Positions 1 to 30,587 of a DNA stretch of 30,587 nt are shown here, in pieces. How positions within the stretch are numbered: position 1 is the stretch's first letter; the number at the start of each line of letters is the position of its first letter. This stretch comes from a virus (Duplodnaviria > Caudoviricetes): positions 1-30,587 of the IMG/VR virus record IMGVR_UViG_3300020358_000015; one strand, 5' to 3'. The position numbers were made by a program, and so were the translations under genes. The notes under the pieces are model-generated. The model was not told the origin of the DNA. It saw only the letters and a list, made by a program, of their open reading frames with translations, and did not search any database.

Positions 1-15
1 AATGTATTAAACAAA

Positions 16-255
16 ATGACAGAACAACACATACAAAAGAAAAGGATTGACGAACTAGAGGCAGAGGGATACTATGTAATAAAACTTATTAAAACAAATA
101 AGAATGGTATCCCTGATATTATAGCAATACCACCTAATTGTGGTGTACTATTTTCAGAAGTAAAAAAGCCAGAGGGCAGGGTGTCTGCCTTACAAGAATA
201 TAGACTAAAAGAATTAAAAAAACATGGAGTCAAAACAGAAGTATACAGAGGGTGA
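16..255 (+). CDS. VRR-NUC domain (PD-(D/E)xK) nuclease / Holliday junction resolvase-like
   Basis: Motifs E..IQ, GIPDIIA, FSEVK.PEGRVSALQ...L..L...G match the stand-alone phage VRR-NUC pattern. Confidence 0.85.
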   Translation: MTEQHIQKKRIDELEAEGYYVIKLIKTNKNGIPDIIAIPPNCGVLFSEVKKPEGRVSALQEYRLKELKKHGVKTEVYRG

Positions 256-538
256 AGATTTTGAATTAGATGAATTTTTCCTAGAAGCAATACATAATTT
301 TAAAGAACCTGTAAAAAACAGAATAGCAAAAGAAATAGATAAGTTATCTGGATTACAAAACACCAATGACGAAATAAAAGTTATTTCAGGAGTAGTTCAT
401 GATGATGATAAAAAACCAACATTCTTTTCAATAGAATATTTTAGAGCAAAAAAAACTCCATCGATTCTAATTGATATATACCCTATAGAACTAAACAATT
501 ACTTAGACGCAATAAACACAGGAATTTATATTAAATAA
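224..538 (+). CDS. hypothetical phage protein (104 aa)
   Basis: Fills the gap between neighbours; overlaps the upstream gene by 32 nt and ends 1 nt before the next ATG. Confidence 0.7.
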   Translation: MESKQKYTEGEDFELDEFFLEAIHNFKEPVKNRIAKEIDKLSGLQNTNDEIKVISGVVHDDDKKPTFFSIEYFRAKKTPSILIDIYPIELNNYLDAINTGIYIK

Positions 539-539
539 A

Positions 540-920
540 ATGGAAATATCAAAACGTAAATTAGAGAAAATTAGTGGAGCGATACTAACTTCATTCATTA
601 ACCTGCACTACTTAGAAGAATGTGACAGGACTGGATTGTTTAAATACAAAACAAAGAACAACCTCAGAAGGACCTTAAGCGACTTAAAAGAAATAGAGTT
701 TAATTACTACAACAAGATAGAGAAAGTTGATAAGGGAGACCTTGCTGACAAGCTAGTCACCAATAAGATGGTATTTATTGAATGGCTTTTAAATAAGTTT
801 GACTTCAATGACTTTTGCAAGATTCAGGAGATTTGTCTTGCGTATGAGCTAGATAAGGAAGAAATAGGTAAGGCATCAGAAATAGTATTAGAAAAAAACG
901 GAGCAGAAAAAATAACATAA
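540..920 (+). CDS. hypothetical phage protein (126 aa)
   Basis: Tightly packed ORF with A-rich start context; no recognised motif. Confidence 0.8.
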   Translation: MEISKRKLEKISGAILTSFINLHYLEECDRTGLFKYKTKNNLRRTLSDLKEIEFNYYNKIEKVDKGDLADKLVTNKMVFIEWLLNKFDFNDFCKIQEICLAYELDKEEIGKASEIVLEKNGAEKIT

Positions 921-923
921 AAT

Positions 924-1082
924 ATGTACAGAAAAAAATTAATTCAAAAGATTCAACAGCTAATTGACAAGCTACCAGTAAGCAACAGAAGAAAAGAAGC
1001 TAAGAAAGACTTGCTAGAGCTAAAGCTAAGTGATAGCGACAAACATTTTATTTTACTAAACGACAAATACAAGAATATATGA
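924..1082 (+). CDS. small hypothetical protein (52 aa, MYRKKLIQKIQQLIDKLPVSNRRKEAKKDLLELKLSDSDKHFILLNDKYKNI), not in the ORF track
   Basis: Translated by hand; starts 3 nt after the previous stop and ends in an ATGA overlap with the next gene. Confidence 0.75.
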   Translation: MYRKKLIQKIQQLIDKLPVSNRRKEAKKDLLELKLSDSDKHFILLNDKYKNI

Positions 1083-1513
1083 TTGAAAACTTCACATTAT
1101 TGAGCAATATTATTTACAAACTATATCAAGTAGATATAAAAGAAAAAAACAGAACAAGAAAAGTTCAAGACTTAAAAAAAGTATTTTCACATATCTCTTT
1201 TGAAAAAATAAAAGGATTTAGATATACTGAAACTGGCAGGTTTTTAAAATTAAATCACGCTACAATTATACATCACGTCAAACGAGCTAAAGATTTGCTT
1301 GAGTATGATAGTTATTTTCGGGAAGTTTATAGTAAAGTTGAAAATGAATTTGTAGCTCAAAGAAAAAACACTATTGAAGGAATTAAGATAGATATAGAAC
1401 TGCTAAGAAATCAAGAAGATTGTCTAAAAAAACAGTTTTTTTATGCTACTTTACAAGAAGCAAAAGAAGCTTTAAAAGATTATAATTATCGTCCTTTAAG
1501 TCCGTTATACTGA
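1079..1513 (+). CDS. DnaA C-terminal-like helix-turn-helix DNA-binding protein
   Basis: K.R.R ... ETGRFLKLNHATIIHHVK resembles the Bac_DnaA_C signature (IG..F..DH.TV.H); no AAA+ domain. Confidence 0.7.
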   Translation: MIENFTLLSNIIYKLYQVDIKEKNRTRKVQDLKKVFSHISFEKIKGFRYTETGRFLKLNHATIIHHVKRAKDLLEYDSYFREVYSKVENEFVAQRKNTIEGIKIDIELLRNQEDCLKKQFFYATLQEAKEALKDYNYRPLSPLY

Positions 1514-1547
1514 ATTTAATTATTTTTTTGTAAATTTAACAACAAAA

Positions 1548-1727
1548 ATGTCTAAAAATAACATATCAGTAAGTTTTGTTAATGTTACAATGAAAAACAT
1601 TAATGAAATTACTGACGATATATACGAGTGCTTAATGGATGAAGATTACATAGAAATGAATCGTAAAATTAAAGATCTAAATTCAATACTTAGAGAAATA
1701 CAAAAACTTTCTGAATATGGAATATAG
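1548..1727 (+). CDS. small hypothetical protein (59 aa, MSKNNISVSFVNVTMKNINEITDDIYECLMDEDYIEMNRKIKDLNSILREIQKLSEYGI), not in the ORF track
   Basis: Translated by hand; A-rich leader (aacaacaaaaATG); overlaps the next start by 11 nt. Confidence 0.7.
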   Translation: MSKNNISVSFVNVTMKNINEITDDIYECLMDEDYIEMNRKIKDLNSILREIQKLSEYGI

Positions 1728-2733
1728 GCCTAGACTGAATGACGAAGAATATGATATGATTATAAATCATAGAGCTTTAAAAAAAGAATGCGACTCAAAA
1801 GGTATTCCAATCCAAAATGTAAATCATTATTGGCATAAAGGTAAAAACTTTTCTCTTCATGTTAAAAATAATGGATTATCTCTAGATAAAGTTAGAAAGG
1901 ATATGATTAAGGCGATGGATGAACACTCGCCTTCATATCCTGAAATAAAAAGAATAAAGCTAGATGAATCTCATCTTCTAGTTATTGATCCTGCTGATAT
2001 ACACATCGGAAAACTATCATCTTCATTTGAAACAGGTGAAGACTATAATTCTCAAATAGCTGTTAAAAGAGTTAAAGAAGGAGTCAATGGAATCCTTCAG
2101 AAAACAAATGGATTCAATATAGATAAAATACTTTTTGTCGGTGGTAATGATATACTACACATAGACGAACCTAACCGGAAAACTACTGCAGGAACACCAC
2201 AAGACACAGATGGGATGTGGTATGAGAATTTCCTTACAGCAAAACAACTATACATAGATGTTATAGAAACACTACTGACTGTAGCTGATGTACATTTTGT
2301 ATACAATCCAAGTAATCACGATTATATATCTGGATTTATGCTATCAGACTCAATACAATCTTGGTTTAGAAAAAGCAAGAACATTACCTTTGACTGCTCA
2401 ATAGCTCACAGAAAAGGATTTAAGTATGGTAGTAACCTAATAGGAACTACACATGGGGATGGAGCTAAGTTAGCTGACCTTCCTTTAATTATGGCAAATG
2501 AGTTTTCTAAGTGGTGGTCTCAAACAAAACATCGCTATATATATACACACCATATACACCACAAGTCTAGTAAAGACTATCATGGTATCACAGTAGAATC
2601 ATTAAGGTCTCCAAGCGGCTCTGATTCTTGGCATCATAGAAAAGGATACGGTGTAGGAGGTGTCAAAGCCGTAGAGGGATTTATACATTCAAAAGAACAT
2701 GGACAAGTAGCTAGGCTAACTCATATATTTTAA
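1717..2733 (+). CDS. calcineurin-like metallophosphoesterase
   Basis: Five metal-binding motifs in order: PADIHIG, GGNDILH, PSNHD, THGD, THHIHH. Confidence 0.85.
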   Translation: MEYRPRLNDEEYDMIINHRALKKECDSKGIPIQNVNHYWHKGKNFSLHVKNNGLSLDKVRKDMIKAMDEHSPSYPEIKRIKLDESHLLVIDPADIHIGKLSSSFETGEDYNSQIAVKRVKEGVNGILQKTNGFNIDKILFVGGNDILHIDEPNRKTTAGTPQDTDGMWYENFLTAKQLYIDVIETLLTVADVHFVYNPSNHDYISGFMLSDSIQSWFRKSKNITFDCSIAHRKGFKYGSNLIGTTHGDGAKLADLPLIMANEFSKWWSQTKHRYIYTHHIHHKSSKDYHGITVESLRSPSGSDSWHHRKGYGVGGVKAVEGFIHSKEHGQVARLTHIF

Positions 2734-2761
2734 TTATGAAATATAAATATTTTACAAAAAT

Positions 2762-2818
2762 ATTGGTGTTTTAAAGATAAAAGTTTGATGTGTTTGATGT
2801 GGTTTGATTAAAACCAAT
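2762..2818. other. imperfect inverted repeat enclosing a 9-bp tandem repeat between convergent operons (possible terminator or regulatory element)
   Basis: attggtgttttaa (2762-2774) pairs with ttaaaaccaat (2808-2818); the loop holds gtttgatgt x2 plus ggtttgatt (2783-2809). Confidence 0.4.
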
Positions 2819-2864
2819 GTATTTACTTGAAGTTTTCTTATTAGATAAACCTATAGAAAAATCA

Positions 2865-5800
2865 TCAGAATTCTAAATTTTTTAATTCATCTTCTAGTTT
2901 TTTTAATTTCCTACCACTAGTACTGTTTTTAGATTTTTTTCTAGCTCTAGATTTTTCAGCTTTTCTTTTTTTAAGCTCTTTTTCTCCATATATTATTTTA
3001 AAGTCTTCATCACTTAACTTTAAATCTTGTTGTTTAGAAGCTTTTATGTCAGACCAATTGTCAGCCATTAAATACCTTCTTATATCCTTATATAGTGGTA
3101 GTGGTACTCCTGTAAACTGACTAGCCTCTAAAGCAGTTCTTAGTGTAAGAAACTGAGCCGCTGCTCTGTCTGCAACTTTTTTATCTTTACTTCCCATTTT
3201 AGCAAGTAAATCACCCATTCTTAATAGACTACTAGCTTGTGGTGCTAAAGGCCCTGCGCCAATTCTTATTGCAGACTCTGCTACACCTTCTTTTTCTAGT
3301 TTTTGTTGATTAATTACACTAAAGATTAATGAATGTTCGTATGGATTATATCCTTTGCCATCTTTGTCTGACCATAAACCTAAAGATTCTCCATATTCCT
3401 CGTTTAATTTTTCAATACCTAAATTTATTGGAATCATAGGAAAATTACCTGAAGTACCTCTGGTTATCAAAGAAACTCCTGCACCTACTAATTGTCTAGT
3501 GCCTAACTCTTCGTAATCTATATCATCTTCATCATCAAGACCTAACACTCCATTAAACATAGAAGCTAGTGCTTTGTACATAACAACGTACATACTCATT
3601 CTAGTGATAACTCCTGCTAATGTAGCACCTCCTTTAATAGCACCCATTTCTCCTTGTCCAACCATAGAGGCAACAGCTTGTCTAGCCGTTACGAATTCAT
3701 TAATAGTAAACCTAGCCATATAAGAATTTATTGACTTATATAATATCACTCTTGCACCATCCTCATCTGAAAGTTGATTTTTTAATACACCACTAAATGG
3801 GTCATTAGATGTTGCAGCTTGAGTAACTTTAGCATCCGCTGCTCTCTTAGCGGCTTGAATAGCATCTGCATATTTAGTCATATACGCTTCGTCATTCTTT
3901 GATATCTTATCTGCGTCCATGTCTTGGCCAGTTTCCTGTTTAAAGACCCTAGCAAAAGTTCCAAAAAACAAAGGTCTTGAAATCATTTTATCAGGAGTAC
4001 TTAATAAATTGTCTGCTATAAACTCTGAACCATCTGCAAACTTTTTACCAAATCTACCTGCATATTTAAGGCTGCTTTTAATATTACTACCACTAGCTCG
4101 TTTACTTCCCTTTTTGTTTCTAACTACACCAGATTGTTCTGATTTAGAACCTCCTAGTATTTCTGAACCCCAATTTTTAGTTACAGTTGTAGACCCTACA
4201 TTTTCTGCAAAAGATAATCCGTTTTGCATTAAAGATAAGTTTGAATATTTTCCTAACCCCAATGCTAATTCTTTAGGAGCTGACATCAATCCAAATGTCA
4301 AGTTACTGCCAAGTTCTGCTACTGCTCTTGGAGCAGATGCTAGAGTACTATAATAACCAACTTTTCTTGCTATATCAAAATACTTACCTCCAATGACATC
4401 TGTACTAAAATTACTAGACAAAACATTTTCAATGGATTCATCATATGCTCTTGACAAAGAAACAGTTGCTTCTATTACTTCTTTTGTAGCATTTTCTTGT
4501 TCAGAAAGTCTGGTTAATTGAGTTAAAGCTTTTCTAGACGTTTGTATTTCATTAGTTAAATAATAATCCATACCTGTCATTCTTAAAGATCTTAATGCTG
4601 TAGCGACAGGATCAAAATCAATTGCTTTTGCTCCTGGAGTTCTGCTTATAGACGATTTAGATTCAGTACTTGTTTTTGCATTTACGTATTCTTTTTGTGA
4701 TATTAATTGTTTGTCTAACTTATCTTTTGTAGCATCAACTTTGTGATGAACATAATTATTTAATAAGTCTAGTTTGTTACCTCTTACAATAGTTGTGGCA
4801 TAAGCTTGCTTGTCACCCAAAGCACCATAAATTTCTTGCATTATACCTATAGCTTTCATTACTTGTGGAGATAAATTTTGTTTCATCTTCTTAGTTGTAA
4901 TGACTCCTCCTTCGCTATTCTTGGCTTTTATATCGAGTAATATATCTATATCAGCTTGAGTATAATTACTTGCTGTTTTAGAATCGTTAAAGTTTTCTAT
5001 AGTCTTGTCTATAAATTCATTTGCTTCTGCAACTCCTTTATTACCTACGTTTGATTCGCTTTCTAAAGCTAATAAATATGTTTGTATTTCAAACCTTCTT
5101 CTTACTGCAGGATTAGTTCCTTCTTTGTAAGTAGGAGCTATTATTTGCTCTACAGCATCAAGCTTGTCAGTCAGTCTTCCTGCCCAGGTTTTAAACTGAC
5201 TGTACTTTGTGGCTATTGGTTCAAAACTATTATTTCTTATAGTGTTGTTTTTATAGTTCCCAAAAGCATTATCTACTGCAGATAAAGGATTAGTCCTCAG
5301 CATCTCTAATGATGTTGTAGAATTCGCTCCTCTACTAACAGCATTTTTTAAACCTGCTTTTAAGGCAGCTTCTGCCCTGCTTTTAACCATAGCTATTTTA
5401 TTTTTAGTAGTTCCATATTTGTCTACTAAAGGACGCATGTCATAAGCCCTACTATTTATTGACTGACCAAGTTTGTTTGCAGCGTGTGTATAATGACCAT
5501 CATTAATGTTTTCAAGACTAACTTCTAATAAATCTAATTGCTTGCCTGTTAAGCCAATTAGGTCGCTGTCTTTAATGTTTTGAAACACTTGAACACCACC
5601 TGCTTCTTTAGTTGTATTGTCAAGACTTTTTAAACTTATACCCTTAGACCTAGATTTTATTTTTGTTATAACGGCCTGTCTATTCTCAGCAAATTTATTA
5701 GCAGATTCTACAAGCTCTTGATTTTCATCAGTCTCTGCTGAGTTAATTTTATCTATAAGCGTTTGTAATGTAAATGAATCTAGTTTATCTAAGTCGTTTT

Positions 5801-8800
5801 CAATAAACTTAGAATCTTCTAATATTAAAGTTTCACCATCTACATCTTCATTAATAATTTTATCTACTATAGTTTTTAAACTTTTAGTTTCTTTAGTTTC
5901 AGTCTCTTCATCTGTATCTTGAATGTTTTCATTATACAAAGAATCAGCCATGTTCTGAGAATCTATTACTAACTGATCATCTAACTTTACATTTTGTTTT
6001 TGCTTAAGAAGATTACTTAAGAAATCATTATAACCATCTATATTTTCACTAGTCAGATTTTTAGTTGGAGTATTTAGTATAGTCCCTAACCTAGATATAA
6101 GGTCTGGATTTAATCCATAGTTTCCTTTATTTAATCTTGTAGTCACTCTATTATTAAGCTTTTCTGCTTTCAAAATTTTTGCTGCGTAATCAGCATCATT
6201 AAATACTTTTTCCGAATACTCTATTAATTCTTGTACAGCTACCTGATTATCAAGATTAACACTATTAACTTTGTTTATAACAGCTTTGGTTTGTGCTGCA
6301 GTAATATTTCCCTTTTTACCTTTAGCATATGTTTTTATCTGTTTATTAAGGTTTTTCCTTTTAGTTTTTAAATCTTGCTTACCTTCTCTATTAGACTTGT
6401 TCCAAGATTTCCAAAATCTTTTACGTTGAGCATTTTCTCCTTCTTGTTTAGCTTTATCAGTTCTAGTGGTACTTTTTATAGATTGTAAAATACCTTTATA
6501 TGTATCAGCTGTTACAGTTTGACTATTTGTTTTAGCAATAGCTTCTACCTCAGCCTTAACCTCAGCTTCATTAGCAGCATATAAATCTATCTGCTCATTA
6601 GAATAATTTGTATCTCCATTAGCAATTTTAGTTGCTAAACGTCTTGTTTTTGATTTATCTTTCGGTAATTGTTTTCGTATTTCAGAAACTCTGTTATCTA
6701 TGGCTTCTTGATTTTCTGAATAAAATTGTTGAGCTTCTTCAGATAACTCTGTAGAAGAATCACTTTCAGCTATTCTATTTGAAAATGACTCAATCTTATT
6801 GTCAAGTTCATTGTTCACACTCATATCTTGCTCTACAGCAGAAGGTTCTGTTAACTGTTCAGCATCTGTCTGCGCAGTCGTGTCGCTAGTTGTATCGGTT
6901 TGCGTTTCACCTTCTTCGACTTTCGTTTCGGTAGTGACTTGCTGAGTGTCTCCTTCTCGAACTTGTTGCAGTCCCACTTCGGAGTCTCCCCCCTCTTCTT
7001 TGCTTGTTGAAGCATCTGGTAACACTTGCTCCTCTGTGCTTGGCTCTTGAATGGCATCCTTTTTTGTTTTAGTTTCACTTTCCTTATCTTTTTCTAGTGC
7101 AGCTTTATTAGCTGTTTCAACAGGAAAAGCTAAGGCTTGCTTTTCTTCCATTGATAACTTATTAAAGTTCTGTACAGCTCTGCTTCTAATTTCGCTGTTA
7201 TTTATTTTATAGTTTTTTTCACCTGCAGCTTCTTTTTCAGAAACTAACTCTTTTCCTGCATCATCCATCAGCTTTTGTTTTGATTTGTTGTTTACAAAAT
7301 CAAAGTTGCTGTTTTTAATTATATTGTTTTTTAAATCCTGAATCTGAACATCAAGATAAGGTGAGAAAACTTCAGAGACTTTTTTCTCTGATTCTAATTG
7401 TTTAATTTTATTTAAGTCACTCATCACCTGTAAAGATGTTTCAGCACTTAAATTTGATGGTAACCCATTAATGGTTTCATTAAATATTTTAACATCACTT
7501 ATTAAGTTATCAGCTTGCTGTTGAGTATAAATACCTCTCTTTACTTGTGAGTCTAAAAGTGATTGTGTTTTTTTTACATTACTAGCTAGTAAAGCTAAAG
7601 ATTTTATTTGGTCAATAGCTCTACCACCTTTTCCGGTCATACTAAAAGACCTAGTTGTATTTGCTTTTAAATCTCCTGCAACAGGCATTAAAATACCTGC
7701 AGTTAAAGATATTATAGAGGTGTTAGCAAAGTCATCTAAACTAATAGTCTCCTTCATTATTTGTTCACCTGCTTGTTCGTTTATGTCTGATCCAATGATA
7801 TAAGCTTGTGTGCCTTGTTGAATATTTTCTTGAAAAAACTCTTTTCCACCTTCAGTTAAATAGACAGGAACATTTCTTATAACTCCATCTAATGTTTTTC
7901 GTAAATAAGACCTAGACGCCTCAATTCCTGCTCCTTGTGCATATCTATTAATTGTATTCTCAACAATTTTTTGCTTTACTTTTGTTCCAAATATCTTATC
8001 CATAGCAACACGCTGCGTAGATATTGGAGCTGTTAATACACCTAATGCATATCCCTGAGTCCCTGCTTCAGAAGCTAATAAATCTGCTTCTTCATTTGAT
8101 AAACCTGCATCTAATGCTGACCTTCTAACCTGTGAGGATAGTGAGCTACCCATTAAAGTACCTTGAGCAATCATAGCTGATGCTGTTGTAGCTTTCATAG
8201 GTATTTTTTCCAACAAAGAAACAACTTGTCTACCTTGCTTATACTTAGATGCAAATGCAATTCCTCTTGCAGTTTGACCTGCAATTCCGACACCTCTAGT
8301 AAGAGCTATCTGAAGTAGCATATCAGATGCTACACCTGCAGTTGTTACTGCTGCCCCTGTGCCACTAAAACTACTTCCATCAACTCCATTTAATTGAACT
8401 TGTTTTCTTATTTCTTTTATTTGCTCAGGCTCTAATATGCTGCTTACTCTTATCTTTAAATCTAAATCATATATTTCTCCGTTGTCATCAATCATATACT
8501 CTCTACCATTTGCAAAAGCGCTTTTACCACTTGCATACGTATATCTAAGCATATCATCTCTGTTAAGTTCTGTTTCAGCTTGATTCATTTGAATTTCATC
8601 ACTAACAGATTCCATGCCTACCCAATCATAAGCCCACTCAGAAAAACTATTTATCCTATCATTTACAGAACGACCTCCCTGAGATCCTGCATCAAGCAAC
8701 CATTGAGTATTTGCACCACCTGCACCACCTTCTAATTCTCTTTGATAATTTTCTTTTGTTTCGGCTTTTTGTTTTTTTATTGCAAATGATAAAGTAGGAA

Positions 8801-10136
8801 ATTCTTCCTCCATATAATTGGAAAGCTCATCTATACCAATAGCAGGTTTTAAATCTATTTTATCTACATCACCGTTTAAAAAAGGATTTTCACCTTCATT
8901 CTTAATTTCGTATTCAAGAACTTGTTTGTTTACATTTTGTAAATCAACTTCAGCTAAATAGTTTTTTAGATAATCATACTTTAATTTATCAGCAGCCAAA
9001 GTTGGATTGTAGTTTCCAGAATAGTCGTAATATCTTCCATCTTCAGATATTGTTTCGTCTTTCAACAACTTAGCATATCTTTCTTTAAATCCGTTTTCTA
9101 TTAGATAACCATTAAATCCAGATATGTCAATTTTATTATCATCACCTGATAGCTTTTTTAAAGTTTGTTGGTTATACATTTCTGCTAAAGCATCATCTTC
9201 AAAACCTGTTGGTTCATAATCTGAGCTTTCAAAAATCTCAAACTCTTCATCAGTATAAGCTCCATCTTCTCTTTGAAATATAGATTGAAGCTTTTCAACA
9301 CTAGCATTAGGGCCTGCAAAATCTATAAGCCTTGCTGTTTCTGCATCAAAGTCTTTTACCTTTTTAATTATAGAATTTGTTTTTTCCTTTTCTTCAGGTG
9401 TATAATTAAAGTTTTTTACATCAGAATATTGGGAATAGTCTTTTTCCTTTTCTTGTTGTAGTTTTAATATATTATCTTCAGTTGACTTAACCGAAACCTC
9501 TTGAAGTTTTTCGATAGATTTTCTACCTCCTTTTAAAGCACTTGTTATATCTGCCTGCTTAATATACCCAATAGCTAATGCTTTTTGAATGTTTGGATCT
9601 GCCTCTATTTTTAACTTTAGTTCTTCATCTATAGATATGTTTTGTTGTCTCATTGCCCTAGCTCTATATGAACCAGGTAATTGAAATCCCTCTAAAGATT
9701 TATCGTTATTTTCTAATAATTTACTTAAATCTTCTTTTAAGAAACTCTCAACATTATCTTCTGGAAGTAAATTTTCTGTGTCTCCTGTTTGGTCTCCAAA
9801 GTTTAATTGAGATTCGTTAATTACACCCTCTTCAACTACTTCGTTTACTTCTAAAGAATCCGAAACACCATCTTGTACTTCTGTTTCGGTAGTAGATTCC
9901 GTAAGAACCTCTTCCCCATCTGAAGGAGTATCGACTTGATTTTTTTTTTCACCGTATCCTACTAATGTAGAAAAAGAATCAATGTCTTTTTTATATCCTT
10001 TAGATTGAACATACTCAAAATTGTCATTTAAAACTTCTTGGTCAGAACCTATTAGTTGTTCAAACTCTTCTATAGATTTACTATAACCTTTTGATGTAGC
10101 TCTATCGTATAAGTCTTGTAATACTTCTTTATCCAT
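2865..10136 (-). CDS. giant internal virion / DNA-ejection protein (2423 aa)
   Basis: Last and largest of three helical proteins after the tail genes, as in podovirus ejection modules; has Gly/Ala-rich hydrophobic segments, acidic linkers and a basic C-terminus. Confidence 0.7.
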   Translation of the reverse strand: MDKEVLQDLYDRATSKGYSKSIEEFEQLIGSDQEVLNDNFEYVQSKGYKKDIDSFSTLVGYGEKKNQVDTPSDGEEVLTESTTETEVQDGVSDSLEVNEVVEEGVINESQLNFGDQTGDTENLLPEDNVESFLKEDLSKLLENNDKSLEGFQLPGSYRARAMRQQNISIDEELKLKIEADPNIQKALAIGYIKQADITSALKGGRKSIEKLQEVSVKSTEDNILKLQQEKEKDYSQYSDVKNFNYTPEEKEKTNSIIKKVKDFDAETARLIDFAGPNASVEKLQSIFQREDGAYTDEEFEIFESSDYEPTGFEDDALAEMYNQQTLKKLSGDDNKIDISGFNGYLIENGFKERYAKLLKDETISEDGRYYDYSGNYNPTLAADKLKYDYLKNYLAEVDLQNVNKQVLEYEIKNEGENPFLNGDVDKIDLKPAIGIDELSNYMEEEFPTLSFAIKKQKAETKENYQRELEGGAGGANTQWLLDAGSQGGRSVNDRINSFSEWAYDWVGMESVSDEIQMNQAETELNRDDMLRYTYASGKSAFANGREYMIDDNGEIYDLDLKIRVSSILEPEQIKEIRKQVQLNGVDGSSFSGTGAAVTTAGVASDMLLQIALTRGVGIAGQTARGIAFASKYKQGRQVVSLLEKIPMKATTASAMIAQGTLMGSSLSSQVRRSALDAGLSNEEADLLASEAGTQGYALGVLTAPISTQRVAMDKIFGTKVKQKIVENTINRYAQGAGIEASRSYLRKTLDGVIRNVPVYLTEGGKEFFQENIQQGTQAYIIGSDINEQAGEQIMKETISLDDFANTSIISLTAGILMPVAGDLKANTTRSFSMTGKGGRAIDQIKSLALLASNVKKTQSLLDSQVKRGIYTQQQADNLISDVKIFNETINGLPSNLSAETSLQVMSDLNKIKQLESEKKVSEVFSPYLDVQIQDLKNNIIKNSNFDFVNNKSKQKLMDDAGKELVSEKEAAGEKNYKINNSEIRSRAVQNFNKLSMEEKQALAFPVETANKAALEKDKESETKTKKDAIQEPSTEEQVLPDASTSKEEGGDSEVGLQQVREGDTQQVTTETKVEEGETQTDTTSDTTAQTDAEQLTEPSAVEQDMSVNNELDNKIESFSNRIAESDSSTELSEEAQQFYSENQEAIDNRVSEIRKQLPKDKSKTRRLATKIANGDTNYSNEQIDLYAANEAEVKAEVEAIAKTNSQTVTADTYKGILQSIKSTTRTDKAKQEGENAQRKRFWKSWNKSNREGKQDLKTKRKNLNKQIKTYAKGKKGNITAAQTKAVINKVNSVNLDNQVAVQELIEYSEKVFNDADYAAKILKAEKLNNRVTTRLNKGNYGLNPDLISRLGTILNTPTKNLTSENIDGYNDFLSNLLKQKQNVKLDDQLVIDSQNMADSLYNENIQDTDEETETKETKSLKTIVDKIINEDVDGETLILEDSKFIENDLDKLDSFTLQTLIDKINSAETDENQELVESANKFAENRQAVITKIKSRSKGISLKSLDNTTKEAGGVQVFQNIKDSDLIGLTGKQLDLLEVSLENINDGHYTHAANKLGQSINSRAYDMRPLVDKYGTTKNKIAMVKSRAEAALKAGLKNAVSRGANSTTSLEMLRTNPLSAVDNAFGNYKNNTIRNNSFEPIATKYSQFKTWAGRLTDKLDAVEQIIAPTYKEGTNPAVRRRFEIQTYLLALESESNVGNKGVAEANEFIDKTIENFNDSKTASNYTQADIDILLDIKAKNSEGGVITTKKMKQNLSPQVMKAIGIMQEIYGALGDKQAYATTIVRGNKLDLLNNYVHHKVDATKDKLDKQLISQKEYVNAKTSTESKSSISRTPGAKAIDFDPVATALRSLRMTGMDYYLTNEIQTSRKALTQLTRLSEQENATKEVIEATVSLSRAYDESIENVLSSNFSTDVIGGKYFDIARKVGYYSTLASAPRAVAELGSNLTFGLMSAPKELALGLGKYSNLSLMQNGLSFAENVGSTTVTKNWGSEILGGSKSEQSGVVRNKKGSKRASGSNIKSSLKYAGRFGKKFADGSEFIADNLLSTPDKMISRPLFFGTFARVFKQETGQDMDADKISKNDEAYMTKYADAIQAAKRAADAKVTQAATSNDPFSGVLKNQLSDEDGARVILYKSINSYMARFTINEFVTARQAVASMVGQGEMGAIKGGATLAGVITRMSMYVVMYKALASMFNGVLGLDDEDDIDYEELGTRQLVGAGVSLITRGTSGNFPMIPINLGIEKLNEEYGESLGLWSDKDGKGYNPYEHSLIFSVINQQKLEKEGVAESAIRIGAGPLAPQASSLLRMGDLLAKMGSKDKKVADRAAAQFLTLRTALEASQFTGVPLPLYKDIRRYLMADNWSDIKASKQQDLKLSDEDFKIIYGEKELKKRKAEKSRARKKSKNSTSGRKLKKLEDELKNLEF
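6851..7057 (-). CDS. nested (overprinted, +1 frame) small basic protein MPFKSQAQRSKCYQMLQQAKKRGETPKWDCNKFEKETLSKSLPKRK... (68 aa)
   Basis: ATG preceded by taaaacaaaaaagg; local GC about 50% versus about 30% in flanks; the N-terminus resembles small stand-alone phage proteins beginning MPFKS-x-x-Q (recognition from memory). Confidence 0.65.
   Translation of the reverse strand: MPFKSQAQRSKCYQMLQQAKKRGETPKWDCNKFEKETLSKSLPKRKSKKVKRKPIQLATRLRRQMLNS
9832..9950 (-). other. candidate programmed -1 frameshift / transcriptional slippage site (G-A10-T) and trans-frame ORF
   Basis: A10 at 9949-9940; the -1 frame has TGA immediately before the run, then 36 open codons with no ATG, ending at TGA 9834-9832. 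Confidence 0.55.
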
Positions 10137-10142
10137 TATGTT

Positions 10143-12104
10143 CTATTTGTTTTCGTAATCGACTCCTCCTGATACTGTACCTGATGGCTTTTCTCCTCCT
10201 GATACTGTACCTGATGGCTTTCCTCCTCTTAAGACTATATCCATATTTTTTTGAAGCCATGTGTGATTTTCACTGCTTGATTGCGCTGGGCTTTTGTAAT
10301 CTACACTATCTACTGTGATTACATATCTGTCATTAGGGCCACTTTCATCTGAATGACTTACTTGTATATTTGAGTCAATATCATATTCTTTTATGGCTTT
10401 TTGGATTATAGTATTTGCTATACCAGTAACCTCATCTTCGTCAGGATTATTTTCTACTGCAGTAGCAAAAACTTCAGCTGCAGTACCTGCTCTTTTTATA
10501 CCATTTTTTTCTGAAACTCCTAAATTAAAAGCACCTAAGCCTCCATACTTTTTTGTTATGCTTTTATATGAAGATACTTTACCTTTTGCTTTTTTATCAG
10601 TACCTTTTAATTTAGATTTATCAAGATATTTTTGAGCTTTTAATTGTAATTTTGCTGCAATTTGCTTACCTACATCTACACCTAGACCTGTTAATGGTAT
10701 AGGAGCCATTCTGTTTCCATCAGGATCTATAAACACTAATATCATATTATCTTTTTTACCTGTAATATCATAACTTGATACAAATTTTGGGTTTTCATCT
10801 ACTAAAGCGTTTAAACTTGATACGTCACCTGTAGCTGCAAGGTCGACAAGGTCTACTGTTGATTGATAGTCTTCCGATTTATCTCCTGATTCATTAGGCC
10901 TAAATGTAGTAGTCTTGTCTCTTCCTGTTATCTTTCTTTGTAATCCTGAGTATATCCCTGATTTAAATATTCTTATAGAAGCTATCTTTGCTTCATCTGT
11001 TTCTTCACCCATAAATAGAGTACTCATAGGGTCTAATGTAGCCGTTACGTATTTATTATATTTCCCTTGCAACATCTCTCCAGTACTAGGGTCTATGTAC
11101 TCGTAAGAAATCTGTTCTTTTAAATCAACACCATCAGCTTTTAATCCTGCAACCTCGTTAGGCATAACAGGTATTTGTTCCTTACCGGGAGGCATATTAT
11201 CCATTAAAATACTCATTCTTTGTTCTACAGTAGCTGTCGCTGCCCCTGTTCCTGCATTAATGAGTCTTTCTATATTTCGGTTATTTCTAGCGTCATCAAC
11301 AACTATTCCTGTATACCCAGCTGAAGTTTTTATCACTTCAAAAGCTTTACTTAAAGCTGTATCCTTATCCAATGCTTCGTTTATACTATCGTTCATATAA
11401 ACTCTAGGTGATTTTTGATTCTTACCTTTTAAAATAGTTGAAGCACCAATTCCTGACATAGTAGGGTCTATAATTGGATTACCGTCGTTATCTAAATCTA
11501 ATTCTCTAGTGTTTGTCTTTGTGTTTATTTTTGTTTTATAAAGATTCATATTAAGACTTCCATCCTCACTACTTAAAATCTTATATAAATTAGGATTACC
11601 TAAAGTAGTTTGAAACTTTTGTATAGCTGACTGAAAAGCTCCAGCTGTTGGTTTTACATAGTTTCCATTTGCATCTGTGTATCCCTGTGCTTCTTTTAAT
11701 GACTGCTGAAAGTTAGCATCATAGTCTTTTAGGTATGAAGAAAGGGTGTCGTAACTTGTACTTGCATTTTGCCTAAATATAAGATTGTCTGTAGGGCTTT
11801 GCATTCCTTTTTCAACCATCTTTACATTATCATACAATCTTTCTTGAGTGCTTCTTAAAGCTTCTAAAATAGCAGCGTCTACAGTTTTATTACCTGTCAT
11901 TCGCTCGCTTGCTAACTTTTTCGAGTCTTGATAAGCTTTAGCTGTATCTGTTTTTAGCTTTATCTCAGCGTCATCTATACCTTTTTTCCAAGAGGCAACA
12001 TCTTTCATCCCCTTGCTTATAGCGGATAGAGTAGAAGTTGGGTCACTTACACCTGTGAAACCTTTATCTAATGCAATTCTAGTAGCGTCTAATTTATTAC
12101 CCAT
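10143..12104 (-). CDS. internal virion / ejection protein (653 aa)
   Basis: Position between the 323-aa and 2423-aa proteins; helical N-terminal region. Confidence 0.6.
   Translation of the reverse strand: MGNKLDATRIALDKGFTGVSDPTSTLSAISKGMKDVASWKKGIDDAEIKLKTDTAKAYQDSKKLASERMTGNKTVDAAILEALRSTQERLYDNVKMVEKGMQSPTDNLIFRQNASTSYDTLSSYLKDYDANFQQSLKEAQGYTDANGNYVKPTAGAFQSAIQKFQTTLGNPNLYKILSSEDGSLNMNLYKTKINTKTNTRELDLDNDGNPIIDPTMSGIGASTILKGKNQKSPRVYMNDSINEALDKDTALSKAFEVIKTSAGYTGIVVDDARNNRNIERLINAGTGAATATVEQRMSILMDNMPPGKEQIPVMPNEVAGLKADGVDLKEQISYEYIDPSTGEMLQGKYNKYVTATLDPMSTLFMGEETDEAKIASIRIFKSGIYSGLQRKITGRDKTTTFRPNESGDKSEDYQSTVDLVDLAATGDVSSLNALVDENPKFVSSYDITGKKDNMILVFIDPDGNRMAPIPLTGLGVDVGKQIAAKLQLKAQKYLDKSKLKGTDKKAKGKVSSYKSITKKYGGLGAFNLGVSEKNGIKRAGTAAEVFATAVENNPDEDEVTGIANTIIQKAIKEYDIDSNIQVSHSDESGPNDRYVITVDSVDYKSPAQSSSENHTWLQKNMDIVLRGGKPSGTVSGGEKPSGTVSGGVDYENK
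10163..10228. repeat. 30-bp in-frame tandem repeat (about 2.2 copies) encoding KPSGTVSGG(E)
   Basis: ctcctcctgatactgtacctgatggcttt(t/c) twice, followed by ctcctc. Confidence 0.95.
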
Positions 12105-12116
12105 CAGTATTTAATA

Positions 12117-13088
12117 TTATTCATTAAAATCTATATAATTCCCAGATTTAAACTTATTTAATACCTTATTAAAATCGTATCCGGCTTTTTCTTCTTCTTC
12201 TTCTTTCTTTTTTCCTTGCTCCTCAAAAAATCTATAGAACATTGCCGCCATTGATGTATCTACAGGTTGACTAGTAACTCCTGATAAATTCGTAATACTT
12301 TCCCCTACACTTTCATTATTATTAGTAACATTGATTTCAGGCGAAGGAACACCACTTGATACATTGCTTCTTCCGCTAATATCAATAGATTTAATATCTC
12401 CTCTATTAAATTGTCTTATTTCTTCTCCTGTATATTTAGATATTCGAGACCTAGCCTCATCAATACTAATACCTTCTGAAGTAGATAGTTTTTCAGCTGC
12501 TTTACTTCCAGCTTTACCTTTTAATCCTCCTACAACCGAAACACCTGTTTGCAATGCACTTACTCCTGCGTCAATAAATGCTCCTGTAGATTGTCCTTTT
12601 AATTTATCTGCTTGAGCTGATAATGCATCTGCCTTTAATCCTGCTGACGCTGCTCTATCATCTTCATATGCTGCTATTTCTGAAGCAGACATTTCCCCTG
12701 CCTTAGCACGAGCCATATCTATATCTATTTTTTGTTTAGCAAATTTGTCAGATATTTCTCCTAATGTAGCGTCTTGAACTTGCTTTATCTTGCCTGCTCC
12801 TGCAGCGACACCTCTTTGGTCTCCTTCTTGGATAGATTCTAATAACTGAGCACCAAATGCATTTCCACCTCTAAGCTGTCGGTCATAAACATCTGTGGTA
12901 GCCCTAACAGCATCGTAAAAGTTTTGCTCTAATCTAGCTACAGATTGTTTTTCTAAATTTTCTTGTTCCAACCTAAGCCTACCTGATTCCCTAGCAGCTG
13001 TTTTTGCCGCATCACCAGCTAATGCTCCTTTTAATGCCGAGCCACCTATTGATACTGTAGCTGCTGCTATTGTTGTAAATGCTGCCAT
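12117..13088 (-). CDS. internal virion / ejection protein (323 aa, T7 gp14 / P22 gp7-like position)
   Basis: Gly/Ala-rich hydrophobic N-terminus (MAAFTTIAAATVSIGGSALKG) followed by a coiled-coil region; first of the ejection trio. Confidence 0.65.
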   Translation of the reverse strand: MAAFTTIAAATVSIGGSALKGALAGDAAKTAARESGRLRLEQENLEKQSVARLEQNFYDAVRATTDVYDRQLRGGNAFGAQLLESIQEGDQRGVAAGAGKIKQVQDATLGEISDKFAKQKIDIDMARAKAGEMSASEIAAYEDDRAASAGLKADALSAQADKLKGQSTGAFIDAGVSALQTGVSVVGGLKGKAGSKAAEKLSTSEGISIDEARSRISKYTGEEIRQFNRGDIKSIDISGRSNVSSGVPSPEINVTNNNESVGESITNLSGVTSQPVDTSMAAMFYRFFEEQGKKKEEEEEKAGYDFNKVLNKFKSGNYIDFNE

Positions 13089-13089
13089 A

Positions 13090-13500
13090 TTATAATTTTT
13101 TTATCATTTCTTTATTGTATGTACCAGATTCAATATATCCATTATTCTCATAATGTTGAGTTAGTGATTTAGATTTCAAAAGAGCATATGAATATTTGCA
13201 TCCAGATAATTTTAATGTGTTTGTTAAAACACTAATTAAGTATATTAATGATTGCTCTCTTTTTATCTTATCCTTATATTCAAAATTAGATATCACCCAA
13301 TCACACCAACCAACCTTTGAGTTTGTTATGTAAATGTATCCTGCACAAACAGGTGTTTCTTTATCGTATACTATAAAACCACCTTCGCTATTCTCTGGTA
13401 AAAAATCTTTTGGAGGTGATGTCCATCTCCAATCTTTCCACCATTTTGTCAATATCGAATCGTAATCTGTTGAATTTAATTTTCTTACGTTAAATTTCAT
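13090..13500 (-). CDS. GNAT-fold acetyltransferase-like protein (T7 gp13-like position)
   Basis: VRKL...DY ... GGFIVY....PVCAGYIY ... L..HYENNGY resembles the GNAT pattern; lies between tail and internal virion genes. Confidence 0.6.
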   Translation of the reverse strand: MKFNVRKLNSTDYDSILTKWWKDWRWTSPPKDFLPENSEGGFIVYDKETPVCAGYIYITNSKVGWCDWVISNFEYKDKIKREQSLIYLISVLTNTLKLSGCKYSYALLKSKSLTQHYENNGYIESGTYNKEMIKKL

Positions 13501-13505
13501 TAAAA

Positions 13506-13513
13506 CAAAGATA
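13506..13513 (-). promoter_or_regulatory. Bacteroidota sigma-A -7 promoter element TATCTTTG
   Basis: Exact TAnnTTTG in a 20-nt intergenic gap, 5 nt before the ATG at 13500. Confidence 0.7.
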
Positions 13514-13520
13514 CAAAAAA

Positions 13521-14276
13521 CTAAGGATTACTTTTAAATACATCTGAGTCTACTGTAAAAAGCTCTACGGCTTGAGTGTTTGAGTTTGTTAATTTAAACT
13601 GAAGAAAATAACCTAGAGTACCGTAAGACTCTGCAACGCTGTTCTTTACAAACAAAATAAAGCTAGCAGGAACTGCTCCTATAATCACAGGATTTAATAT
13701 TGTAATGGTTTTATTGTCAACACTAACAGATGTTATCTCTCCTATTTCTACTATAGATCCTGCATTGTTATAATAAGCAGTATCCCCTATACTAAGTATC
13801 GAACCAATTACAAATCCAAAAGTCAATGTAATTGCTGCTGGACCTACACCTGTAGTGGATACAAAAGTACCTATTCCTTGAGCTGACCTTAACGCTAAGT
13901 TTTCAGAACCAGCCACTCTTCTTATAAATGCAAAGTAAGCACCCTCTTTTAATACAAAGTAAGAAGCATTCATAGACCCTGTTCCTAGGTCAGAAACCAA
14001 ATCACACCCCCAAGAATCATCGCTTTCAAGTTCAATAGTTTTAAAAACCTTAGTAGTTGTTGGGTCTTCATTAAAAACACCTGTTATAGTAGAATTATAG
14101 TCTACACCATAATAGCTGTTTCTTCTATCGTTAGTATTATGCCTATACAATTTACCGTTGTTAAAAGTATATAAATATTGATTCATTCCTAGAATAAAAT
14201 CAGGTATATAGCTGTAAAATGATGGCCATCCATTTACAGACTCACTATATGTTAATGTATAATTTTGTTGAGGCAT
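13521..14276 (-). CDS. tail muzzle/stabilisation protein, C-terminal part (probable start MPQQNY at 14276)
   Basis: YTLTYSESVNGWPSFYSYIP...LYTFNNGKLYRHN...YYG...KVFKTIELES...KEG resembles the C-terminal beta-propeller region of podovirus/crAss-like nozzle proteins. Confidence 0.6.
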   Translation of the reverse strand: MPQQNYTLTYSESVNGWPSFYSYIPDFILGMNQYLYTFNNGKLYRHNTNDRRNSYYGVDYNSTITGVFNEDPTTTKVFKTIELESDDSWGCDLVSDLGTGSMNASYFVLKEGAYFAFIRRVAGSENLALRSAQGIGTFVSTTGVGPAAITLTFGFVIGSILSIGDTAYYNNAGSIVEIGEITSVSVDNKTITILNPVIIGAVPASFILFVKNSVAESYGTLGYFLQFKLTNSNTQAVELFTVDSDVFKSNP

Positions 14277-14278
14277 AT

Positions 14279-14989
14279 TTATTGAATTACGCAATTACCT
14301 GCAGAGCATTCAGCTATACTAGTAACCACATTGTTTAATAGATTCATTAATTTAAATGTTCCTGAAGGAGTTTGCGTGTTATAATTTTCAGCATATGCAT
14401 ACCATCCATTACTTAATGAAGGCCCTTGAACAACATCATTTATAGTTATACTAAGATATCCGTTTCCACTATTCATATTTTTTGATGATGTAATCGCATA
14501 ATTTCCTGTACAAAAATCACTACAAACACTTCTTTGTGTAGATATATAAAACGTACCTGAAGAACAAGATGGACACGATGTTAAAACACCTAAAGCCCCT
14601 GAAGACTGTTGTCTATATTGATTAGATGTCTTTGTCTTATAAAACCCATCAGGCGAAAGAGATGTCAGAGCTGCATCAGTATACATTAATGTAGTAGATG
14701 GATTGGAAAAAGAATCCCCAGTATTAAAATGAGCAGTAAAACTACTGCTACTAACACAACACAATCCATTTGCAGAAGAAGAATTAACTTTTAATACCTC
14801 AAAGTTACCTGCACACGATGGACATGTTGAAGATCCATTTAATAAAACACCATTTACTTGCTGTCTATAAATACCGTTTTTCTGATAAAATCCATTAGCT
14901 GAAGGAGTTGTTAATTCAGGATTATCATATACAGCCGAAGCCAATAAAAAATCTGAATTATCTATATATCTATTTACGAATGTAGCCAT
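14279..14989 (-). CDS. Cys/Ser/Thr-rich repeat protein, probably tail-associated
   Basis: Two clear repeats of Y....LT.....GFY.....YRQQ..G.L....CPSC plus a degenerate third. Confidence 0.7.
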   Translation of the reverse strand: MATFVNRYIDNSDFLLASAVYDNPELTTPSANGFYQKNGIYRQQVNGVLLNGSSTCPSCAGNFEVLKVNSSSANGLCCVSSSSFTAHFNTGDSFSNPSTTLMYTDAALTSLSPDGFYKTKTSNQYRQQSSGALGVLTSCPSCSSGTFYISTQRSVCSDFCTGNYAITSSKNMNSGNGYLSITINDVVQGPSLSNGWYAYAENYNTQTPSGTFKLMNLLNNVVTSIAECSAGNCVIQ

Positions 14990-14999
14990 TTATTATATT

Positions 15000-17900
15000 T
15001 TAAGGTTCTATACAATTACAACAAGCATCATTAGCACTAGTTGCATCATAACAAAATGTTTGTAAATCCGATTCTCTTAAATTCCATACCAAATATAGAT
15101 ATTCTAAGTTACTTGGATTATTATATGTGAAATCAGCAAAATATGCATTTGTATTTCCTTGTATTGGAGTAGCGTCATTTAATAAAGGAATTAAAGTATT
15201 TATATCAGCTTCATTATATTTTACATTAGAAACCAAGTATTGAAGTTTGTCAGATAATGGGTCAAAAGAAAAATTACCTTGTTGGTCTTTAACTTCTAAT
15301 CTAACAACAGAACCTTCAGCAGGAATTGTTCCAAAAGATTCAAGTCCCTCTTGTTCTTGAGATAATGAAATACCATCTTGTTGCAATACCACAAGGTTTG
15401 AATTCCATGGACTAACATGACTTACTAATGTCCAATTATATCTTATTTTAATTGTCTGACTTGCTTCACCTGCGGTGTTTACTACAAATTGTTTTACTCT
15501 CAATGTATTTGCCACAGGGCATTTAAAATCTAATTGATATGTTGAAGCTTCTTGAGGAGTAATTATTACATTTGCAAGAGTAGGATTGTTTGTTATTTTA
15601 CTAAAACTCAATGTACCAGTAAACTGTACAATAGTATCTATAACAAATGTTCCATTATATTTTACCTGAACCCTTACTGTTCCAAGAGGAGCACTATAAA
15701 CTATATCTACAGTTCCTATAATATTTGTTAAATTTAAATTAAAAGAAACAACATTAGCACTAGATTGCTGAATTAAAGTATACCCACAATCTCTTTCAAC
15801 AGGAGGAACATTACTTAAATCTGAATTAGAACTTAAAACATATTCATTCATGTATGGATCAAATCCTCCAAGTTTTTGAGTAGGAAAAGCATCTATAAAT
15901 AAATCTCTAAACCAACCCCTCATACCAACTTGAGATATAACTGTTAACTTGTCTGAAGCTCCACCTTTAGAACCTCCTTTTAAGTTTATTACAGAACTTC
16001 TTTTTGAATCTGTAAAGTAAATATCATATCCGTATGATGCAAAGCTCTCAGGGTTATTACTTATTCCATACTCTTCTAATCTAGCTAGCTGAGTACCTAA
16101 AACTTCAGGAACAGATGTTATAGCGCCTCCTGCAGCTGCATCTGAAAGTAAATTCTTTCCGGTTAAAACATAAGATATTTTATCTTCTTGAAGTGTAAGA
16201 ATATCTGTTTGTCTTGCATGCATTTTTCTTAATGGTCCATATGAACTTTCAAGAGTTTTGAAATTGGCTAAAGTTAAATTAAACTGATTAAGTTTATTTA
16301 AATTACTTTCTTTGTTAAATACACCGCTATAAGTAATATCAGCAAATCTATGAACTTCTTTGAATTCTTCTTCAGAAACAGAAGTAACCTTATCTCCTAA
16401 AGATAATACAGGAGTAGTTAAAGCGTCAAAAACTTTGTCTGATTCAGCTCCATTTCCAAACGTATAGCAATTATAAAAAGTTAAATCAATAATAGCCGGA
16501 ACGGTTGCAGTCTGATTTTGATCTACAGTAGAACTTCCTGATAAATGCAACCCACCAACAATGTCAAACACTTGATTATTCTCATAATACAATTCATCAT
16601 TTGCTTGTATTGGTTCTGTTTCAAAAATATTTAACGTAGTAGCTCTATTAACTACTATCTGAACTGTCTCATATGAACCTCTTACATCAACACCTCCGCA
16701 TCTAGGAGTCCCTGTTTGTATAATTAACCAAAGATTTCCATCATTTTCTGATTGAAAACTAATAGTTGTTGTCCCTGGGTTTAAATAATTAGTGAAATAA
16801 GGTTGTATTGCGTCTATTTGAGTTATAACATTTATAGTACCATCAGTACCTCCTGATATACCATTTGTAAAATCAATTTGTTGACCTACAACAAAAGAAT
16901 GAAGATTAGTGTAATCCCTACCAGCAGTAAAAGTTTTATTATAATCATAAGTTCTACTTCCGCAGTTAGACCCTCTTTTGTTTCTATTAGTGTTAAACCT
17001 AAAATCTACTACACTTCCTGCAGGAATATCAAAAGGTGTATAAGCGGGAGTAGATGCTTCATCTGAAAAAGCACATGAAACTCTTGCGTAACTAAAACTA
17101 CCACTTGTAACTGGTAATCCTCCTACACTAGTTCTGTCTATAAATGCATTTGCAGGTGCGTTTGCGGCAAAGTTAGAAGGTTTTAATTGCATATAAGTTC
17201 CTGAAGGTTGCCCACAAGTACCTGATATAATATCACCATTTGCGTCCTTTGTACATAAAAAATCTTCTAATTGACTTTTAAAATCTAATACCTTTGTCTT
17301 AGTGCATGTAAGAACAGGACCACTACTATCGGACTTTACAAATAAATTTGAATTGTCTTTTACTTTATCTCTATTATCGCCTTCAAGTTTATACCATACA
17401 TTTCCAGTCTCTTCTTCTCTAAAAAATATATTTGAATAAATATTCCTAGAACCTGTTTTTGATTCCTTAATTACAAACTTGTACTTTGTTGCCCAAAAAG
17501 GAGGGTAGTTATTTAACTGAATCCTAATATTGTTTTTTGTTATTGAGTTTTCGCAAGGAACATATACTGTGTTATTTGTATCTACTAATGCAGTTGTACT
17601 TCTTCCGTAATCGTCCATATAAACAATTGCAATCTCATAGTCTCTATTACTATGAAGACTTTCTTTTGAAGAATCTAAAGAATATAAACCGGTTACTTCG
17701 ATTGCTTGTAAATACTCAAAAGCAAACACGCCTGTAGGAGTAGGAGGTGTTTGAGTTTGGTCATATTTTTGAAATTTTAATCCCGGAACTATTACACTAA
17801 CTATGTCACTACCTAATGAACTTTCTATTGAAAATCCTTGGTCGGTACTTGATATACCAAAACCATCATATTGCCATTCATTTCTAGCAACAATACCACA

Positions 17901-19355
17901 ATTAAAAATATCTGTAACAGATGTTCCTGTGTTACAATCAGCTTGAAATTCTGAGACAGCAGACACAAACTCAGGGCTAGTAACTAAATCATGAACACTA
18001 TTATAGCTTTGTTGAATATTAAATAAAAATGCATAATTAAATTTATTCAAAGGTTGAGTTCCTCCTGCAGTATATGATGCATCTCCACTAAACTGACTGT
18101 TTGAATAATTAAAATCAATACCTATTTGAGATCCTGCAATTAAATCTAATCCTCCAAAATTAATAGTTATTTCAGAATTTGGAACTAATACAATACCATC
18201 TATAGTATAATTAAAATCACTTTTAGAACCTGATATTTCATCATTAATTAAACTCTCTGTAATTAAAGAAACATCATAATCAAAGTATACTAGTTTACCA
18301 CTTTCATTTACAATATCGTACCCATCAACATAATTCCCATACATTAATCTATTACCCATAATGGTCTGAGCCTGAGCAATCTTAGGAACATTATCGAAAA
18401 GTCTTAGTAATTGTTCCTCCGGAAGAGTTGTATATATTTTTTTATTAGTAAAATCTATTGTTTGAATAGAATTATCTACCCATCCTTGGTCAACTTTATT
18501 GTATTGTTCAATTACATTAACAGTTTGGCTTGTTGAAAATTTAAACAGAACATCAACATCCTTTACATTTCTGCCTCCTGTTTCAAATGAAATATTTACA
18601 CTATTAAAAATGTTTTTCATACCATCGTTATCGTAGGTATCGTAATTCAAATTAAAAGGGCCAGGAGTAAATGCTACAGCAGAAAAAGGTGAAAATGCAG
18701 AATATTCACCATCTTCGTATTGCCATCTGTAAGCAAAACTTAAAAACAAATCTTCCATATAGTTCTCCTCTCCACCAATTTGATATTGGTCTATAACAGG
18801 AGCTTTTAAAGGTGGAGCAACTATAACTCCAATATCTTGCTCTGTAACTTGGTCAACACCGGCCACAGGCACTAAATATGTTTTATTTATGTTTATTTTT
18901 CTTGGAGCATTTAAGTTGTCTGTAAAAAACAATAAATCATCAATAAGGTTTACTCCATTAATTAATAATTCTTTGTTGAAATTTAATAAAGATGTAGAAA
19001 CAACATGGTAAAATAATACAAAAGTTCTAGTATTATAAGACGCTATAATATCTACTTTTCCAGTTACGGTAGAAAATACATTTGTAGAGTCATTTACAAA
19101 CCAGTAAATAGTTTCAGTAGCTCCATCTTCATAAGCCCCTATACATTTTGCATTTACACTTAAAGGTTGATTGTTGAAAGTTAATTCAACTAATAATTCA
19201 TTTCCTTTAGAATTTTCTACAGCACCTATTTCAGTTCCTTCAGTAGACCCTAATCGTACATTTAAAGCATCAATATATTCTCCATTTGGAACTAATCGTT
19301 CATCCACGGATTTATTCATCCTACCTTTTAAAAAGTTTCTTTGAATCTTAGCCAT
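15000..19355 (-). CDS. tail muzzle / stabilisation (tail tubular B-like) protein, 1451 aa
   Basis: N-terminal F.KGRMNKSVDERLVP.GEYIDALNVR, LLFFTDNLNAPRKINI, GNRLMYGNYVDG, EYGISNNPESFA, GGFDPY motifs typical of this family. Confidence 0.75.
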   Translation of the reverse strand: MAKIQRNFLKGRMNKSVDERLVPNGEYIDALNVRLGSTEGTEIGAVENSKGNELLVELTFNNQPLSVNAKCIGAYEDGATETIYWFVNDSTNVFSTVTGKVDIIASYNTRTFVLFYHVVSTSLLNFNKELLINGVNLIDDLLFFTDNLNAPRKININKTYLVPVAGVDQVTEQDIGVIVAPPLKAPVIDQYQIGGEENYMEDLFLSFAYRWQYEDGEYSAFSPFSAVAFTPGPFNLNYDTYDNDGMKNIFNSVNISFETGGRNVKDVDVLFKFSTSQTVNVIEQYNKVDQGWVDNSIQTIDFTNKKIYTTLPEEQLLRLFDNVPKIAQAQTIMGNRLMYGNYVDGYDIVNESGKLVYFDYDVSLITESLINDEISGSKSDFNYTIDGIVLVPNSEITINFGGLDLIAGSQIGIDFNYSNSQFSGDASYTAGGTQPLNKFNYAFLFNIQQSYNSVHDLVTSPEFVSAVSEFQADCNTGTSVTDIFNCGIVARNEWQYDGFGISSTDQGFSIESSLGSDIVSVIVPGLKFQKYDQTQTPPTPTGVFAFEYLQAIEVTGLYSLDSSKESLHSNRDYEIAIVYMDDYGRSTTALVDTNNTVYVPCENSITKNNIRIQLNNYPPFWATKYKFVIKESKTGSRNIYSNIFFREEETGNVWYKLEGDNRDKVKDNSNLFVKSDSSGPVLTCTKTKVLDFKSQLEDFLCTKDANGDIISGTCGQPSGTYMQLKPSNFAANAPANAFIDRTSVGGLPVTSGSFSYARVSCAFSDEASTPAYTPFDIPAGSVVDFRFNTNRNKRGSNCGSRTYDYNKTFTAGRDYTNLHSFVVGQQIDFTNGISGGTDGTINVITQIDAIQPYFTNYLNPGTTTISFQSENDGNLWLIIQTGTPRCGGVDVRGSYETVQIVVNRATTLNIFETEPIQANDELYYENNQVFDIVGGLHLSGSSTVDQNQTATVPAIIDLTFYNCYTFGNGAESDKVFDALTTPVLSLGDKVTSVSEEEFKEVHRFADITYSGVFNKESNLNKLNQFNLTLANFKTLESSYGPLRKMHARQTDILTLQEDKISYVLTGKNLLSDAAAGGAITSVPEVLGTQLARLEEYGISNNPESFASYGYDIYFTDSKRSSVINLKGGSKGGASDKLTVISQVGMRGWFRDLFIDAFPTQKLGGFDPYMNEYVLSSNSDLSNVPPVERDCGYTLIQQSSANVVSFNLNLTNIIGTVDIVYSAPLGTVRVQVKYNGTFVIDTIVQFTGTLSFSKITNNPTLANVIITPQEASTYQLDFKCPVANTLRVKQFVVNTAGEASQTIKIRYNWTLVSHVSPWNSNLVVLQQDGISLSQEQEGLESFGTIPAEGSVVRLEVKDQQGNFSFDPLSDKLQYLVSNVKYNEADINTLIPLLNDATPIQGNTNAYFADFTYNNPSNLEYLYLVWNLRESDLQTFCYDATSANDACCNCIEP

Positions 19356-19356
19356 A

Positions 19357-20280
19357 TTATTTAATCCACTTGTTTTGCCCCCTTAGATTCATTAATAACC
19401 TCCCTGGGTGTATGTTGCTTAATCGTATCTTTGCGTTCCTTAGAAGCGCAGATTTCTCTTTTCTAGACCTGTTTATAATATATTCTTGGACACCATACTT
19501 ACTTGATAAAACAGAAAACTTTATGTATGCGTAAACAAACTCTTCAAATAATTTATTTACACTAATATCTGCGTTTACACCACCTTCCATTCCATCAGAA
19601 ACATATTCCAAAACAACTAATTCTCCCGACATGTCAGAACTAAAATTAATTACGCCTGATTTTTTATTTATCCTAAACGTAGGATTAGCATTTGCTGTCT
19701 CAGTATTTAAACCATATCTACCTCCTATTGGATATTCAAAATACCATATTCCATTGTAGAAATATCCCTCTTGCCCATCATATGAACTTTGTTGATTTAA
19801 ATATATAGTTTTTCTTGTTCCTTTTATTCTATCAATATCTACCGTTGAAAATTCAGGTTTTAAAACATTACCTTCTTCATCAAATAATATTTTATCATTA
19901 TTATCTTGTAAATAAGCACTACTCCAATTAGTTTGAATATTTTCTGTTAAAGGAAATAAAACTCCATTTTTATACATTGATATTCTAACCCAATTAACAT
20001 AATCATCTGGTAAAATAAATCTTAACTCATCTTGAACAGACATTTCTAATATTTTAATTTCTTTTAAAGAATCGTAATTTAATTCTTGTATTGCTCTTTT
20101 AGAATGAAATAAAATATTATACCTCTCTACATTGTTTATTAACTTATCATTACCAACGTACATTAACATGAAATTAGTTACAATTTCTTTTAATGATACA
20201 TATTGATACGAACCCCAATTCTCATTTTCAGGATTATTTCCATCATTTTCGTAATACTGATATTGTGTTAAATATGCCAT
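19357..20280 (-). CDS. tail ring / adaptor structural protein (307 aa)
   Basis: LPDDYVNWVRIS and VVLEYVSDG motifs resemble tail tubular A / ring proteins; position before the muzzle. Confidence 0.6.
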   Translation of the reverse strand: MAYLTQYQYYENDGNNPENENWGSYQYVSLKEIVTNFMLMYVGNDKLINNVERYNILFHSKRAIQELNYDSLKEIKILEMSVQDELRFILPDDYVNWVRISMYKNGVLFPLTENIQTNWSSAYLQDNNDKILFDEEGNVLKPEFSTVDIDRIKGTRKTIYLNQQSSYDGQEGYFYNGIWYFEYPIGGRYGLNTETANANPTFRINKKSGVINFSSDMSGELVVLEYVSDGMEGGVNADISVNKLFEEFVYAYIKFSVLSSKYGVQEYIINRSRKEKSALLRNAKIRLSNIHPGRLLMNLRGQNKWIK

Positions 20281-20283
20281 GTC

Positions 20284-20979
20284 TTATCCTTGTTGTGTAT
20301 TATCTAATTGTTCTTCTCCTTGAGCAAACTGAACTAAAGGTATTTCCCTTATTGACATCCCTGCATACTGAAGTATCTTATTAATTAAATTTACTTGGTC
20401 AGACAAAGGCAATTCAAAGTCCTGGTAATCAGCAGGTGACTCATCAAACAAAGGTTCTCCTTGTGCTAAATCTATATAAGTCCATTTAGGGTCTTTAGGA
20501 TATCTAATATATTGACATTTTACAGTTCCGGTTAAAACAGGATATATAGTAATTTGATCAGCTTCTGCAGTATATGCAGGAAACATTGTAGATGGTGTTG
20601 TTAAATGAGAACTGTTTAATAAAAGTATTTTACTTTGACTAACTCTTTCTATCTCTGTATTTCCTTGAAATATTTTATTTACTAAATAATAATCTTCAGG
20701 CAAAGGATATAGTCCAGCGTTAAAAACAATAGGAGATGTATTTGAAAAACTATCAATAACTTCTACAAGGCTTTTTATAATATCAGCATAATCACTACCT
20801 GAAACTCTTGCGTTTTGTTTTACAATCCACGAATTGTATTGATAAAAATAATCTTCAAATATATCTAATTGAGCCTGTTTTGCGTAAAGATTAAAATCAC
20901 TAGGAGTTATGTATCCGTAATTATTTTTGTTTGCAATAGAAAGAACAGTTGCTCTTACTGTATTTATAATAGATGCCAT
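20284..20979 (-). CDS. head-tail adaptor / ring protein (231 aa)
   Basis: FNLYAKQAQ, LPEDYY, YIRYPKDPKW and DFELP motifs; position after the capsid genes. Confidence 0.6.
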   Translation of the reverse strand: MASIINTVRATVLSIANKNNYGYITPSDFNLYAKQAQLDIFEDYFYQYNSWIVKQNARVSGSDYADIIKSLVEVIDSFSNTSPIVFNAGLYPLPEDYYLVNKIFQGNTEIERVSQSKILLLNSSHLTTPSTMFPAYTAEADQITIYPVLTGTVKCQYIRYPKDPKWTYIDLAQGEPLFDESPADYQDFELPLSDQVNLINKILQYAGMSIREIPLVQFAQGEEQLDNTQQG

Positions 20980-20993
20980 TTAAAACCTTTTCA

Positions 20994-21022
20994 CAAATAT
21001 ACAAAAAAAAAGAGGCTTCAAA
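20994..21022 (-). promoter_or_regulatory. Bacteroidota promoter (TTTG -33 ... TATATTTG -7) for the tail operon
   Basis: TATATTTG at 21001-20994; TTTG at 21022-21019 with a 17-nt spacer. Confidence 0.65.
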
Positions 21023-21035
21023 ATTTGAAGCCTCT
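21003..21035 (-). terminator. intrinsic terminator
   Basis: Perfect inverted repeat agaggcttcaaa/tttgaagcctct followed by a T-run on the - strand. Confidence 0.85.
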
Positions 21036-21110
21036 AACATTAAAACAACTTACCCCTTAAAAAAGTTATTTATAGTGTAAATATAAAATAAATAAATTAA
21101 TTTTAGATAA

Positions 21111-21887
21111 TTATTCTATTTTAGTTTCAAGTATTCTTAAAACCTCTAGCCCTTCGTCACTTTGAAGGAATGATGCCAATATAAATAAAGGATCTTCCCC
21201 ATAAGGAACAGTTAGTAATTTGTTTTTATTTCCTTTGATGTTGTAATAAACATCTTTTTTGTTTTTAATTATTAAAATTCCTTCACTAAAAAACTTTGCG
21301 CATTTATTTTGAAGTCTTAATAATGGGTCATTTAAAGCCTCCATGAATTCATTTGGATATCTTTTTGCAAATAACCTGACATCTCTTTTTAATTCAGATG
21401 AAGTTAAATTATCAATTTTTAATCCTATTACAACTCTAGCAATAGTTTCAAGCATTTCAATATTTAATTCTTTTGCAGCAATCTGAGAATCCAATGCTAA
21501 GTCTAAATAATCTACATCAGAACTTGCGTCTTTTTCTTTATCTACTTCTACAAACATATTCCCAAGACCTGGATGAAAAGATAAAAACTTTTGTAACATT
21601 TGATTTTCTTTTGGAACAAATAATAATCCATCCTCAAATACAATAGGTTCTAATATTACATTACTATCTTGTTCGTCTTCAAATATGCTTTTTTGATTAG
21701 GAGAATATCTTAGTATTTTGTTTAAACCTGTTTGATCATCAAAATGTAAAAGAGGTTTTCTTTTTGTATTTCTTGATGGTATTGAGTAACTTAAAGGTGC
21801 TTGGTCTTTTGTTAGTTTGTAAGTTTTATTTACAAAAATTAATTTCTTTTTTGAAGCTAATGTTGTCGCTTTTACTTTTATTGACAT
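21111..21887 (-). CDS. hypothetical protein following the major capsid gene (258 aa)
   Basis: Long ORF with a strong A/T-rich start region; function not recognised. Confidence 0.8.
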   Translation of the reverse strand: MSIKVKATTLASKKKLIFVNKTYKLTKDQAPLSYSIPSRNTKRKPLLHFDDQTGLNKILRYSPNQKSIFEDEQDSNVILEPIVFEDGLLFVPKENQMLQKFLSFHPGLGNMFVEVDKEKDASSDVDYLDLALDSQIAAKELNIEMLETIARVVIGLKIDNLTSSELKRDVRLFAKRYPNEFMEALNDPLLRLQNKCAKFFSEGILIIKNKKDVYYNIKGNKNKLLTVPYGEDPLFILASFLQSDEGLEVLRILETKIE

Positions 21888-21913
21888 TTGATTTTAATTT
21901 TAATTTGATTTAT

Positions 21914-21954
21914 AAAAAAGAGGTGGCATCCCTTCTAGGGTTTCTGCCACCTCT
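21914..21954 (-). terminator. intrinsic terminator after the major capsid gene
   Basis: 10-bp stem agaggtggca/tgccacctct followed by a T-run on the - strand, 10 nt after the capsid stop. Confidence 0.85.
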
Positions 21955-21964
21955 ATATTTACTT

Positions 21965-23386
21965 CTAGTTATTGAAAATAAAGAAATTGTTAGCACCTAA
22001 AGTACATAAAGCTCTTTCTGACAAGAAGTTTACTTCCATCGCATCTAAATCCGATGTAGCAGCTCCACCAGCTGAACCTGTAATCCAAGTCTTGTAACGT
22101 CTATCTTCAGTTTCTGAAGCTCTATATCTAACGTGTAAGAATGGTCTCTTAGCATTTTTACCAAGTACTTGGTCATAAACTGTAGTAGAACCTGCAGGAA
22201 CTAATATTCCATTTACAGAACCTCCTACAATATCTCCACGCATTGTTGGGTCATTTAAGTATTTCCAATCAGTTTTATAGAAATCATAACCTCTACGGAA
22301 ACCAGTGAATCCTAAATTAAGAGCCATCTCTTCATCATTGTCAAAAAGACCATATGAAGTTCCTCCTGCACCATAAGAATTTTGAGCAGCTAACATATCG
22401 TCAATGTCAAATCCAAAGTTTCTGTTTAAGAAAATAACATTTTCCTCAATAGAACCTTGCTTATCTAATCTAGATATAATAGCGTCAAAATCAGCTAATG
22501 AATCAGGATTTGCACCTGCCCAAACATTTCCTCTTTGTTCTACAACATAGAAAAGACCTTCTGAACCCTTGTTTCCTACACCACTAGCAACTCCTTCAAC
22601 AATTGCTGCTGCTCCAGAAGCTGCTTCTGCTGGTACTGCTTCAACCATTGCTGTTTCTAAATAGTCTTCAAAACGAAGTCTAGTTTCATGCTCTGATTTC
22701 ATATACCATAAGAAACCTGTTGCACCGTTTTCAGTTGTTACTTCAATCCATCCAATCTGAGCCATATCAGAACCTGATACTGCGTAACGGTCTTTAATGA
22801 TAATTGGAGAGTTGTCAAAAATAACATCATCAGCTTCTAACTGTCCTTGCATTCCTATAGATCCCTTTTGGAATTCAGAACCATAGATAAACAAAGAACA
22901 TACAACTGCTGCTGCCATTGTTTGTCCTCCTGCTTCGTAGTAAGCTACATCAATTGTTCCGTTTGCAGTATCTACTGCAGTAACAATTGCTTTGTTACTA
23001 TTAGTTGAACCAATAGAACTGTCAGACAACATAATTGTTTGACCTACACGAATAGCAATAGTACCTGTTCCAGGAACTAAAGTATCTCCAATAGTTAATG
23101 TTGCTGTATCTGCTGCTGCTGCTGCTGCTGAAGTTACATTTGTATACTTCGTATGTAATCTTCCTTGCTCTGCCCATTTGATAAGGTCTGAGTTAGAAGG
23201 CATTTCAGCACCAACCATTCTTAAAAATGATGCTACTGATCTGTTTCCATAACGCTCAAATTCTTTTTCGTAAGTATCTGGTAGATACTGATTTAAGAAA
23301 TCAAAGTTCGTTATATAATTTGTTTGCAATAATACTTGTTCCGAACTTGGTTGCAAGTCAAATCCTGGTGTTGCTTGTACTGACAT
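21965..23386 (-). CDS. major capsid protein (473 aa)
   Basis: Follows portal and scaffold and is followed by a strong terminator; IKWAEQGRLH, GSEFQKG and GSEGLF motifs; size typical of this phage group. Confidence 0.8.
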   Translation of the reverse strand: MSVQATPGFDLQPSSEQVLLQTNYITNFDFLNQYLPDTYEKEFERYGNRSVASFLRMVGAEMPSNSDLIKWAEQGRLHTKYTNVTSAAAAAADTATLTIGDTLVPGTGTIAIRVGQTIMLSDSSIGSTNSNKAIVTAVDTANGTIDVAYYEAGGQTMAAAVVCSLFIYGSEFQKGSIGMQGQLEADDVIFDNSPIIIKDRYAVSGSDMAQIGWIEVTTENGATGFLWYMKSEHETRLRFEDYLETAMVEAVPAEAASGAAAIVEGVASGVGNKGSEGLFYVVEQRGNVWAGANPDSLADFDAIISRLDKQGSIEENVIFLNRNFGFDIDDMLAAQNSYGAGGTSYGLFDNDEEMALNLGFTGFRRGYDFYKTDWKYLNDPTMRGDIVGGSVNGILVPAGSTTVYDQVLGKNAKRPFLHVRYRASETEDRRYKTWITGSAGGAATSDLDAMEVNFLSERALCTLGANNFFIFNN

Positions 23387-23405
23387 TTTTTACTTTTTTT
23401 AATTG

Positions 23406-24497
23406 TTATCTATTTTTACTTCTTATTCTTAAACCTTTTCCATTATCTTCTCCAACAGCTCTAGCTTTAAATCCTGTATCGCCAATTACTTGTGGAGTTT
23501 TTCTAACATTCATATTAATGTTTTTACTTTTTTTAGAAATATCCCCCACACCATCTGACTTTCCTTGCTCATAAAAATATTGAGCAAAACGTTCAGGATC
23601 CATTGCTGCACTTAGAGCTTTATGCCAACCTTTTGCATCAGAAATTAATCCGTCATCACCTACATATTTTCCTATGAAGTTTTCTAGATTCATTTGTTTT
23701 GCTTTCATTTCATTTGCATCCCCATAAGAATAACCAATTTTTTTGTCTCCAACTTCGAACTCAAAACCTTTGAATTCTGAATTAAAAACCTCATTAGTTT
23801 TCTTTGAAAAATACTCATTTTTTTTATGATTAGCTTCTTTAACAGTCTTAGATTCTTGAATAAACTTTTTATATGCATCAAGTTCCTCTTGGATTTCGTT
23901 TGAAACAGCCTTCCCACTTGACTCAAGAGGAATGCTATATTTTTCTTTAAAATCATTAAGATACTTTTTTGCCTTAGAAAGCTCTCTTTTTTTAGCTATA
24001 TTTTTCTTTTTAATTTCAGATTCATCATCTATATCTTCATCATATGAAAATTTTGATTCAACTAAATAATGAATATCTTCATTATCTAAATCCTCTTCTG
24101 TTAAAGAATAATATTCTGCTAACACTTGGTCATCATTTAAATCATCGTAACTTTTATTTGCTTTTACGAAATCATTAAAACCACGGCCAGTTTCTTTTTT
24201 AAAATTTAAATATTTAGAAACATCTTCTGGTAAATCATTATTTACTTCTCTTTGAGAAAATAATTCATCAATAGATGATATTTCTTTATTATATCTGTTT
24301 TTAATATATGAAAGAACGTCTTCATCTTTTATGTCTTCAGGTTGATTAGATTTTGGTCCTTCCTCAGCTTTTGGTTCTTCCTCAGCTTTTGGTTGATCAT
24401 TATTTAATTTCTCCTCATGTTTATCTAAAAGATCTTTTTCTACCTCTTGAACTGATTTTTGTTCTAAAGTACTTACTTCTTTAACTTTAAATTCCAT
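23406..24497 (-). CDS. capsid scaffolding protein (363 aa)
   Basis: Highly acidic/charged and helical; sits between portal and capsid; FYEQGK motif near the C-terminus. Confidence 0.65.
   Translation of the reverse strand: MEFKVKEVSTLEQKSVQEVEKDLLDKHEEKLNNDQPKAEEEPKAEEGPKSNQPEDIKDEDVLSYIKNRYNKEISSIDELFSQREVNNDLPEDVSKYLNFKKETGRGFNDFVKANKSYDDLNDDQVLAEYYSLTEEDLDNEDIHYLVESKFSYDEDIDDESEIKKKNIAKKRELSKAKKYLNDFKEKYSIPLESSGKAVSNEIQEELDAYKKFIQESKTVKEANHKKNEYFSKKTNEVFNSEFKGFEFEVGDKKIGYSYGDANEMKAKQMNLENFIGKYVGDDGLISDAKGWHKALSAAMDPERFAQYFYEQGKSDGVGDISKKSKNINMNVRKTPQVIGDTGFKARAVGEDNGKGLRIRSKNR
24351..24394. repeat. 18-bp in-frame tandem repeat (PKAEEE/G)
   Basis: ttttggt(c/t)cttcctcagc x2 plus ttttggtt. 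Confidence 0.9.
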
Positions 24498-24512
24498 TTG
24501 ATTTAATTTTTA

Positions 24513-24520
24513 CAAATTTA
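24513..24520 (-). promoter_or_regulatory. Bacteroidota -7 element TAAATTTG upstream of scaffold/capsid
   Basis: Exact TAnnTTTG in the intergenic region, 15 nt before the ATG. Confidence 0.65.
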
Positions 24521-24550
24521 TATAATTAATTTTTAATTTATTTTAATGTG

Positions 24551-26986
24551 TTACCTAGGTTCAAACTCCGCAAGATCAAATCCATCTAAGCTATCTTCAT
24601 TAGATTCAAAGGTAACTGGAGGTAGATTATTTTTTCTTTGCTCTATTAATTTTGATTGTTCGGTATTAGATTGAGATATTCTTTTAGATTTAGCATCTTC
24701 TCTCTGAAGTTCTCTTGTTTTTAATCCTTCAACTTCAACTCCTTTTAATTTCATTTGAAGTTGAAATTCTAAATTCATTAATTCGGCTTTTATTGCTGCC
24801 TCACCTTGCATTTTTTTAACAGAAAAATTAGCTTTAGCTTCTTCTATTTGCATAGTAGCTTGAGTCTCCATCTGTAACTTTTGCATTGAAGTTTGTGCAG
24901 CCATTTGTTGAGACTGCATATTTATTTGTCCTTGCTGTTGAGCTGCAGCAGCCTTGTTTTGACGATCTAAATCTTCTTTACCTTTTCTTTTAAGTTTTAA
25001 AACTTGATTAGCTAATTTAATATTTCTTATTTCTCTAATGTCAATCGCATCTTCTAAATTTATTGAATCACGCTGAAGTGCCATTTGAATATTTTGCTCC
25101 AACATTTTTTTCTCTTCTTCATCCGGTTGTATTTCTATAAATATACCGAAATCACTTAGATATAATTTACTTATTTCATCTAGTATACCAACATTAAATT
25201 TTCCAATTTGATTTATAAATTCTTCTCTAAAATCAGAATACTCTAACATATCTGCAACTCTACTAGATAAAGACGTACATAACCTTTGACTAATATTTAA
25301 TCCTGCATCTAATATGTGTCTAGTTGCAGTATTACTACTTAATGCAGCTAATTTTTGTAAGCCTACTAAAGAATAAGAATCTGGAGTTGAACCATCTCTT
25401 GCTTCATTTAAACCAGTCACGTCTCTAATCATTGATAAGTAATGATTATAAGCTCCTATTAAACTTTGCATTTTACCTTGACCAGAATTACTGTTTAATT
25501 GCTGAATAGGCACTTTTGCTTGATTATAATCTCCATCTTGAGTATAGCTCCTCCCGATAACAGAACCTGTCTGAAAGAACATCCTAAGAGCGTCTTCAGG
25601 GTTATAAGCTTGGCCTGTTCCAAGGTCTACTTCATTTAGACCATCAGCATCAATAAATACACCATCTGGAACTATTCTAGAAATAACTTGCTGTAGTTTT
25701 AAATGAGTTATTTGAATTAAATCAGCAAACGTAATCATACGCCTTACTAATGATTCTAAAATTCCTTTATACATTCTAGGAGCGCAAGCTACATATTCAG
25801 GATATACTTCCTGTGATGCGGACTGTGGTCTAGCCATGTTTTCAGACATTTCCCATTTAAGAAGTATATTAGTACCCATAACCATAACACCTTCATACCA
25901 TATATCAATAGTTTTTGAAACTTTTTCAAAACTACCTTCTTCCATCATTTCTTCAGTAGGGTTAAATGTGTCATCTTTTTCGATTAATCTTTCTGCACCT
26001 GATACGTTTTTTTTCTTTTTATACGTAAACGTATTTGTTGTTTTATAATTGAAAAACAAAACAGTTGCACTATCTATACTAAATAAACTATTGTTGTAAT
26101 ATTGAGCACTATTATTATAATCATACCAACTTTGACTGTACTTGGAAATTTCATCCATGTCAGCTCTTGTTAAACTTGTGTCTATTTTTTTTAATTCAGT
26201 TATAGGAAGTGTTTTAATTTCACCCCAATAAAAACAATCATCAAAATAAGGGTTTTCAGTATAACTATATACAACATTTGCAGGATCTACATATTCAATT
26301 TTAATACCTGCACCTGGTTGAAAAGTGTTTTTACAAATTGAAATACCTAATACAGTTTGGTCATAATAAATTTGTTTTTGTATTTCACTATATCTATTTT
26401 CTGCTAGCACAGTATTTATTGCTTCCTCTTCTGCAATTTCAATTGAAGGCTTGTATTTTAATTGCATATGAAGAGCTAACTCTTCTGATGTGTTTGGTAT
26501 TTCTTCTTCAGATGTTGCAAAAGTATTTATACCAAACTCATCTTGAACTTGTTTCATTATGTCTTTAGAAAGCATATCTTTTTCAAGCTGAACTTGATAT
26601 TTACTTCTTTTGTCTAAAGACATTCCATCTTGAGCATAAGCATTTACCTTAAATATACGATCAGCCATTCCATTAACTACAATGTCAACAAATTTTGGAA
26701 TAACAGGAATAGGAGTCCAATCTAAATTCAAATAACTTAAATCACCATCTATAGATAATTCGTTTTTGTATTTTGCAACCGACTGCTCTCCTCTTGCATA
26801 AAGTCTTAATCTATGAAAATCAGCCCATTGATTATAAAACCTACTTTGGCCACCATCTTTTCTAAACCATTCGTATTGAATAGCCTGTCCTATTTGTAAT
26901 CCAAATTCAAAAGATTTTTTTTCTGCATCAGAAACAAATTGATTTGGAAAAGCTGTTGGGTTGATATTAATTTCTACTTCTTTCAT
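24551..26986 (-). CDS. portal protein (811 aa)
   Basis: Directly after TerL; PVIPKFVDIVVNG and IRDVTGLNEARDG motifs; Gln-rich coiled-coil C-terminus. Confidence 0.85.
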   Translation of the reverse strand: MKEVEININPTAFPNQFVSDAEKKSFEFGLQIGQAIQYEWFRKDGGQSRFYNQWADFHRLRLYARGEQSVAKYKNELSIDGDLSYLNLDWTPIPVIPKFVDIVVNGMADRIFKVNAYAQDGMSLDKRSKYQVQLEKDMLSKDIMKQVQDEFGINTFATSEEEIPNTSEELALHMQLKYKPSIEIAEEEAINTVLAENRYSEIQKQIYYDQTVLGISICKNTFQPGAGIKIEYVDPANVVYSYTENPYFDDCFYWGEIKTLPITELKKIDTSLTRADMDEISKYSQSWYDYNNSAQYYNNSLFSIDSATVLFFNYKTTNTFTYKKKKNVSGAERLIEKDDTFNPTEEMMEEGSFEKVSKTIDIWYEGVMVMGTNILLKWEMSENMARPQSASQEVYPEYVACAPRMYKGILESLVRRMITFADLIQITHLKLQQVISRIVPDGVFIDADGLNEVDLGTGQAYNPEDALRMFFQTGSVIGRSYTQDGDYNQAKVPIQQLNSNSGQGKMQSLIGAYNHYLSMIRDVTGLNEARDGSTPDSYSLVGLQKLAALSSNTATRHILDAGLNISQRLCTSLSSRVADMLEYSDFREEFINQIGKFNVGILDEISKLYLSDFGIFIEIQPDEEEKKMLEQNIQMALQRDSINLEDAIDIREIRNIKLANQVLKLKRKGKEDLDRQNKAAAAQQQGQINMQSQQMAAQTSMQKLQMETQATMQIEEAKANFSVKKMQGEAAIKAELMNLEFQLQMKLKGVEVEGLKTRELQREDAKSKRISQSNTEQSKLIEQRKNNLPPVTFESNEDSLDGFDLAEFEPR

Positions 26987-29233
26987 TTACTTTATGATTT
27001 GACTATAATTGCCTTTATTGTCGTATTTAGCAAAGTTAAGTTTTATTTTTGATTTTTTTTTAACAGGTTGATATAGGCTTTTTTGATTTGCCATAATTGC
27101 TAATCCTGAACTAATAGAAGCATCAAATTTAGTTCTATTGTTTATATTAAATCTAGCCCAATCTTCAAGAGTTCTTGTAAAATACATTGAACCCATAATA
27201 TCATTATCTCTAAAAGTCTCTAATAAATCTAATCCAACGTATTTTTCAATGTAAGATTCTATTGCAGCAGCATGAGCTTGCTTTATATCTTCTGAACTAT
27301 TTGGTATTCCACCAAGTTCTTTTTCTGTTTTTGAAAGTTTATTATAGATTTTATCCGGTCTATTAATACTATAACCTCTATATCCTCTATTTTTAAAATG
27401 ATATAATAACCTTGGTTTGTTATTCTCTATAAGTATTGGCATTCCATAAAAAACACAAGCCATTAATACTTCTTCAAAAAATATTTCTGCAGTCTGTGGT
27501 CTAGCAACATACTCTAAAAAAAACTCATTAGAAGGCCCCTCATCCATATGAAATTTAGTCATTCCATGTAAAGCGCCATTAGAAGCACCTCCACCAACTG
27601 TTCCTGAAATATCATAACTGTCACAACCAAACGCACCCATGTGTTGATTTCCGGGATGAAATACTCCATTTTTTGTGTGCTTATTATTTTGTAAAAGTTT
27701 ATTTGGAGTCCAAGACACTACAAACCTACCTCTATTATTAGGAGTCCAAATTACTTGAGTATCTTTTATTCCATCTTTCCATGAAAATGAACCTCTAGTT
27801 ATAAACCTGTCTTTTATTAAAGAATCATTGTAATCAATTTGCTGATATATTTTAGTAAGATTAAACAAAGACTCTTTGCTTTCATCTCTAAACGCATGAG
27901 ATTCTGTTCTAGGAAACTGTCTGTAAAATTCATTTAATGCGTCAGGATCACTTTTTAAACTATCAACTTCAGCTTCCCAATAGTCAATAGCACCTTGCTT
28001 TATAAATTCCCCATCAATTCCTAGAATTGGTTCGTCAGGTGTGTAAAAAACAGGCATTCCATGTATATCAATAAAACCTTCCATATTGTATTCCATAGGA
28101 ATAAATAAACTATACAAACCACTTTTAGTTTGACCGTTACGATTTCTTTTATCTACTTTAGAATCAAAATATAATTTTTTACCATTTCCACCACCTTTTT
28201 CTAATGCATTGGCAGTAGAACCCATCATACACTTTCCAATAACCTTACTACCTAAACGTAAACAAGTTTTAGTAACTCTCCAGTTGTTTAATATGTTATT
28301 TGGCTTTTCCCATTTTTTAGATTCATCATGAATGAGTAATTTTAACTTTTCCCCATCATAACTATTGTCTCCTGTATTTTTCCAGTCAATAGAAGTATCT
28401 AATCCCTCAACAATATCCTCATCTTCTAAATACATATTCTTTTTAGTAATTTTAGACGCAGGAACTCTAAAAGCTAATTCTGTTTTAGGTTTATCCATTC
28501 CATCTTGCACCGGTTTAAAAAAGAAAGGATAATTATTCACTATTGGAACAACCTTATCTGTGAACATTTTTTTAGCATCTGCTCCTGTTTTAGAAAGTAT
28601 TCCAAGCCTTGCGTCTTTACTAATTGTACCTATATTAGCCGACTCTTCACTAGCCATATAAGAAAATCCAGAACGCCTAATCTTTAAGTAATCTTGACCA
28701 AAACTTCTTTTGTCTGCTTTGCAAGCTTCCCAATGTAAATAAAAAACTCTATTAGCATCTCTGTAATCAGGAAGACCTATATCTATTTTAGTCCATTGTA
28801 TGTACATATAATGTGAACCTGTAATATAAGTCTCAACACCATTATTTAAAAACCAAAAACCTTCGTCTCTTCTATCAAATTCTTGCTCAATATAATCTAC
28901 CCATTCATTTTTAAATGCTGATGGTGCGTCATGCCATTGGAATATAGATTTTATTTTTTGTAGTGTTTTAGGATAATCAAAAGCCTCCCAATATTGTTCA
29001 GATTTTGTTTTACTTCGGGAATAAATTTTACTTGTAGGCTTAGGAAGTGCTATTCTCAAGCCATCTATTTCAATTATATCTTGAATTTGGCCTGATTTTG
29101 AAATTACTATAAAATCATACTTTTCATTATAACCGTATTCCCAAGCTTTTGCTTTGTTTTTACTGATTATAATTGTTTTTGGAATAAAATCTTTTAAATG
29201 CTTTATTAAGCTATTTTGATCTTCGTTCTGCAA
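26987..29233 (-). CDS. terL: terminase large subunit (748 aa)
   Basis: Walker A-like KIRRSGFS, Walker B LLIHDE, coupling motif MGST, nuclease motifs FGCDSYD and KFDASISSGLA. Confidence 0.9.
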   Translation of the reverse strand: MQNEDQNSLIKHLKDFIPKTIIISKNKAKAWEYGYNEKYDFIVISKSGQIQDIIEIDGLRIALPKPTSKIYSRSKTKSEQYWEAFDYPKTLQKIKSIFQWHDAPSAFKNEWVDYIEQEFDRRDEGFWFLNNGVETYITGSHYMYIQWTKIDIGLPDYRDANRVFYLHWEACKADKRSFGQDYLKIRRSGFSYMASEESANIGTISKDARLGILSKTGADAKKMFTDKVVPIVNNYPFFFKPVQDGMDKPKTELAFRVPASKITKKNMYLEDEDIVEGLDTSIDWKNTGDNSYDGEKLKLLIHDESKKWEKPNNILNNWRVTKTCLRLGSKVIGKCMMGSTANALEKGGGNGKKLYFDSKVDKRNRNGQTKSGLYSLFIPMEYNMEGFIDIHGMPVFYTPDEPILGIDGEFIKQGAIDYWEAEVDSLKSDPDALNEFYRQFPRTESHAFRDESKESLFNLTKIYQQIDYNDSLIKDRFITRGSFSWKDGIKDTQVIWTPNNRGRFVVSWTPNKLLQNNKHTKNGVFHPGNQHMGAFGCDSYDISGTVGGGASNGALHGMTKFHMDEGPSNEFFLEYVARPQTAEIFFEEVLMACVFYGMPILIENNKPRLLYHFKNRGYRGYSINRPDKIYNKLSKTEKELGGIPNSSEDIKQAHAAAIESYIEKYVGLDLLETFRDNDIMGSMYFTRTLEDWARFNINNRTKFDASISSGLAIMANQKSLYQPVKKKSKIKLNFAKYDNKGNYSQIIK
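27031..27038 (-). promoter_or_regulatory. Bacteroidota -7 element TAACTTTG(C) inside the terL 3' end, upstream of portal
   Basis: Exact TAnnTTTG 44 nt before the portal ATG, overlapping codons L-N-F-A. Confidence 0.5.
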
Positions 29234-29489
29234 ATCCTTGTGCTGGTTTTTTTGTTTTTGTTGAATCGTTTCCTTCTATTAAATTTTTTTCTAATTCTAT
29301 TCTTGTAAGAATATCAAATGCATCCATAATACAAAGTTTTTTTGTAGCTGCAGCATTTTTTAATTTATCTGCAGCAAGCTCATCATCTTTACCAAATTTT
29401 ATAATTTCTTCTTCAGCTACTTTTATTAATTGTTTAACAGCTTTTTCACCTGCCTTAATGATGTCTAATTTTATTTTATTTACATTCAT
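29211..29489 (-). CDS. putative terminase small subunit (92 aa)
   Basis: Small helical protein overlapping the terL start; called by position. Confidence 0.5.
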   Translation of the reverse strand: MNVNKIKLDIIKAGEKAVKQLIKVAEEEIIKFGKDDELAADKLKNAAATKKLCIMDAFDILTRIELEKNLIEGNDSTKTKKPAQGFAERRSK

Positions 29490-30049
29490 AAAGATAAAGT
29501 TATTTGATGGTCAAACATCCTGTATAATTTTTCCCCATCAACATTAAACTCATACTCACTTTCAGGTTTAAAAGAAACTTTGTCACCTTTATTAATACCT
29601 TTACTAATTAAGTATTTATTAGGATATTTAACTAAGCCAAATAACGGTTCATTATTCTCATGTGTTTTTAAGTAGTGGTCTTTTTTAGGAATAGGTTTAA
29701 TCATACAGTATTTAGAATGTGCATTCCATATATTGTTGTGTTTATATAAAAAAAACTGATTATTATCTATAAAAAATAAATCATCTTTAAAAAAACTTTT
29801 ACCACTTCTTTCTTTTCCTTTCATATCATTATAATATTTAAAAACATTATGATGAACTAAAAGCATGTCTCCTATTTCTATAGGACCAGAATAGTTTATT
29901 GGGGTTTCTACTACTATTGCATATCGGTTAGATGCGATATGGTCTTCCTTTGATGTACTGGTAATAAAATCTATATTACCTATTTTTTTAGTGTTATCGT
30001 ATCTCCTGTTGTCTTTAGGTTTTACTATAAAATAAAAAGGTGACTTCAT
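29486..30049 (-). CDS. GroES-like co-chaperonin, apparently two tandem domains (187 aa)
   Basis: FIVKP...AIVVETP...IEIGDMLLV and CMIKP...GLVKY...INKGDKVSF...EFNVDGEKLY each resemble the Cpn10 pattern. Confidence 0.6.
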   Translation of the reverse strand: MKSPFYFIVKPKDNRRYDNTKKIGNIDFITSTSKEDHIASNRYAIVVETPINYSGPIEIGDMLLVHHNVFKYYNDMKGKERSGKSFFKDDLFFIDNNQFFLYKHNNIWNAHSKYCMIKPIPKKDHYLKTHENNEPLFGLVKYPNKYLISKGINKGDKVSFKPESEYEFNVDGEKLYRMFDHQITLSL

Positions 30050-30279
30050 TCAAAATATATATTATATTCAATTGAAACAGGCATAGAAAAATTAAATTCT
30101 TTCCAAAGAAATATTTCTCCTTTTTTGTTTTCAATAAAAATAGTTAGTGATTGATTTGATTCATTTTTTCTAATTAAATGAATCATATGTGTACCACCAA
30201 GTATTTCTTGACCAACAACGTAATGCATAGCCCCTGATTTATAATCAGGACCTACCGCTATCTTGCGAATATCATTCAT
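30046..30279 (-). CDS. hypothetical protein (77 aa)
   Basis: ATGA-coupled to the GroES-like gene; strong (TAAAT)n start region. Confidence 0.8.
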   Translation of the reverse strand: MNDIRKIAVGPDYKSGAMHYVVGQEILGGTHMIHLIRKNESNQSLTIFIENKKGEIFLWKEFNFSMPVSIEYNIYFE

Positions 30280-30311
30280 TTAATTTAATTTAATATAATA
30301 TAATTATTTAA

Positions 30312-30587
30312 TTAAAAGGTTACTATAGCTACTCTTTTCCATGTGTTTGTTGCTACACATACATAAATGTAATCCGCTGTAAATCTTATTGACCCTAAAG
30401 TACCTGCAGATGTAGCAGATGCTGGGGCTGTATTTAGAGCTGGTACATTTAATGACTCAGAGGTTAGGCTACCCGCTATAGTTGTAGTACCATTGAATAA
30501 AACTTTAAATGCATCTGACCTTGATCCTTCAGACGTACCGTTACCTACAGAGAAAGCTGTATTAGTTGCATCGTAACTAGTTGGGTT
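30312..30587 (-). CDS. tail fibre / adhesin-like protein, C-terminal fragment (runs off the window edge)
   Basis: Hand translation: ...AFSVGNGTSEGSRSDAFKVLFNG...SATSAGTLGSIRFTADYIYVCVATNTWKRVAIVTF*; both motifs resemble phage fibre / trimeric adhesin segments. Confidence 0.7.
   Translation of the reverse strand, partial: NPTSYDATNTAFSVGNGTSEGSRSDAFKVLFNGTTTIAGSLTSESLNVPALNTAPASATSAGTLGSIRFTADYIYVCVATNTWKRVAIVTF

Follow-up and report, generated by a model that had tools for sequence, protein, structure and literature searches.

Inside a giant gene of a podophage genome, a short open reading frame runs on the same strand, shifted by one base, and the locus raises the question of whether this smaller frame is a gene in its own right and, if so, what its product does and which of the two frames is the older. 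The window, meaning the whole stretch of 30,587 nucleotides that was analysed, is the structural block of a podophage of the Bacteroidota type, encoding terminase, portal, a GroES-like protein, virion proteins and a crAss-like muzzle domain.

The giant gene and the frame nested within it

The giant gene (positions 2865–10136, minus strand) encodes a protein of 2423 aa that belongs to phrog_32588, a family with no function assigned in PHROG, and that has no match among cultured phages at E 1e-5. By its position and size, the product is likely an internal virion or ejection protein; the first-pass annotation had named it an ejection protein, a name that goes beyond the annotation of the Elemovirus counterpart, which reads 'structural protein'. 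The small frame (6851–7057, minus strand) extends from an ATG at 7057 to a TAA at 6853–6851, lies in the +1 frame relative to the ORF 10136–2865, and overlaps an acidic linker of the giant protein at approximately residues 1027–1096. Its 68-aa peptide is very basic (21 K/R, 4 D/E, pI 10.9), in contrast to the overlapped host stretch, where 70 aa include 19 D/E and 3 K/R. Residues 1–44 are the conserved core, consisting of an N-terminal Met-Pro-Phe-Lys-Ser, a helix at 6–22, a second helix at 30–36 and Leu-Pro at 42–43, with a basic tail on the C-terminal side. Two cysteines, encoded on the minus strand at 7022–7024 (Cys12) and, within a W-D-C motif, at 6968–6970 (Cys30), are found together; among 101 aligned members, mostly from one clade, 42 have both, 59 neither and none only one, and we infer that they may form a disulfide or metal pair.

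In composition, too, the overlap is distinct. GC amounts to 60/120 at 6901–7020, as against 0.23–0.40 in most other 120-nt windows of 5500–8500 and 0.46 in one near 8260; host GC3 is 0.39 in the overlap versus 0.18 elsewhere; and GTG or GTC account for 4/5 Val codons within the overlap versus 14/117 outside it. The first-pass annotation had described a 68-aa, very basic, same-strand +1 ORF from the ATG at 7057, together with the raised GC, the altered choice of Val codons and leader adenines at -3, -6, -12 and -13, and all of these, coordinates included, were reproduced. The nested stretch is also the longest open +1 stretch of the giant gene (80 codons; runner-up, 45), yet an equally long one appears in 5.8% of 1000 codon shuffles, and when the host linker was resampled 5000 times with synonymous codons, 9.4% of the results had no stop over 68 codons. 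Since the open frame alone is only modestly unusual, and since acidic genes of this kind often contain K-rich +1 ORFs by chance, an open frame in a single genome is weak evidence, and the case rests on comparison, where the strong evidence lies. The exact protein is missing from a collection of 15 billion proteins.

An internal start site

The ATG is preceded by a leader (7058–7071, minus strand) that is A-rich and unstructured, carries the four adenines just mentioned and is without a Shine-Dalgarno sequence. In Flavobacterium johnsoniae, adenines at exactly these positions, along with low structure, favour initiation, according to PMC6847099. The complete set of adenines precedes the nested ATG and just 1/154 of the other internal ATGs in the giant gene, and, across loci, it precedes 17/34 giant-nested and 17/23 scaffold-nested copies versus 66/4480 (1.5%) and 19/522 (3.6%) of the background internal ATGs in giant and scaffold genes, respectively. 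The nested start region is, moreover, less structured than approximately 98% of those background ATGs. By a broader, 20-position matrix, the ATG of the window ranks only 27/156, the median over 33 giants being in the top 5%. Met is present in 51/51 distinct starts, most of them found with Met-containing patterns but with loci chosen by the host gene in agreement, and the host residue at that point varies (D32/N15/Y4); Met, Pro and Gln8 are invariant over these starts while the overlapping host residues change. An internal translation start at ATG 7057 is thus predicted from the leader and its conservation; an in-frame GTG at 7078 was considered as a start further upstream and was rejected as unconserved.

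A promoter search upstream of the nested start gave no excess (4 sites versus 2.8 expected), and the Bacteroidetes -7 motif had no match on the minus strand in 7057–13281, so that there is no sign of a separate transcript. The same promoter and terminator scan returned two terminator-like matches versus 0.5 expected, and a hairpin of 7 bp with T-rich tails on both strands lies within the giant gene at 7372–7391, roughly 300 nt upstream of the nested start. In RNA runs, at most 0.08 of the sequence words were present, and contigs matched only short pieces, several of them at 7013–7075; these matches show conservation of the DNA, not expression.

Selection on the two frames

Among 13 distinct ungapped relatives, pN/pS is 0.29 in the small frame (codon-column bootstrap 0.20–0.41) versus 1.56 in the host frame within the overlap (1.03–2.56), the pairwise values being non-independent and many loci near-duplicates. 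In flanking controls (two stretches of 150 codons, 5 relatives), the host frame has pN/pS values of 0.08–0.12 and the +1 frame contains 17–22 stops. By these ratios, it is the small frame and not that of the host that is under purifying selection over the overlap, and the relation is reversed in the flanks, which is the frame-specific signal that the first-pass annotation had suggested looking for. Even where two giants share only approximately 22% identity elsewhere, or cannot be aligned, the overlap stands out as conserved, and conservation of the ATG and of the open frame among relatives is upheld, including at loci picked by the host gene alone. The host frame is maintained as well, Phe3 being TTC in 51/56 nested copies versus 5/70 Phe codons of the window's giant gene, whereas the -1 frame contains stops in 16/17 stand-alone copies. 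The host's D/N/Y-A-I/V-Q motif, a 'DAIQ' signature that the earlier reading took for the trace of an embedded gene, is indeed the -1 shadow of the small gene. Counts of stop avoidance (0/164, 0/96) and of host stops (0/416, 0/229) are true by construction and were left unused as evidence.

A separate, likely slip site in the giant gene

The giant gene contains a further feature, an A10 run at 9940–9949 (minus strand), in codon 63, after which the -1 frame is open to a stop at 9834–9832. A9–A10 runs lie in the first 150 codons of 44/50 giant genes, versus 3 runs in 95,203 later codons, and Elemovirus also has the feature. Behind the run, the -1 frame encodes a conserved basic-aromatic tail with a pN/pS of 0.44 versus 0.96 for the host frame (12 sequences). 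By this pattern, the run is likely a slip site that would give a short product of approximately 101 aa, and it is separate from the nested gene. One low-depth contig, from a run that is probably DNA, has an extra base in the A10 run and was not counted as evidence.

Relatives and the sites that they occupy

A peptide-based scan of viral sequences confirmed 104 relatives in 44/64 parts scanned, of which 80 loci with 60 distinct peptides were kept. In 47 of them the small gene is nested in a giant gene, in 17 it is nested in a gene of approximately 400 aa, and in 16 it stands alone. The approximately 400-aa host is the homologue of a scaffold-like gene that, in the window, follows the portal gene and precedes a gene for a 473-aa structural protein (23406–24497, minus strand); the window's own version is without a nested copy, its homologue in relatives being the alternative host. 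The scaffold-like and giant proteins share no similarity (best E 1.2). Searches were also done with host proteins, to avoid circularity. With the giant C-terminus, six loci were retrieved, four with an intact copy and two (L085/L086) with the start half deleted; with the scaffold protein, the best 80 of 594 loci held 11 intact nested ORFs and one truncated, all in the +1 frame, and several scaffold-nested copies had variant N-termini outside the search patterns. The family also reaches culture, with 68 matching records of the Flavobacterium phage Elemovirus; in the one record examined, the gene for a 3667-aa 'structural protein' contains a nested ORF of 42 aa (at 3582 of MT497074) that has no annotation.

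Searches of whole records matched 40/49, with 38 matched once and two having an extra start fragment of 13–25 residues; these records were mostly chosen for having a match, several of the nine without one are fragments, and, given that two divergent copies (G045, G048) were missed, the reading of one copy per record is limited by sensitivity. At five loci a stand-alone copy begins 1–2 nt after the giant's stop, and a nested copy was absent from all four whole giants checked that have such a copy behind them. Records with an empty scaffold gene often have the small gene in the giant or just after it (G005, G036, G037, G039, G040, G042, G046). From these arrangements, the small gene appears to hold one of three sites per record: the giant gene, the scaffold-like gene or the position 1–2 nt past the giant stop.

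The gene can evidently also be lost or broken. G032 (81% complete) and G035 (89%) yielded no copy; the copies in L017 and L163 stop at 32 and 18 aa, respectively; and in the start-less remnant of L085 the Cys30 codon has turned into a stop. G035 has, 2 nt after its giant stop and hence at the site used by stand-alone copies, a different, very basic ORF of 83 aa (L214:9248–9499), which has no Pfam or NCBIfam match and is possibly a functional substitute. In L006 and L018, an insertion of 225 codons left a broken start fragment plus an intact downstream copy. The second copy of the nested-gene start lies 675 nt upstream of the intact one, with an inserted domain between them (L006:3326, L018:3326), which suggests that the giant protein may exchange domains by recombination at the conserved cassette. 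Elsewhere, at L085:5136 and L087:5064, the giant gene has an inserted domain near its N-terminus in which a 73-aa, ATG-led +1 ORF occurs; this ORF may be due to chance.

The stand-alone family

The existence of stand-alone homologues, another expectation of the first-pass annotation, is confirmed by the 16/80 loci above and by cultured phages. A single-sequence protein search with the peptide found nothing, but profile searches did find a family, with 2635 representatives at E<=1e-3 and, in a further search, 7969 of 8000 scored candidates; none of these representatives has an informative name. Stand-alone members occur in the Streptomyces phage FlowerPower (gp48, before holin), in the cyanophages P-RSP2 and S-CBS2, in phages 023Pt and C75C1, and on three Acidobacteria contigs. 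In P-RSP2, S-CBS2 and C75C1, members of 34–40 aa (L223:6001, L224:6001, L226:6001) are present but not listed in the GenBank feature tables, and at one of the three cellular loci (L175:2955–4958) genes for DUF72, LigD polymerase and DUF421 lie upstream of the Acidobacteria copy. Among phages, the gene directly follows the portal gene in L050 and L054 and lies within portal-capsid blocks in L064, L066 and phage 023Pt; outside head modules, it is beside a DNA polymerase gene in L056 and beside ligase-like and RNA-polymerase-like genes in L077.

In the top 150 profile matches, Pro comes after Met or the start residue in 141 and after xKEA/xKTA within longer proteins in eight, which look related, the profile itself favouring Met-Pro; this placement suggests that the N-terminal Pro is free and argues against a fusion made by frameshifting. 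The fused versions are long proteins rich in K-x-A motifs (48/61 within residues 39–62), these motifs being presumably prohead-protease sites, and the long members may be protease-processed head proteins of large phages. Several of the long matches with the module in K-x-A-rich proteins (P0029, P0032, P0087 and others) also carry DUF5661.

The peptide had no significant match in Pfam, PHROGs or NCBIfam, weak matches to Choline_sulf_C and SHOCT falling below their cut-offs. An AlphaFold2 model has three helices (pLDDT 88, pTM 0.54), with no match in the PDB by sequence or by Foldseek, and a viral structure library gave leads only, all at E >0.001, the best being a 78-aa Harvfovirus protein (E 5.7e-3, 40% identity). 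No account of the small gene was found in the openly licensed literature, and one phage paper containing the motif proved irrelevant; the stand-alone family may be listed in supplements of small-protein catalogues, e.g. that of PMC11364881.

Coding status, function and alternative explanations

The nested ORF is, with high confidence, predicted to be a real protein-coding gene, and it is modestly favoured that this conserved +1 gene, using its own ATG, encodes a small, basic, helical protein that is packed in the head and binds DNA there; the head-packaged, DNA-binding role, taken separately, is an evenly balanced call. The peptide is small, strongly basic and encoded late or in a head module, as would suit an internal DNA-binding protein, with L056 and L077 as exceptions; for DNA binding, searches of the PDB (by sequence and by Foldseek), Pfam, PHROGs and NCBIfam gave no structural or named-family match in support. 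In the mechanism proposed, ribosomes would enter the late mRNA internally at the A-rich, unstructured leader and start at ATG 7057, giving an 8-kDa basic peptide from which Met would be removed to leave a free N-terminal Pro. A two-helix core, probably braced by Cys12–Cys30, and the K/R tail would then neutralize or organize packaged DNA. The Lys/Gln-rich codons, read one base back, would become a stop-free, Glu/Ser/Thr-rich spacer that disordered linkers tolerate, and it may be because of this tolerated spacer that the gene can sit inside other genes and move between host linkers in register.

That the frame is a non-coding shadow, i.e. a host motif or DNA signal leaving +1 open by chance, would fit the single-genome chance of 6–9%, the commonness of K-rich +1 ORFs in these genes and the compositional bias of phase-1 overlaps described in PMC2542354; however, selection reverses over exactly the nested stretch, the ORF has stand-alone homologues in which the -1 frame is closed, and the remnant decays after loss of its start, so that this explanation is already largely refuted and hardly credible. 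Only slightly less improbable is a +1 frameshift at the A-rich run, by which the giant protein would be truncated and given a basic tail. Such a run does lie just upstream, and in the window no stop interrupts the small frame over the 12 codons that precede the ATG, but in relatives the upstream open stretch is often only 2–7 codons, with no fixed slip motif, the ATG never changes although the host codon does, and the family's Pro is nearly always at a free N-terminus. A conserved slip site that makes an internal ATG dispensable, the mark of programmed frameshifting, is lacking at the nested gene.

For a translated small gene, the other possibilities concern the target of its product. It might be a head-assembly cofactor or chaperone that binds not DNA but the portal, the scaffold or the acidic ejection protein, in which case nesting would couple its expression to that of its partner; the gene adjoins portal or scaffold genes in L050, L054, L064 and L066, and the two head-module proteins whose genes enclose it are both acidic, opposite in charge to the peptide. 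The swaps between two non-homologous hosts and the homologues in unrelated phage groups and on Acidobacteria contigs, with no shared partner apparent, argue against this explanation, which is considered unlikely. A still lower probability is given to an unpackaged product that acts late in the cell, e.g. on ribosomes, RNA or the nucleoid. A universal target would account for the wide range, and there are cellular homologues, one of them near LigD and DUF421 genes, as well as copies beside replication or transcription genes; against it stand the phage contexts examined, most of which are late or structural, and the fused versions in K-x-A-rich long proteins, presumably cut by prohead protease. 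A DNA-binding protein of the head is kept as the working proposal.

Which frame is older

A midpoint-rooted tree, built from 79 peptides over 53 columns and with rough support, mixes the states of the three sites, requiring 11 changes versus a minimum of 2, and strongly supported branches force at least four changes for 'giant' and at least three for 'scaffold'. Scaffold-nested and giant-nested copies are up to 80% identical, and the stand-alone group behind the giant is placed among giant-nested copies. As set out in PMC3494269, a gene overprinted de novo is expected to be limited to a subclade of the carriers of its host gene; the small gene is not so limited, since Streptomyces phages, cyanobacterial phages and Acidobacteria all have homologues, and by this criterion its wider distribution marks it as the ancestral frame on the stretch. 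The same paper adds that a gene born de novo can, with age, likewise come to be the more constrained of the two frames, and that its overlap may be lost. Overall, the small gene is probably older than the linker that it overlaps, and the first-pass description of it as 'overprinted' probably had the order backwards, given that the small gene both has the wider distribution and carries the selection. More tentatively, and at a little short of an even chance, it may be an old, widespread, portable, single-copy dual-frame cassette with a harmless acidic -1 spacer, which has repeatedly entered and left unrelated structural genes of Bacteroidota phages and encodes a DNA-binding core protein of many phage groups and some bacteria.

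Comparison with known systems

Phage T4 provides a functional analogue, in that its internal proteins, released by prohead protease, are small, very basic and encoded in the late region. The small gene product resembles such internal or core proteins in being small, very basic and late, and would by analogy be packaged with DNA; it differs in having no sequence or fold match to them, and the comparison concerns how the proteins work. A lead from another direction is DUF3008 (PF11450), the ESM Atlas feature neighbours at 0.87–0.89 being small viral proteins in whose clusters 10% and 37% of members carry this domain; as an identity it was rejected, 0/101 aligned members matching at E<=0.5.

Among nested genes, Rz1 of phage lambda is a lipoprotein partner of the product of its one fixed host gene, an inner-membrane spanin of a lysis cassette, and separated versions of Rz/Rz1 occur in other phages. 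The present gene is like Rz1 in being fully embedded in a gene of a tailed dsDNA phage, on the same strand and in a shifted frame, and it has the hallmarks of a same-strand nested overlap, lying wholly inside the host ORF under purifying selection with a conserved start and context. It differs in encoding a basic peptide and in moving between two unrelated hosts and a free site; nor was there a hydrophobic signal stretch or a spanin match in PHROGs, Pfam or NCBIfam. Rz/Rz1 are named as nested frames in PMC3494269, and gene E within D of phiX174 is a further likeness, with its shifted-frame dual coding and skewed codon use, as described in PMC8227390 and PMC3494269. In overlaps of the E type, the nested frame is young and narrowly distributed, whereas here the nested frame is wider in distribution and more constrained, and it is the host linker that appears new.

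The gene catalogues of an abundant aquatic phage group thus miss a nested gene whose family, of no known function, runs to thousands of members, and the nested copy can be tested in culture with Elemovirus and its host, Flavobacterium sp. BAL314. Two unrelated hosts together with a free form offer a natural series in which the origin and the dissolution of overlaps can be followed. Most nested phage genes that are known are young frames over an old gene, each with one fixed host, while in the present case the nested gene appears to be the older; the nesting of phage genes is itself known, and what is new is an old gene that shifts between unrelated host genes and a free position.

Follow-up and report, generated by a model that had tools for sequence, protein, structure and literature searches.

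Does a run of ten A residues near the start of a giant phage gene divide its expression between two proteins with a common beginning? The window analysed here, a whole stretch of 30,587 nucleotides from a phage genome (68% A+T), carries on its minus strand GroES-like, terminase, portal and virion genes, the last of them a gene of 2423 codons. The first-pass annotation had proposed that a -1 slip at the run joins one N-terminal module either to the giant protein or to a short cationic and aromatic tail. Two genes frame the question:

2865 to 10136, minus strand: the giant gene, 2423 aa, final gene of the virion module
10143 to 12104, minus strand: the upstream gene, 653 aa, whose C-terminal tip (VDYENK) co-varies with module type

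The giant gene belongs to phrog_32588, for which no function is annotated, and gave no tblastn match in the annotated phage collection, including the giants of Elemo, phi38:1 and the Pachyviridae. Gene order is the same as in Elemo, phi38:1 and phi18:3, where the giants are annotated as structural; for the syntenic giant of phi18:3, gp123, that annotation comes from MS/MS. Its position, its size and the structural annotation of the syntenic genes make the window's giant a likely internal, ejected virion protein, and none of the 20 window genes matched a tail chaperone or tape-measure protein. Among isolates, phages of Flavobacterium and Cellulophaga come nearest (terminase 45% to Elemovirus, portal 28-45%), and we therefore infer a host among the Flavobacteriaceae. 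A GroES-like gene precedes the terminase gene in the same order as in Elemovirus, Pervagoviridae and Pachyviridae, groups that have in common a portal and a cpn10-like gene in the virion module, as an excerpt of PMC8776804 describes; by its portal (28-45%) and GroES-like gene the window fits these groups, in a comparison covering 30.6 kb of genome. The window sequence occurs in marine metagenomes, and the search for prophage copies in GTDB returned a single contig, from a Lutibacter bin, without the 5' end. Between the genes for proteins of 258 and 231 aa lies a terminator-like element, a GC-rich inverted repeat followed by T9 on the minus strand (21003-21035).

The run and the frames overlapping it are arranged as follows:

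9951 to 10136, minus strand: N-terminal module, 62 codons, common to both predicted products, with two predicted helix-loop-helix repeats
9949 to 9951, minus strand: TGA of the -1 frame immediately before the run; 40 of 99 loci have TG before the run, which amounts to nearly all phase-1 runs
9940 to 9949, minus strand: A10 slip site (G AA AAA AAA AA T); A9-A10 in 99 of 100 informative distinct homologues
9832 to 9948, minus strand: overlapping -1 ORF of 38 codons plus TGA, encoding an Arg/Gly/aromatic tail and with signs of codon selection
9851 to 9949, minus strand: +1 frame with 32 open codons, a likely by-product

As the first-pass annotation had read it, the A10 run occupies codons 63-66 (codons 62-66 are GGT GAA AAA AAA AAT), and it is the longest A/T run of the window. 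The heptamers A_AAA_AAA and A_AAA_AAT stand in register at codons 64 and 65, and because the TGA lies directly 5' of the run, the -1 frame can be entered solely through the run. Beyond it, 38 -1 codons stay open (KKK and the tail already noted, 36 if counted from the last K) up to the TGA at 9832-9834, so that 63 + 38 codons give the expected product of 101 aa; landmarks of the tail on the minus strand are a YG pair at 9903-9898 and an invariant Gly at 9861-9859. The nine junction codons that avoid a final T are as had been listed, and a tenth, TTA at codon 95, fits as well. By synonymous resampling, the chance of at least 38 open -1 codons is P = 0.0005-0.0006. Intervals of the -1 frame reach 37 codons 9 times in 1315 among the 20 window genes, two of the nine being longer and in the giant gene itself (53 and 44 codons, the former beginning at another slippery heptamer), and the evidence of the window alone is for this reason only suggestive. 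At giant codons 1023-1076 (window 6910-7069) a second heptamer, A_AAA_AAG, is followed by 52 open -1 codons, in a region that differs between relatives. The A10 is not an assembly error, as DNA contigs of runs X3, X5, X7, X8 and X16 contain no indel; an RNA-library contig over the site (X20, depth 3) has A10 only, contigs being a form of data that drops rare variants. The +1 frame is open too, a point overlooked in the earlier reading. Elsewhere in the window, an A9 lies in the terminase gene (27053-27061), about 25 codons before its stop, where both other frames soon close.

Two sets of homologous loci, with the giants picked without using the run, carry an A9-A10 run in 99 of 100 informative distinct cases, just after a variable N-terminal module. 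The first set was reached through a neighbouring 136-aa gene: of 80 loci, 19 end before the giant, and the other 61 reduce to 49 distinct 5' ends, every one with exactly A10 (49/49). The second was reached through the C-terminal part of the giant, using an alignment of 20 distant giants; it comprises 65 loci, six without the 5' end, and the remaining 59 reduce to 52 distinct loci, or 51 informative ones once L190, cut at its 5' end, is set aside, with A9 or A10 in 50. The exception, L192 (9695-10300), is a full-length giant gene with neither run nor tail, and the proteins P0060 and P0061 contain no KKK; from these three cases, the motif can be lost. A first pattern, biased because it included the run, had given 56 loci and is not counted; of its 42 distinct loci, 41 lay where a long ORF begins.

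At the protein level, 75 of 77 full-length proteins (27-100% identity, not counting five truncated at the N-terminus) have KK[KN] at residues 31-150, after the module; among background windows the motif appears in 125 of 1564. The rest of the giant genes, 463,806 nt in total, contains A9 twice and A10 never. The reverse test, in which patterns for the tail DNA without the run were searched, found A≥9 upstream of all 28 viral and all 56 metagenome matches, at a distance of 5-44 nt. Of the metagenome matches, 53 are in frame, ten of them starting at GTG (seven inspected, three duplicates); the three out-of-frame contigs have A9 (L289), A12 (L300) and A11 (L307). In-frame near-twins of these contigs exist (L264, L282), and the out-of-frame forms may be either errors or slipped RNA. 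The -1 frame stays open for 19-45 codons in 94 distinct loci, with a mean of 32.7 against 13.2 expected. Taken as a group, then, the homologues keep both the run and the open frame, and the outcomes examined that speak against the site (loss, early stops, assembly error) were absent. The homologues lend strong support to a conserved recoding site from which a short second product would come, and the first-pass proposal of one module leading into either a giant or a short cationic and aromatic tail is supported.

The site is also present in isolated phages, in gp90 of Elemo, gp101 of phi38:1 and gp74 of Gundel. Elemovirus, Pervagoviridae and Pachyviridae (Gundel, phi13:2, phi18:3, phi19:3 and phi46:3) have A9-A10 and an open Arg/aromatic frame in the giant; in phi38:1 the run in gp101 is the only one of nine or more in 72.5 kb, and the Manatee Spring genome has an A11, the only such run there. 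With no tblastn match between the giants, the link to these isolates rests on gene order and 5' anatomy. The -1 tail of Elemo (L214:20734-20871) is 46 aa long and seems to contain the Gly/aromatic motif twice. In four Pachyviridae records the run is A9: phi13:2 (L217:28119-28450), phi19:3 (L219:26056-26450), phi18:3 (L220:5310-5700) and phi46:3 (L221:6119-6500). There it separates the module, which the records give as a small gene, from the giant, which they start at a TTG; Gundel belongs to the same family, and its A10 is in frame. In these records the A9 is either miscalled or natural, and a natural A9 would need an added A (+1) to make the giant; a pattern search for independent Baltivirus sequences returned only four contigs, which correspond to the four known records. 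None of the isolate records annotates slippage. In the crAss-like phi14:2 and crAss001, no A run exceeds 7 in nine cargo genes, one of which was covered over its 5' 602 codons.

Pairwise differences indicate what the overlap encodes. In 35 disjoint pairs, the overlap differs at 61, 105 and 104 sites at 0-frame positions 1, 2 and 3, compared with 124, 63 and 267 (24 pairs) and 95, 53 and 202 (21 pairs) in the two flanks. The share of differences that is synonymous in the -1 frame is 37% in the overlap against 6% and 5% in the flanks (Fisher P below 1e-10), with codons threaded on the 0-frame protein, a bias that runs against the -1 frame. On this sequence evidence, the -1 frame is under selection as a protein. 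R, G, F, S and Y abound in the tails, which have hardly any D, E, P or Q, and a YG block is found in 84 of 94 by a pattern written after viewing them. When the tail of the window was aligned with 81 of the 89 distinct tails (82 in all, leaving out seven with long linkers and one duplicate), the alignment had one invariant Gly and a YG at least 90% conserved, while under the invariant Gly the 0-frame residue varies among E, V, A, G and D. We also considered the +1 frame as a selected product and rejected it: in 94 homologues it spans a scattered 10-71 codons (34 against 19 expected; P<0.05 in 17 of 94), its third codon position varies least in the overlap, and codon signal is absent.

The module itself turns out to be replaceable, as part of the following feature:

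9952 to 10195, no strand assigned: exchangeable cassette made of the last ~17 codons of the upstream gene, a spacer and the N-terminal module, ending at TG-A10

In runs X8 and X16, from two studies, both flanks match the window and 9952-10195 is replaced by 259 other letters; run X5 holds two versions that join at 9951. The cassette boundary thus falls at the A10 run, and since the tip of the upstream gene and the module are replaced together up to that boundary, they travel as a cassette. The single N-terminal module of 65 aa in the first-pass annotation is indeed common to both predicted products; it has 62 codons, though, and is one of many types of a swappable unit. Module type tracks the tip of the upstream gene in near and distant sets alike (junctions of L070-L213), the pairing of six types holding in 11/11, 11/11, 10/11, 6/6, 5/5 and 13/17 cases by patterns written after viewing. 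Our preferred reading is that tip and module form a docking pair; plain linkage can also produce such co-variation. A predicted complex of the module with the last 32 residues of the upstream protein scored 0.24 (mark 0.32) and is not counted as evidence. Before the tip of the upstream gene, a linker has a tandem duplication of about 30 nt (10163-10222, KPSGTVSGG twice).

Structure prediction folds the module into four helices (AF2 pLDDT 90, with 55 of 90 modules in the alignment) and the tail into a beta-meander of three antiparallel strands (AF2 pLDDT 79), of which the shortest tails retain only the last hairpin. Products predicted for the homologues have 67-153 aa (median 98) and a median tail charge of +9. 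The charge flip that had been noted in the window is real, the tail carrying +12 against -9 for the overlapping 0-frame stretch, yet it describes the tail incompletely, which is also sequence-specific, with its predicted beta-meander, YG and invariant Gly. Tail relatives were sought in Pfam, PDB sequences, the ESM Atlas and Foldseek PDB with no match; the module fold had no match in the PDB and only unnamed viral proteins in BFVD. The tail may resemble AP2-type DNA-binding sheets or beta-hairpin membrane peptides, and it may be, as first suggested, that the giant is an ejection protein and that the tail binds DNA or membranes. The invariant glycines suggest instead that a tight, specific contact is more likely than generic membrane or DNA binding.

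Several proteins resemble parts of this arrangement. P0114 (529 aa) and P0115 (462 aa) have a lipoprotein-like signal peptide and 3-4 tandem modules with no KKK, and are possibly cellular relatives of the module domain. P0100, from a single contig, has the module joined straight to the tail with no KKK and may represent a deletion or a short gene that stands alone. P0097 looks like a chimera, its N-terminus being unrelated.

How might the slip occur? The 99 tabulated loci have runs of four classes, A10 in phase 2 (44), A10 in phase 1 (41), A9 in phase 0 (13) and A10 in phase 0 (1), and none of seven or eight A. On a tree of the neighbour proteins (89 rows) the run switches class 12 times, part of these changes probably by recombination. 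AAG makes up 39% of the Lys codons in the giant genes, yet it never interrupts the run. A conserved hairpin was not found (mean z -0.25 over 94 loci; z<-2 in 10/94 against 4/94 in the control), nor was an excess of Shine-Dalgarno-like stimulators (20 against 19 of 94). Bacterial RNA polymerase slips efficiently in vivo at nine As or Ts, according to an excerpt of PMC5009743, and the runs here have both an A/T tract of at least nine and a length kept across codon phases. Runs in three phases, at least nine A, no AAG and no conserved stimulator together lead us to favour polymerase slippage over ribosomal -1 shifting, with a confidence that stops well short of certainty; the two may act together. 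In a slippage model, the polymerase would add an extra A at A10 in a share of transcripts, and the 62-residue N-terminal module would then begin two proteins, the giant of 2423 aa and a predicted one of 101 aa. Both would enter the virion or procapsid, where the module would dock on the 653-aa protein at its C-terminal tip; the short form would fill spare docking sites and, by its Gly/aromatic face, link the core to a fixed partner, and slippage would also lower the copy number of the giant. We accordingly propose that the short protein may be an adaptor, with the giant's dock and a small anchor in place of the cargo, in a ratio set by slippage. This account as a whole, from slip site to giant plus 101-aa adaptor, seems to us the probable one. 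The joint loss of run and tail in L192 counts for it; against it, the changes of phase may reflect cassette exchange rather than independent mutation.

The same 101-aa product could come from an unaltered mRNA by -1 frameshifting or sliding on the consecutive AAA codons; ribosomes slide on poly-AAA. An in-register A_AAA_AAA heptamer is present in all phases, which makes ribosomal shifting always possible, solely the -1 frame is under selection, and phages do use low-level -1 shifting free of stimulators, as in lambda G-T (excerpt of PMC5009743). A heptamer, however, requires seven A residues, and no run is shorter than nine; A_AAA_AAG, the E. coli dnaX frameshift site (excerpt of PMC1851650), is never used despite common AAG; and neither a conserved hairpin nor a Shine-Dalgarno-like element accompanies the site. 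We regard this route as possible but doubtful.

Less is to be said for readings that dispense with recoding. The region could owe its conservation to a non-coding role in DNA or RNA (anchor for recombination of the cassette, binding site or structure) with the -1 frame as a by-product, and a shared block at the cassette boundary would help exchange; we think this improbable, given that variation tracks the wobble of the -1 codons while the 0-frame residue changes, that the spacing from run to motif is variable (5 to 44 nt and more) and that conserved structure is absent. Even less probable is a DNA-level phase-variation switch, with progeny genomes differing in run length, to which the A9, A11 and A12 of three metagenome contigs, the A9 of four Cellulophaga phage records and 26 called proteins ending in the tail would point. 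These called fusions (20 of 26 looked up, giving 19 singletons and one cluster of 6) are not counted as support, since miscalling of the homopolymer may have produced them. A genome with the A run out of frame would be unable to make the giant; the frame is kept in 53 of 56 metagenome contigs and in every IMG/VR locus examined from environmental contigs. Five DNA runs have no indel, and the rare exceptions are explained by miscalled homopolymers. Chance or an artefact of assembly, for which the equally long intervals of the window (9/1315) might be cited, is contradicted by the homologue tests and by the agreement of contigs from several runs, and we give it almost no weight.

Polymerase slippage, the mechanism we favour, has several precedents, compared here through excerpts of the cited sources. 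Thermus thermophilus dnaX uses transcriptional slippage at a bare homopolymer of nine to make a full-length and a short product with a common N-terminus (PMC5009743); here the gene is a phage gene and the short product would gain a tail of 19-45 residues under selection. In the Shigella genes spa13, spa33 and mxiA, slippage determines the proportions of the products of a protein-delivery machine (type III secretion), with truncated products in some cases (PMC5009743); these are bacterial plasmid genes with no swappable module, and we liken them by mechanism only. Potyvirus P3N-PIPO, too, has a short ORF within a long one, a single added A and a short fusion sharing its N-terminus (PMC5009743), although there an RNA virus and a viral polymerase are involved and here a dsDNA phage and, probably, the RNA polymerase of the host. 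Lambda gpG/gpGT and T7/T3 gp10A/B share with the present case one gene, two products in a set ratio, virion assembly and a -1 shift (PMC5009743, PMC10274946), but their shift lies close to the gene's 3' end and extends the product. At codon 63-66 of 2423 in another class of gene, the shift would truncate it, and the distinction that the first-pass annotation drew from the tail-assembly-chaperone G-GT frameshift stands on this position and the shorter product. Compared with the E. coli dnaX-type -1 frameshift, the heptamer is in register; a conserved stem-loop and Shine-Dalgarno-like stimulator are absent. The literature covered by our searches contains no description of the slip site, and PMC12014285 has no relevant term.

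If the favoured account is true, an unannotated protein would be added to a widespread group of phages, and phages would have a new class of recoding, located where an internal virion gene begins and probably acting in transcription; in the known dsDNA-phage cases compared here, it is the ribosome that extends the product of a tail or capsid gene. The annotations of four Pachyviridae may need correcting. Since cultured phage-host pairs (Elemo, phi38:1) carry the site, both the mechanism and the control of core-protein copy number are directly testable. More tentatively, a group of Flavobacteria podophages might build its ejected core by slippage, from a giant cargo and an adaptor that combines a swappable lock-and-key module, matched to the tip of the upstream protein, with a new beta-meander anchor, and in the Baltivirus-type A9 genomes the giant itself might depend on slippage.
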